Origin: Chiloscyllium plagiosum
Taxonomy: Eukaryota
Direction: 5' to 3'
DNA length: 64,000 nt
NCBI RefSeq assembly: GCF_004010195.1
Contig: NC_057730.1
Coordinates: 19,628,687 to 19,692,686, forward strand
Shown: piece after piece, positions 1 to 64,000 of the stretch
Numbering within the stretch: position 1 is the stretch's first letter
Layout: the number at the start of each line of letters is the position of its first letter
The notes under the pieces: generated by a model
What the model saw: the letters and a program-made list of their open reading frames with translations, nothing else
Told to the model about the DNA's origin: nothing
The model's database searches: none
Position numbers and translations under genes: made by a program

Positions 1-2343
1 AGATGGATCAGTTTTTGTTCAATATGTGCAGGAGGGTTTTCTGACACCATTTGTAGACAGCAACAAGCAGCGATGCCATATTGGATTTGGTACTGGAGAA
101 TTAACCCGGCCAGGTTTTAGATTTGGAGATAGGTGACCATAATTTGGTTATGTTTACAATAGCAGGGAAAGAGATGTAACTGGGGGTAAGGCAATTATGA
201 TGTGATTGATTAGGCAAGATTTAGGATACATAGGATGATGAAGGAAACTGGAGGGGATGAACGCTCTTGAAATGTGGATCTTATTCAAGGAACAGCTACT
301 ACGAGTCCTTGATAAGTATATATCTATCAGGCAGGGAGGAAGTTGTCAAGAGAGGAAGCCATAGTTTACTAAAGAAGTTGAACTCTTGTCAAGAGGAGAA
401 AGAAGGCTTATGTGATGAGGCGTGAAAGCTCAGTTAAGAGGGCTTGAGAGTTGTAAGTTAGCCAGTAAAGATCTGAAGAGAGGGTTAAGAAGAGCCAGGA
501 AGGGACATGAGAGGTTGTTGGCGATTAGGATCAAGGAAAACCCTAAGGCCTTCTATAGGTATATCAGGAAAAAAAGAATGACGAGAATAAGATTAGGGCC
601 AATCAAAGATAGTAGTGGGAAGTTGTGTGTGAAATCTGAGGACATAGGAGAAGTGCTTAATGAATACTTTTAGTCAGTATTCACATTGGAAATGGGCAGT
701 GTTAGTGAGAATACAGAGATCCAGGCTACAAGATTAGATGGGATTGAGGTTGACAAAGAGGAGGTTTTAGCAATTTTGGAAGATTTGAAAATAGATAAGA
801 CCCCTCGGCCGGATGGGATTTATCCTCTGATTCTCTGGGAAGCCAAGGAGGAGATTGCAAAGCCTTTGGCTTCGATCTTTATGTCATCATTGTCAACAGG
901 AGTAGTGCCAGAAGACTGGAGGACCTCAAATGTCATTCCCTTGATTAAGAAGGGAAGTCTGGACAACCCTGGTAATTATAGGCCAGTGAAACTTACTTCA
1001 GTTGTGAATAAGATATTGGCAAAGGTTGTAAGAGATAGCATTTATAATCATCTGGAAAGGAATAATTTGATTAGGGGTAGTCATCATGGTTTTGTGAAGG
1101 GTAGGTCATGCCTGACTAACCTTATTGAGTTCTTCGAGAAGGTGACAAAACAGGTGGATGAAGGTAATGCAATTGATGTAGTGTATATGGACTTCAGTAA
1201 GGCGTTTGATCAAGTTCCACACAGTAGGCTATTGCACAAAGTAAGGAGTTACGGGATTGAAGGTGATTTCGTGGTTTGGATCACAAATTGGCTAGCTGAA
1301 AGAAGACAGAGGGTGGTGGTTGATGGGAAATGTTTATCCTGGAGCTCAGTTGCCAGTGGTATGCCGCAAGGATCTGTTTTGGGGCCACTGTTTATAGTCA
1401 TTTTTATAAATGACCTAGAGGTGGGCATAAAATAATGGATTAGTAAATTTGCAGATAACACTACAATAGGCAGAGTTGTGGATAGTGCCGAAGGATGTTG
1501 TGGGTTACAGAGGGACTTAGGTAAGATGCAGAGCTGGGCTGAGAAGTGACAAGTGGAGTTTAAAGTGGAGTTTAATGTGGAAAAGTGTGAGATAGTTCAT
1601 TTTGGAAGAAGTAACAGGAATGCAAAATACTGGGCTAATGGTAAAATTCTTGGCAGTGTAGGTGAACAGAGAGATCTCGGTGTTCAGGTGCATAAATCCC
1701 TGAAAGTTGCCACCCAGGTTGATAGGGTTGTTCAGAAGGCATATGGTGTGTTGGCATTTATTGGTAGGGGGATTGAGGTTTGGAGCCACGAGGTCATGTT
1801 TCAGTTCTACAAGACAGTGGTAAGGCCGCACTTGGAGTAATGCGTGCAGTTATGGTCACTGAATTCTAGGATGTGGAAGCTTTGGAAAGGACTCAGAGGA
1901 AATTTACTAGGGTGTTGCCTGGTATGAAAGGAAGGTCTTACGAGGAAAGGCTGAGGGAACTGAGGGTGTTTCGCTGGAGAGGAGGAGGTTGCGAGGTGAC
2001 TTAATCGAGACACAAGATAATCAGAGGGCGAGATAGGGTGGACAGTGAGAGCTTTTTTCCTTGGATGGTGATGGCTAACACGAGGGGACATAGCTGTAAA
2101 TTGAGGGGTAATAGATTTAGGACCGATATTAGGGGTAGTTTCTTAACTCAGAGTAGTAGGGATGTGGAACGGCCTGCCTGCGACAGTAGTAGACTTGCCT
2201 ACGTTAAGGGCATTTAAATGAGCATTGGACATATATATGGATAATTATGGAACAGTGTAGGTTCGATGGGCATCAGATTAATTTCACAGGTCGGAGCAAC
2301 GTCGAGGGCCAAAGGGCCTGTACTGCGCTGTAATGTTCTATGT
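1..2343 (+). mobile_element. CR1-clade LINE, ORF2 (end of endonuclease region plus RT) through 3' end, decayed
   Basis: ORFs 422-673, 686-1435 and 1553-1840 carry CR1 RT motifs (PGNYRPV.LTS, GRSCLTNL, YMDFSKAFD.VPH, GMPQGSVLGP, VRPHLE), broken by stops and frameshifts; ends in a taatgttctatgtt tail. Confidence 0.92.
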
Positions 2344-2345
2344 TG

Positions 2346-3465
2346 ATTAATGCAGAGCAGTGGACATGGTTTACATGGACTTCAGTAAAGCCTTTGTCAA
2401 GGTTCTGCATAGTAGACTAATTAGTAAAGTTAGATCCACATGGGGTTCAGGGTGCATTTGTCAACTGAATACAAAATTGGTTCAATGGAAGGAGACAGGG
2501 GGGCAGGTTGTTTTTCGTACTGGACTCCAGCCACCTGAGTGTTCCGCAGGGATCGGTATTGCGTCCACTTTTGTTTTGGATGTGAATATAGAAAAGTATG
2601 GTTAGTATGTTTGCATTGACATTAAAATTGGTGGTATAGTGGACTGTGAAGAAGGTTGTCTAAGATTATAAAGAGATCTGTTGGGGCAGTGGACTGAGGA
2701 GTGGCAAATGGGGTTTAATTTGGATAAATGCAAGCTATTGCATTTTGGTAATACAAACAAGGACAGGACTTCAATTAATGGTAGGATTTCAAGTACATAA
2801 TTCTTTGAAGTTTGTGTCACATGTAGACAGGGTGGTTAAGAAGGCATTTAGCACATTTGCCTTCGTCACGCAGACTTTTGAATATAGGATTTGGGAAATG
2901 ATATTAAGGTTGTACAAGACATTGATGAGGCCTCTTCGTGAGTACTATGTGCAGTTCTGGTTGCCCTGTTGCTTGGAGGATGTTATTAAGCTGAAGAGGA
3001 TTCAGAAAATATTTACTGGGATGTTGCTAGGCATGGAGGGTTTGATTTATAAGGAGAGGCTAGGACTTTTTCCACTGGAGCATAGAAGGTTCGAGAGTGA
3101 CCATACAGAGGTTTATAAAATGGTGAGGGGCACAGGTAAGGAGAATGGCAGGTGTGTATTCCTTGGATTGGAGGAATCAAGATTTGGGTGGGGCAGGGGG
3201 GCATATTTTTATGGTGCGAGGAGAAAGATTTAGAAAGAACCTGAGGGGCAACTGTTTTTTACATAGAGGGTGGCTCGTGTGTGAATGAACTTCCAGAAGT
3301 AGTTGTGGGTACAGTTACAATGTCTAAAAGACATGTTAATCAGTGTATGAATAAGAAATATTTGGAGGGATATGGGCCAAGCACAGGCATGTGGCACTAG
3401 TTTAGTTTGGGATTATAGCATGGACTGGTTGGACTGAAGGATCTGTTACTGTACTATATGACTCT
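2346..3465 (+). mobile_element. 5'-truncated CR1 LINE (second copy)
   Basis: DMVYMDFSKAF, YKTLMRPLREYYVQFW and ERLGLFPLEHRR motifs; CR1 3' tail ...gtactatatgactct. Confidence 0.88.
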
Positions 3466-3479
3466 TAAGTTATTCATCA

Positions 3480-4025
3480 GTTATACCAGCTATTGTTGAG
3501 CCCATATCTCTAGAGTACTGTGTAAAATGTTGGTCTCCTTATTTAAGGAAGAATGTAAACGTATTGAAAGCAATTTGGAGAAAGTTTACTAGACTAATAC
3601 ACAAAATGGATGGATTGCCTTATGAAGAAAACTCCACTTTGGTTTGTATCTGCTGGAGTTTAGAAGTGTGCGGTGACTTGATTGAAAAGTATGCAATCCT
3701 AAGGAGTCTTGACAGATTGGATTAGGTTTTAAAAAAAATTAAAACTAGGTCTCAATCTCAAAATAAAGGGTCATCCATTTAAAATGTGAAATTGTTTTTC
3801 TAACATTGCGCTGTAAGTCTTTGGAGTTCTCTTCCTGAAAAGTCAATGGAAGAGAGAGACTTAGAATATTTTTAAGGCAGAAGTAGGTAGGTTCTTGATA
3901 AGCAAGAGGTTGAAAGGTTATCTAGGTGGTTGGGAATGTGGAATAATCAGATAATGCATGTATTTCGTGAACGGAAGAGCAGGCTTGAGGGAGTGAGTGG
4001 CTTACTCCTGCTCTGCATTTATATG
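3480..4025 (+). mobile_element. old CR1 3' fragment
   Basis: Degenerate LEYCV..W and FTRLI..M.GL.YEE motifs plus a CR1-like 3' UTR. Confidence 0.65.
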
Positions 4026-4199
4026 TTGAAACATTTATGGTTTGATGGTCCCTTTTGGGAATAACCATGTTCTTAACATTTTCAGTATTATTGTCAGACC
4101 AATCTGGTTGATGTGACCATTGCACAAAATAGTTTAATGTAAATAGGTTCTTGCATGCAAGATTTCATCAGTACAAACAAATTTCATTTAATTGTTGAA

Positions 4200-4420
4200 T
4201 AAAGGCAAAATATTGCAGATGCCGGAAATCTAAAATAAACAGCGCTGGAGAAATGCAGCAGGTCTGGCAACATGTCTAGAAAGAGAAACAGTTATTGTTT
4301 CAAATCCAATATGACACTTCTTCAGAACTGAAGAGTCATAATAGACTTGAAATGTTAACTCAGTTTTTCTCTCCACAGATGCAGCCAGGCTTGCTGAATT
4401 TCTCCAGCATTCTGTTTCAT
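4200..4420. mobile_element. palindromic element made of two inverted Penelope-like terminal repeats
   Basis: Left arm gctggagaaatgcagcaggtctggc is the approximate reverse complement of right arm gccaggcttgctgaatttctccagc; centre cttcttcagaactgaagag. Confidence 0.7.
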
Positions 4421-4568
4421 TGAACTGTTGATTGAGAAATTGGGTGGTCCACGACAGTCTATTGGCCAAAGAGTGGTGATTAATATCATGCCTGCATTTA
4501 TTCAACTTTGTCTTCATGTGTTTGAGAAGTTTTTTTTAAGTAATCAATATATTTTTTTTCTGTTTCAG

Positions 4569-5984
4569 GGCAAATCAAAACAAATTGCTAATGTCTTCTA
4601 AAGCCAGTTCTGCAATAAATCATAGTGGGGGTGGTGGTGATGCAGACACAGTACATACATACATGGCTGACAAGCAAGCAAATCCACTGGTCTCTCCACT
4701 AAAAGAAGCCACTGATGGGCCATCCACATCATCCACAGTCAATCCTATTAAAAGCAACAGTGAACTTCAGAAAAATATCGCTGAATGTTGTCATGTTAAC
4801 AGTAGTTCCCATGACCAAAGTCCTGTCCACAAAGTACAAGCAATTCCAGAAATTACTGAAACCCAAGAAAAATTAAGGCCTAATCAGGTCAAAGAGGAGA
4901 TGCAGACTGGTGACCATAAGACCAATATTCATGGTTTTGAAAATAAGCAATCAAGTCAAGATCTAGGCAATAAGGTGCCAGAATTGCAAAATCACAGTAA
5001 TAACCCTCAATCTAATAACAACCAGGAAAGTATTTTGGAAAATGAAAGTCAATCTTGTAAGGAACACTCCTACAGGGGGAGGACTAATCAGGATGATTCT
5101 ACAGGAAGAGATCATTGCAACAAAAAACCTCAGTCTGATAGGGTAACAAATAACGAAGTCAAGAACTGGGTAATTGAGGAAAGTCGTCAACCTGTCAACA
5201 AAAATCAATATCACGAAAACGAACCAAGTCAAGACATACAGCAGAAACCAGAGCAGCAACCAACTAATTTTGTGGAATCTCCCATTGGGGAACATTTGAA
5301 TGAAAATAAGAACAGCATTTCAGAACAGGATAATACTTACAAAGACGTCTGTCTTCTGTCACCAAGGAAAAATATAGCTGGTCCAGAGGAAATGCAGGTT
5401 CAGCTGAAAGAAAACTCAACTTTCGTCGATGTAAAATCTCAATGTAGAGAAAGGACTGGTGCAGAAAAGAATAGAACTTTACAAAAGGATAGTTATAAGG
5501 GTGAGTCTAATTATAGACACAGATCTAGGGAACACAAAGATAGAAGAATGCACCAAAATGCAAGGGAGTTTGAAAAATCAGCAAGTTGCAATTACAGGAA
5601 TTGTTCCCACAAGCAAGATTATTATCAAGACAGTCGCATTGATAAATATAGAAGAAATAATGAGTGTCCAGCTGATAGGCAAAACTACAGTAATTCAAAG
5701 ACAAGCTCATTACTAGCTTATTATCCTTATCAAGATAGGTTTTACAGAGAGAAATATAATTCTGGCTCAAATGGAAGGACTTGGAGCAGTCAATTTGAAT
5801 ATAATGGACTGGAACACAAATATGAGCATAAAAGGAAACGTAATAATAGTGTGAATGATGAAGGTGATCCTGAAAGGAAATGTAAAAAACTGCATCGATC
5901 ATCTGAGGAGAGGAGAATGAAAAAGCATAAAAAATCAAAGAAAAAAAAGACATCAAAAGACAAACACAGAAGTAGAGACCACAG
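4569..5984 (+). CDS. USP42: USP42 large low-complexity exon (C-terminal disordered region)
   Basis: Acceptor tgtttcag|G at 4568/4569 and donor CAG|gtatga at 5984/5985; open frame ending KKHKKSKKKKTSKDKHRSRDH, like the human USP42 lysine-rich region; convergent with CYTH3 as in human. Confidence 0.88.
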
Positions 5985-6342
5985 GTATGATTCGAAGCTT
6001 GTTGTTGTAGCTTTTGTATTCATCACCACCTACATCAGTATAAAACGGTTTTAAATGTTTCAGAAACTTCCTGTGGCTACACTTCTACATTCTTCACAGA
6101 TTATTTTGAAGTCATTTTAATTTTTATTTATTTATTACCTATAATCAAGTTTGCTTGCACAGGTCTGTATTTGTGACATGGCTGGTGGAAGGTTAGAACC
6201 TCTAGGAGCCTCTGCAGTACCAGGGCTTTGCTGCATTTTTGCAAGACACACTGTTGATTCTGTCCATCTGTAAATTGGCTGAGAATAAGGTGATCTCATT
6301 AATGCTCATCCTCAAGATTGTTCATCTTGGCCAATACTAGAA

Positions 6343-6505
6343 TACAGAGAAACCTCGATTATCCAAGTTTCGGATTATCTGGCAAGATTGCAATGTCCCG
6401 ATGCTCAGCTAAACGATGTTACCTGGCATTCAATTATCCAGAATTCGATTAACCGAACAAAATACTGCCTACCCATGTCCTTTGGAAAATTGAAATTCCT
6501 CTGTA
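6343..6505. mobile_element. Tc1/mariner (Tigger/pogo-like) MITE
   Basis: TA-flanked imperfect TIRs TACAGAGAAACCTCGATTATCC...GGAAAATTGAAATTCCTCTGTA; same TIR at 27039 and 28299. Confidence 0.75.
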
Positions 6506-7088
6506 TCTTGAATATCTTAAGTTCTGTGGATTTAGTGATAGAAATAATTGGGACTAGAGCCATTTTCTTTCTCTCCAGTCCAATATTGGCATCAAGCTGC
6601 CATGATATTGGTCGACTTTAGGGTGAAGCTCCTTTGGCTTTCTCCACACAATTTGTGTAAACTCCAAGATAGATAAAGGAATCCTAAACTACTAATGTGA
6701 TTTTCATTTGCCAGATCGCATGAGACTCCCATTGCTCTGAGTGAGTACCAGCAAGGATAAGACATCTGTTTGCATTTAATTATTGTTGGAGATTTGTGAC
6801 TGTAGTAGCAGGCCACTTTTGAAACTTCCTTTTGAAGTATTATAATTAAGTATTTAAAATGAAATCAATTGTGAGAAATTTGCGATAATAGCATGTAATT
6901 CAGAACAAGTGACTTTTGCAAATCTGAGGTTTTGATTTTAAATGTGTCATTAGCAGCAGCAACACTGCCAAAAATTTGAAAAATGGCCTTTTCTTCCTCA
7001 GTAAACTTTAAGTAGACAGTGCAAAGTTTTTCTTTTGTATTTTCTGCAATTTTGCCATTCACTGATTTATAAAATCTGCATTTTCAAG

Positions 7089-7417
7089 GCAACAACCTTT
7101 TGGTGCATCTGAGGCAAGCTGTGACATTGATGAAAGAAAGCACAGGAAGAAGAAGAAGAAGAAAAAAAAGAAACGGCATCACAGTGATAAAGACAGCCAT
7201 TTTCAGAAAGAGCATTATCATTCCAGGAAACATCATAGCATGAAATCACCTCATGCCAGTAACAAATGGGAAAGGTTCTGTGAGTCAACTCGAGGTACCT
7301 ATTCTGAAGATAAGATGATCCATAGAAATAAACAAACCGGTGGGGATCAAATTCCACAGAAAGAAAAATTGCCACATTTGGACACTAAGCTAAATGGCTC
7401 CCATGTCCACAGCAAAG
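7089..7417 (+). CDS. USP42: USP42 exon with poly-Lys tract
   Basis: ttttcaag| acceptor and AAAG|gtagga donor; phase matches the upstream exon; encodes RQQPFGASEASCDIDERKHRKKKKKKKKKRHHS, like human RHQQDSD...HKKKKKKKKRHS. Confidence 0.85.
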
Positions 7418-8331
7418 GTAGGATGCAGTGAAGAGTTATGATCAGTTTTGGTAAAATGTGGCATTGGTCTTAATTCTGAAAATAGAGTTCATGCTAGTTT
7501 GATTTTGTATGATCTCAATATTGGACATTTCATTCACACCAAAGCGCGCTCAATGGATAAAATTTCAATTAACATATTTAATTCCATTTTAAATATAACT
7601 CTATTGTACTTCAGTCATAATGTAAATATCTTAAGATTAGCCTTATGCAACAATATTAATATTTGCAGTTAATCTCCATTTTTTCAGCGTACATCGACTT
7701 AGTTATGCATCTAAAGAACTACTTGTCATCATTGATGTACACCTGTGGCAGAGAAGCCTTTTGGCTTCATTCATGAAAATAATACACTTGATGGATGCAT
7801 TTGTTTATAAACCTCATGGAGTAATATGAAAATAAGCAGGAAGCACAACTTTGTCTTATGTTCACAAATTGTGCCAAAGCTCTTGACACTGTCCAGCATA
7901 TTGCTCTATGGAAGACACTTACACACTTTGCATCCAAACTTATGTTACTAATAAGAGAGCTATACAGAAATGGTTGTGATATGAGTTAGTGATAGGCATA
8001 CAAACCAATTCCAGTTTGAGAAGGGATTCATATAGGAGTTTCTGCCATCACCCATGCTGTTTAGTATGGGAGAGAAGGTAAAGACAATGGTGCAAGAAGA
8101 CTTACCATAGAGATGCATCAGTCTCCTAAGAGGTTTTAGAATGTGAAATCTCAGGTATGTAGTTGACAACACACATCAACAGAATAGAGAGAGAGCTCGG
8201 GACTATGACAAGCATAGTCAAAAGACACAGTGAGTCTTTTGAATGAATGTAAATGAGGTAAACGACCAGTATTATGCTTCTAGATGGCAATGGAAAAGTC
8301 AAGATTATAAGTGGTGAGAGACAGTTAGCAA

Positions 8332-9203
8332 ATTATTTATTTATTTATTTATTTATGTGTTCATTAGATGAGAAAGTCACTGGCTAGGCCAATATTTATT
8401 GCCCATCCCTAATTGTCCAGAGGGCAGTTAAGAGTCCATCACATTGCTGTGAATCTGGAGTCACATGTAAGCCAGACCAAGTAAGGATGGCAGTTTCCTT
8501 CTTGTTTTAAAAAATTCTCAAGGTCAGGTTCGTAGGAGAGTAGTCTGACACAGAACAAACGACCAAGAGGCGAGTCTGCTAGAATATGGGCATTTTATTC
8601 CCCGCAGCGTCGCCACAACGGGTCTGGCTTATACTCACTCTACATGTTACCGGAACTGGGAGCCGTCAGTTCTCGTAGAGCGGTTGCCAACAACCCACGC
8701 TCGGCGGTTAAACGTAACCCCGGAGCAGACTCACCGAACTGGAGACTTTTCCAGCTGATATACTCTTTTCCAGATATAAACATTCATGTGAACAGCAGAG
8801 CAAGGCTAAAAAACACATTCCATTCTGGTTACATACAGATAAGAAGATTCACACGGGGAGGTGTGTAATAAGATTCACACGGGACACCATATTCCACTGC
8901 TTGGCCCAATACATGTGTTACATTATGATTCACACATGTATTGGGACATAATTTTTAACCGTTTCACCACATTCCACTGCTTGGAATTTTACACCACACT
9001 TCTCCAAAGGACATTAGTGAATAAGATTGGTGTTTCCAACAATCGACAGTGGGATTCATGGTCACCGTTAGATGCTTCATTCCAGATTTTTGAATTCAAA
9101 TTCCACCATCTGCCATGACAGGATTCGAACCCAGGTCCCCAGAATATTACCTCGGTCTCTGGATTAACAGTCCAGTGATACGACCACTAGGCCACCACCT
9201 CAA
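8332..9203 (-). mobile_element. tRNA-derived SINE with LINE-like 3' tail, split by a solo LTR
   Basis: Minus strand: A box GGTGGCCTAGTGG, B box GGTTCGAATCC, tail GGGCAATAAAT and (TAAA)n microsatellite at 8332-8356; related copy at 61233-61645. Confidence 0.8.
8503..8998 (-). mobile_element. solo LTR (ERV or LTR retrotransposon)
   Basis: TG...CA termini; 5-bp TSD CTTCT (8498-8502 and 8999-9003); minus-strand TATA-like motif ~8760 and AATAAA ~8595; internal repeats attccactgcttgg x2 and gattcacac x3. Confidence 0.85.
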
Positions 9204-10084
9204 GTGATTGATAATGAACAACAAATTTGGTCAAGAATTAAATTCTGGTTGATTAGTTAGGACAATAAGCATAACCAGTGACTTTAGTAGATTCTGGAAG
9301 TTCATAAGCATGACACTGAAGAAACGTCTAGTCAGCTGACCACTATGGAGTGTTGCATTACATAATTCCAAGAGTTGGGACTCTGAAGAAAGTGGATGAG
9401 AGAACATTATTAGCTTTTGAAATGTGTGTGACAAAGGATGCTCAGAATCAACTGGGTGGACAAAGACACAAATAAATGGGTTAGATCAAATGTAGAAGCT
9501 CAATAATTAAAAGAGGTGGTAAGTGCAGTTAGAGAAAGGTTGTGAAGTACAGACACTAGAGACGGAGACCCTACAACCTTATACCAGCAAAGATTGAAGA
9601 AGAAGCCAAGTGTAAAAACAGAAGACAGGAGAAAAATCAGCTGGATGGAAAACATTGAAATGTGAACTGAGGGAGGCCTGAAGGAAACCAAAGAAGTGAG
9701 AGAATGCCAATCGCCTCACTAAGCCTATGGTTAAACCAAACAAAATTACTCTTCGGAGACCTTATTTCTGCCATTAGAGATACAAAAACAATATAGCAAA
9801 CAGATTAACCAAATTTTTTTAAATGATCCTTGATTAGTGCTCCATCTGGTGTTGTAAGAACTTGAACTGTTTGAAATTTGCACTAAATTCTGTTTGCTTA
9901 ATGTAAATTCCAAAACCACTGTTGGAAACAGTGGGATACCAGTAACAGACCAGTACTTGTTATTCTCTCCCTTATCATAGTGCAGGATACGCAAGTAATA
10001 CACTTTGTGGCGTATTTGAGGCAGGCTCACAAAGTTTTTCAGAGGAGCTAGGGTAAGAGAGGACAGAATATCAAATAAAAAAAG

Positions 10085-10378
10085 GCAGGGCGGCACAGTG
10101 GCTAGCACTGCTGCCTCACAGTGCTGGGAACCAGGGTTCAATTCCAGCCTATGGCGACTGTCTGTGTGGAGTTTGCACATTCTCCCTGTATCTGCGTGGG
10201 TTTCCTCCCACAGTCCAAAGATGTGCAGGTTAGGTGAATTGGCCATTCTAAATTGCCCATAGTGTTAGGTGCTGGGATAAATGTAGGGGAATGGGTCTGG
10301 GTGGGTTGCTCTTCAGAGGGTCGGTGTGGACTTGTTGAGCCAAAGGGCCTGTTTCCATACTGTAGGGAATCTAATCTA
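10085..10378 (+). mobile_element. HE1 V-SINE
   Basis: tRNA-like head (gtggctagcactgctgcctcacag...ggttcaattcc), V-domain gtgtggagtttgcacattctcc, HER1-type tail gggcctgtttccatactgtag. Confidence 0.9.
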
Positions 10379-11058
10379 TTCATAAGCAAATACTACAGCT
10401 TGCCAGTGCCCCAACTAAAGCTGCATTTGTGAACCAATATCAAACAGTTTAGTCAGGTAGAAAGACATTTGTGCACACACTGGACTAGATTTCCTGGATG
10501 CGTCAGCAGTATTGGCTGCATTAAATAACTCTAGAAAGCAATTATAGTAAGTAATCCATATTTTCAGAATAAGTAACTACGTGAAACTATATTGAATAAA
10601 TTTTATTTGTAATGTTTTTAAGCTGAGATGAAAATAGCCAGCCAGCCCGTCTCTGATGAAGAAAAATAGACTGGGCCTAATTGGATTCATTTCCTAGGTC
10701 ATGTTCAGGAGACTGTTAGTAATCAACTTAAGATTGTATTTCAGAATGTATTAATAGTAAAGCTGGTTTCATTTGTAGCTTAAAGTAAAACCTATACCAA
10801 TATCAAATTAGTTTCATGTCTACCTGGTGTTCTATGCATCTTATTGAAACAGTTGATTATCTACAGCCTGCCTCAAATAAAGAACATCAGTTTCAAATTA
10901 TTTGTCATCATTATTTTTAAAAAATTAACTTATTACAGGATGTTGTTTGTAAAGCCAATGGAACTGTTTGATTATTGTACTAAATTGTTTCACTTATCAT
11001 ATATTTAAATCCTGGATGCTACTTTCTCTAATGATTCCTTATTGCTGTTTAATTTCAG

Positions 11059-11205
11059 AGGAATTGTTGAATGAGCATAATGGAAGCTTAAATAGACATC
11101 TTTTGGACTATGTTGGATCAGGATCTCTTTCTGACTGGTCCAAGCAGAGGTTGGAAAATGGAAGTGATTCACATAAACCCTATTCAAAATTCGATAAAGA
11201 ACACT
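11059..11205 (+). CDS. USP42: probable USP42 exon (147 nt, symmetric phase 1-1)
   Basis: aatttcag| acceptor and CACT|gtaagt donor; open in the frame required by the 7089-7417 exon (EELLNEHNGSL...FDKEH). Confidence 0.65.
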
Positions 11206-11389
11206 GTAAGTCTATTGTTATGTTAACATTTGACATGAGTGTTCCTCAGTATTTTTGCTTCCCTATCAGTCCTTAGCTGAGAGGTTAGAATTGTTAAGTC
11301 TGCACATGAGAAGTTCAACACTTCTTAAGGTGATCTGCTGAACCATACCAGCGTTAGTAAGAGAAGCAACCTATTCTTGTTAATTGAAA

Positions 11390-11495
11390 CAAAGCAAAAT
11401 ACTGCAGATGCTAGTAAAACTCAGCGGTGTGGCAGCATCTGTGGAGAGTGAGTGAGTTAACCATTCAGTCTGACATGACACCCCTTCAGAACTGA
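11390..11495 (-). mobile_element. Penelope-like terminal-repeat fragment
   Basis: aaaatactgcagatgct...gcagcatctgtggagag...cttcagaactga, homologous to the arms at 4200 and 14520. Confidence 0.55.
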
Positions 11496-11566
11496 ATCTC
11501 TGGGCAGTTTGTTAAAAATGCGATATTTGCATTGCTAGAATTTGTTACTCATGTCCCTTAACCAAA

Positions 11567-12422
11567 GGAAAAGTGAGGGCTGCAAGTGCTGGAGATCAGA
11601 GCGGAAAATGTGTTGCTGGAAAGACGCAGCAGGTCAGGCAGCATCCAAGGAGCAGGAGAATTGACGTTTTGGGCATGAGCCCTTCTTCAGGAATGAGGAA
11701 AGTGTGTCCAGCAGGCTAAGATAAAAGGTAGGGAGGAGGGACTCCCACTTCCTCCAAACCAAAGGAATAGGCCCCAGCTATGCCTGCCTTTTCGTAGGAT
11801 ATGTGGAACAGTCCATCTTCCGCAGCTACACTGGCACCACCCCCACCTTTTCCTCCGCTACATCGATGACTGTATCGGCGCTGCCTCGTGCTCGCACGAG
11901 GAGGTTGAACAGTTCATCCACTTTACCAACACCTTCCACCCCGACCTCAAATTCACCTGGACCGTCTCAGACTCCTCCCTCCCCTTCCTAGATCTTTCCA
12001 TTTCTATCTCGGGCGACCGAATCAACATGGACATTTACTACAAACCGACCGACTCCCACAGCTACCTAGACTACACCTCCTCTCGCCCTGCCCCCTGTAA
12101 AAACGCCATCCCATATTCCCAATTCCTTCGTCTCCGCTGCATCTGCTCCCAGGAGGACCGGTTCCAATACCGTACAACCAGATGGCCTCCTTCTTCAAAG
12201 ACCGCAATTTCCCCCCCGACGTGATCGATGATGCCCTCCACCGCATCTCCTCCACTTCCCGCTCCTCCGCCCTTGAGCCCCGCCCCTCCAACGCCACCAG
12301 GACAGAACACCACTGGTCCTCACCTACCACCCCACCAACCTCCATATACAGCGTATCATCTGCCGTCATTTCCACCACCTCCAAACGGACCCCACCACCA
12401 GGGATATATTTCCCTCCCCTCC
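11567..12422 (+). mobile_element. Penelope-like element: inverted terminal repeat (11567-11743) plus RT region running into the gap
   Basis: Translates to GPSYACLFVGYVEQ..FLRYIDD..FHPDLKFT..LPFLDL..DIYYKPTDSHSYLDYTS..KNAIPYSQFLRLR.ICS (PLE RT and thumb); CpG-rich. Confidence 0.9.
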
Positions 12423-13246
12423 NNNNNNNNNNNNNNNNNNNNNNNNNNNNNNNNNNNNNNNNNNNNNNNNNNNNNNNNNNNNNNNNNNNNNNNNNNNNNN
12501 NNNNNNNNNNNNNNNNNNNNNNNNNNNNNNNNNNNNNNNNNNNNNNNNNNNNNNNNNNNNNNNNNNNNNNNNNNNNNNNNNNNNNNNNNNNNNNNNNNNN
12601 NNNNNNNNNNNNNNNNNNNNNNNNNNNNNNNNNNNNNNNNNNNNNNNNNNNNNNNNNNNNNNNNNNNNNNNNNNNNNNNNNNNNNNNNNNNNNNNNNNNN
12701 NNNNNNNNNNNNNNNNNNNNNNNNNNNNNNNNNNNNNNNNNNNNNNNNNNNNNNNNNNNNNNNNNNNNNNNNNNNNNNNNNNNNNNNNNNNNNNNNNNNN
12801 NNNNNNNNNNNNNNNNNNNNNNNNNNNNNNNNNNNNNNNNNNNNNNNNNNNNNNNNNNNNNNNNNNNNNNNNNNNNNNNNNNNNNNNNNNNNNNNNNNNN
12901 NNNNNNNNNNNNNNNNNNNNNNNNNNNNNNNNNNNNNNNNNNNNNNNNNNNNNNNNNNNNNNNNNNNNNNNNNNNNNNNNNNNNNNNNNNNNNNNNNNNN
13001 NNNNNNNNNNNNNNNNNNNNNNNNNNNNNNNNNNNNNNNNNNNNNNNNNNNNNNNNNNNNNNNNNNNNNNNNNNNNNNNNNNNNNNNNNNNNNNNNNNNN
13101 NNNNNNNNNNNNNNNNNNNNNNNNNNNNNNNNNNNNNNNNNNNNNNNNNNNNNNNNNNNNNNNNNNNNNNNNNNNNNNNNNNNNNNNNNNNNNNNNNNNN
13201 NNNNNNNNNNNNNNNNNNNNNNNNNNNNNNNNNNNNNNNNNNNNNN
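12423..13246. other. assembly gap (N run)
   Basis: Continuous Ns. Confidence 1.
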
Positions 13247-13635
13247 GTCGGAGGCTGAGGGGTGACCTTATAGAGATTTATAAAATCATGAGGGGCATGG
13301 ATAGGATAAATAGACAAAGTCTTTTCCCTGGGGTGGGGGAGTCCAGAACTCGAGGGCATAGGTTTAGGGTGAGAGGGGAAAGGAATAAAAGGGGCAACTT
13401 TTTCACACAGAGGGTGGTACGTATATGGAATGAGCTGCCAGAGGAAGTGGTGGAGGCTAGTACAATTGCAACATTTAAGAGGCATTTGGATGGGTATATG
13501 AATAGAAAGGGTTTGGAGGGATATGGGCCAGGTGCTGGCAGATGGGACTAGATTGGGTTGGGATACCTGGTCAGCATGGACAAGTTGGACCGAAGGGTCT
13601 GTTTCCATGCTGTACATCTCTATGACTCTATGACT
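13247..13635 (+). mobile_element. CR1/HER1 LINE 3' end
   Basis: RRLRGDLIE.YKIMRG, TRGHRFRVRG and FFTQRVVRIWNELP motifs; (ctatgact)n tail. Confidence 0.9.
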
Positions 13636-14519
13636 ATTATTAGTCTAGTGATATTACCCCTACGCAACCATCTTCCATTTTTAAAAAAATCTTCAAGCTA
13701 GCCTTCAGTTGCCTTTCCTTAATCTTTTATAAAACACCTGGGGGCATTCTGTATGGTAAAGGCATTACATAAGTTAACTGTTGCTTAGTTAGGCAACAGG
13801 AGCTGTTTTAATGGCTTCAATTCAGACCATTTGAATTCAATAAATTTGAACTGAATAGATTGAAAATCTTGATGAAAACCATTGAATTGAAGCTTACCTC
13901 TTAAAAATTATATGTGACCTAAATTGCCAGACTGTTCAGTAAATTTGAAGTATGCAAAAGTTTTAAGGTTTAATTGGCAATTCAGTAATGTTTTGGTTTT
14001 TATTGCACACTTTAGTTTTAATGGTCACTAAACCTCCTTGAAGGAAAGGAATCTACAACTCAGCCTCTGGTAAATGTGGCCAATCATTTGGGTCAAAGAC
14101 CAGAAACCAAAAAAACCCAGAGGATTGTAAATCTTAGCAATTACCTGCCTTGAGTTGTTATGCTCCATCATGGGTTTCTTCAAGACTGAGGCAGACGGCG
14201 TGGGCAGTTTGGACCAAAGGGTCTGTTTCCATGCTGTACATCTATGATTCTGTGTAGTCTCTCAGAATCAAAGGATATGCATAATAGAAGAGAACATGGC
14301 AGCCATGATTATATTGAATGGTGTCTCAAATGGTCAATTCTTGTTTGTTTCTTACTTAAAGCATAGAATCTTACAGCATAGAAAGAAGCTGTTCACTTAA
14401 TTTTGATAGGTTTCTGTTACAGTTCTATAAGCTTTCATTGACAGTTTGATTTTTGATTCGATACAACACTCTACCAGGGGTTGTCGAACTTGTTTAATGG
14501 TTCTTTTAAAATAGTGAAA

Positions 14520-17165
14520 GGAAGCCAAAACGCGCACTGCTGGAGAAACTGTCAACATTTGAGGAGAGAAAGCAGAGTCAATATTTCAGGTCCAGTGACC
14601 CTCCTTCAGAACTGATAATAGCTAGGAAAAGGTGGTATATATGCATAAGACAGGGGGTGTGGGGCGAGACCTTTGGGGAGATGAAACACAGATTGGCTGA
14701 CTGCTTTGCAGAACACCCATGTTCAGTCTGCAAAATGACCACAAGCTGCACTTCAATGCACATCTGTGTTCCCTGGCCAAAATTACTATATCGAAGCTCA
14801 GTGAATTGGATTGAATTGAATTTATTGTCACGTGTATTGAAGCACAGTGAAAAGCTTTGTCTTACAAGCGATACAGGCAGATCACGTAGTTAAGTAGTAT
14901 AGATAGTAAATAATAGGTAAACAGCGGCAAAAACAAAAAAACAGGTACAGGCGAATGTTAAGAGTTTGAGTCCATTCAGTATTCTAACAACAATAGGGTA
15001 TAAACTTTTACAAAACTGGCAGGTGCATGTATTCAGGCTTCTGTACTTTCTCCCCGATGGTAGAGGCTGTAGAAAAACATTGCCAAGGTCGGATGGATCT
15101 TTGAGAATCCTGGCGACCTTTCCTTGACAGCGGGCCTGGTAGATGGATTCAATAGATGGGAGTTTGGCCTTTGTGGTTGTCCGGGCTGAGTTCACTACTC
15201 TCTGTAACCATCGCCGATCTTGAATGGTACAGTTGCCATGCCAGGTAGTGATACATCCAGACAGAATGCTCTCAATGGCGCACCTATAAACGTTGGCAAG
15301 GGTATTCGCTGTCATGCCAAATTTCCTCAGTTGCCTGAGGAAGAGATGACGTTGGGCCTTTGTAACCAGTGGTTCCACATGAAGAGTCCAAGAAAGTTTG
15401 TTGTGGATGACCACTCCCAAGACCTTGACACTCTTCACTCGTTGCACCTCTGCTGTTAATGTGTACGGTGGCATGAGTAACATCCCGCCGACAGTCAATA
15501 ATGAGTTCCTTGGTTTTGCTGGCATTGAGAGCTAGGTTGTTCTCAGTGCACCATTTTTCCAGGTTTTCCTCCTCCCGTATATAGTCTGTTTCGTCGCCAT
15601 CTGAGATTCAACTAACTATGGTGGTGTCATCAGCGAACTTGCAAATGGCATTAGTCCGGTATTTGGCGATGCAGTCATGGTTATACAGTGAGTACAGTAA
15701 GGTCTGAGTACGCACCCCTGCGGGGGAGGGGGTGGGGCCAGTGTTGAGTGTTAGTGAGGATGAAATATTGTTCCCAGTCTTCACTGATTGTGGCCTGTGA
15801 GTCAGGAAACTGAGGATCCAGTTAGAGTGAAGCTTGGTCCGAGATCACTAAGTTTAATAATCAGTCTCAAGGGGATAATAGTGAACTGTAATCCATAAGT
15901 AAGATTCTTACATAGCTGTCAAGATGTTCTCAGGATGAGTGAAGGGCAAGTGATATAGCATCTGACATGGATCTGTTGGTCCAATAGGCAAATTGGAGTA
16001 GGTCAAGAGTAGTGGGGAGGTTGGAGTTGATTGATGCCATGCCCACCAAAGCACTTTATGACCACTGAGTTTAGGGCCACTGGGTGGTAGTCATTGAGAC
16101 ATGATGCATGAGCTGCCTTAGGCACAGGGATGATGCCGGCCCTCTTGAAACAGGCAGGGATGTTGGCCTGCTGGAGGGAGAGGTTGAAGATGTCTGAGAA
16201 GACCTCTGCCAAATGATCTGTGCATGCTCTGAGTGCACAGCCTGGTACTCTGTCTGGTCCCATCACTTTCCTTGGATACACACAAAGGAAAATTGATCTG
16301 ACCTCTGATGCAGAGACTGTTGGGATAGGTTCGTCAGGACTTGTCAGAATAGGTGTTACCTCTCTGCCGAAATTCTGCTCAAAGCAAGCATAGAAGGCGC
16401 TGAGACCAGCTGGGAGGATATGTCCTCGTCTGCTATCTTGCACTGTCTCTTTTTAGAATCTGTGATGTGATTCAATCCTTGCCATAGTCGCGGGGTGTCT
16501 GTCTGGGTCTATAGTTTGGATTGGCATTGGTCCTTGGCTGTCCTAATGGCTCTGCGAAGGTCATACTTGGATTCCTTATATTTGAGTGGATCTCCTGATT
16601 TGATCTGAAGGCCTCACATCTGGTTTTTAGCAGATTCTGTATGTCTTGATTCATTCAGAGCTTCCTGTTGGGGAACACCCGGATTGACTTCCTTGGTATG
16701 CAGTCCTCCACAGTGCACTTTTTGCTTGGGAATCCTGCAGCCTTCAGGGATCAATAATTTTTGGTCTTGAACAAAAACTGGTGTGGAGGTGTGTCCTGTA
16801 CCCCCACCACACACACACACACCCCTCCCAAACATGGGCTGTTTTCAGCCCAGTCATCCCATTTTCACCAACATATGGCTTTATTTATCAGGTTTTCTTT
16901 CTATTTGGCTTACTATTATCCATCCATTTGTCTGTCTAACTGGCTTTCTCTCCCTCTGGGCTGTATCCACCTATCAAATACTGTTGTCTCCCTTTAAACC
17001 CCCCACCCCCACCCCCAAAAAAAGAAATCAGTTACACTCGGTTCTGAAGGAAATCATTTGGACTCGAAACACTGACTCTGATTTCTCTCCACTGATGCTG
17101 CCAGATCTGAGTTTCTCCAACAATTTGTTTATTTCAGATTTCCAACATTGACAGTTCTTTGTTTT
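14520..17165 (+). mobile_element. Penelope-derived element with inverted termini, split by a Rex1/Babar insertion
   Basis: Inverted arms 14520-14640 and 17040-17165; GIY-YIG remnants (GEMKHRLADCFAEH at ~14680 and LGILQPSGIN at ~16725) flank the LINE. Confidence 0.65.
14803..16715 (-). mobile_element. Rex1/Babar non-LTR retrotransposon, 5'-truncated
   Basis: GPDRVPGCALRAC, NDYHPVALNSVVIKCF, KFADDTT and KAQRHLFLRQLRKFG..YRCAIESILSGCITTWHGNC motifs; (attga)n tail at ~14803-14820. Confidence 0.88.
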
Positions 17166-17970
17166 ACTTTAGCAAAAGAAAGCCATGTTGCCTATTGTGC
17201 TTTTGAAATGACCTACTGCCCTCAAAGGTTGCACTGCGAGAAATCTACAGTACTTCCTCCATTGGCAGGAGCTTTAAATTACACTCTAATCCTATTTTGT
17301 TGATTACTACATTGGTGACATGGCAACAGAGCTTCACTTAAATAATTTTTCTGTAGGTACCTTCTGTCACTCTATACACTGTTGCAAACTGGTGGCTGGT
17401 TCTAAGCCAGTGAACTGGTTTGGCTAATTTGTACTCCCCATAAGATTAGAATTTAAAGCTGTTTATTTAGCTTTTTTTCAAATGGAGAATTTATTAAAAC
17501 TTAGCTGTTGCTGAGAGCTATGGTTGAAAGACACTGAAATTTTGTGCTCCAATAACCTATTGAAATTATTTTACAATATTGTTGATAATCTTTATACAAT
17601 TGCAAAAATGAAAAGATATAAAATTAGGTATTCCAATTAAACTTTCAAAATTTAGAAAATAATTTGAAATGATATAGCAGTACTCAGTTTAGCATTGCTG
17701 GCATATCGACTGCACAGATTGAAGAATAGGCCACCTGCACACTAACCTTGTTCCCCTCCCAGTAAGGTGTTCTCAGTTGAAAAGCTTGTGTATGCTCCAT
17801 CTACAAACACGAGGACAATTCCAAGGGACTGCGCCATTTTAACCCCGATTCTGTTTTTATATGGCATTACTTTTATTATGCAAGTTCTAATAGTGAGTTA
17901 ATTAAACATTTGAAAGCTGACTACATGCTTTAATAACTGAAGTAAATTTTACTGTGATTTCTATTGCTAG

Positions 17971-18074
17971 TACACGAAAAGCACTATTCACATGGCTACA
18001 AAGAATTTGGTTCAGCGGACAATAGGAACAATCTGACTAGTGTTAGTTCCTTTAAGGAGACTACACGATGGAAG
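17971..18074 (+). CDS. USP42: probable USP42 penultimate coding exon
   Basis: ctattgctag| acceptor and AAG|gtgagc donor; open in frame from a phase-1 donor (LHEKHYSHGYKEFGSADNRNNLTSVSSFKETTRWK). Confidence 0.62.
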
Positions 18075-19449
18075 GTGAGCACATATTTATTTACTACTTT
18101 TTGTTTCCCACTGGATTTCTTGTGATGGTCTGAAATTGATTGTGTTTTTTTGAGTGTATTGTTCAGTTTAGCAACAAACAAAACTAATATGTTGTAAATC
18201 CCTATCTGCTAAGTGGCAATTAGCGAGAACATTAAACATAATGTTACCTCCACGAATTGGGAACTGGAAGAGGTGATTCAATCCCTCTTAACTGCTCCAC
18301 AATTCAACTGGATCATTAATAATCTATACCCTAACTCCACACAGAATCCATAGAATTCCTACAGTGCAGAAACAGGCCATTCAGCTCAACAAGTCCACAC
18401 CAATATATTTGCTATAGCTTTAAGAAAATTCATAGCATTGGGAAAAAAACAGTTTCTAGTTTTCCCCAAACAGCGTAGCTTTAATTTTAAAATATGTCAG
18501 CTCATTCTCAATTTTGCCACCAGAAGTAATTATTTGTCTCTATCTGCTCCACTGGATCCCTCAATCCTTCAATCTTCTGTGCTTAAGACTGAGATGTGGG
18601 AACAGATCCCCAATGGAATCATTGACAGCATAGGAAGAACACCAGGCAGTGCTGTTGATTTTTTTTTTCTTAAATTGCTCTTAACTCAGTATCCTGAAAA
18701 TATTTTCTTTCACTTCTGAGATTGTGTTCGATGTGCTCAAAGGTGATGAGAAATACACTGGGTCCCCAGTTAACAAATGTCTGACTTTGAAAGGTTTATA
18801 CTTATGAATGTAATCCTATACAGGGGTGTAACTTTAAATATCTGACATATGAACATTTCCTGTACTTACAAACATCTGCTTTTTGCTGTCCTGCATTGTG
18901 TTCCAACTTGCAAACGGACTCGTGAACAGAATACATTCACAACTTGAGGACTGCCTTTAAGTGCAAATGTCCCAATTTCCAACTTTGACGCTTTTTTGTT
19001 TTTTTAAATTCCCTGAGAAGCAATCATTTGGTTAATGACCCTTCAGAATTAGTTTTTTTAAAAAAAGCTTACTTGTGTAACATTATTTGAAGTTTCTCAT
19101 GAATTGATGTACTTGCACACATTGCATTAATTCCGGGCCATGACTGGGATAAACCATAAGCAAATGAAATGGGTCGTTACTTTTTTTAAACAGACTGGTG
19201 AAAAGAGATCTGAAGAGCAGAAAGCCCACTAAAACTGCATGTGAGAAATTTGAATTCAGGTTAGTGATTTAAAAACTGTATATTCATGAATCTTTGATAG
19301 TTTATCTAATTGCATGAATTCTTATACTAGAATACGTGAGATCTTGAGAGCTAGAAAACTTTGTACTGTAAAATTTGGATTTTGTAGTCAAAGCTGGAGC
19401 TAGAAACAGTGAACTGGTAAAAGTTTGGTTTTAAGTGTTTTGATAATTG

Positions 19450-20200
19450 GGGAAACTTAATCAGCAAACCAAACCAAACTTTAAAATAGAAGAGAAGTAA
19501 ATCCGTGCTATTTAAGGCCATAAAATGGCCAGAATGGGGGAAAAAAACAGTTTTATTAAAAGATTAAATAACAGCTGTTGTTGTTTAATAAGAGATTGGA
19601 ACAAATTTTTAGAATTGTTTAAACAAATGCCGAGAAGAAAGACTTAGTCAGACGGAATCTAAGAATTAACTGGAGAAAATTGGTTAGTAACAAAGGGCCT
19701 ATGTGACCTTAAGTTTATATTAATAGTAGATTGAAGATGAAAGAGAAGGTTTGTGTGAAATATAATACACGAAAGTCAGGATGATATAGCAAGTGGAATC
19801 TTCGTTCCTCCCAACAGAGGACAGATTGTAGACAGATTCCAGTAATTGCTCATGAGCCTAGGTGTTCAGAAACAGAAAAAGTGTTCTACGTAAAAGCTGA
19901 AGATTCCTGGACCAGATGAGATGTAGCCTAGGATCTTCAAGGAACCAAACGATTAAACTTTGAATAATTTTCATAGCTCTACAAGTATTGGAACCATGGA
20001 TGAAGACTGCTCAGTGTAATCCAAATATTCTGTAAAGTTGGAAGGTACAAATTTGACACTGCCTAATTATTCAAATATCCAAATGATTAAATTACTTGAG
20101 ACTGGTGCAGAAAATACTTTAGAATTTTGGATACAATATGTAAGGTATCATAGAAGTAGTCAGGCAAGCTTTGTAAGTCTGAAGTGAAATTTTAACTTGT
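19450..20200 (+). mobile_element. highly decayed CR1-like ORF2 remnant
   Basis: cctggaccagatgagatgtagcctaggatc resembles the PGPD..YPRIL motif; boundaries uncertain. Confidence 0.35.
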
Positions 20201-21551
20201 TAGTGTTTAGAAGAGTTAACTGAATCATCAGATGGGCTTAAGCTGAGGGATGTGTTTGATTGGGTTTTTGAGGTTGAATCTTCAAGTTTTTTTTCCTTGC
20301 TTCCATTGTGTCCCATTCCCTTGGCTTCTGAAATGCTATTGTAAATATTTATCCAATGGTGGGGAAAAAACCCTAATAGCTTTACAAAAAATGATGTCCT
20401 AACAATGTTTTGTGTAAAACCTCCGCTCATCTCTCCTCTTGCCTCATGATGACCTTAAATCTATGCCATGTGGTTTCTGACTACTATTCAAAATGATTAT
20501 AATGTCATCCAAAGAATTATAATTTTGAACAGCGCTTCACCATCTCTAGTCTAATGGAAAAGAACTTAAGCTTTTCCAGGCTCTCTTCATACATGATGCC
20601 ACAGTCTGTTTGCTGTGCGTCATCTTTACAGATACAAATCAAATACTTCAAAAACAAATTGACAAGCAGCAAAACAAAATTAACTGGTCAGTATTCCTGC
20701 TGATGACTCTCTACTCATTAATTTTAAATAAGTTATCACACTGTTAAATGTTTGGTATGGGGTGTTGCTCTGAATTATTTTTTCCTGTAATTTGTTGCTC
20801 TTGTTACTTAACGATCTGTTAAATTTTTAATCAATTTCTCTTGGATTTACTATGTTAGACCATCCCCATAGTCCCTAAATCTTCAACTGCGTTAGCTAAT
20901 CCATGATTGCAACATCTGAAATTGTATTCTTTACACATCCCTGCCCTGGAACATTTTACCTTCTCTCAATGATCTCAAGCACTAAATAATTCATTTGTAT
21001 TTGTGTTCCCTGCAAACTTATTGTCACTTTTGTGACCATTTGTTGATTCAAGTGTTTCCCTTTTTTCTGGTTTTTAACCTCCATTTAGCAGACTTTCTGC
21101 ACTTTGTTTCTATTTATTAATAAATTTGGTGAATGCCTTTAGTTCCTTGCAATTTAAAAAAATGTTTTAAATAAGTAAAGGTGTTGTTTATTGCAGAGTT
21201 CCTAGCTAGTTGACACATCTGTACTTTGATAGGCACATTAGAAGCTCCCTCCCTAGTTTTGCTGTTTTTGTTTTTTGCACTATTGGCATGTTGCAGTCAG
21301 CAAGTCCTGTAATTGTATTGTGTCATTAGATCCAGATCTTGTTAGCTGAGTTTACATTATTGGCTGAGTCAACAATCAATCATAACTCATGAACAGTATT
21401 CTGAAAATATTCATGTGCTATAACTGACCAGAAATTTCAGCAAGATTCTTCACTCTGCTCACAAAGAGCCCTGGTGTGTGGATAGTAGGGAAACCTTAGT
21501 TTAATTTTAGTTGATGCCAAGTCTAATTATGTCAATTTCTCTGTTTTTCAG

Positions 21552-21563
21552 ATATATGACTAG
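21552..21563 (+). CDS. USP42: USP42 terminal coding segment (IYD-stop)
   Basis: Strong acceptor tttctctgtttttcag|ATA TAT GAC TAG in phase 0, followed by AT-rich UTR-like sequence free of obvious repeats. Confidence 0.65.
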   Translation: MYD

Positions 21564-22860
21564 GTTAAACAATTTCTGCAAGAGATGAAATCTTCAAAGA
21601 ACTTTCACTTCGCTATCCAGAACATGGTGCTTTATTCTTTAAAATACTGTACAGAATTTTACCAACCGGGTGGGAAAACTGTCGTTTTCTTCTTGGGGAA
21701 TTTTTTTTTTTACACATTTAGTGAAAAATCCGAAATGGATTGTTAGTTTCTGTTCCTTGATGAACACTGTACAAATACTGTATAAATATCTGTAATTTAT
21801 AAATGGTCACCCTGGAATTTTTTTTAAAAGACTCGAATGCTGCTCAGCCACAGACTCAGGTTTGATTACTACTCGTGTTGTGTGTCATTTTTAGTGGTTA
21901 AATATCGAGTGCAAACTGGTGCAAAAAAAAGGACCAGGAAATGGCTATTTGAAAACCAGAATAGTGCAACAGACTGTGAAATCATTGGTTTGTTTGAATA
22001 AACCAAGCACTAAATTTTGATGAATCCAAAGTTTTTCAAGAACAAAGCAGTCATAAGAGAACAGTTTAAGTTTGATCGAAATCCTTAGTGACTTCTCTAT
22101 ACTGAGTTACTGTCTGAACTAGAAATTTTTTAATGACTTTCAAAAGTACATAACCTAGAGTATTGAACTCGGAGCATTTGATCCAGTTCTCAAGTTTTAA
22201 TTTTAAAATGTGATTTAGTTGTATTTTCATATTTTAAGTTATAATTTATGCAATAATAGAGCTTTAGAATTTAAACTCTTGTAGTATTACACCTCTAAAT
22301 TGGTGCACACTTCATATGACTCTACTTCTTTTAATGTTCCCTAGGGTAAAACTATTGATATGTACATATTGCTTCTTGAAAGTATTGTTTAATCTTGACC
22401 TTTTAAAGAAATTAATCCACTGCCTGAAGGATTCCAAAGGACATTGGACTGCATTTATGCTGGGCTTTATTTCTAATGCAGCATTTGCCTTTTCTTGCAC
22501 ATTAAGTGCTTCCTACCCTTTTATTACAGGTTAAAAAGTCACTTTAAGTATTTCTAGTTACAGACAAGAATGACCCTGTAAATTAATATTAAAACTGAGA
22601 CACACTCAACTGTGATACCAGCTATTTCAACTTTGGTCCTGTATCAGGAAAACAAGTGAAAACAAAAATGTAATCCGTGTGATTCTTATAAAAGTGTGTG
22701 TGGTTCAGAGCTGTACTGAAATATGTTTAAGTTTAATTGGGTTGGTCAAGAGACTTTTTGGATGGACAATCCACCATCTGCCCATATTGTACTGTAGCAT
22801 GTGAAATTTGTAGAATGTACAAATATGAAGTAAAGCTGAAAAGAAATGTGTATACAACAC
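21564..22860 (+). other. USP42: USP42 3'UTR; possible extension to ~25390
   Basis: AATAAA 21997-22002, AGTAAA 22829-22834, TGTA-rich motifs, TGTACATA at 22361; distal AATAAA 25370-25375. Confidence 0.5.
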
Positions 22861-25145
22861 AAGGTGTTGGTGCATTTGCTTTCACATTGTGCATGAATCA
22901 TGGATGATACAGATGCTTTCCAACATCTCAGGTCAATCCTCTAAAGACACTAGCTCATTCTGGGTTACATTTCCATAAATGCTGGCAGCCCTGTCTAAGT
23001 TCCATTCTTTATCGAAACCTTAATCTCCTGGCCATGCTTTCTAATGACCTTACCTGGTCCAGACTCTAGTTGGGGACATGGTCAGCTGCCCTTTTTTATT
23101 TTACCAACTCCACACGTCAAAGATTATGCATAGACCTGCCTGACTCACCATACACAAATGTGTGGAAGAAGCCTTGCCTGTCTTATTTAAGAGCACAAAA
23201 GATATTTGTTAAAATGTGTTTTCTGAGTTTACTAATAGTCTCTTCACTGATGTAACATTTATAAATTGAAAAATTATTTTCCAGAAATAATTTTATCTTT
23301 CCATGTTGGAGGAATGACCCCCAACCAGACATGCCCCTTTAGATAGTTATTAAAGCAGAAACAATCAACAACCCATCAGATAAAACTTTATTTTTTGTTG
23401 ACATGAAGTACCAGAACGCTAATTAACTGTGTGCAACACTAACAACTTTTGGAGTTCCTTCATGGTTAAAGCATTTCTTTGGTACAACTTGCAATTTTTT
23501 TGTTTTGGAAGAGTCTATCCTAAAGCCAGATTAGGGACTAAAACTCAAAAGCAGGCTTTGATGTAGTTGGCTGGCTTAAGGTGTGTGAGTGTTTGCTACT
23601 TTGGTGTAATTTAATTCTTAGTGGCCCATGGATATAGGATATTCTTGGCAATGTAAATCCTGACTTCAGGTGCCAGTGTCATGCATACTCCCTTGCCACA
23701 AATACTCTTGTTGCATATTTGCACTCAGAACAGGCTTTGCATCTTAGATATCTCAGCAAAAGAGCTTTACACAACTGCTTCTTCTGATGCCAAACTTTCA
23801 TGGTAGGAATGTCCAACAGAAGGATTTCAGCTGAGCAATCAATCAGTCTCCATTCCACATCAGACTTGGAATTGCCTACAATAATTGTAAACGACCCTGC
23901 CAGTGAATGTTAAAAGTTCTGGACAGTTTGAGGTCCACTAGTTCATCCATCTGATGGAGACATGATATTCAGAATTAACATTTAATCATTCATAAAGCTT
24001 CTCAACCTAAGCAGCTGTAAGCAATTGAAATCTTGAGAGTTGCTGTTGGTATCTAGTATAGAGTAATAAGGGGTTTTAAGTTGATATGTAATGCTGTACC
24101 AAGATACTCCACTGCCTAGTATTTGAATTATTCTGAATTAGTTAAGGAGGCCACAGGCATAAACTTGTGTTGCCTTGTTCTTCCAAATTGGTGTATTTAT
24201 CGTTTAACATTGTGTCAATTTGGTCCCAACCACTTCTACCTTCTGAAAGAACAGGAACATTGCCAGAACAAAGATCTGAGTGGAGCAGGGATGGAGAGAA
24301 GGAAAGTGTCATCAATAGAATTTAATCCTTTGCTGTTGCCCATGTCCAACTGTACTACATTTAGAAGCTACACTACATTCAAGAAAGAAAAGGACCACTC
24401 CCAAAGGTAGGGAATATAATACTGATTACCAAGGAACAGGACCAGCATGTAGAATTGCAAAAAAAAATTGAACTGTATCATGTATGATAAAGGTCTAAAA
24501 ATCAGCAGATTTAATAGTCCATAAACTTTGATTTAAAAAATACTAAATTGAAATTTCTAGGCCTCTGATTGCACTAAATTTGTTCATGTCTTCCAAATGT
24601 TTTTCTGAAGCATATTTTGATTAGAAACCAGTGAATTAATGCATTTCAAAATTAAGTTACTGACTCCACTTTAAGGGCACTAAAGGCTGGTTTTGTATAT
24701 AGGTACAGGGCCATAAAATTTGTCTTTTACCAATTACGCTGCACCTTATTTGAGAAGGATGGGTTAAAAATTATTTTCCAATATATATTAAATTCTGAAT
24801 GGCCAGAGTAACCTTTTACTTTGATCCATTTAAAACTGCATCTATTTCAAGAGGTTAACAGAAATTTCTGTATTCCATTGTGTGGAGTGCTTTGAAATGT
24901 TTTACAAGAAAATACCTATGTAGATCCACATGAAGTGCCATGATTTATAAAGACAATTACAGCATTCTTACATTACTCAATGCAGATTACAGTTGGTTGT
25001 TAATGAAGTGAATACAGAAGTAGCAAGAAAACAAAATCAGTGATCCTCCTGATTCTCCATTTTATAAATTTACCTATGGTAATTGTTGAAAGTTTCCCAT
25101 CTATCGCTAGGTTAAAAATCCAAAAACCACTGATTTTTATATACA

Positions 25146-25290
25146 GAATCCCTACAGTGTGAAAACAGGCCACTTGGCCCAACAAGTTCACACCAACTCT
25201 CTGAAGAGTAACCCAATCAAACCCATTCCCCTACCCCATTACTCTGCATTTAACCCTGACTAATGCGCCTAAGCTGCACGTCTCTGGGAC
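25146..25290 (-). mobile_element. HE1 SINE 3' fragment
   Basis: Reverse complement of the HE1 tail (aatccctacagtgtgaaaacaggcc...acccattccc). Confidence 0.75.
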
Positions 25291-25539
25291 ATCCTGATAA
25301 TTGCAAGAGACAGTCATGATATAATTAAAATACATGTATTTATAAATAGTGTCCTCTGTATATTGTGTAAATAAATCTGGTAGTTCTTCACTATATATTA
25401 TGTACAAAGTGGGCAGAATCCAACATTAAATTGATTATCTGGATCCAGCACAAACAGATTTGTCATGGTCCTTGTGGCTTCTTTAACTTGCTATTTCTTT
25501 ACCACTTTCAAATCAGAACACTTTCTAGACAGACTCATT

Positions 25540-26296
25540 TTCCAATTATAATAGATTTTATTTCTGCAGGCCATTGATAATCTTAAGTATTGTAATATTT
25601 TAGTTATCAACAAAAGATGAAATCTGTACAATATTTACACATAACTTAAAAGCATTAGTTTTTTTTTAACAATTACAATACAAACATTTTGCAATTAGAC
25701 TAAGAAAATAAATATACAATTACCATGTTATACTGCAGATTATATATTAAACTATGATCATTCTTGATGAGAACAACACTAATTTGTGGCTGTTTGTAAC
25801 AAGAATGATTAATGTTCTATATAGTTTCACTCATTCTAGCAATATTTAAAGTATTTTACAGCTGTTTAATTTTCAAATTAATGATTACAGTTTTGGAATA
25901 TAAATTGATAAAAATATGTTGATAAAAACAATTGTTTTCCTTGTGTAGATGCAGCTAACTTGCTTATGCAAAAAAGGTCATCCAACCACCTGCACTCTGG
26001 CCTCAGGCCAGCTGGGTCAGATGTGCTGCGTCATATTTACCCCTAGAAAGAAACTAATTTGTGCAAACATTTTTTTTAATTGTAGTAACAGAATTTCACT
26101 CAGCTGCACATTACCTTGGTTGAAGGTCCTGTCTTAACACTTTTTTTAAAAAAGATCAAGGCAGAAGAATGCCCAATAAACCATCCTCCTTTTTGGAGTT
26201 TATGTAGCTTCCTTCATTTTGTTCTAAAAAGCTTCCAAAGACTGGTATGTGGTTCAGCACCAACAGGCACCTCGGGGCTTGTCTGTCTGTGCAGGG
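25540..26296 (-). other. CYTH3: CYTH3 3'UTR
   Basis: Follows the TAA stop; minus-strand AATAAA at 25557-25562. Confidence 0.55.
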
Positions 26297-26369
26297 TTAC
26301 TTTTTATTGGCAATTCTCCTTTTCCTAGTGGCCAGCATGTCATAGAAGGGGTCCTTGCTGATACTGGCT
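26297..26369 (-). CDS. CYTH3: cytohesin-3 last coding exon (polybasic C-terminus)
   Basis: tatatag| acceptor; ASISKDPFYDMLATRKRRIANKK-stop, typical of CYTH3. Confidence 0.96.
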
Positions 26370-27038
26370 CTATATAAAAGAAAAAGCAATTATGTGTTCG
26401 TCCATGTCAGATTTTGAGAAGTTAAGCATCAAGGTGCAGCTTTTCTGGCAACCCCTGCATGTTACCTTCAACGTCTTGCGGGGGAGAGGCCACTGTCCAT
26501 TGCCTTTTGCAGTGCGCCTTCACAAAAACGTATAAAATAGATAGAGTCATCTCATCTCTGATTTCTCCGCTTTCTTCATCCTACCCTCTCACTCTAGCTC
26601 TGAAAGTAGTGGATTTGGATATGAGGTGACACATTAATTCTACTTGATATTGTATTTGGAATTTTGTATACTCCCAAATTAGCACCCATGCATAGCTGCC
26701 TGCAATTGCAGATGCCAGCAAACACGGATTTACATTGGTGATACCAAATAAGAGTACTATTGTGAGATGGATAAAGTGGTCACAAAAACATACTTTGACC
26801 ATACATTTGTCTCTGTACCTTAATAACTAGTTTTCTGCAGTGTCAAAATTTAGGGGCAGGAGTTTAACATTTGCAACGAAATAGTATTGAAAGGGTTGAC
26901 GAGCCTACAAATCTAAATTTCAGTGGTCTAGGAAACGTTGAGACTGTTTATATCAAAGCAACACACATTAACAACAAAAGAACACCCTCAAAGATCAAAA
27001 TAGGGAGACCAGACTTTACTGGCTACTTGCTACAGAAA

Positions 27039-27270
27039 TACAGAGGAACCTCGATTATCCGAAGGAGATCCCAATAGAAATATTACATCAAAGACGTGTT
27101 TCCAACAGCGACCGTGTCTTTTGTTTACAGTGATTAAACAGGCATAGTCTCCAAATGACAGACCTCCCACCCTCCCTCCACTTTTCCGGGAGTTCTACAG
27201 AGGGGTGTACCCTAAACCCCCCCCTTAATCTCTCCACCATTGCCCTGTACAGGGCAGAGGTGGAACCTGT
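27039..27270 (+). mobile_element. Tc1/mariner element, left-end fragment
   Basis: TACAGAGGAACCTCGATTATCCGAA TIR; no right TIR seen. Confidence 0.55.
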
Positions 27271-27891
27271 TATTCTACACTAGGCCGGTAATGCCTTTAT
27301 TATAATGTACCTTGAATGACCTATTTTTAAGCCACATAGAATCCATTAGACCTGAACAAGGCTGGAGTCCAGATCTTGAAGGGCTGTTGTACTGCAGTGG
27401 TAATGGTTAAGTCCATTCAACTCCCAACTGCTTCAGAGATGTGTAATAGCATCTTTGCACAGGCTACTTAAAAATGAAATCACTTAATGCTCATAACTGT
27501 TATTCAGTCGAGTTTCTGTGACCATTTCAGAACTGTTAATGGTAAAGGTAGCAGAGTATTGAATCAAATATAAGATGGATGTTGTCCAAAGCAAATTAGT
27601 CACAGACTGCAACCAATTCATTATTTTTGTAATCTATCTACAATTATACACTTGAGTAACACTTAACCTTATAGAATGATCTAACAGTAATTTCCTTCCC
27701 TCTGTGGCTCTTCTAGTGATTTAAAAAAATTAATCGATTTGTTCCAGGCCCTTTAATGTGATATACACAAGGCTAAAATAATATTCAGTTCCTTGTAATC
27801 AAAGGAATGGCAAACTTGGTAATGTGCAACACTTGGCAAAGAGAGTTAGACATGCTGAGGACAAAGAATATCCATCCAAACTTATACATAC

Positions 27892-28046
27892 TTGATCGAT
27901 TTTATCCACTCATCTTTTTCCTCTGGTGTTGGTGCAGATATTCTGTAAACCACATGGTTGCCTTCAACTACCCGACCATCAGCTTCAGTCTTGCAGGCTT
28001 TGATTACCTGACCTTTGTGACTGGGATTGAAAAGTTCAAAGCAGTT
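27892..28046 (-). CDS. CYTH3: cytohesin-3 PH domain exon (155 nt)
   Basis: [52 protein letters not shown]; AG/GT boundaries. Confidence 0.96.
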
Positions 28047-28298
28047 CTAAGGAAAAGAACAATCTAATGTTAAAACAGCAAGAAACTGACGATTCAACAA
28101 GTCCTTTTCAGGCTTTGAACACAAATCTAGGTTCAGCATGCCAATGCAGTACTGCAAGGTCCCCACCCTTTATCATCTCATGAGTTGTGTTACATGGGTT
28201 AGATGTTCATGTCAGCAAATTCAATTTTGTTGCTTTTCCTTCCCCTTCTCAAAATTATTCATTTTTAGTTACAGTTCTGCAAGTATACTCTGTAATAT

Positions 28299-28386
28299 TA
28301 CAGAGGAACCTCAATTATCCGAAGGACATGAGTGAACAGTATTTTGTTCAGTTAATCAAATGCTGGATAATAGAGGTTCCTCTATA
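28299..28386. mobile_element. 88-bp Tc1/mariner MITE
   Basis: TACAGAGGAACCTCAATTATCC...GGATAATAGAGGTTCCTCTATA. Confidence 0.75.
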
Positions 28387-28707
28387 CTCTTATCCAGAAA
28401 AGAAAGAATCAACAGGGTTTAAAACTGGAGGGAAACAGACATGTTTAAAGCATTGGCAAAACTCCGTACTCGTTAATCTGGTTACAGCAATGGATTTCAG
28501 GCATGAATTAAGTATTAACTCTTGAATTATCAGGTGCCTGAGAGAGCAATTGAGATTAAAATTCATTCAAGTCTGGTAACTAAGTTTAGACTAATTGAAA
28601 ATACATCCTCTAAACCAGCATTTTTAATTTTGTGGTTTCCAAATTCTTACATTGCACACAATGTGTTAGAGTAAATGAATCATGTATTCAGAAAGAAGCT
28701 TACTCAC

Positions 28708-28779
28708 AGGTTTTCTTGGATCTTCAACCTCCCGAATGCTGAGATTCTCTAAAGGAATTATTCCTCTAGGTTCTTTGTC
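28708..28779 (-). CDS. CYTH3: cytohesin-3 PH exon (72 nt)
   Basis: [24 protein letters not shown]; cag/gtgagt boundaries. Confidence 0.96.
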
Positions 28780-29229
28780 CTGTAATGATAAATTATTTTA
28801 AGGATTTCAAAATGCAGCACCAGTGCTTTGGATTCTAGTACACTTACTCAGCTCAGTGGGTCACACTGCATACCATGCAACATTGGTATAACCACCTCCC
28901 TTTTGTAATAGCTTCACTTCTGTACGTGGAGATAATTTTTATACCATCACCCGCAGGAGCATTATTTGCACATTTATATTTAGGATGGAAATTAGCTCTG
29001 GAAAATAAAACTGTCAATTTTAGCCCTACTATGAGTTCTACCAATGTCCTACTAAACCTATCGCAAGCCCACAAGAATTCATTGTATGGGGTTAGAAGTA
29101 ACATATCATGCCTGCTTTTGGAGAGGAGTAAATGCTGGATGAAGGAAGTGCGCACAGGTAATGCATAAAAATCCAGATAATGAATAAGGAAACCTAATTG
29201 AAAAATGAAGATGGCAATGTATTCTCCTC

Positions 29230-29710
29230 AAATCTTTCCAGCAATGTCATGGCCTTTTAGATTCTGTAAAGGTGAATGTAGAGTGGAAAATGGCAAATGC
29301 AACACCAGTATTCAAGAAGCAGGAGGAAGAAGTCCAGAACTTATCAGTCATAGAGAAAAAGTGTGAGAACCCATCAGAGGTTATAGAAGGATATGTAGAG
29401 AGCACAGACAGAAGTTGTCAAGAGGAGGCAGAGGATATGCAAAGGAATATTAACAAGTTAATTCAGTGTGCAAAAAAAATGCCAGATGGAGTAGAAGGAG
29501 GGGATATGTGAACTTGTTTATTTTAGCAAAAAGATTAGAAAAGTAGTACACTATTTCAAGTGAGCGTGCAGGTACAAGAAAAAGAAATGAGCTCATTATA
29601 GAATTCTCTTCTGCAGAAGATAGCAAAGGCACAGTCTTTAAATTTATATGGTACAAACAGGCAAGCAGATCCCATGATCTTACTGAATGGCCCACTCCTG
29701 CTCCCGAGTC
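29230..29710 (+). mobile_element. deleted and decayed CR1 fragment
   Basis: WKMANATPVFKK and MQRNINKLIQCAKK motifs; tail actgaatggcccactcctgctcc. Confidence 0.55.
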
Positions 29711-29835
29711 TTTTTTGCACCTAAATATTTCATCAGTCTTGACACAATTACTGCAACTGGTTAACTTTTAGTATATTAGTATAAATATACTCTTAGTATA
29801 AATAATGTATTAGTCCACAAACTCAGACAACTTAC

Positions 29836-29912
29836 TGTTGTGTATTCAAAGTAATAGAGGCAATTGTCTGTGAGAATGAACCATCGACGTTTCCAAGTTT
29901 TTACTCTTCCTC
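29836..29912 (-). CDS. CYTH3: cytohesin-3 PH exon (77 nt)
   Basis: cag|GAGGAAGAGTAAAAACTTGG gives (G)[25 protein letters not shown]; gtaagt donor. Confidence 0.96.
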
Positions 29913-31946
29913 CTGATGTAAATTAAGTTTTAGAAGCATTATTAAACAAATTTAAAACACTTTTTTAAAACTCAGATGACATCCATACTTTCTTTTCCTA
30001 CCACACAACGACAGTTATTAAGCCAGTTCAAATATTCTTGTTATAAATCCCATCTGTTTAAGTCCATAAGTGATCCTCTGTGGTATTATACATATTTTCC
30101 TCTTCACATTCTAGAGGCACATAAATGTTATTTTTGAAAAACATGGTGAACTTGCAGAGGGGCCCCATTTCCCCAGAAGAAAACCTGATTTTTTTTTATT
30201 CATGCGCTGCACATTCAGTAAAGAACATTTATACCAGCTGAACCTAATTCAAATCTCCAGGATGTTTTGGCATATCTAATAGATCTTCACTAAATCCTTG
30301 TAAAAATCTTTTTCTGAGCTAGAGGGGAGAAAACAATTTTTCCTTTACTAACATCTGTAGCCATTTTACAAAGAGACAAGTAAATAGTGGTTCTGATCAG
30401 AATCTGGGTGTTTCAAAGAAACAAACTTGGTGAACAAAGAACTGCAGCACTAAACAAAACTTACCACATTAAGTCAACACATGTAGAGTTAGTAGATAGC
30501 AACCTAGAATCTTAACTCTACCTTCTATTTCAACCAGTGTTCTTTTCTTGGGGACAGAAGGTATTTATGACTGGATTGCAACTCCTTAGTAGGAATTGAG
30601 GGTTACTCAGCCATGGGCAGGCTACCTCAAACCACAGCAGTGTACAAATTTGACTTCAGAATTTGAACCACAAAATGAAGCTATTCAACCTATCACAGCT
30701 CTGAAGTAGGACCAACTGGATAGTTTGAAAGCTGGCAACAACCTTTCTCTGAAGTCCAACAAAATGTTTGTTGCTTTACCCAAGTTCCCTTTTTATTGAA
30801 TCTGCTTCCAAAACCCTTTTAGCTAGTACATTCCAGATGATAATATACAGCATTAAAAAAATTGTTCTGCTCCCATTTTTTTTGCCAATATATATGTGCT
30901 AATTCTGACCCTACTTCTAGTTGAAAGAATTTCTCCTTGTTCACCAGCAAAGCCATCCATAACTTTGAACACCTCTGTTAAAACCTCAATGTCCTTCAAT
31001 AAGAGAAACAATTCTGGACAAAATACTTTAAATCTCTGCTTGAAAGGTTTAGTCTTGTTCTCTAAAGTATAAGGATAACATATGCTTTTAGAACAAGGAG
31101 ATTCTTAGTCCTCATTATTCAGAGCATATTCTGAGTTGTTAGCTACATTCCAGTGTGCAATGAAATGCAGTAATTGGCACTGAAATTTCAGAAAGATATT
31201 TACACTTTGTGCATAACAAAACCATAAACTGTTTACAGATCTGCAAACTTACAGTTAACCATGAAGAACCCAGTTTCTGAGCAGGCAGCAGATTTGGTCA
31301 TTTTAAAAATTATTTTCAAACATCTTTCTTGAAGGGTATGACAGGCCAGAATATTTATCATTGCAATCAAGATCTATGAAGGAGCATCCTTCAAGACAAG
31401 TTAACAGGGCTCCAGTCAAATAGAAAACAGCCAGTGAAAATGCTAACATTTAGTTTAGAACATGATAAGTTAACATTGCCTGTCAACAGCATAAAATTTG
31501 CAAACACTGCCCAAAGTATAAATATGAAGTGCCTGTTGCGAGGTAACAACAGCCTCTTGTATAGAGGAAAAGGAAATGCTCATCTTCTCAGTACAACATT
31601 CTGTACCTCTGATTATGGGACCAGAGAGAAATCAGATACAGATTAGTTTGAATTATGAAACGTCCACGTCATCTCATATTTCAGTACTGGTGCAGGCAAG
31701 ATAGTTGAGAAGAAAACAGTTTCATCAATGAATATGCTAACAATCCTTGAGCAATATTGTAGGTGTACAGCAGAAAGCGGATCAGATCTCGGTGAAATTG
31801 CAACTACACAGTGAAGTGTTATCGCAGGAGGCACTTCACAACAATAACAACTTCTTAAAGAAAAGGAAAATACAAAAAGGAAGGAAAAACTGAAGTTAAG
31901 TAATGCAAACGAGTCAAGAGGATCTGGAAGCTCCTCTGGTACGTAC

Positions 31947-31949
31947 CTC
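31947..31949 (-). CDS. CYTH3: 3-nt microexon GAG (adds the third Gly to the PH domain)
   Basis: Minus strand tctctgcttattctgcattag|GAG|gtacgt, in the intron between the WLLKLG and GRVKTW exons. Confidence 0.85.
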
Positions 31950-32963
31950 CTAATGCAGAATAAGCAGAGACAGCCAGTCATAGAACAGAAAGGTGACAGG
32001 TCATAGGCCATAAGGAAAACAAGAAGGCACATTTAAGCCAATTTTATAAAAAAAACTAGAGCAAACAAACACACAAATCAATAGAAAAATCACAAATAAT
32101 GCAAGAAAAAGAGACATGTACAAATCATAACTCTGAAAGTGCCACTTGCTTTGTATGTGAAAAGTTGAAGCAGTCAACAAATGTAACAACCATGCAACTC
32201 ACTTCAGTATCGTGAAATAAAATAAAAGCACTAACTCAAATGGTTTATGTTTATAAATAATGTTTCTAACACCACTATCCAATATATCTGTTGAATAATG
32301 GAACTGTAAATCAGCATCATTGTACATTGAAAGGATGTTAAAATACAACATACAAGAACCTTCTTGTATAAACAGAAAAACAACCACAGTGGATTTCCAG
32401 TCAAAACTCAAGGTTATAGTAATTATTTCTCATGCATTATTTATCTTGAATAATCTGCTAGGATTAAGCCAGTCTTCTGAGGCATGTGACAGTTAATGCC
32501 CCAAGTGTTTTTCTTTAGGACACTGGGTGCGGTCAACATATGCACCAGCAATCAGATAGACGCTCCAAACATCATTTTTTAAAAACAAAGTCAGACCGTA
32601 TGGTGTAACAGAAGACATATCAGGGATGAAATAAACAATGCTGGTATGAGTCAGTGCTAGACATGGTAAGGCAATTTAATAGCATCCCCTGCGCCTTTGG
32701 CATTTGAGGATTGAATTTTGGTCCATGATATTAGAAAGAAACTTCCTCATCCCTCACGCAGCACTTCTTGAAACTTTATCCAAGGGATCAGATAGGGTCT
32801 TGTTTTACTTTTATATCCATCAGTGTAGCACCTCCTGAGTACTACACTGGACTGTGTTTAGATTGTGGACTTTGGCTCAAGTCCAACCAAGCTGAAATAA
32901 GGCTTAGGTAACAAACCTCAAATGTTCTGTAATATTGTATAGAATATGATTAGACAAACTAAC

Positions 32964-33075
32964 CTAATTTTAATAGCCAGCCTTCTCGATCAGGGTTAAA
33001 AAATGTGTGGGTCAAATCATTCCCATCATCTTCTGGGATTTTGAAAGGTTCATTCTTAATACTATCATACAAGTT
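32964..33075 (-). CDS. CYTH3: cytohesin-3 Sec7-PH linker exon (112 nt)
   Basis: [37 protein letters not shown](G). Confidence 0.96.
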
Positions 33076-33913
33076 CTGCAGAAGGATGGGAAAAAGAAAC
33101 ATTAACATGAATCTAATGCACATGCTTCAATTAAAGAGTTACAAAATATTTACAACATAGAAATAGGCCATTTGCTTCAACTGGTTCATACCAATGTTCC
33201 ATTCACCCTCTTCCAACCCTCCCATATCATCCCATTAGCACAACTTCCTATACCCTTCTCCTTTCTGCATTTATCCAACTTTCCCTTAAATCCAACCAAG
33301 TTATTCACATCAAATATTCCTTGTGATAGCAAGTTCCACATTCTAACCAATCTCTCATGATAAGGAAGTTTCTCCTGAATTTCTTATCGGATTTATTACT
33401 GGCCCCTAGATTTCAATTTCCTCTTGAGTGGAAGCATCTGTAGACTACTCTGTCAAACTCCTTCATAATTTTAAAGACCTTTGCAGGTTACTCCCTGGTA
33501 TTCTGTTTTCCAGAAAAAAGCCCTAGTATAAATTCTCAGTTCTAGAATGTTCGCTTCATTTACTGGTAAAATACTTTAATCATTCCAATCTGAGCTCACT
33601 TTTTCAGAACACATTATTTTCCTCTTCAAAAGTAAAGTTGCAAGAGCTAAAATGAGGAGTTATTTGTTGCCCTGCTTTTCCTCAGAGTGGCACAACTGGA
33701 TCTTCTTACCTTGAAGGCAGGCATGGCCATTTACACATCAAAAAATGGCACCTCTGACAGCAGTATATTGTTGGACGGTCAGCCTACATCAAGTGCTGAA
33801 GGCTAGCAGTAGGTCTTTAACCCACCTCTTTCTGACTCATTAGGTTGAAGTGCTAACCTCTCATTATTGGTGGGGATGGTGCAGGCTTGAAAGAGTTTTG
33901 TCTAAACACTCAC

Positions 33914-34062
33914 CCTGAGCAACTCCTCTGGGAGGTCTCCTCCTTCATTAATGCCCCGATTCATGGAAATAAATCTTTCCACTGCAGGTTTGTCCCTCAC
34001 ATTAGGGTTGTGCAAACTTGTATTTAGCATAATTATAGCAAATGAAAGCACATAGCAAGTGT
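33914..34062 (-). CDS. CYTH3: cytohesin-3 Sec7 exon (149 nt)
   Basis: [50 protein letters not shown]. Confidence 0.97.
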
Positions 34063-34322
34063 CTGTGGGGAGAAAGAAAAGTGAAGTCAGCACATGCTCC
34101 AAGATTTCCTTCACTCTTGCACCTTCAGCTTCCACTATTTTAATTTAAAGGTTACAGTTCAACACTCTCCCCTAAAATAAATCACACTCATGGCTTTCCG
34201 TAGCTCTCAGGACAAAAGTAAAACAAAGGCAAGACCCAGAAGGGTGTTAAAGAAAAAAACATAAGCAAGAAATTACTGCAGCCCTGCCCCCAAACGCTAC
34301 TTATAGATTTAATACAACTAAC

Positions 34323-34435
34323 CTGTTGACTGGAACACCCCAGGATTGCACTGACAATATCGAGAGGCAAATGCTTCCATCATTCGATCTATTTTCTGTG
34401 CCTCACCTGGCAACCTGAAGCTCCATAGAAACTGC
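34323..34435 (-). CDS. CYTH3: cytohesin-3 Sec7 exon with catalytic Glu finger (113 nt)
   Basis: [37 protein letters not shown]. Confidence 0.97.
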
Positions 34436-34919
34436 CTATCGGATAAAAACAAGATGGACAGCTGTAAGTGCCTGGATCCATAAGCTTTTAAGCTCTGACT
34501 GAAGAGGAGCCAAGTGCTTATTGATTTCAACAAGCACTACAAATTGTTCCATTGCTCACTACTTGAACAGCTTGAAGCAATCACTGACAAGAATATTACT
34601 GCACATCCTATCAAGTGTTCATTGTTTAAAAACTCAACATATTGGCATAAAGTATACAAATCTATCCTCCTATTCACACTACAAACTCAATGTTCTGTGG
34701 AATACAATTTGTGTAGTTATTGGTGCCTCAGGACAGAATTTTGAAATACATTACCCAAATTCCCAACATTTTGCTGAAGTGTTATAAAAGTTATCAGAGT
34801 ATAGCCTCCATTGCAGTGCCACACTCAAAATACATCCTGTTTAATTCATTAAGAAAAAGCAACATAAAGATAATCTCAAACAATCACACAAGCAGTACCC
34901 TAATCAGAGTGGTCTTGAT

Positions 34920-35285
34920 CACCTCAGGATACCCTAAAACACTACAAGCCAATGAAGTACTTTTTGAAGTGCATTCATTGGTGTTTTTTTTAGGAAATAC
35001 ACTTGCCAATTATACACAGCAAGCTCCCTCAAAATGACCAACACAACTAAAAACATCTAGCTGAGTTAAATGTCAGCAAAATACTAAGAGGTGCTGTCCA
35101 GCTCATTTTGAGCACTATCCTGGATCTGTATGTCCACCTGAAAGGGGCAGATGGAGCCTTGGTTATCCTCTGATCCAATACTGCACCAGAACAGTCAGTC
35201 TGGATCATGTGTTCAGGTCTTGCAGTGGGGCCTCAACACACAACCTTTCAATTCAGGGGGCTGGAACACTATTCGCTAAGCCAAG
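34920..35285 (-). mobile_element. old DeuSINE-like (SacSINE1-type) SINE
   Basis: tccacctgaaaggggcagatggagccttggtt resembles the Deu domain; similar decayed pieces near 32700-32900 and 33725-33865. Confidence 0.45.
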
Positions 35286-35486
35286 TTCGTACCTAATGTC
35301 CATTCTGTTCCCATTCTTCCTCACCATCTCAAGTATTTAAAGAGAAGAATGTACACAGGAAACTATAAAGTAAAATGGCACGGCACTGTATTTGAGAATA
35401 TGTAAGCTCAATGTGGATGCCTTTGCATTGGACTTTAATTAGTGCTAAATTTGTTGATCACCACTTTTGGAAAAGGAGACACAAAC

Positions 35487-35567
35487 CTCAAAGCTTGTAC
35501 TAAATGAAGGTCAGCAAACTCATGAAGTTCAACAAATGCTTGAAGAACCTTGAGGTTAAATTCATCT
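35487..35567 (-). CDS. CYTH3: cytohesin-3 Sec7 exon (81 nt)
   Basis: DEFNLKVLQAFVELHEFADLHLVQALR. Confidence 0.96.
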
Positions 35568-35709
35568 CTGCAATGAGGAAAGAAAATACACAATGAATTA
35601 AATATCTTTGCAATAAATCCTAACAAATTTGACCAAACGTGCTGGCTTTGAATTTTCCCGTTCATAGTCACAGTTCATTTAGCTCTTTCCCCACAGATGT
35701 GAAAATTCT

Positions 35710-35998
35710 TAGCGAGTTTGAGAAGATTTATAACTCAAATTGGAGGTTCTGGATGTAGGTTTGCTCACTGAGCTGGAAGGTTCATTTCCAGATGTTTTGT
35801 CACCCTGCTAAGTAACATCTTCAGTTGGCCTCCGGGCGACACCACAGAAAATGACATCACCAACCCAAAGAAACCCAAACACAAATAGAAAGCAGGAATC
35901 CTGAACAGTTCTTCGCCCAGAGGCCCACTGATGTTACCTAGCAGGGCGACGAAACATCTGGAAATGAACCTTCCAGCTCAGTGAGCAAACCTACATTC
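35710..35998. mobile_element. 289-bp palindromic Penelope-derived element with 13-bp TSD
   Basis: ~85-bp inverted arms (tggatgtaggtttgctcactgagctggaaggttc.../...gaaccttccagctcagtgagcaaacctacattc); TSD atgtgaaaattct at 35697-35709 and 35999-36011; arms match the termini of the PLE at 50706-51588. Confidence 0.85.
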
Positions 35999-36265
35999 AT
36001 GTGAAAATTCTCTTTTCAAATGTTTATCTTTTCCTTGAGAAAGTTGAGACTAAACCTGCTTCCAAGACAATCTAGATCACAACTGGGTGTGTAAATAAAA
36101 ATACCTCTTCCACAGATTAGTTCTTAGCCAATTTCCTTAAACTGGGGTGTCCTGGATACCAACCAGCCCTACCAATGAAAAATCCTTTCCCATTTATCTT
36201 ATCAAAGCCACTCATTTTTAAATAGCTCTAAAATTCCCTTTGAAAAGGGTGGAAACAAACACCTA

Positions 36266-36486
36266 TACACCAAATCTTTGTTATCCTGTGGGGGATAAGG
36301 GTTCAGGTCTCCCACAAATAACACAAAAAGCCAAATAGTGCAATCATCAATATCCCAAATCCAAGGCAAAGAATCGCAAAAATCATCAGGACCTGTCAGT
36401 TGTCAGGGGAAATCAGGTTTGGGGCCAACCTTGCGAGTATCCTGATCATGGATAGTGAATGTGTGTAATAACAAGGTGAGAGTGTA
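36266..36486. mobile_element. Tigger-like MITE
   Basis: TA-flanked imperfect TIRs tacaccaaatctttgttat...ataacaaggtgagagtgta. Confidence 0.45.
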
Positions 36487-36986
36487 ATGGAGCTTCTATA
36501 TTAAATGTTCCTTCCTAATCACTGTTAACACAAGCATCTGCACACCCTTTGAGAACATTTATAAACAATTTAAAAAACAAGAAATGTGTTGAGAGGTTTG
36601 CTTCCGCCATAGGGTCTGAATAAAAAATGCAACATTCCCTCCATTGATTTTGGACACTTGGTAGTACAGTACTTGAGAATTTTGCTGAAAAAAAGCATGT
36701 TGTCGAAGCTTTTCTTCATCTTACACTTATTAGAACAGACTTGCAAGAACACAATCTCAAAGGGATCGACAATCTACGTTATATGATATGAAAATGCTGA
36801 TTGCATGTCCAATTGCTAACTGGATTTGGTATTCTTGCAATTCTGTTTTGAGGAGGGCAGGAGAAAATGCTTCCAAAGCATGTTGCTTTTTCCATACATC
36901 TGAAGTCAACTGATTTAACAAGTTTTATTAATAGATTGTTGTATTATGTAATGGAGGAGAATAGAGCAAAGCCGCTTCACAGGAAC

Positions 36987-37315
36987 TGGGCAGCTCAGTG
37001 GTCAGCCATGCTACCTCTCAGCACCAAGGACCATGGTTTGTTTCTATCCTTAAGCAACTGTCTGTGTGGAGTTTCTACCTGTGTCTGCGTTTCCTCCAGG
37101 TGCTCCGGTTTCTAAAGATGTACAGGTTAGGTGGATTGGCTATGCTAAATTGCCCCATAGTGTTCAGGGATATGCTGGCTAGGTGGATTAGGCATGGGAG
37201 TTGCAGGATTACAGGGATAGGGTAAGGGGGTGGGTCTGGGTGTGATGCTTTTTAACGGTTCGATGTGGACTCAATAGTCCGAATGGCCTGCTTCGCACTG
37301 TAGGAATCTATGATT
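36987..37315 (+). mobile_element. HE1 V-SINE, diverged
   Basis: ctgtctgtgtggagttt...ctaaattgccccatagtg...cactgtaggaatctatga. Confidence 0.8.
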
Positions 37316-38009
37316 TTAAGTTATGGAAGCAATTGTGGATTGTTTTAAATACTCAGTCTGCTGTCTCAGCACAGACTGATTTCATAGAATCATACAATGA
37401 TTGCATTACCAGTTCTAACTATGCTCACTTACAGAAAGAGCAACTCATCTAGTCTCCTCCCTGTAACCTGAGAAAAACCTCATCAGGTGAATCTGCCTCT
37501 AGCGTGCTCCCTGGCAATGTATTCCAGATCTTAAGCCAGTCACACCCTTAAAGACTTTTGCCACAATAGTGGACTAGGGATATACAAATATCCCCCCCCC
37601 CCCGGCTCATTAAGGCCCTTTATGGAAGAAGTCGGAGGTAGCCTGAATCAATAATAGAACCATCTTCACAGAAATGAAGGAGGGTAACTGACCTGTTCAG
37701 TGAGACTCAGTAATATCCAATATGGTGCATTTCCTAACTTGTGCTGTTATGGGCGAGCATGTTTAGTTGCTTAAATCTAAACCTGAATAAATTCCAAAAA
37801 CACTATGGTGTAAAAGACCAGGATTACATTTTTAAAAAATCAACACTACCCCTCTCCACATCAACCCTTACAACTATTGCTGCACAAGAACCACTAAAAA
37901 ATACACTTTCCCTCACTACATACACATTACCGACCTGATGTCAGATAGAACCATTAGCTAACCCATATATAAATTCCGACTATAGCCTATAACATGAGCG
38001 AATACTTAC

Positions 38010-38128
38010 CTTTCACCCAAATAATCACCAATGACTGTTTTGTTTAATCCTTCGCCCTTGTATAGAAACTGGGCAATGTCTTCTGGAGTGTTCTGGAGCA
38101 GGTCATTTTCAATTAGAAACTGGATCCC
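38010..38128 (-). CDS. CYTH3: cytohesin-3 Sec7 exon (119 nt)
   Basis: [40 protein letters not shown]. Confidence 0.97.
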
Positions 38129-38664
38129 CTGCAATTAGATAAAACAAAACTCAAAACTCCTGGTGCACAATAACAACTTTTAACCAAGGTTCTGAGGCCT
38201 CTTCCACTCTCCTACTCCCCTCCCTGACTCCCAACCTGTATCACATTTGCAGAGGCACCTTATCTGAGTGACCATTCTGCCACTGAGATGCATGGACAGC
38301 ATGTACAAACAAGCTGGTTACCACACACAGGCACATTCCAGTAGAAATCACCAAATTTTAATCTATGAGTGACCAGAACATCACAAGTCAGGGAGGAGGA
38401 AAATGCAAAAATTACTTTCTCCAAGCTGAAATTATGGAGTACAGGTGAAGCTTCCAGAACATATAGCTAGTGTACACTGTTAATGTCCCTACCTATGGGC
38501 CAGAAGACCCTGGGTTGAAGTCTCACCAGATCGTGATGTATCATAACATGTGAACTGGTCAATATTTCTATCTACAGTTAGCAGACTCAGGGAATGTAAA
38601 ACGAGAACAGGATTGGGTTCTACAATGCCAGCATTCCTACCAACATACCTTGGTACACATATGA

Positions 38665-38821
38665 TAGGAGAAAGTGAGGACTGCAGATGCTGGAGACCAG
38701 AGTTGAAAAGTATGCTGCTGGAAAAACACAGCAGGCCAGGCAGCATCCGAGGAGTAGGAGAATCGATATTTCAGGCATAAGCCCTTCTTCACGAAATGTT
38801 TTTCCAGGACCACACTTTTCA
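38665..38821 (-). mobile_element. short Penelope terminal-repeat insertion with partial inversion and 10-bp TSD
   Basis: Reverse complement of the 41640-41770 tail; TSD acacatatga at 38655-38664 and 38822-38831. Confidence 0.75.
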
Positions 38822-39799
38822 ACACATATGAATAGCACCACTTGGATAAGGGAACACCCATAAGAAACAGAAGTTGATGTTTTCGCTGTTATACCAAGAT
38901 TACAAATGACTTACCAAAGTGGACAAATTCTTTTAAGTACATTTCAATTCAGTATCTTAATCTGCTTAAAAAAATCTTATTGCAGTAACAGTATGCTACC
39001 TCTAAAGTGGACAGCCTAACCAGTAGACTAGGATCATTTTGCATCAGTGGAAAGTTTCAAGTTTAACGTATTTGAATTCTGAAGAGATCCTTTAATCTTC
39101 CTCCATTAAAAACTAATAAAGTGAAATTTCAAAACAGACTTTTTTTAAAAGATCAAATGTAGCTATTGATGGATTTAAAAGTAGGTGGAATCAAGAGACA
39201 GCAGTTTTGATTGCACTGAATACAGCCTTGAAGGTGTGAATAGCCTCTTCCTATTTTTTGGAAAGGAAGCCAATCCCAACACAATGCCAACTTCTGGAAC
39301 CAAAATGCAAAACATTTTTAATGTTTATGAAATTTCATGCAATCCACAATTACACGAGTTTGCTGTCTGTCTGTTGCAAAACATTGTGGCAAAGTTTACT
39401 CAATGGCTAAGACATTAAAAGACAACCAACTCACCAATCTGATTGGATGCTTCATTAAAGTGGGAAAGGAATATTATAGGCACATAAATGTCACAGATCT
39501 GCAAAAAGGTATTAAATGTAATAATAAGCAGAATGGGCTTTCCAGTAGTGGAAGATTAAGAATCAGATGGCACAGATTCAAAAGAAACTGGCAAAAGCAA
39601 CAAGAACTGTTTCTACACAGTAATTGACTATGATTTGAAATGCACAGCCTGAGAGTTGGGTGCAAAGAAGGCCAAGTGAGGCTTGTTTCAAGGAATTGGA
39701 TCATTATCTGAAGAAAATGTGCAAGGCTGGAAGGAATGGTAGTGAAGTTGCTCATTCAGATATTCAGCACAAACATGACACATTAAGGGGTAACACGAT

Positions 39800-39995
39800 G
39801 ACTCGGTGGTTAGCACGGATGCCGCATAGTGCTGGGGATCCAAGTTCAACTCCAGCCTCAGGCAACCGTGCAAACTCTACACAGACAGACAAACCGCATG
39901 GGTTTCCTCTGGGTGCACCAGTTTCCTCCCACAGTCCAAAGATGTGCAGGTTAGGTGGACTGACCATGCTAAATTGCCCATAGTGTCCAGAGATG
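39800..39995 (+). mobile_element. HE1 SINE with short internal inversion
   Basis: HE1 head and core present, but the V-domain segment is reversed (gtgcaaactctacacagacagac). Confidence 0.7.
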
Positions 39996-41316
39996 TGATG
40001 CGATGTGTAGATCGAATGACTTCCTTCAGTGCAGAGACCATTCTACGTAAGAAATGGGCTCCTCTGGCCACATTAGCTCAATTTTAAAATTCTGGATCAA
40101 AGATACCTTAAGGCCCATCCCACCTAGCTCTATAATCCTCTAAGGTATCCAAATGTCTCTAATTCTAGCCTCTTGCACAGTCTCAATTTCCATCACTTCA
40201 CTATCACAACCATCCTGTCCCTTTAGCTCTTGGAATTCCACCCATCCACCTCCCTAACTCTTTCTCATCTTTTATGACACTCCTTAAAATTTACTACTTT
40301 AACTTCTTTTCAGATCTGTGACATTTATGTGCCAACATTTAGTCCCATGGTTTGATATCTCTTAATGTGGCTCAAAGTACAATTATGTCTGATAGAACTC
40401 TCCTACGAAGCATCATTGGAACTAAACCTGTGTAATGGCCAGCATTAAATACAAGTTCTTTTTAATCATCATTTGTCACAAGTCAATATATGGAAGTAAT
40501 ATCTTATAATAGTAGGAAGAAAAACAATATTAAATAGATCACCAGGAAGAATAACATAAGTTACAAAATTAGATTCATGTAAGGCACAGCTAGAGGTTGC
40601 AAGTGAAAAGCAGTAAGATTGGTATTCTGCAAGAACAGCTTTAAATCAGCTAAAGGTCCCACATAGTTCTAAGTCCACCTTGCAAAACTACTCATTTGCC
40701 CTATTTATGTAAAGTACAAATTTTCCATCTCAGGTTAGAAGACCTGCAGTGCTCATGCCCATTCCTCTTCTATTTCCCAAAGTACTGCAGTCAGCAAAGA
40801 GAGGACAGCATTCCAATGTGTTGGACTTCGAAAGAATTTTTATGCTTTAATTACACTCCTGCCAGGGAATTCTCTACATTTAAAATTGCCTTGGCTTGCT
40901 AAATAACTATCCTCTGGCTAAGCAACACATCTGTAAAATATTTTGCTGAAATCTTAGAGAGTATAGTTACCAGATTAGGACAAAGTGCATTCCTTCCAAT
41001 GCTTGGAAGTTATTTATTCTCATGGTTTTCCTTCTCTTCATCCTCAGCAAGCAGCATCAATCCATTCTTGTTAAATACACTCAACATAGTATATCAGCTT
41101 ATCTAACCACTTCAAGGACTGATAAAAGAAACAAAATAAACAAACTATCCAGCATCAACTGGGACTTAGAGAGTGACAACAGGTCACAGTTCTGTCAATT
41201 CTGCAAGACCCGCTTATTAACTCCCTACTTGTGCCATAATTGGGAGAGCTGACTCACAAACTAGTTAGGAAACATAAGGTATGATTCTGTGGGAATGACT
41301 ATGCCCCAGACAACAT

Positions 41317-41770
41317 TGGACTCATCCACCGCCAAACCACAACAACGCGACGGTCGGAGGAGGAGCGTCTTATCTTCCGACTGGGAACCCTCCAACCACA
41401 GGGGATGAACTTGGACTTCACCAGTTTCTTCATCCCCCCTCCCCCCACCTTGTCTCAGCCGAATCCCTCCAGCCCGGCACCGCCTTCCTGACCTGCAGTC
41501 TTCTTCTTGACCTCTCCGCCTCCATCCTACTCCGACCTATCACCCTCACCTTGACCTCTTTCCACCTATCACATTTCCAACGCCCCTCCTCCAAGTCCCT
41601 CCTCCCTACCTTTTATCTTCTCCTGCTGAACACTCTCTGCTCATTCCTGAAGAAGGGCCTGTGCCCGAAACGTCGAATCTCCTGTTCCCTGGATGCTGCC
41701 TGACCTGCTGTGCTGTTCCAGCAATAAAGTTTCAACTTTGATCTCCAGCATCTGCAGACCTCACTTTCTC
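41317..41770 (+). mobile_element. young 5'-truncated Penelope-like element (GIY-YIG C-terminus plus terminal repeat)
   Basis: EEERLIFRLGTLQPQGMNLDF motif; TSD ccagacaacat at 41306-41316 and 41771-41781; CpGs intact. Confidence 0.9.
41643..41678 (+). ncRNA. minimal type I hammerhead ribozyme motif in a PLE terminal repeat
   Basis: ATTC-CTGAAGA-A-GGGC-ctgt-GCCC-GAAA-CGTC-GAAT: stem I ATTC/GAAT, core CUGANGA and GAAA, stem II GGGC/GCCC, NUH site GUC. Confidence 0.75.
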
Positions 41771-41999
41771 CCAGACAACATCACCCTGCCTTTATACTAC
41801 ACCGTACTGCCAGTTCAGAAAGGAGGGAGCTACCATACATGTCTTCAACATAAACTCTACAAGTCATGAAATCTCATGGCATCAGGTCAAACACAGGTAA
41901 GCAAACTGCCTGTTGATCATCTATAGACCTCACTCTTGGCTGATGATCAGTTCTCCTGCATGTTGAATACCACCCTGAAGCAGCACTGAGAAAGGTAAA

Positions 42000-44580
42000 G
42001 ACATAGAATTAACTCTGAATGGGGACAAGAAGTAACTCTGTATCACCATTACTGACCAAATTGGCTGAGATCTAAACGACATAATTCAAGGCTGGGTCAG
42101 CAGGTGGTGACAGACTGAACAAGGGTAAAGCAATCTTGACCTCATCCTCACCAATCTTCCTACAGCAAATGTATCTGGCCATGGCAGTATTAGTGGGAGT
42201 GACAGTGATGTAGTCCTTGTGGAGACCAAGTCCCATCCTCACATTCAGGATTCTCTCCATCGTGTTCTGTTACACCTCCACCATGCACAATGAGACATTT
42301 CAATCAGGTCTAGCAACTCAAGACTGGACATCCATGAAGTGCCAAGGAGCATCAGAGCAGAATTATATTCGAGCACAATCATGGTCTGCAAATCCCCCAC
42401 TCTAACTTTACCACCAAGCCAGAGATCAACCCTGGTTCATTGAAAAGATCAAAAAGGCAAGCCTGGAGCAGCACTAAACAACCCTGAAAATGAGGTGTCA
42501 ACCTGGAGAAGCTACAACACAAGATTACTTGCATGATAAGCAGTTTGTGACAAACGGGGCTAAGCGATACCACAAGCAACTGATCAGAATAAAGCTCTGC
42601 AGTCTTACCACATCTAGTAATGAATGGTGATGGCCTATTAAACAACTTACCCGAGGAGGTGGTTCCACAAATATCCCCATCTTCAATGATAGAGAGCCCA
42701 GCACATCAGTGCAAAAGATAAGGGAGAAGTATTTGACAGCATCTTCAGCCATAACTGCTGAATAAATGATCCATCTTGGCCTCCTTTTGAGATCACGAGT
42801 AACATGGATTCCAGTCAATTCAATGCACTCCACACAACATTAAGGAATGCTTGAAAGCAGTGGAAGCTGCAAAGGCTATGGGCCCTTAAACATTCAGCCA
42901 ATAGTACTGAAGTGTGCTCCAGACCTTGCCACACCCCTTGCCAAGTTGTTCCAGTACAGTCATAATGCTGCCAACTACTGACGATATGGAAAATTACACA
43001 GGTTTGTCCTGTGTAATTTCAAGTCAAGTCCAAATCAGCCAACTACTGCCTCAGTATACTCTTGACCAAAGTGATGAAAAATGTCACTGACACTGCAATC
43101 AAACAACACTTAAATGACTTACTCAATGATATTGTGCGATCAAACAATACTTAATGACCTGCTTAATGATGTTCAGTTTGGATTCTGCCAGGCTCACTCA
43201 GCTCCTGATCCATCCCTATGCAGAAGAAATGAATTCGGAAGTGGGGGGGGAGAGAAGTAGAAGAGAAGAGAGAAGGGAACGTTACTGTCCTCCACGTTAA
43301 CCTAGCATCTAACCAAGTTTGGCACTGAAGAGCCCTGGCAAAACCTGGAATTAACAGGAAATGTCAGAGGGCAGGAACTATCCACTGTTTGGAGTCATTT
43401 CAAGCACAAAGCTAGATAGCTGTGGTTGTTGGAGATCAATCATCTCAGCCATGCAACATTAGTGCAGGAGTTCCTCAGGGTATAGTCTGATGCCCATCTT
43501 CAGCTGCTTCATCAATTGCCTTCCCCGATTACAAGGTCAGGAGCTTGTTTTTTTAACATTCATGGAACGTAGGCATTGCTGGCTTGGCTAGCATTTATTG
43601 CCCATCCTAGTGGTTCTTGAGAAGGTGGTAGGGGAGCTGTATTCTTAAACCACTACAATCCAGTACACTCATAATGCAGTTATGGAGTTAGTTCCAGGAT
43701 TTTGACCCAGCAACACAAAGGACGGATATTAACTGATATTAGCGGATAACGCCCATTAACAACTTCCCAGTAATCAGTGTCCATATGTATCAAGATCTGA
43801 ACAAATATCCAGGCCAAGGCTGAAATGTACAATCGGATTTCCTAAATGCGAAGCTGTGACCACCTCCAACAAGAATGAATCTAATCATCTCCCCATGACA
43901 TTCAGCAGCATTACCAACAATGAATTTCCACTACCTACAACACCCCCCCCCACCCCACCAAAACAAATTATTAACATCATGGGGGTTACCACTGACCATT
44001 AAACTAAATTGGACGGGGCACAATAGTGTGGCTACAACAGCAGGTGGATCCTAGGAATTCTGCATCAATCAACTCATCTGATTCTCAAAGCCTATCTATA
44101 AGGCACATGTCAGGACTGTGATGAAATACTGCTGCAACAAATTTTTAAAAACTTAACACCACCTGGATCAAAGCAGCTCATATGAATGGCAGCCCATCTG
44201 ACACCTTCAACATTTACTCCACCACCACGCAATGACAGCGCGTACCATCAATAAACTGCACTGCAGCAACTCATTCAGGTTCCTTTGAAGGCTCCTTCCA
44301 AATCCACCTCCTTTACCGCCTGTAAGGACAAGAGCAGAAGATAGATGGGATCACCACCACCTGTAAGTGTTCCTCCAAGCCATTTGCCATCCTGACTAGG
44401 AACTATAGCACAGTTGATTTGTTGTCGTATGGTTCAGATCACGAAACATCTTTCCTCACAGCACTGCAGGAATCTCTACCATGTAGATAGCTCAAAACAT
44501 CAGCTCACAAATATTCAAGGGCAATTAGACTTGGGCAATAAATGCACAGCTTCGTCAGCAACATCCACATCTTATTTATG
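42000..44580 (+). mobile_element. decayed CR1/L2-group LINE ORF2 with 3' end; an inverted 3' piece is nested at ~43545-43720
   Basis: LDLILTN, APDLATPLAKLFQYS, QFGFCQAHSAPD, AGVPQG and YKAHVRTVM motifs; tail gggcaataaatgc. Confidence 0.75.
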
Positions 44581-45127
44581 ATTTTTTTTAAATTTCTGTT
44601 TCACCTCTATTAAAATAAACTCTGCAAATACTCTTTTCATACACACATTAAATCTCCATCACCCTCCCCCAAATATCTGGGCCTGAAACATCAATTCTAA
44701 TTTCTGTCCACAGATGATGCCAGACTTGCTGAGCATTTCCAGAATTTCTGTTTTTGCTTCAAATCTAACCTTGCTCCTATACAGTTGATCAGCAGCAAAA
44801 TGGTAGAAAAAAATTGTCAACAGAACTATTAAGCAGCACTTTCTCAGCAATAACCTGCCCACCAATATTCAGTTTGGGTTCCAACAGGGCTGCACACCTT
44901 CTGACCTCACTACAGCTTAGTCAAAATATGAACAATAGAGCTGAACTCCAGAGGTGAGCTGAGACTGAAACTCCACCTACCTGCACACCCCACACCTGAG
45001 GCTCTCAAACAATAGGCTTTCCTTCGAGTCACTAAGGGTATTAAGTCCTCTTTAGAATTCTAAAGAGGAGAACGGAGAAGGCGTTTTAAATTCTTCGCAA
45101 CGAAACCATGATCCCTGGAGCATCACA

Positions 45128-45578
45128 TGCTGAGGGATAACCCTGCAGAGGTTTATAAAATCATAAGAAATACGGATAGGGTAACTAGAGGGCACAGCTT
45201 GAAGGTGAGAGGAGAAAGATTTAAAAGGGACCTAAGGGGTAACTTTTTCATGAAGACAGTGATGTGTGTATGGAATGAGCTGCCAGAAGATTCTTCCTGC
45301 TCCTCAGATGGTGCCTGACCTGTTGTGCTTTTCCAGCACCACTCTAATCTAGACTATGATTTCTAGCATCTGCAGTCCTCACTTTTGTCCAGAAGTGGTG
45401 GTAGCGGCTAGTATAATTACAACATTTGAAAGACATCTGGATGGGTTTATGAGTAGGAAGGATTTAGAAGGATATGGGCCAAATGCTGGCAAATGGGACT
45501 AAATTAATTTAGAATATCTGGTCAGCAAGGACGAGTTGGACCGAATAATCTATTTCCATGCTGTACATCTCTATGACG
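45128..45578 (+). mobile_element. CR1/HER1 3' end
   Basis: TRGHSLKVRGERFKRDLRGNFF..WNELPE; tail catctctatgac. Confidence 0.85.
45290..45388 (+). mobile_element. 99-bp Penelope terminal fragment nested in the CR1
   Basis: TSD ccagaag at 45283-45289 and 45389-45395; homologous to 41676-41770. Confidence 0.8.
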
Positions 45579-45618
45579 CGATAATAATCTAATGAAACAG
45601 AATAAAAAAATTAATTAC

Positions 45619-45685
45619 CTTCTTGGGATCCATGTTGAATTTCTTTCTCCCCATAGCCATTTGTTTATTCCTCTGAGTTGTTTTA
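45619..45685 (-). CDS. CYTH3: cytohesin-3 exon (67 nt)
   Basis: [22 protein letters not shown]. Confidence 0.96.
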
Positions 45686-46060
45686 CTGCAAGAATCAAAA
45701 GAGGAATTTAAAAAAAAAGTGAGGAATTACAAGTTTTTAACCCTTTACTATTGAGATTGCAGCACTGCAACTTGATTGTTCTCCCATCTAATAAACACAG
45801 GGACATGAATCCCATTAAGAATATAAGAAATAGGATTTAGCCTTTTGAGCCCACTTCACTATTCAATAAGATTTTGCTGATTTTCTACCTTACGTTTATC
45901 CTCATTGTCCTCGATTTCATTAGCATCTGGATATTTATTGTTCTCTGTCTTGAATATATTCAATGGCTCCAACAGTTATTGGTAATGTCCACAGTCAATC
46001 TTGCAGTGATTTAATCTGGACTGGAATCACATGACAGAGGCTGCAAAGGTGAAGTTAATG

Positions 46061-46350
46061 AGTGGTTAGCACTGCTGCCTCACAGCGCCAGAGACCCGGG
46101 TTCAATTCCTCAGGCGACTGACTGTGTGGAGTTTGCACGTTCTCCCAGTGTCTGCGTGGGTTTCCTCCGGGTGCTCCGGTTTCCTCCCACAGTCCAAAGA
46201 TGTGCAGGTCAGGTGAATTGGCCATGCTAAATTGCCCGTAGTGTTAGGTAAGGGGTAAATGTAGGGGTATGGGTGGGTTACGCTTCGGCGGGTCGGTGTG
46301 GACTTGTTGGGCCGAAGGGCCTGTTTCCACACTGTAATGTAATCTAATCT
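46061..46350 (+). mobile_element. young HE1 V-SINE
   Basis: Intact A/B boxes, V-domain and CpGs; (taatc)n tail. Confidence 0.92.
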
Positions 46351-49300
46351 AAAGAATAATTCAAAGTCACTGCTTCTTTCTCAGAGTTGCCTGGGTTACC
46401 AGAGTCATGATTTGGTGTTGGTTAGTCACAGGTCACACTTTCAGAGCAACAAGTTTTACTGCCTGATGTTAACACTATCAATGCTCAATAACTGGGAACA
46501 GCATCTCAGAATAAAGGTCAAGCCATTTCGGTCTGCCATGAGGAGGAATGTCTTCAATCAAAATGGTATCTTTATTCATCAGACTGTGGAAACTCAGTCA
46601 TTGATGGTATTCAATATAGATCGATAGATTTTTGATGTCATTAATATCTAGAAAAAATTATGAAAGCCTGGGAAGAAGCTGGAGAGGTGGATGATCAGCC
46701 ATATCTAATTTTTGGGGAGTGTAGTTAGTTGGTTGGTGGTGTCCTGCTGAATGTCTAAATCTTGCTTCTATGTTTTTGTTATTATTTCTTTATGTAGATT
46801 GTGCAAAGTTGTAAAGAAAAGTTGATCCCATTAGCTGATGACACTTCCAGTAGAATTTTGCATGGATTTAGAATTTCTGTGCAAGATACAAAGAGGGTTA
46901 AGAGAGAAGCTTTTTATTTACATGTGAATACTGTAGTAATGATTAGGAACTCACTGTCTAACTGGAGAGTGAAAGATTTACAATTTCAACAGTGAATTAG
47001 AAGGGTGTTTGAAGGAAATAAATTTGCAGAATCATATGGTTCTAACAGGGGGAATGGAACTTACTGGACTACAATACACAGAGCTGTGTAGACTCAATGA
47101 GCCAAATGACGACCTCCTATTGTAATGACTGACTGTAAAACCACAGAATCCCTCCGTATTTGCAACAAATGAACTGAATTCAACTCCCTTTCAGTCGGCA
47201 ATGCCCTCCTCCCCAAGTTACCAACGTGAGTGCCAAACCTACACTCAACCTGTCTCCACTGAAGGCAGCAGAAACCGTGGGTCATTTGTTCCATCTTCAA
47301 CCTACAGTCAGCAAAGCCATTCAAAATAATCCTGCAGCTTTCGTTCTTGTGGGTCGTGAAGGTTACTGAGGCTCTGGGCATAGTGCAAAGAACTATAGCC
47401 AGAATGATACCTGGCCCAACAGCTCCTCAGTTGAGACCAGAGGCTCTAAAGGTCATCACCATTTCCTTTGAGAAAGACAGGCGTGTACTAAATAAGTGCT
47501 TTTCTTTTAAAATGTAAAAGATTGGACTCAGACCAATTAGAACTGTTACTGGAGACAGAAGGAACAGCAGGACGAGAAGTCATGCATATAAACCATGTTG
47601 TATGACTCTATAAAGATTGATAGGTAAATAGCTGGATTGATAATCAGAAAGAACACAGCCTAGTTCAATATCTGCCAGTCTTCCTCTTCTAAATTCTCAC
47701 TTTACTCTCCTTCCACCCCATTTCTTTCTTGTCTATCTCACCTCTCATTGTGAAGTCTGTTCTACAGCTAATGGAAACTTCCTATGGCAAACAATAGCAG
47801 CTATTTTCTATGCATGAAAATGAAGCTCAATTTGCAAAAAAGGAACATCACAACTTCTTGTTACCCAATTTCAAATTACCAACTTCAAACAGGAGCTACT
47901 GGACAGAAAGATCCATTTTGATCCAGTAGAAAACAGTTATTTCTTCACTAAGTGGAATAACAGTCAACGTAATGAGATCCCTTTCCATTAGTCAAACATG
48001 ACTGCCTAACCTCAGCACAGGATGGGGATAAAACCATTGATCTGCATTTTCCTATAGTCATCCAGCACCTTTGCTTTTAAAGCTCTGACTTGCTTCCCTC
48101 TCTCTTTTCTTAAGATACTCTTTAAAACCTGCTGCTTAACTAAGCATTTGGTCACATGCCCCAATATTTCATGTGGCTCATTGAAATATTTTGTTTTGTA
48201 ATACTCTAGTGAAGGGGCTTGGGAGGTTTTATTAAGTTAGGAAATACAAGTTGTTGTCATCATCATTCTGTTTAAATCTTTCCATGACTTTTCATCCTTT
48301 CTAACTTTGGAACCTCCTTTAGCACCACAATCAACTAAGGACTCTGAGATCCTCTACACTATGTCTCTTGCACGTTCCTGATCATCTTCACTCCAGAGGT
48401 AGCAGCTACGCCTCAAGTTGCCCCATGCACAAGAATTCCTTCCCGAAACTCTCCTCCTTTAAGATAATCCATCAAATCTACTTGGTCTGTCCCAATATCT
48501 CATTATGTGGTTTTGTGCCAAATTTCATGTTAATGCTCCTGCAAAGCACTTTGGAATATAGGACTGCATTATGGAACCTCTATACATTGAAATTATTGTT
48601 AAACATAGAGGCATGTTATTTTGTTACCAAAGACAAAATGCAATTGCTGCAAACTCTTTAAAACTGTCAGCATTAATGTGTGTCATTTCCCTTCACCCCC
48701 AAACTACCAACTTCCCAAACTGAGAGAATAAATATGGGAGTAACATTTAAATTAGAAGGCCAGCAGTAAATGCCAGCATTAGCCATCTGACCAAAGTTAC
48801 AACCAAATTGGTTCCAGTCTAAACATAAAAGAGAAATAAAAATATGATTTGCTCTAATCTACACACAGTCAGGCCCCCCTCACTCTTGCCAAGGTTGCTG
48901 AGCTCCTGATCACAATGCAGCTTCGGTCCAAACATGGGTGAGAAAGCTGAACACCAGAGATGAGACAAGACTGCATTTGATTAAGTGCAGTATCAAGAAG
49001 ATCTGGCCAAACAAGAATCAAGGGGAATTGGGGAAAATGCTCCACTGGTCAGATCAGACCTGGCACCAAGAAACATGGTTATGGTTGTTGAAAGTCAATC
49101 ATCTCATTCCTAGGACATTGTCACAACAAAGCCCCTCAGGGTAGCATCCCAGGGACAAAAGTCTCTAGCTGCTTCAATCACTTTTTCTCCATGACAAGGT
49201 CTTGAAGTGGGGATGCTCACTGGTGAATGAAGAATGTTGAACACTGTGATTCCTCAAATACTGAAGCAGTGTCTAAATACAGCAAAACCAGAACAGAATT

Positions 49301-49744
49301 CAAGCTTGGAATAAATCAATAGTAAATCATGTGAAAAGTGAGAGAAAAGGGGTGTTTACAGTACAGTTCAGCTTCAAAATGTAACCAACAGCTGTCATTT
49401 TAATGATCATTCCCACAGAGCAGGGTTAAACAGACATGTAAAATTTCTCAGGAAATGTGACCAAACAATATATACTTGCAGAACATCTTCGAGGGTGGAA
49501 GGGTAAGGTGGTGCATGCATGTTTATTGATTATTCTAAATTAAGTCTTTTTTATAAAAGTAGCAGTTTGTGCCAAACCCTGTGGTCTTGAATGAAACATG
49601 AACAAAAGAAACAACAGCACTTTTCTTCACAGACTTAAAAGAAAATCCTGCACAGACACACACACATCCCTACATGCCCTCCAAAAAATTAAAGATAATT
49701 TTTTTAAAAATTGGGAATTGTTGGAATAAGAACTTCCAACTCAC

Positions 49745-49809
49745 CTTTCATCAGTACAAGTCAGTGTCTCAATCTCACTCATTACTTCAGCTATCTCATC
49801 TTTCAGCCT
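49745..49809 (-). CDS. CYTH3: cytohesin-3 coiled-coil exon (65 nt)
   Basis: tttacag|RLKDEIAEVMSEIETLTCTDE(S)|gtgagt. Confidence 0.93.
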
Positions 49810-50705
49810 CTGTAAAGGAGATATTTAAATGTAAAATATATAAGACAGTGAACTATAGTTTTCTACAAGATAGCTCTAAAAGGCATACATGCACAGAAAT
49901 GTTGCATTACCCCAAAGCAAGATTATTTGCAAACCCTGATACCTCAGAAGATGAAGTCATTGATGAAATGTAAAAACCCAATAAAGCAAGCCTCATTTAC
50001 ATAGCAAGCAGCTTTGATCTAATGATACCACAAAATAAATCACTCCTTTATTCCTCCCTCCTCATAATTCAAACATATCTCCCAGGATAAAAAGAACAAT
50101 AATTGTGAAGCAATATGAAAATGTGATGACAAAATCTGGGGCAGCAAGTTGAAGAATTAACTCAAGTCAAGCGCATTATGATACACTGTTCAACTATCGT
50201 TGCTGTCACACAAATTAGAACAGTACAGTTAGATTTCTAAACTTATCACATTAAACAAGTGTTCCCAAAGTATCACTGTCTTGCACGAAGATGACAGTGA
50301 AAATAACATCTCAAGTGACAAATCACTCGCCATAGATATAATGTATGCCAGAGGACAATGGGACACCCAAAATACAATAGTGTGGGATACAGCTTGTAAG
50401 AGAGGTCTGATTGTCTTATATTGGTTCTGGTCTAAGAAAATCGACGTACATTCAGATAAAAAACAACAGTGTTGTAGTTTGTTTCAAGGCCAGGAAGTAA
50501 CGAATGTTTCTTTCCTAAAGGGGTCTTGCAATTAGAAAAAAAAGACAACTGTAGATACTTCAGGTTGAGTCAGACAATGTAGTGAACTGAAGTGCTGCTT
50601 GAAAAGAAGGAGGACAATAAGGAGAGGGGACATGCACTAGATAAGAGTTTCAAAATGGAGTAAACAGCAGAGACTTTTTTTTAATTTAAAAGGTTTATAC
50701 AGCTA

Positions 50706-51588
50706 GTGAGATTTGTAGCTCAGGTTGATGTTATGGATGTAGGTTTGCTCACTGAGCTTAAGGTTCGTTTTCAGATGTTACATCACCATACTCGGTAACA
50801 ACATCAGTGTGCCTCCGGATGAAGCACTGTGACATGGCCAGCTTTCTATTCGTGCATTTAGGTTTCTTCGGTCAGTGTTGTCATTTCCTGTGGTGATGCC
50901 AATGCCTGTTCATTTTCTTCGGGGGTGGTAAATGGAATCCAAGCGACAAACCCAAACAAGCAGACAAAACACGTCCAGAAACCCTAGCCACTCTCCCCTA
51001 TATCAAAGATATCTTGGAAATGACTGCCAGATTACTCAAACCCCTTGGCATTATGGTAGCCCACAAATCCACCAACACACTAAAACAGCAGCTAATGAAC
51101 TTGAAAGACCCTATACAGACAACAAGCAAAACTAATGTCATTTACAAAATACTTTACAGGAACTGTAACAAACACTACATTGGACAAACAGGCAGAAAAC
51201 TAGCCACCAGGATACATGAACATCAACTAGCCACAAAAATACATGACCCACTCTCACTAATATCTTTACATACAGAGGAGGAAGGACACCACTTCAACTG
51301 GGACAACACATCCTAGGACAAGCCAACCAGAGACATGCACGAGAATTCCTAGAAGTATGGCATTTCAACCAGAACTCTAACAACAAACACGGTGACTTGG
51401 ATCCCATTTACCACCCCCTGAGAAAAATAACAGGAAATGGCATCACCAATCCAAGAAAACCGAAACACAAATAGAAAAAGTGGGCCATGCCACCAGTGCT
51501 TCATCTGGAGGATCACTGATGTCACCCAGTTTGGTGACAAACCATCTGAAAACAAACCTTCCAGGCCAGCAAGCAAACCTACATCCAG
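50706..51588 (+). mobile_element. Penelope-like element: inverted terminal repeat plus GIY-YIG endonuclease and direct terminal repeat
   Basis: NVIYKILYRNCNKHYIGQTGRKLATRIHEHQLA (GIY-YIG); ends are inverted copies of each other. Confidence 0.88.
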
Positions 51589-52344
51589 AGTTTAAACAAG
51601 TGTAAAAAAAAAATATGGACCTACAAAACATGGCAAAAATTCAAGAAACTGGCAGCTTAATCCCCTTCTCAGAACAACGACGAATGGTCAGTAAACGAAG
51701 CTTCAACAGCAACATGGATATAAGAGACAATGCGGAAATAACAACATGAGTCTAGAATTCTCAGTATTAAGTTGGAGGATTGTAGTTGCCATTGCATATT
51801 TTGCAAGAACATAGAAAAAACCATACAGGATTTACAAATGCTATATATAGCAGACAAAAAAAAATTGTTGCTGCCACTTCAAATACAATGTAATCTTCTA
51901 CAAATATGCTTCTAAATGTGTTGCCACAGAGACAGAGCGTAAGCATACTTTAAACTATAGAGGGCTTTTAAGATGTGAATTTGTTCAAAGTTTAGGTCAA
52001 TGTCAATGCAGATGCACAGAAATTCAAATGGATCAAAGAGAAGATTAGAATCTGTCTCACCAGGTCCTTGTGAAATTCCCAGTGGTCTCCTTTTCCTAAT
52101 GGTAGCCTATGGCAGCATGCATACTAGCACACTCTGGACAAGTTCATTAATTTTAAACCATCGCCCAGCTCACAGCAGGGTTTTGCATTAATGCAGAGAT
52201 CAAATCAAGCTTAAAAATCAATACACCCAAATGCAATTTGACCTTGATGTAAATGGAGTCCATGGTAATAAATGGAAGCCACACAACATGCAACGAGTAT
52301 ACAAAAAAGGACGTACAAGATATTAGGCCTTAATAAAGCAGTGA

Positions 52345-52800
52345 CTGGTATTTATATAGCAACTCTAATCGCAAAATATTCCAAGGCACATCAGAATAGC
52401 ATTATAAAGACAGAATTTGACATAAAGGAGACATGAGGCAGATGTTCCTTAACATGGTTAACGGTAGGTTTTAAGAAACGTCTTGAAAGGAGGTGGAGCA
52501 CAGGGATTTAGGGAAGACATTCCATAGCTTCGGGCTCAGGCAGTTGAAGGCACAGGCACCAGAGAGAGAACTAGCTGGGGATACTCAAAGAGGCCAGAAT
52601 TATGAGGAGTGCAGAAATCTCAAGAGGGTTGTGGAAGATATAAGGATATTACAGAGACAGGAAGGGACAACAGATACGGAGGAGTATGTAAACAGGTATT
52701 TTTACATTGTAAAAATCAATCTCCAATCTCCCCCACACCAAGAGCCAATTAGGTCAGTGAGCAAAAGGATGACAACTGGACAGAATGCAGTGCAAGGTTT
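52345..52800 (-). mobile_element. old L2-like LINE 3' fragment
   Basis: tttatatagc...ttttaagaaacgtcttgaaaggagg...ttccatagc pattern, also seen in either orientation near 40080-40460, 48060-48600 and 56430-56760. Confidence 0.45.
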
Positions 52801-53155
52801 TGGGTGGCATCACATTATTGAGAATAGAATGTGGGAGGTCAGCAACAGGTCTGTTATAATACTTGAGGCAAAAAACAAGGTTCTTCACAGGAGTACATCA
52901 AATGCAAAAGAAAAGAAAAAGACACCAAACCAAAGGAGGGGACATTCGAACAGGTGACTGAATATTTGGTCAAGCAGTGTCTTAAAAAAGGAGAGAAGAA
53001 AGGGAGATGGTTGGGAGGTAATTCCAGAGCCTAGGACACCAGCAGCTGCACGCATAGCTCAGACCAAGTGGGCAATATACCAAGAGGTCACAGTTGAGAA
53101 GCATGGAGATCTAAGAGTTGGGGATTGCAGCAGTAATTAAACCAGGCCAACCCAC

Positions 53156-53238
53156 CTCAATGTCAGCCATCAGTTCTTTTTTCCTCCGTCTAATGTTTTC
53201 TAATTCTTCTCTTTCTTCAAACGAGAGCTCAGATGATA
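53156..53238 (-). CDS. CYTH3: cytohesin-3 exon 2 (83 nt, coiled coil)
   Basis: tatgcag|(V)SSELSFEEREELENIRRRKKELMADIE|gtgggt. Confidence 0.93.
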
Positions 53239-56200
53239 CTGCATAGACAAAGGAGAAAATTCAGGAGGAGATTAATGAACCTTTCAATTATAATGCAAGT
53301 TAAAATAATGTGACTGTCACATTAAAATGTTTAAAAGTATGCACCAGAACACTAAATAAAAATGCCCATGTAATAAATACACCATGCAGCCATCAGTATC
53401 CGATTGGAGTGAAACACCAGCCAGCTCCAAAAAAAAAATTTTATTCAAAACTTACAAATTTCTGTTGTGAAGTTGCAACACAATTCTACACAAGCACAAA
53501 AACCCAACGAAAAACACAGATTCAAAGAGAATCAAATCTCATTATATGGTCATTTTTCCCCATACGGCTTACTTCTCCAAGTGGTTTTGCTGAACACAAG
53601 CTTCCAAACAAAAGAGTAACACTGCCGACCAGATGCTACACAGCTTTAGATTCTGAAACCGTGTACCGTTATCAGTTAAAATATAAAACCAAAAGTCCAC
53701 AATGCAATACATCTTCCAGCACAGCTTTTCCCATCAATCTCTTTCCATCGATTTGTTGACCGAGAACAAATCACCCCTCCCCCTCACAACCCTGTGAAAT
53801 TCTGCACCATGCAGCAGAAAAACTGCTGTTGCTACTCTCTCAGTGCAGCTTTGTTCAGCGTTCATCATTAGCACATCTTCCAGCTTCATGGTACCCGAGC
53901 AGCAGTAAGAATGCAGTCAATATTTTTGATTCATAGTTGCTGAAAAGACAGATCAAATAATCACCACACTGCACACCTCCAGAGATAAAAGAGGAAAGTG
54001 ACTCTCACTCAAAAAAAACGAGTTCGCAATCTGCCAGGCCACCTGTTAGCTGCAGGTCTTGCTAGTGCATCCTTGATTTTACAGCAAAATGACACTGCAG
54101 TGTTTAGCATCAGCCCCAGCATGCTGCAGGCTGTACAAATCAATGTTTTTGTAATAAGACACTCCCTCTGCATTAACAGAGCAAGTGCTGCTAACACTGT
54201 GTCTTTACTCATCAGTGGTGTCGGGACCACATTTTTGGGGGGGAAAAGGATTAATTGAGTATGAAATCTTGCTCAAGTCCACAACTAGGTCACAAGAGAA
54301 TGGATGAATAATGCTCAACAGTGCCCTCATTTCTGCGTCCCATGTCATTTCAAAGTGCACTGACATGCCACTTTCATTTAGACTAGTCTTGGTTTTACAG
54401 TAAATACAGTAACCAGCTTTTATACTCAGGCAGGACAGAGAACTGGCAAACCAGGCTAATGTAGTAGAGGAAATAGCACATTTCCAACTATAATCTTTAC
54501 TAGTTTCTCAGGGTTAGTTACACACTAATTTTTTAAACATTGCATGTTGCTCTACAAAGTAAAGTTTTGTGTAATGATTTACAGTTGCATAGGTTGAATG
54601 TCAAGTGTTTAAGCCTGGGGTCATGAATGGATTAGACCCCTAGCATTATAGACTGCATTTTAAGAACCACTCTGAAGTTGATCCAGTGGTGAGTTTGCTA
54701 AAACCAAGGTACAGCTGAAGTGCAGGAGGTCCATGCTTCTGCACAGCCCACACAAGCTCACAGCAGGAACCTCAGGGTAAACGGTTCCTAATATGCCCAC
54801 AATACAGGGACCCTGTGAGATGCAAAGTTAATTCTGTTGATCGAGACAGGTTTTAAATACCAAATAACCCTCTTAAGACAAAGAGTCTGCAGGCAAGACC
54901 AGGCATGTATTCCAGCACAGTTAACAGGGGACTTTTTTGATGCTTTTTGTTTAAAACATGCTTTAATCGAGACTTTGGTTTTGGGATTTAATACACAGCC
55001 AGTTTCAAACAAAGCCTAAAAACTCCACAATGATTTACTTTTAAATGGTTGCATGGGAAGGAAAAGGAGAAAAAGTATACTGCGTCTGCCCCCAACCCCT
55101 AGGGAGAACATCAATCTAACAGTACTGCCCACACTGTCAAAACAGGACAAATTGTTCAGTCCACATCCCATTGGAGTGAAAACAGAACACAACATACCAT
55201 TCTTTTAAAAAATACAAAATGACTTGCAGCCCAAAAAGATGGAACACAGTTGCACTGAATCACAGCAAAAGGTCACACTGCATTCATACCACAAGTGTAC
55301 ATTGGATGCTACAAATTGCATTTATTTTCTTGGAGGAGGTAGCATCTGATAGAGGAATAAAGAGGGAAGGAAGAGGTCACAACCAGCCTGCATCACCCAG
55401 TTACCAGGAGACAAATATACAAATTCTAATGCACATTACTCAGGCACACAAAGCAATATTTGTAGAACTGAGTTTGCATGTTAAACAGACATTTAATCAG
55501 AAAGCCAAAATATATCAAGTATTAAATAATTTCTTCCTCTGGGACATGGACATTTCACTTGCAACTTGAGAGTTGTTTATTTAGACCAGAATACAGGTTC
55601 AAGAACAGTGCAATCTCTACTAAGGGCCGATGTTGCATCTTGCACTCTCTATTCTGCCTAACCCCTCATCCCAAAATACTGTCTGCAGCCTCTCTAACCT
55701 CCATCCCAAACAATTTACCTTTTACCAACAGAGGGATTTTTATTTAAATCAATGCACTTCTACAAAATGACTGAAGAATATGATGCATAGATGGGGAGAC
55801 CAGCACAGCATCAATTTTTATTTTTATACATTTCTCAGTTTAGCGGCCAGCAGACCCGACATCTGTTCATAAGTCTGAACTCAACTAGACCCAGTAATTA
55901 AAGGGGGAGGTGCGGGAAAGTAAACATTTCAATCACTGTGCCACAGAAAATTGAATGCATCTCTCCCAATCATTTGTTACACTACCTATTCTAGACATTT
56001 CTAATTTTGCAACAAAATAAACCTTCTATTAATTAAGAGTTAATTCAAGTAATAAAAACAGACAGACTTACATTTCAATGTAAACTTTCACAACCTCAAA
56101 ATGTCCCAAAGCATTTTACTGCCCTTAGACGTACTTTGGGAGCAGTAACAGCAGAATGGAATAGTATCAACATAGTCCAGATTCTACACAATTACATCAC

Positions 56201-56974
56201 AATGGGTGAGGTACTTAGGAAATCAGACTCGTCATTATTCATATTTCCAATTATATGCAGTCAGATTCCTGGACAGGGCATTGACAGTTCCAGATGTCTG
56301 CACTTAGTCATAAAGATGTGGTGGTAATTACCGTTGTTGCTAAACCGCAACACAGCCAAACCCCGAGGCAACTGAGGTGGTTTCACAATAAATAACTAGG
56401 GCACAAACTTAAATAATAGCCTGCATTTCTACATTAATGTTAAAAGAAACTGCCCCAGGGCACTATACCAGCATGTTTTCAGAAAAAAGTTTGACATGGA
56501 ACCACTTGGAGATACTTGAACAGATGATCAAAAGTGACAAAGAGAGAAGTTTCAAAGAGTATATTTAAAAGGAGGAAAGACAGCAAACAGGTGAAGGAGT
56601 GTCAAGGGGAATTGAAGGGTTTAGGATCCAGGTAGTGACGGCAAAAACGTGCCAAGGACAGTCATGAAGAGACCAGAATTGAAGTATCTCAGAGGTGGTT
56701 AGAGATAAGGACCATAGCCATGGATGATTTAAAATTTGAAGTAGCACTGCATCAGGGTTAGCATAGGTCAGCAAGTTACTGTTTTGTGACACAAGACAGA
56801 TCGAATCAGCTTTCCTAAGCCAGTATTCACAATGCAGTAAAATTAAAATATTCAATGATTCTCCAAATTGCCCCAATGGTTCCTCATCAGATTTTATGAA
56901 TGACTAATATCAGACATCAAGCTTACAGCTTAAACAAAAAAATTAATACAAAGTTAAACAATCAGAATGTAAAG

Positions 56975-57825
56975 AGGCATGGTTAGTAAGCTTGCAGATG
57001 ACACCAAAATTGGTGTCATACTAGACAGTGAAGGTTATCTAAGGTTACGAAGAGATCTAGATCAACTGGAGCAATGTGCTGAGGAGTGGACAATGGAGTT
57101 TAGTTTGGATAAATGAAAGTTTTTGAATTTTGGTTAAACAAACAAAGGGAGGTCTTATACAAATAATAGTAGGGCCCTGGGTAGTGTTGTAGGATGGAGA
57201 GAGCTAGGGGCTCAGGTACATAATTCTTTGAAATTTGCGTCACAGGTGGACAGGGTAGTCAAGATGGCATTTAGCACACTGCCTTTCTTGCTCAGACCTT
57301 TCACTATAGTAGTTGGGACACTTTTGTTGATGTTGCACAGGACAAGAGGTGAGGCCTCTTCTGGAGTACTATGCACATTCTGGTCACCCTGTTATTAGGA
57401 AGAGTATTATTAAAATGGAGAGAGTTCAGACAGGATTGGAGATTTTTAAAATAAAAAGGAAAGACTGGGACTGTTTCCACTGGAGCTTAGGAGGTTGAGG
57501 GCTGACTTTATTGAAGTTTATAAAATCAGGAGGGCCATAGATAAGGTGAATGACAGGATATTTTCCCTCGGGTAGAGAGTTTCAAACAAGGGGGCATGTT
57601 TCTAAAGGTGAGGGGAGAAAAATTTGAAAAAGGACAAATGGGGCAACTTTTTTATTTTGGTGGTTCATGTGTTACAACGTTTAAAAGACATTTGGATAGG
57701 TTCATAGATAGAAAAGGTTTAGAGGGGTGTGCAGGCAGATGGGACTAGTTTAGTTTGGGAACATGGTCGGTGTGGACTGGTTAAACCAAAGAGTCTGTTT
57801 CCACATTGTATGACTTTATGACTCT
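56975..57825 (+). mobile_element. 5'-truncated CR1 LINE
   Basis: KLADDTKIG, RPLLEYYAHSG and LELRRLRADFIEVYKI motifs; tatgactttatgactct tail. Confidence 0.85.
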
Positions 57826-60800
57826 GCAACAAGGTAATCTAATTAAAGTTGATGATTTAAGCCCAATCACCTTTGTCACTGCCCCCATTCAACATAGACA
57901 GGCAGACAGTTAAGGGGTAAATTAGATTAACTGGCTAGTTCACTTAAACAGTTTCAATGATATGTAGTAGCACAGGCACACAGGATCATATCTTTCTTGA
58001 TTTCTGAAAGCATCAGTCAATGCTTCCAGTAGGCTCCAAGAACATTCACTTAATTTTTATGCCTAGAGTTCTGTTCTCCAAACTTTCAAAAGGTTTGAAA
58101 GAGGAGGCTAACCACAGAACAATCAAAGCTCTATCCTAAGCTTTTATAGACACATGCCTTCTGACAAATTTAAACCATTTCAAACTTTGGCTTGTGTTTT
58201 TCCAACATTCCTTGTTAGATGAGTCGGCACCAGCCTCCCTGTTTTAATCCACCCTTTTTAACATCCAAACATCTGTCAGCCTCGAGTATAATGCGTCTCC
58301 AAAGCAGAAATGTCTAGTGTTCTCGAATGATAATAAACTTAAAATTAAACTTCTGGGCCACGTGCTATATACAAACCTGTTTGTTCTTTCCATTTTTTAC
58401 AAAAAAAAAGCAGCTGATGTCCACAGTCCCATGGTCATCTTCAACTCTCAGCTGCAAACTAAAGATGGAAAAGATAAAGAAAAACAGCAAGATCCCAATA
58501 AATAGAACAATGAAGGTAGTCCACTGATCCTATGCGTTGTTGTTGCTCCATAAGGACAAGAAATTCCTCCTGCCTGAAGTCACTGACCCATCACTGGATT
58601 CCAGTGACAGACCTTTTCCAGTGCCCTTCCTTCCAGAGTCAGCAGGATGTTGGTCATGTACATACACTGGCCAAGCTAGATTCCATTCAGCAAGCATGTT
58701 CTAATAACTGCTCTAGATTAGCATAGAGGATTGGAAAATAAAGATGCAAGTCCATCTGTACACAATTTAAAAAGCACTTCATGTTGGGTCTGTAATCCAA
58801 CCAAAATAAAAACAAAGGTTGAATTTGCCAAACATGTTAAAATGGTTTCAGTTTATGTATCACTGCCCTAGCACTGCCTCATATGCAATCCCTTAGGAAC
58901 CATACCCTTTAGCTGTTTAGGATTTTCCCCAATTCCAGAAAACGAGTCAAAAAAATTTCAGATGTCATTAGCTAGGGCTGGGGATAAATGGGTCAGTAAA
59001 GCCAGATATGGAAGTATACAAGTTCTCAGCAGGAGTGAGAAAATAGAAAGCAACTTATTTTATATTTTTAAAAAAGCAGGAAGAATTTAGCACCAGCTTG
59101 AAAATGAGCAGAAACAAAAGTTGTACAATTGCTTAGGAAAAACATTCACATTTTTGTTTGAAAACAGGCTTGTACAAATAGAAATCAGAATAGAAATCTT
59201 AAGACAGAGGAGATGGCCACTGGCCCTCTGCCAATGCTGGATCTTTTAAAGAGCATCTAATTAGGCACCCCAAATCCAGCTCTTTCTCCATAGCTCTGCA
59301 AGGCTTCCCCTTCAAGTATTCATTAATTTCTTTTAAAAAGCTACTAGTGAATCAGATTCTATCACCCTGTAAATCTGTGCATTACCACCATTACTCTGGT
59401 TTGAAAGTACCTAAACAATACTTATCCTATTAAAACTATTCTGTGCAACTCGACTAATTCTCTTCATAATCTTTGCCACTCTGGATGTTTTTTTCTCTTC
59501 ATTCAATAAGAATCTTTTCACTCACTATTATCCTTAATTACAATGGTGATTGCACTTCAAATTGTAAAATGTTTTGAGATAGCCTGAACTAAAGCAAAGC
59601 ACAGTATAGATAGATGTATAAATAATGGATGTTTTGGTCATGGAAACATCTTACAGATTCAGGCCTCAAATAGCTCAGATAAACATCAAGAAAAATTGGC
59701 AGCACAACTTGCTCAAAGTATGCAAGAGTGAAAACTTCTATGTTCAGTTCTTAAACGTAGCACTGAAGCAGCATGTACCCAGGGAAATTAGAACAAAGAA
59801 CAGTACAGCACAGGAACAGACCTTTGGCCGACCAAACTTGCTTTGACACACCTTTCTAAATTAAAAAACATTTGCTTCTATAAAATCCGTATCCCTCTGT
59901 TCCCTGCCTGTTCATATATTGGTTAATATGACCCTTCAACATTGCTATTATATCTGCGTCCAACTCCTCTGGCAGTATTTCTGGCATTTACTACCTTTAA
60001 AAAAAAAAACTGCCTCTCCAATCTCCTTTAAATTTAGCCACTTTTACCTTAAACCTGTGCTCTAATAATTGACATTCCTACCCTGGGAAAAAAGACTGAC
60101 TATCCATTCGATCCAAGCCTGTAATAATTTCGTAAACATCTATCAGATCGCCCCTCATCCTTCGATATTTAAGTGAAAACAAACCAACTTTGTCCAATCT
60201 CTCCTCAAAGCTAATATCCTCCAAACCAGGCAACAACCTGGTAAACCATTTCTGTACCCAGTCCAAAGCCTCCACATCCTTCTTGTTGTGTGGTGACTGA
60301 AACAATACACATTAGTCCAAATGTGGTCCAACTAAAGTTCTGTGTGACAGCAACATGACTTGCTAACTTTTATACTTAATGCCCCAGCTGATGAAGGCAA
60401 GCATACCACATGTCTTCTCAACCACCTTATCCACGGAGTTGTCACCTCCAGAAAAGTGTGGACATGTATGCCCAGATGCATCTGTATATTGATGCTATCA
60501 AGGGTTCTGCCATGAAGAACACCACTGGTCACAGATCTCAAGTCAAGAAAACACTTTTCCACTGCTATTCTGTCTTCTATGACCAAGTCAGACCTTACCA
60601 GGATCGCATGCGACTTCAACTTTTGTATCAGTTTGCTATGAGGGACTTTGTCAAAGGCCTTGCTAAAGTCCATATAGACAATATCTATCACCCTACCCTC
60701 ATTCATTTTTTGTCACTTTCTCAAAAATCTCAATGAGGTTGGTGAAACAGGACCTTCCCAGCAAAAACCATGCTATCACCAGTAAATCCTATCCTTATGA

Positions 60801-61232
60801 ATCTTCTCCAACAATTTCCCTACCACTGACATAAAGCTGACCACCCTATAAACTTCCCAGAATATTCTCATTGCCCTTCTTAAACAAAGGAACAACATTA
60901 GCTATTCTCCAGTCCTCTGGAACCTATCCTGTGACTGAACAGGATACAAAGATTTCGTACAAGACCCAAGCAATGTCTTCACCTACCTCCCTCAACATTC
61001 TGGGATAGATCCTATCAGGTCCTGGGGGAAGTTGTCTACATTAATGCTTTTCAAAATACCCAACACCTTTTTTCATTCGGAAACGCCCGAGAATATCAAC
61101 ATACCCCTCCCAAGACTCTTCATCCACCAGGTCCTTCTCCTTTGTGAATACTGATGCAAAATAGTCTAAGAAATTCATCCACTTTCTCCAGTCCCATGCA
61201 TAAATTTCCTTCTTTGTCCTTTTTTTAAAAAA

Positions 61233-61645
61233 AATTCATTCACAGGATGAGGGCACTACTGGCCAGGCCAGCAGTTGCTGCCTAACTTAGAGGGCGGTTA
61301 AGAGTCAACCACATTGCTGTGGGCCTGGAGTCACATGTACCCCAGACCAGGTAAGGCTGACAATTTCCTTAAAGGGCATTAGTGAACCTGATGGGTTTTT
61401 TTCTGAAATCGACAATAGATTCATGGTCACCATTAGACAGAATGTTGAGGGAGGTAGGTGAGGAAATTGTTTGGGTCTTGCATGAAATTTTTGTATCCTG
61501 TTTAGTCACAGGAGGGGTTCAGAGGACTACATTTTTTTTTTGGAATCCTGCCATACTAGGATTCAAACCTGGGTGTCCAGAACATTACCTAAGTCTCTGG
61601 GTTAACAGTCCAGCATTAACACTACTAGACCATTGCCCCTTCCTC
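61233..61645 (-). mobile_element. tRNA-derived SINE (same family as 8332-9203) inserted in the CR1
   Basis: Shares ttaagagtcaaccacattgctgt..ggagtcacatgta..cagacc and the tRNA-like head. Confidence 0.8.
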
Positions 61646-62344
61646 CCCCAACTTAAACTTCCCCCTGTCCTAGTCCCTCGGACTAAACAAGACACAATCA
61701 ATATAGGGAAAGTTTAAAAATCACTGACCCCAACAACCCCATTATTTTAACATTCTTCCATAATCTATCCACATATCTGTTCTTCTATCACATGCTGGCT
61801 GCTGGGAGGCCTGTAGTACAATCCCATCAATAGTGATTGCACTATTCCTGAGCTTACCCATAAGGCCTCACTGGTGTCCTCCCCTCAGTGCAACTGCGAT
61901 ATTCTCCCTAATCAGTAATATAACTCGCCCACCCTTTCTCACCTGAAATGTCCAATCCCAGAATGTTAAGATACTAGTCCCTCTCTCAACTAAGTTTCTA
62001 ATAGCTGCAACATCATAGATATATATATATATACCCAAGCTCTAAGTGTATCTGTGTTACCTCTTATACTCCTCACATATAAAAAATACATCTCAGACTA
62101 CCAGTCCTGCCATCTTCAGTAACCTTTCCATTTGTTCTTCCTCTCAGCCTACTGGCCTTAGTCTCTAACTCCTCCTCAGTCATTTTATTTGGTTTAAACC
62201 CTCCTAAGTAGCTCTACCACCCTCCCTTCCAGGATATTGGTACCCTTCCAGTTTAGATATAACCCGTCCTTCTTGTACAAGTCCCACTTGCCCCAGACGA
62301 CATCCCTCCTAGTACATGTGTTCTAGCTTCTCTCTCTCCTGCCT

Positions 62345-63830
62345 GGCAGAAGAGGTTGTAGGAGATCATTACCAGGGTTCGATGGGTTTTTGATGACACT
62401 GGCAGCCTTTCTGTGGCAACAAGCCATGTAAATGGAGTCCATAGATGGAAGGTTGGCTTTCATATTTCATGATGGTCTGGGCCTTGCACACAACCTTCTG
62501 TAGTTTCTTATGGTCCTGGGCAAAGCAGTTGCCGTACCAGGCCATTACGCTTTCTATGATGCATCTGTAAACGCTGGTGAGGGACCTTGTGGGTATGCCA
62601 AATTTCCTGAGCCACCTGAGGAAGAGGCATTGTTGTGCCTTTTTGACTGTCGCATCTACGTGGAAAGTCCAGGACAGGCTCTCGGTTATCCTCACTCCTA
62701 GGAACTTTACGTTCCCAACCTCCTCAACCTCAGCACAGTTGATGTAGATGGAAGCACGTTCTCCTCCTTTCTTTCTGAACTCAATGATCAATTCTTTAGT
62801 TATCATTGCACCACATCATCAAACCCTCCATCTCCTTTCCATCTTCTACCTTGTCATTGTTTGATATCCATTCTACCACTATAGTGTCATCAGCAAACTT
62901 GTAGATGGCATTCATTCGGACTTTGGCAACATAGTCATGAGTATAATAGGCGGCTGAGGATGCATCCTTGGGACAATCCACTATTAAGTGTTATCATGGA
63001 GGAGGTGCAGTTACCCATCTTCACTGATTTGCGGCAATGGATCAGGAAGCTGAGGATCTAATTGCAAAGGGGGAGCTGAGCCCTAGATCTCTCAATTTGG
63101 AGATCAGTCTGGAGGGGATAATGGTGTTCAATGCGGATCTGCAGTTGATGAGCAGGAGTCTGATATAGGTGTTATTTGTAGAGCATCTAGACAACAAGGT
63201 GTGCAGAGCCAGGAAAATGGCATCCGCTGTGGATCTGTTATGCTTGTAAGCAAATTGCAGGGATCAAGGAAGGCTAGGAGACTGGAGTTGATGTGGACCA
63301 TGACCAGTATCTCAAAGCACTTCATGATTATAGAGATCAGAACCACCGGGCGATAGTCACTAAGGCACATTGCATGTGCTTTCTTTGGTATTGGGATGGT
63401 TGTCTTCTTGAAGCAGGTAGGAATTCAGCTTAGGAGGGGAATTTTAGAGACATCAGTGAATACTTCCGCCAGCTGGTCCACACAGGAGCTGAGTTCTTGA
63501 CCATGAACACTCGGATTGACTTCTTTAGTACATAGTCTTCCACACTTTTGCTAATGAAGTCCATGACGGTGGTGGCGTACTCATCTAGGTTTTCCACCGA
63601 GTACTTGAACATAGTCCAGTCCACAGATTCTAAGCAGTTCTGGAGACCTGCTTTCGTTGTCTTGGACCAGCATCATATTGTTTTGTGTGAAGCATCCTCC
63701 TGTTTCAGCTTCTGCTTGTAAACTGGAAGGACGAACACAGCGCCATGATCTAATTTTCCAAAACGTGGGCAGGGGATGAAAGGGTAGGCATCTTTGATGG
63801 TTGCGAAGCCGTGGTCCAGGATGTTTGATC
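62345..63830 (-). mobile_element. Rex1/Babar LINE nested in CR1 ORF1
   Basis: [26 protein letters not shown] and KKAQQCLFLRWLRKFG motifs. Confidence 0.85.
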
Positions 63831-64000
63831 CACATACACCAACTCTTTTAGCCATGTATTTAACTGCACTATCTTCCTATTCCTAGCCTCACTGGCATAT
63901 GGCGCAGGAAGTAAACCCGACATTACAACCAGAGAGGTTCTGATTTGCAAATTCCTACCTAACTCCCTGAAATCCCTTTGCAGAATTCCAACTCTCTTTC

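Follow-up and report, generated by a model that had tools for sequence, protein, structure and literature searches.

Diglycine and triglycine variants of the mammalian cytohesin PH domain are the subject of primary papers that reportedly appeared in 2000 (Ogasawara; Klarlund) and 2004 (Cronin). The locus described here raises the question of whether a shark has the same switch. A GAG triplet bounded by splice signals lies within an intron of a cytohesin gene in a 64-kb window (the whole stretch of Chiloscyllium plagiosum DNA that was analyzed), and an earlier note, made from the letters of this window, read the triplet as a 3-nt microexon of CYTH3 with a neural regulatory signature.

The CYTH3 gene and its candidate microexon

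The host gene is indeed CYTH3 (cytohesin-3, or GRP1), encoded on the minus strand. We recovered 12 ordinary coding exons between 53238 and 26297 (Table 1); when joined by script, they form a single open frame (388 codons, counting the stop) that holds the coiled coil, the Sec7 and PH domains, and a polybasic tail with CYTH3-type sequence. The first coding exon was not found within the 64-kb window. Several comparisons identify the paralogue: the last exon matches the solved cytohesin-3 at 22 of 23 residues, with the ARNO peptide scoring lower; the CYTH3-type tail is distinct from the tails of paralogues 1, 2, and 4 among database proteins; the best named database matches of the penultimate exon are cytohesin-3; and, over the protein as a whole, identity to cytohesin-3 of amniotes is ∼94%. 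A tree was built with 16 named CYTH3 proteins, a set that contains no shark; most of its inner branches are unresolved. The window protein groups in it with those of Mobula and Leucoraja (support, 100/98), and it differs from the Mobula protein at 5 of 360 alignment columns. Judging from these protein comparisons, the gene belongs to an elasmobranch.

Elsewhere in the window, an assembly gap of 824 N occupies 12423-13246, and there are reading frames near 63400-60300 and 15800-15000 that we take to be decayed and reverse-transcriptase-like. The 83-nt exon that opens the recovered series equals in length an 83-nt mouse Cyth3 exon tabulated in PMC8797185.

Table 1. Positions of the features discussed (window coordinates, or database protein identifiers in the last row)
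Feature	Position	Strand	Basis or remark
CYTH3 coding exon	53238-53156	minus	AG/GT boundaries, open frame
CYTH3 coding exon	49809-49745	minus	AG/GT boundaries, open frame
CYTH3 coding exon	45685-45619	minus	AG/GT boundaries, open frame
CYTH3 coding exon	38128-38010	minus	AG/GT boundaries, open frame
CYTH3 coding exon	35567-35487	minus	AG/GT boundaries, open frame
CYTH3 coding exon	34435-34323	minus	AG/GT boundaries, open frame
CYTH3 coding exon	34062-33914	minus	AG/GT boundaries, open frame
CYTH3 exon upstream of the microexon	33075-32964	minus	End of Sec7 region and start of PH domain; last base is the first base of the first Gly codon
TGCATG, RBFOX-type hexamer	32196-32191	minus	∼240 nt upstream of the microexon, in the upstream intron
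Candidate branch-point-like motifs	A at 32047, 32011, 32001, 31994, 31978, 31961	minus	Motif match
5' arm of predicted 11-bp helix	32032-32022, pairing with 31951-31941	minus	Folding prediction
Candidate GAG microexon of CYTH3	31949-31947	minus	Splice signals, frame
CYTH3 exon downstream of the microexon	29912-29836	minus	AG/GT boundaries, open frame
CYTH3 coding exon	28779-28708	minus	AG/GT boundaries, open frame
CYTH3 coding exon	28046-27892	minus	AG/GT boundaries, open frame
Last CYTH3 coding exon, with stop	26369-26297	minus	AG/GT boundaries, open frame
Loop-insert proteins	P0196-P0210, P0214, P0215, P0225, P0239		Database proteins

The triplet sits in a 3,051-nt intron that interrupts LGGRVK within its first glycine codon, where the minus strand reads tag/GAG/gtacgt, with the acceptor AG at 31951-31950 and the donor GTACGT at 31946-31941, in the places that had been claimed for them. 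Skipping of GAG yields LKLGGRVKTW and inclusion yields LKLGGGRVKTW, adding one glycine to the beta1/beta2 loop of the PH domain, and the frame stays single with either 12 or 13 exons. The two proposed strings across the 32964/29912 junction, TTAGGAGGAAGA for skipping and TTAGGAGGAGGAAGA for inclusion, proved correct when the exons were joined by script. Compared with the U1-complementary consensus, the donor agrees at 8 of 11 positions, which is a simple match count and not a MaxEnt score. The AG-free, pyrimidine-rich zone of about 104 nt that had been described before the acceptor is also there, at 32055-31952 of the minus strand (104 nt, 69% pyrimidine); 8 of ∼3,960 AG-to-AG gaps on this strand are as long, and at the 12 other acceptors this zone measures 15 to 68 nt. 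A scan of both strands of the window for AG-NNN-GT(A/G) returned 236 sites (130 minus, 106 plus), 8 of them carrying GAG. Three requirements were combined as a filter, namely a pyrimidine ahead of the AG, 40 nt or more free of AG, and a donor scoring 7 of 11 or higher; the GAG at 31949 alone passed, and its AG-free zone is the longest of all 236. These observations establish the splice signals, the frame, and the identity of the gene.

We also considered other sources of variation in the loop. The contexts of the upstream donor and the downstream acceptor offer no alternative route to a third glycine. The intron contains four further possible in-frame mini-exons, which were set aside; their donors are weaker (7 of 11) and their AG-free zones span 4 to 45 nt. 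The downstream acceptor (29915-29910, minus strand) is a tandem CAG-GAG, and use of its second AG would remove a glycine and give a one-glycine loop. Nine two-copy direct repeat families and four inverted pairs were found in 29920-33100, none of them at the microexon; among the features of the downstream intron is a 17-nt inverted repeat (31822-31838 and 31525-31541, 88% complementary), whose arms lie ∼110 and ∼410 nt from the microexon.

Relation to the known cytohesin switch

Cytohesins 1, 2, and 3 are described as having two isoforms each that differ by GAG in the beta1/beta2 loop (PMC9104363), and the shark GAG equals this insertion in position, phase, and letters. The site also falls in the one intron where the known microexon predicted it. 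We therefore consider GAG at 31949-31947 very likely to be the elasmobranch orthologue of the mammalian alternative cytohesin microexon, probably included in a minority of transcripts. The likeness to the mammalian exon extends to the family, the paralogue (CYTH3), the letters, the loop, and the one-glycine outcome; what differs is the elasmobranch host and a predicted RNA helix over the exon, of which the available text of PMC6314551 and PMC9104363 makes no mention. In three human lines of non-neural type, inclusion of the CYTH3 microexon was measured at 5%, 5%, and 21% (Ratcliffe et al., PMC6314551), and the facts on the diglycine and triglycine forms are restated in PMC6948192 and PMC6724607. 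Outside mammals, the closest likeness is a 3-nt exon in a fish cytohesin gene, zebrafish cyth1b (DreEX0025552; PMC9303857), which differs in belonging to paralogue 1 rather than 3 and in being only partly srrm3 dependent. The mouse exon table, in the available part of PMC8797185, lists 3-nt exons of Cyth1 and Cyth2 and no 3-nt exon of Cyth3, and a literature search that was thin on subscription papers returned no report of the exon in a cartilaginous fish.

Among 76 database proteins with a CYTH3-type tail, 52 read GG, 23 are unreadable at the loop, and 1, from the bird Merops nubicus, reads GGG, and GGG is present in 21 of 36 named CYTH1, 8 of 11 named CYTH2, and 2 of 11 named CYTH4 proteins; these counts are of representatives of 90% clusters, and the second search was biased to GGG. 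Public annotation thus includes triglycine isoforms for many cytohesins, one bird CYTH3 among them. No more can be read from the counts than that annotation is able to catch exons of this kind and that few CYTH3 records have GGG, a scarcity that fits a minor isoform in CYTH3. Both elasmobranch CYTH3 proteins retrieved (Mobula and Leucoraja) read GG. The two cytohesin-4 records with GGG are from a catfish and a tenrec (P0125 and P0167); the review PMC9104363, in its available text, gives the triglycine form for cytohesins 1 to 3 only.

The consequence for the protein can be proposed by analogy. The diglycine PH domain is reported to be selective for PI(3,4,5)P3 and triglycine cytohesin-1 to bind PI(4,5)P2 (PMC6314551); the review PMC9104363 describes the triglycine form as binding both lipids similarly, and the addition of one glycine to fly Steppke is reported to weaken PI(3,4,5)P3 binding (PMC4640550). 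The residues flanking the loop in the window CYTH3 are identical to those in bird and ray CYTH3 proteins. Skipping would give a diglycine protein, and because a diglycine PH domain is selective for PI(3,4,5)P3, this Arf exchange factor would be recruited to the membrane only after PI3K signaling. Inclusion would extend the loop by one glycine, lower the selectivity, and make recruitment dependent on PI(4,5)P2, thereby moving the exchange factor from growth-factor-triggered toward more constitutive membrane recruitment.

As to the age of the switch, human CYTH1, CYTH2, and CYTH3 are reported to share the GAG exon (PMC6314551, PMC9104363), and the paralogues are reported to date from an expansion at the base of vertebrates (PMC6727740). 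Most simply, the microexon would have arisen once, ahead of the paralogue duplications, which places it before the split of cartilaginous and bony fish. The earlier note was right that the switch predates this split, but the point is not new, being implied already by the three human paralogues, and our finding supports rather than extends an origin before the paralogues diverged. It adds a cartilaginous-fish example to a switch that zebrafish also has and that has been on record for mammals since 2000; the coordinates of the microexon are useful for annotation, and the significance is otherwise little.

Control of inclusion

From its anatomy, the exon would be too short for ordinary exon definition, and recognition would be carried by the strong donor together with the distant branch point and pyrimidine tract of the AG-free zone. 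Through the UGC motifs near the acceptor, SRRM3/4 could increase neuronal inclusion, acting as a modifier and not as an on/off switch.

A stronger version of neural control, in which the exon is a switch-like neural microexon that is skipped in most tissues and included in neurons through SRRM3/4 with the help of RBFOX, strikes us as unlikely. Part of the proposed signature stood. Two TGC motifs are confirmed on the minus strand just before the acceptor, at 31966-31964 (-17 from the exon) and 31957-31955 (-8), and form a candidate SRRM3/4 enhancer; one TGC within 20 nt occurred in 1,351 of 5,000 resamples and two in 161. SRRM3/4 (eMIC)-dependent microexons are described as having in common their donor strength, AG-free zone, and UGC near the acceptor (10.1101/2024.09.17.613571, PMC8797185), and in the former study a strong donor, a long AG-free zone, and UGC near the acceptor characterize the targets, which reportedly behave alike from shark to mammals. 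Each element of this anatomy (a length of 3 to 27 nt, a strong 5' splice site, a long AG-free zone, and UGC between branch point and AG) is found at the shark site, although the minigene experiments of the same study (10.1101/2024.09.17.613571) are reported to show UGC to be neither necessary nor discriminating.

Evidence from other cytohesins is divided, and the neural reading is only partly supported. Inclusion of the zebrafish cyth1b exon is reported to rise from a PSI of 10.9 in the head at 24 hpf to 73.8 in the eye at 5 dpf and to reach 48.7 in srrm3 mutant eyes (PMC9303857), indicating partial dependence on srrm3, and the low inclusion of CYTH3 in non-neural human lines leaves room for a neural gain. 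However, the 3-nt exons of mouse Cyth1 and Cyth2 are placed in the control group of alternative exons, outside the eMIC-dependent and neural groups, in the published table (PMC8797185), in which the Cyth3 exon is unlisted; mammalian cytohesin microexons are reported to be included in non-neural tissues as well; and no cyth entry appears in the searched supplement files of three neural-microexon papers (12 of 12 files for PMC12626424, 12 of 13 for PMC12626420, and 1 of 1 for PMC12868881).

The part of the signature that did not hold is the RBFOX motif. The TGCATG hexamer is present where it had been reported (Table 1), and a second one in the upstream intron starts at 32436 of the minus strand. 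The minus strand has 20 copies of the hexamer, which also arose in 981 of 5,000 resampled 500-nt stretches; this is chance frequency. The 2,034-nt downstream intron has no copy, only one GCATG 1.7 kb away. Upstream binding of RBFOX tends to repress, and brain GRP1 is mostly diglycine. Enrichment of RBFOX motifs at alternatively spliced microexons is reported for the downstream side (PMC4317164), and the arrangement used to define RBFOX-enhanced microexons, TGCATG in the proximal downstream intron, is not seen at this site. Because the hexamer is frequent, lies upstream, and has no counterpart in the downstream intron, the side on which enrichment is reported, it is uninformative and adds nothing to the neural reading.

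We regard as quite unlikely another proposal, that RNA structure mainly sets inclusion and that the exon stays hidden unless a protein bound to the looped-out pyrimidine/UGC tract opens a helix. The predicted 11-bp helix spans the acceptor AG, the exon, and the donor, and by covering both splice sites it could hold inclusion near zero, which would account for the low level reported for CYTH3. Across five window sizes, nine of the eleven pairs (those of the acceptor AG, the exon, and donor positions +1 to +4) have pairing probabilities of 0.7 to 1.0; the duplex energy of -14.1 kcal/mol was equaled in 6 of 1,000 dinucleotide shuffles of the upstream 141 nt, and the site is joint best among 129 minus-strand AG-NNN-GTR sites. 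Against this, folding of the entire region is unremarkable beside shuffles (z, -0.26), the microexon site finds equally good partners in 4 of 106 overlapping pyrimidine-rich windows, pairing with a U-rich tract comes easily to a purine-rich site, and the test was made after the fold had been seen.

The frequency of such sites was gauged in 5,000 Markov resamples of the 3,051-nt host intron, 127 of which contained YAG-GAG-GTR; the donor scored 8 or higher in 7, and 50 nt or more were free of AG in 6. That the GAG site is a chance match or decayed relic which the spliceosome ignores, leaving a diglycine protein only, is very improbable: the bare motif is not that rare and the retrieved elasmobranch CYTH3 proteins read GG, but the full set of features is rare in the resamples, the site falls in the one intron where human CYTH3 has its known GAG exon, and an unused site would be unlikely to have retained its signals since the split from bony vertebrates.

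The same loop in invertebrate cytohesins

Beyond vertebrates, the loop that receives the microexon is also a site of variation. None of the 79 metagenome loci kept (of 356 confirmed stretches) has the vertebrate loop sequence. At three loci with invertebrate-type cytohesins (L048, at 8972; L049; and L050), an intron lies at the exact position and phase of the vertebrate microexon-bearing intron, with the downstream exon not recognized in the available DNA. A transcript-like locus (L017, 951-1000) carries a 15-nt in-frame insert in the loop that is compatible with the vertebrate intron position. In L037 the intron lies 7 nt further on, in phase 2 of an arginine codon of the same PH loop, and 956-961 of this locus form a 6-nt candidate microexon (Thr-Arg) with TGC before the AG and a strong GTGAGT donor.

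A protein search with the loop of L017, a query biased to inserts, recovered 117 new proteins; the loop is longer in 22 of them and reads plain GG in the other 95. The 13 named carriers of inserts are Mya, Mizuhopecten, Ruditapes, Crassostrea, Pomacea, Arion, Tubulanus, Lineus, Tachypleus, Romanomermis, two Drosophila species, and Stomoxys, so that inserts of 4 to 6 residues are found in mollusc, nemertean, chelicerate, nematode, and fly cytohesins (identifiers in Table 1). These protostome (steppke-like) cytohesins resemble those of vertebrates in having an in-frame insert in the beta1/beta2 loop, which in molluscs, nemerteans, and the chelicerate comes right after the first glycine, as in vertebrates. 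They differ in that the inserts, seen in database proteins, have 4 to 6 residues, often S/A-K-L-S, in contrast to the single vertebrate glycine, and those of flies follow the second glycine, unlike the vertebrate microexon. Neither a literature search nor the available part of the fly exon table (PMC8797185) yielded a description of an invertebrate cytohesin microexon.

These observations suggest a scenario that we offer tentatively and consider doubtful, in which this very intron would have carried an optional, loop-tuning microexon ever since the bilaterian ancestor: a ∼15-nt lysine-bearing exon in molluscs, nemerteans, and chelicerates that was reduced to one glycine codon in vertebrates, with a second exon site lying slightly farther along in other protostomes. 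The elasmobranch CYTH3 exon would in addition be locked in the 11-bp helix, which a neural factor would have to open. A loop-tuning exon that was bilaterian-wide, or had arisen several times within one intron, would offer a clean example for the study of microexon origins and would inform how the lipid specificity of PH domains is adjusted. Such a shared exon would matter because only four eMIC-dependent exons are reported at equivalent positions in fly and mouse, as far as the available text of the source goes. In one further locus (L029), the loop reads GGG.

Follow-up and report, generated by a model that had tools for sequence, protein, structure and literature searches.

Minimal hammerhead ribozymes in the pLTRs of metazoan Penelope-like elements (PLEs) were described in 2014 by Cervera and De la Pena (PMC4209133), who found single minimal motifs to be inactive and dimers to cleave weakly. 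By our own count of the 56 rows of Fig. S3 of that paper, the same eight letters, CUGAAGAA, occur in 18 and an extra base after A9 in 54, and none of the rows comes from a cartilaginous fish. For the Poseidon element of Anolis carolinensis (PAc; Frangieh et al., 2024, PMC11167929), the motif cleaves only together with protein and in a C3- and G8-dependent manner, is dispensable for insertion in vitro and leaves no RNA-seq ends at its site. Type I hammerheads from PLE pLTRs are also found in non-LTR retrozymes, which are reported from the one chondrichthyan sampled, and eight of nine Xenopus dimers were without cleavage in that work (bioRxiv 10.64898/2026.07.22.740005). In our literature search, outside which most subscription papers fall, nothing was found on hammerheads of the shark family described below, and the supplement of the 2026 preprint may hold it.

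The window, that is, the whole 64-kb stretch of Chiloscyllium plagiosum DNA analysed here, carries on its plus strand at 41643-41678 a 36-nt motif which, judged by its sequence, is a genuine and undamaged minimal hammerhead of the kind known from Penelope-like elements, with every sequence feature of the metazoan PLE class. Stem I is made of four Watson-Crick pairs (41643-41646 with 41675-41678); the core CTGAAGA (41647-41653) is followed by an extra A after A9 (41654), by stem II, 4 bp around a 4-nt loop (41655-41658 with 41663-41666, the G10.1-C11.1 pair being G41655-C41666), by GAAA (41667-41670), and by the GTC triplet (41672-41674), after which, at 41674/41675, the cut is predicted. The helix III loop is absent, and the palindromic 15.2-16.2 centre lies within the self-complementary ACGT at 41670-41673, with which helix III would be possible only between two copies. 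All core positions are intact and the consensus of Fig. S3 of PMC4209133 is matched. The earlier note had named these parts one by one and had called the whole a minimal type I hammerhead with a palindromic helix III; the sequence confirms all of the former, and both the layout and the class consensus agree with the latter. Its further remark that an extra nucleotide after A9 is tolerated in some hammerheads needs rewording: the base is present, but in this class it is a conserved state and not an oddity (PMC4209133). In a viroid hammerhead, an extra A after A9 slightly slows cleavage (PMC3705267).

What this motif shares with the minimal hammerheads of metazoan PLEs is the type I frame, CUGANGA with one extra base, G10.1-C11.1, GAAA, the two-base palindromic centre, an NUH site, a short stem I and a U/C-rich 5' flank, along with the occurrence of a single motif in a 5'-truncated copy and of very many dispersed copies. 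It differs in that its 4-bp stem II stands at the short end for the class, and in that many copies of the shark family start at the first base of the motif, a feature absent from the description in the accessible part of PMC4209133. The hammerhead model search of the window that had been proposed succeeded in one form and failed in another: a type I descriptor of our own design found a single site in the 64 kb on both strands, namely 41643-41678, with no second intact hammerhead motif, whereas an Rfam search gave no hammerhead match, either at the gathering threshold or with E up to 10. Applied to dinucleotide shuffles of the whole window, this descriptor found matches in 5 of 500.

The motif is carried by a 5'-truncated PLE of 455 bp on the plus strand (41317-41771), a span in which summed contig depth is orders of magnitude higher than around it. 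The family 3' end was placed at 41771; behind it, all four DNA runs and three RNA runs have an accumulation of loose, AT-rich flanks that differ from one another. Beginning at its truncated side, the copy holds the last ~37 codons of the ORF (41318-41428), corresponding by tblastn against the C-termini of RT/GIY-YIG proteins to the C-terminus of the GIY-YIG endonuclease region; a pyrimidine-rich untranslated part (41429-41642), common from 41594 on to a sibling copy at 11570-11743; the hammerhead; the 3' part of the pLTR (41679-41736), common to four copies in the window; and a putative 35-bp 'tail' (41737-41771), suggested by the sibling at 38667-38823, whose inverted arm ends 35 bp before the family 3' end. 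Tails of 30-40 bp have been described in PLEs (PMC8557442, PMC3846280). The motif is thereby placed in the pLTR 215 nt after the last ORF codons and 93 nt before the family 3' end. We also considered as element ends the loose ends before 41662 and behind 41723/41724, and rejected them, since their consensus is family sequence of other subfamilies.

Residues 413-469 of a Rhincodon protein (P0004), which has RVT_1 and GIY-YIG domain matches, align with 60% identity and E 1e-20 in a tblastn search against a 600-bp stretch. Of the 120 proteins related to the window's RT fragment, 29 match 41250-41850 as well, mostly at the C-terminal peptide. The RT and GIY-YIG of the family are attributed by homology only, through this peptide and through a sibling joined to RT. 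The closest named relatives are Chiloscyllium, Rhincodon and Stegostoma proteins. Of the relatives fetched that have a YIG-type motif, 22 of 25 show the CX2-5CxxC linker, a mark of Neptune and Nematis (PMC8557442); P0002, which is the closest relative, and P0012 lack this pattern there. Assignment to the Neptune/Nematis type is tentative, with the linker of the relatives as its basis, the linker region being missing from the copy at 41317-41771. Further likenesses to the Neptune clade are the order of RT, Zn-finger-like linker and GIY-YIG in relatives, the 5' truncation, the inverted arm without tail and the duplications of 8-10 bp; the linker does not separate Neptune from Nematis, however, and the studied copy holds the last ORF codons only. 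Direct searches were less productive: Pfam returned nothing useful for the ORF-end peptide, a word search with the same peptide gave three candidates, none of them significant, and phmmer with representative relatives gave 10 matches. A 20-nt pattern of the pLTR met 17 loci in metagenome contigs, which we set aside as chance, none aligning beyond 26 nt, and was absent from the viral contigs searched.

Some minor features of the element deserve mention here. An ATG 15 nt past the motif opens a frame (41693-41771) that stays open to the 3' end of the element; an ORF start may thus be included in the pLTR, and the frame had no match among the fetched proteins. The predicted Stegostoma tigrinum protein P0012 runs at residues 509-522 past the ORF end into sequence resembling the hammerhead region, an indication that this layout recurs in a related shark. 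In other subfamilies, an AG at 41620-41621 follows a long pyrimidine tract (41600-41622) in a splice-acceptor-like manner; the studied copy has CT.

The insertion is flanked by an exact target-site duplication. Its left copy measures 10 bp (41307-41316), or 12 bp when two C shared with the element end are counted (41305-41316, an exact match to 41770-41781), and its right copy occupies 41772-41781; among 3000 random site pairs, a duplication of at least 10 bp arose in 4 and one of at least 12 bp in 1. The element keeps 16 CpGs, with an observed/expected ratio of 0.56 compared to 0.24 for the window, and all three CpGs of the motif, at 41666, 41671 and 41674, are among them. Claims made earlier that this is a Penelope element of a shark family with an intact target duplication and CpGs hold good on these results: the ORF end, the pLTR and the exact 10-12-bp duplication are in place, the CpGs include the three of the motif, and the closest named relatives belong to the sharks listed above. 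The additional claim of recent activity stands in part. The copy is young in the sense of being little decayed, whereas neither current activity nor polymorphism is supported: no empty-site joint for the insertion occurred among the joints listed (15 of 46), and near-identical sequence is found in three other organisms. Runs of those three organisms contain 54-61% of the sampled words of the element and, in one of them, an exact 84-nt piece; the subfamily is therefore common to several species. Contigs without differences appear to span the right junction (X1 and X5) and the left one (X1 and X9), but as their element side comprises less than 31 letters they are no more than suggestive of the presence of the insertion in other samples.

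The host is a cytohesin intron. One minus-strand cytohesin Sec7 exon, read as a frame at 38009-38134 (Pfam Sec7, E 4e-11), lies downstream of the intron, its best PDB match being cytohesin-3 with E 3e-20 and other matches reaching 1e-19. The upstream exon, a minus-strand frame at 45592-45726 with no Pfam match on its own, was found by short cytohesin motifs. Since the plus-strand element sits between these two minus-strand exons, the motif is antisense to the cytohesin pre-mRNA, as the earlier note had it with CYTH3 as the gene. A single antisense copy would therefore not cut that pre-mRNA. Depth is also raised at 41220-41290 and 41866-41930, and joints skip from 41258/41263 to 41865; the element seems to have been inserted into an older repeat (41220-41316 and 41782-43500), the downstream part of which, to 43500, resembles a decayed LINE. 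In X22, of which ~2 in 100 were read, depth is almost nil past 41778; X23 gave no reads here, and no RNA run was listed as containing the locus.

The family is clearly hugely abundant. Relative to unique flank, summed contig depth is ~10^5-10^6 times higher at the motif (0.5-1.1 million) and ~0.1 million times higher at the ORF end, a ratio that is not to be taken as a copy number. Among the variants listed (40 of 103), which come from reads passed by a likeness filter that favours conserved ones, four fall in the motif: 41651 A>T at N7 (152 of 709 reads), 41659 C>T (606 of 826), 41661 G>A (410 of 833) and 41677 A>T (890 of 1188). Of these, three affect N7 or loop II, which together supply the six positions free of constraint (P about 0.01). 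Such a leaning of the variation towards unconstrained positions suggests that the structure was kept, by selection, in the active lineage. No compensatory pair or stem covariation was seen among the variants listed (40 of 103) together with the four copies in the window.

We consider it likely that the motif is the pLTR hammerhead of a Penelope-like retrotransposon, present here as a passenger in a 5'-truncated insertion and probably inert, which in the parent element would act as a slow, dimer- or protein-assisted trimmer of tandem RNA. The copy continues without interruption through the predicted cut site and, on the upstream side of the motif, extends for 326 nt, as far as the ORF end; because it spans the cut site, its template was probably uncut, or re-joined, when copied. 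An RNA read from the ORF into the downstream pLTR, uncut or re-joined, probably served as this template, and target-primed reverse transcription of such read-through RNA would have left the truncated insertion. In the parent element, the motif would cleave slowly, and only as an ACGT dimer or with the help of the element's protein, and such cleavage would trim tandem read-through RNA. Dimer cleavage of hammerheads was reportedly treated by Lunse et al. in RNA Biol, as summarised in PMC6765202. At the present locus, with a single copy on the wrong strand and no intact partner nearby, cleavage would leave the cytohesin pre-mRNA untouched. The context altogether argues against cleavage here, considering that no second intact motif is at hand in the window, that the template appears to have been uncut, and that the published monomers were inactive.

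Such a scenario resembles that of the Anolis Poseidon element (PMC11167929), with which the shark family shares a hammerhead in the pLTR, a tail between two reverse-transcription starts, an uncut RNA template and AT-rich targets, the consensus of the shark loose ends behind 41771 beginning with TAAT in most runs. The two differ in that the relatives of the shark family have the CX2-5CxxC linker of the Neptune/Nematis type, and in that the shark family is known from sequence. Compared with the non-LTR retrozymes, which are tandem arrays, the shark copy is single and truncated and retains an ORF remnant. A retrozyme reading was rejected on this account: it needs at least two tandem units with a complete hammerhead, and the window has one intact motif. 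A reading as an exapted ribozyme was likewise rejected, there being no tandem partner and no sign of locus-specific conservation.

The structure of the copy population adds a further aspect. Unlike flanks pile up immediately before 41643, the first base of stem I, in 161 reads of X22, 125 contigs of X5 and 38 of X13, the agreement among flanks being 0.32-0.42. Joints that return to, or invert at, 41642-41644 occur as well. In all four joints into 41643 or 41644 among the joints listed, the last inserted letter is G, and the flank consensus before 41643 ends with G in X5 and X13 and with T in X22. The sibling at 38667-38823 likewise starts at the 5' edge of the motif. Among the ends listed, no pile of loose ends was found at 41675, the cut site. 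Penelope itself is known to start transcription in its pLTR (PMC8557442); on pLTR transcription starts of the shark family our search, with most subscription papers outside it, found nothing. Let us assume that 41643 is the capped start of the element RNA, with the hammerhead as the front of the transcript. Then the commonest insertions would be ~130-bp copies of the uncut front, and the 455-bp copy studied here would be a rarer read-through product. We see this proposal as evenly poised between right and wrong. Should copies indeed start at the first base of the motif and only seldom at the cut site, uncut RNA would be shown by the genome itself to be the template in vivo, and the transcription start would be placed as well. 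An uncut template has already been found in vitro for the Anolis element; an abundant family such as this one would record the ends of its template RNA in the genome.

The many copies that begin at 41643, and not at the cut site, can also be read in favour of a job other than cleavage, for which the motif would be kept as a mark of the RNA start or as a structure bound by the element's protein, cleavage itself being negligible. The third pair of stem I points in the same direction, as T at 41677, which breaks it, is in the majority in five of the six runs with coverage (29% in X19), and so do the Naiad PLEs, which spread without the canonical motif (PMC8557442). Preservation of the whole catalytic core and the GUC across animal PLEs (PMC4209133) speaks against such a role, as does the C3/G8 dependence of the protein-assisted cleavage in Anolis, and we regard a non-cleavage job as rather unlikely.

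Another reading would make the copy at 41643-41678 an active ribozyme with a role at this locus, cutting antisense RNA in the cytohesin intron with the help of other family RNA. The core, the GUC and three CpGs are intact, ACGT is common to the family, and the four pairs of stem I, better than the family majority, would favour folding. Family RNA is abundant in both orientations in the RNA runs and may supply a partner in trans. Folded alone, the 36-mer adopts the hammerhead frame as its minimum-energy structure at -7.1 kcal/mol, and stem II, with a pair probability of ~1.0 in the bare 36-mer, is stable in every context folded. However, stem I scarcely forms in natural context, its pair probability dropping from 0.3-0.5 in the bare 36-mer to ~0.1 when 71 nt are folded and 0.01 when 172 nt are, and the 71-nt stretch around the motif folds no better than shuffles of it (z +1.44). 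A two-copy hammerhead fold reaches -13.1 kcal/mol compared with -14.2 for two monomers (-7.1 each), and the best two-copy fold, at -18.3 kcal/mol, is not a hammerhead. The lack of an intact partner in the window weighs against the locus role too, and intactness is what one expects of a little-decayed copy among very many. RNA run X22, with 2736 reads in both orientations, shows no pile of read ends in the stretch, including the cut site; X22 is a weak test for cleaved ends because it is a fragment library of which ~2 in 100 were read. Taken together, we consider a locus role very improbable. Joints from 41676 to 41643 and from 41677 to 41643, in contigs of X5 and X19, repeat the hammerhead alone from head to tail; these repeats are a natural dimer arrangement elsewhere in these genomes.

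That the motif is a chance match within a repeat, a notion to which the missing Rfam match, the unexceptional folding and the descriptor matches in shuffles lend some colour, is barely credible and largely refuted by the match to the class consensus and by a position exactly as the class describes, past the end of the ORF within a PLE pLTR. Also against chance stands another PLE family of the window, unrelated to this one, whose motif is decayed but built on the same plan.

Returning to the motif as the pLTR hammerhead of a PLE passenger, the single copy is of little consequence, PLE end-repeat hammerheads having been known since 2014 and the family being very large. Its perfect core and four-pair stem I nevertheless make it a convenient construct for cleavage assays.

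Three further copies of the family lie within the window besides 41317-41771, and they illustrate how the motif is lost. The minus-strand sibling at 38667-38823, which shares the intron with the studied copy but has the sense orientation of the cytohesin RNA, starts behind a short inverted arm that is without the last 35 bp of the family 3' end; it has a target duplication of ~10 bp with one gap, and its core is broken at C3, C11.1 and helix III. A second sibling (11567-12422) joins a minus-strand pLTR to an inverted, plus-strand RT fragment with 88% identity to a Chiloscyllium punctatum protein; in its pLTR part (11567-11743), G12 and G1.1 are changed to A. The third, at 45295-45393 on the plus strand, is an old fragment without the hammerhead. 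In the two siblings with broken cores the changes are mostly of CpG type, and with three CpGs no more than 10 nt from the core, G12 itself belonging to one, quick loss of the motif by CpG decay is likely. An assembly gap of 824 N (12423-13246) interrupts the RT fragment of the second sibling.

Other observations concern the surroundings. The stretches 38707-38795 and 41644-41732 belong to two copies in facing orientation, separated by 2.8 kb within a single cytohesin intron; over 89 nt they are 80% complementary, and they could pair in the pre-mRNA. Also in this intron, 39764-40042 is a SINE-like repeat that we take to resemble shark HE1. Further away, 4540-6054 holds a long, charged, exon-like frame with no Pfam match, resembling USP42. 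The second, unrelated PLE family, at 50734-51590 and 35748-35999, has direct and inverted end repeats with a decayed hammerhead-like motif in each, and its GIY-YIG frame (50897-51313) is without the Cys linker and so Poseidon-like.

Follow-up and report, generated by a model that had tools for sequence, protein, structure and literature searches.

A 99-bp Penelope-like insertion that begins beside a predicted hammerhead cleavage site in Chiloscyllium plagiosum

Hammerhead ribozymes in the repeats of Penelope-like elements (PLEs), their weak cleavage as dimers and the occurrence of truncated single copies have already been described (PMC4209133, PMC6765202; here and below, published work is cited from the available parts of each source). 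The weak hammerheads of animal PLEs have poor activity in vitro (PMC4209133), and in Anolis the ribozyme is dispensable (PMC11167929). The Anolis element, the Poseidon element PAc (Frangieh et al. 2024, PMC11167929), resembles the family described here in having a hammerhead in its terminal repeat and fixed 3′ ends; its cleavage needs protein, can be dispensed with for insertion in vitro and, in the data available, leaves no RNA ends at the cut. In R2 (Eickbush et al. 2013, PMC3774820), cutting by an HDV-like ribozyme determines the template's 5′ end and the new copy is joined through microhomology, which is the mechanism that the original prediction proposed for the locus below. R2 differs, however, both in its ribozyme and in its element class, and there the cut defines full-length copies (PMC3774820), whereas the usual 5′ end in the present family lies 32 bases upstream of the cut. 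Non-LTR retrozymes, finally, are built from non-coding units in tandem, every unit containing a type I hammerhead, and one of nine Xenopus dimers cut in vitro (bioRxiv 10.64898/2026.07.22.740005, as available). In the available text of PMC4209133 the 5′ ends of genomic copies are not related to the cut, and the word shark is absent from its main text. Literature titles and abstract openings contained no report of genomic PLE copies starting at the cut; supplements (PMC11167929 Fig. S2, PMC4209133 and the bioRxiv paper) may bear on this.

The locus lies in a 64,000-nucleotide stretch of the Chiloscyllium plagiosum genome (NC_057730.1, positions 19,628,687 to 19,692,686), referred to here as the window and numbered from its first base. 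The original prediction was that a short retroposed fragment in this window starts at a hammerhead cleavage site and may be a cDNA of the 3′ self-cleavage product. The features of the locus are as follows.

45120..45282, plus strand: 3′ part of a dead LINE ORF, the host sequence to the left of the insert, from alignment to a paralogue; the mapped limit is the junction side
45283..45289, plus strand: left copy of the target-site duplication, 7 bp, CCAGAAG; the final G is possibly also element base +1 (1-nt microhomology)
45290..45388, plus strand: 99-bp insert, the 3′ portion of a Penelope-like terminal repeat, from +2 past the predicted cut to the family 3′ end
45389..45395, plus strand: right copy of the target-site duplication; its leading CC equals the last two bases of the family 3′ end
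45396..45560, plus strand: host LINE beyond the right end of the insert, collinear with the segment on the other side, from the paralogue alignment; the mapped limit is the junction side

CCAGAAG is the sole repeat of seven or more bases around the insert ends, its two copies being separated by 99 bp; a comparable 7-mer repeat, equally close to the ends and equally spaced, was found in 98 of 20000 random placements. With the insert and one copy of the repeat removed, the LINE (which we take to be CR1-type from its protein end) aligns gap-free over the junction to a paralogue at 13347-13609 (77.6% identity over 272 columns), and the restored empty site forms a single open reading frame. The identical seven bases occupy the corresponding place in a second paralogue, 3199-3447. 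The target duplication and the restorable empty site are those expected of TPRT-type retroposition. Because of the 7-bp repeat and the gap-free, in-frame empty site, 45290-45388 is a genuine insertion with a 7-bp target duplication, as had been claimed for 45283..45395. An assembly artefact was considered and rejected on the strength of the gap-free empty site; in addition, six sequencing runs contain at least half of the locus words. No RNA run carrying the insertion locus was present among the runs listed. A non-LTR retrozyme was considered and rejected, the insert being a single unit with neither tandem arrangement nor ribozyme core.

Copies of the same family elsewhere in the window provide the frame of comparison.

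41305-41316 and 41770-41781, plus strand: 12-bp direct repeat, the duplication of the 41.6-kb copy
41317..41769, plus strand: reference copy of ~450 bp, a 5′-truncated PLE comprising the end of the RT/GIY-YIG ORF and the terminal repeat
41643..41678, plus strand: minimal type I hammerhead within the reference copy, cut predicted between 41674 and 41675
38667..38796, minus strand: same-family stub that starts at the ribozyme front edge; +1 is 38764
~38797-38820, in the opposite orientation to the stub: short inverted piece of the stub's own tail, preceding it
11570..11743, minus strand: same-family copy running through the ribozyme to about -81; +1 is 11662
11744 onward, plus strand: inverted RT piece joined to the 11.6-kb terminal repeat, junction at ~11743

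The insert is 76-80% identical to the copies at 41.6, 38.7 and 11.6 kb. It represents a subfamily that differs from all three, having another block past +49; it has one extra base near its 5′ end and is without the ribozyme core. Judged from translated sequence, the family is an endonuclease-bearing (EN+) PLE, since the 41.6-kb copy starts within the C-terminus of an RT and GIY-YIG protein: 41315-41458 matches the C-terminus of P0004 (tblastn, 62.5%, E 1.9e-13), for which Pfam gives the domains RVT_1 and GIY-YIG. At 87% identity, the RT piece spanning 11.8-12.2 kb matches a protein of Chiloscyllium punctatum, proteins of other carpet sharks and of rays coming next; a Pfam search with three short pieces of the window returned no domain. 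The hallmarks of PLEs are present, namely a fixed 3′ end, variable 5′ truncation and inverted 5′ pieces (at 11.7 and 38.8 kb). The family 3′ end falls at 41771, as judged by loose ends in all four runs used (618 contigs in X1, 674 in X10). These are the largest rows of 3′ loose ends and the insert extends to this point, so that a further part of the original prediction, that the insert reaches the 3′ end of the element, is confirmed.

In its anatomy the insert resembles truncated EN+ PLE insertions described in the available text of PMC8557442 and PMC3846280: it is a short, 3′-anchored piece of the terminal repeat, heavily truncated on its 5′ side and flanked by a target duplication; its neighbours have inverted 5′ pieces, and there is microhomology at the junction, as in those insertions. 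Target duplications of PLEs in Adineta measure 8-10 bp (PMC8557442, PMC3846280, as available) compared with 7 bp here. Unlike the EN+ insertions known from these sources, this copy is without the ribozyme, starts at the predicted cut and has no inverted piece.

The window contains further traces of such elements. The 11570-12423 region is an inverted Penelope insertion whose plus-strand RT piece runs into an assembly gap of N, and the 38.7-kb stub has a possible imperfect duplication of 11-13 bp at ~38654 and 38821. Decayed stubs of related Penelope-type families at 17043-17162 (plus strand), 14523-14611 (minus) and 11390-11490 (minus) begin a few bases before the CTGAAG core, and another, at 44677-44760 (plus), starts inside stem II. 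By tblastn, 50897-51316 contains a fragment of a further Penelope-type ORF whose end is GIY-YIG-like, and at 4209-4418 two stubs of a second hammerhead family lie head to head, joined at their ribozyme front edges at ~4324-4327. The segments 4540-6054 and 7066-7431 are presumably long coding exon(s) of a host gene with a USP42-like C-terminus. Two predicted Chiloscyllium proteins, P0123 and P0125, have a C-terminal peptide translated from the same repeat as the insert family, that of P0123 beginning at about the ribozyme front edge; the peptide is either an exonised repeat or an annotation artefact. Both target duplications (41305-41316/41770-41781 and 45283-45289/45389-45395) start with CC and share CCAGA. 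The CC common to these duplications and to the family 3′ end, in two cases only, hints at a 2-base priming homology or at a target preference.

The hammerhead of the reference copy (41643-41678) comprises a 4-bp stem I, a CUGAAGA core, a bulged A, a 4-bp stem II, GAAA and a palindromic ACGU. Parsed by hand, all eight pairs are Watson-Crick, with G10.1-C11.1 as the first pair. It thus corresponds to the minimal hammerheads of metazoan PLEs (Cervera and de la Pena 2014, PMC4209133, as available) in its core, the bulge before stem II, the G-C first pair, the palindromic ACGU and the 4-bp stem I; stem II, on the other hand, has 4 bp compared with 7-8 bp in the Schistosoma families (PMC4209133). 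The core pattern matches at three places in the window, 0.09 being expected, and the full anatomy is found at 41647 only. From standard hammerhead numbering, cleavage is predicted after C41674 (of GUC), which makes 41675 position +1. An Rfam search returned no hammerhead family up to E 1; this lowers the hammerhead reading little, because the minimal forms of PMC4209133 came from a descriptor search. Free folding did not recover the ribozyme and gave structures no better than shuffles (z 0.56 and 1.44). Most of the family depth has T at +3, which places a U-U mismatch within the 4-bp stem I.

Two side observations concern this domain. In the family majority an ATG lies in the stem II loop (41661-41663 and homologous sites), 14 bases ahead of the cut, as in Anolis PAc, whose ORF is described as starting within the ribozyme; in the window copies the frame of this ATG is short or exits the element. 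Contigs in X1 join the front edge (11693/11694) to 11663, just beyond the cut; five bases intervene at this joint, which may represent a small duplication of the ribozyme domain.

Where does the insert begin in relation to this cut? Its local alignment starts at +1 against the 38.7-kb copy, at +2 against the 11.6-kb copy and at +6 against the 41.6-kb copy, an additional insert base being needed for each of the first two. The G at 45289 is common to target and element and can be read as either, which places the start at +1 or +2. We rejected a start at +5 preceded by four filler bases, since this would need four chance matches. The insert thus begins within one base of the predicted cut. The original alignment of the insert to the bases right after GUC had the register right, with 41675 at +1; its minus-strand coordinates need to be amended, from 38761 and 11659 to 38764 and 11662. 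Under a uniform model with two of ~95 possible start positions, a start at +1 or +2 has a chance of ~2% per copy, of 0.08 for at least one of the four same-family copies and of 0.19 for at least one among ten stubs. The insertion and its duplication exceed chance; the position of the 5′ end may lie within it.

To place this start among those of its relatives, public contigs and reads of Chiloscyllium plagiosum, from four of 24 runs, were aligned to two references, the 41.6- and 11.6-kb copies. For the former, X1 and X10 are DNA contigs, X21 is raw RNA reads and X9 probably RNA contigs; for the latter X1 alone was used, with 50173 contigs aligned, 6003 of them partly. Contigs enter the count only when they have a seed in the reference, and RNA reads do not amount to independent genomic copies. 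The 5′ ends of the family are non-uniform. The main pile of true 5′ ends lies at -32/-31, at the first base of hammerhead stem I (41643, or 11694 on the minus-strand copy), where unrelated flanks begin in 302 contigs of X1 at -32 (11.6-kb reference) and in 207 reads of X21 and 22 contigs of X9 (41.6-kb reference). No 5′-end row at +1 to +4 is present among the 24 rows listed on the 41.6-kb reference, where 1049 more exist, or among the six listed on the 11.6-kb reference, where there are 160 more. Whilst the original prediction had set a sharp peak at the cut against uniformly distributed truncation points, the outcome is a third one, with the main pile at -32 and no sharp peak at the cut among the rows listed. 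Since the strongest rows of true 5′ ends lie at -32/-31 and none is listed at +1 to +4, cleavage is not what sets the usual 5′ end of these copies, and a start at the cut is not the rule for this Penelope family.

How large a class at the cut could be is bounded as follows. Starts at +1 and +2 should share row 11661, because the 11.6-kb reference has A at +1. This row is absent from the six listed, of which the smallest has 302 contigs, and likely holds fewer than 302 of the 6003 partly aligned contigs, if rows are ranked by support; a row of only 15 stood among those listed on the 41.6-kb reference, and the ranking is thus an assumption. The 160 further rows on the 11.6-kb reference average at most 23 contigs, and a minor peak at the cut, up to ~13-fold over the mean, is possible and compatible with the data.

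Other 5′-side rows also lie within the ribozyme. On the 41.6-kb reference they are at -13 and -7, and their loose letters for the most part read on into the element for ~20 bases. On the 11.6-kb reference the row at -7 (497 contigs) is a clipping artefact, because its loose letters continue as ribozyme, and that at -23 (331 contigs) is likely to represent clipped front-edge copies, since the next nine letters match the element at seven. Summed contig depth falls from 9.9 million at 11655-59 to 6.5 million at 11660-64; this drop across the cut is uninformative, because short, high-depth contigs clip at the +1 mismatch of the reference and other families share the downstream block only. One contig piece listed in X10 has long loose ends and its start at +4, as expected for a cut-site copy on the 41.6-kb reference.

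Across -16 to -36 the RNA reads of X21 lose about half of their depth (875 of 1768). The drop in depth is 22 per base from +11 to +3, compared with 4 from +15 to +11, and between +3 and -14 it amounts to 29 per base (17 without the -13 row), so that more alignments end around the cut than just downstream of it. Reference mismatches, other diverging families or a cut-site class could cause these extra ends. No pile of molecule starts was reported among the 3305 aligned X21 reads, a result that carries little weight because X21 is a polyA single-cell library, of which ~2 in 100 reads were read, and was not built to retain 5′-OH ends.

By eye, ten stubs in the window divide by their start into six at the front edge (including two that form one head-to-head pair), two further upstream, one within stem II and one at the cut. 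The stub profile was seeded from seven of the ten and kept matches with E below 1e-7, eight weaker rows being excluded. Scans for the tail pattern elsewhere gave 0 and then 6 matches in metagenome contigs, 0 in viral contigs and 3 in GTDB genomes; all nine loci match across 22-27 bases only and were rejected as chance matches of bacterial type. Protein searches with the translated repeat for more copies yielded no candidates, two unrelated matches and three matches from two shark genes.

What, then, produced the start beside the cut? We favour, at roughly even odds, an ordinary truncated copy that starts there by chance as copying ended early; it is the likelier account of this single copy because its relatives most often start 32 bases further upstream. 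The endonuclease (GIY-YIG) of the element would nick the target LINE, the reverse transcriptase would prime at the element 3′ end, where two bases match the target, and ~100 bases of uncut RNA would be copied before the enzyme dissociates; the new end would then anneal to the target via the one common G, and repair would create the target duplication. We infer these steps from the anatomy of the insertion and from known PLE insertions (PMC8557442, PMC3846280, as available). Against chance stands a start no more than one base from a position specified beforehand, the 2% event noted above. Close behind ordinary truncation comes cleavage: the RNA of the element, in dimeric form or with the aid of its protein, may have been cut by the hammerhead and the 3′ product copied to its 5′-OH end, by a minor route beside the front-edge route. 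This account, to which we attach a little less than even weight, has on its side a start that equals +1 if the common G is counted, the complete minimal hammerhead of the 41.6-kb copy and the additional loss of X21 reads around the cut. From the published work available it can draw on the in vitro cutting of the PAc hammerhead upon protein addition (PMC11167929) and on R2, where an end-cutting ribozyme yields variable 5′ junctions via chance microhomology (PMC3774820). It has to contend, however, with the absence of a cut-site row among the rows listed, the main pile being at -32, with a sample of one, with a motif that folds no better than shuffles, and with the T at +3 and its mismatch in stem I. 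Minimal hammerheads are, moreover, poor cutters in vitro (PMC4209133, as available), whilst PAc ribozyme mutants insert normally in vitro and, in the available part of PMC11167929, no RNA reads begin or end at the cut. The broader proposition, that a minor class of family copies, including this one, begins at the hammerhead cut through germ-line cleavage, with the 5′-OH product copied and inserted, we regard as possible, though somewhat short of an even bet. The alternative that the original prediction itself named, chance truncation helped by microhomology, suits this copy equally well.

Two further accounts involve no cleavage. The insert might be a front-edge stub that has lost its ribozyme, the first four bases of a -32 start being followed by +5 onward through a 32-base copying jump or a later deletion. 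The four front-edge bases together with +5 to +10 match nine of the first ten bases of the insert (with either the 41.6- or the 11.6-kb copy), and the sole mismatch, T at +5, is a variant found in 12% of the family depth, so that a subfamily with T there would make the extra base unnecessary. Front-edge starts are also the commonest class, and joints that skip or step back occur in the family. We nonetheless think this improbable: it demands a jump of exact span, of which there is none among the joints listed, and a one-base insertion in a pyrimidine run, in a copy 7-9% diverged, is the simpler event. Least likely of all, and very improbable, is a stall of the reverse transcriptase on reaching stem I (+4 to +1) of the folded ribozyme in uncut RNA, which would end copies near the cut without cleavage. 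Although the 3′ strand of stem I is the first ribozyme element encountered in copying and there is extra loss of reads from +11 to +3, stem I has only 4 bp, the fold does not exceed shuffles in stability and the commonest copies traverse the whole motif.

As a single copy, the insertion cannot bear a claim of germ-line cleavage, and the locus is one data point for a genome-wide count. A genomic class of PLE copies starting at the cut would give a cheap and countable read-out of cleavage in vivo, and would add in vivo evidence beyond the in vitro work on PAc. If such a class is real, its size in each subfamily would measure the in vivo activity of the ribozyme over evolutionary time.
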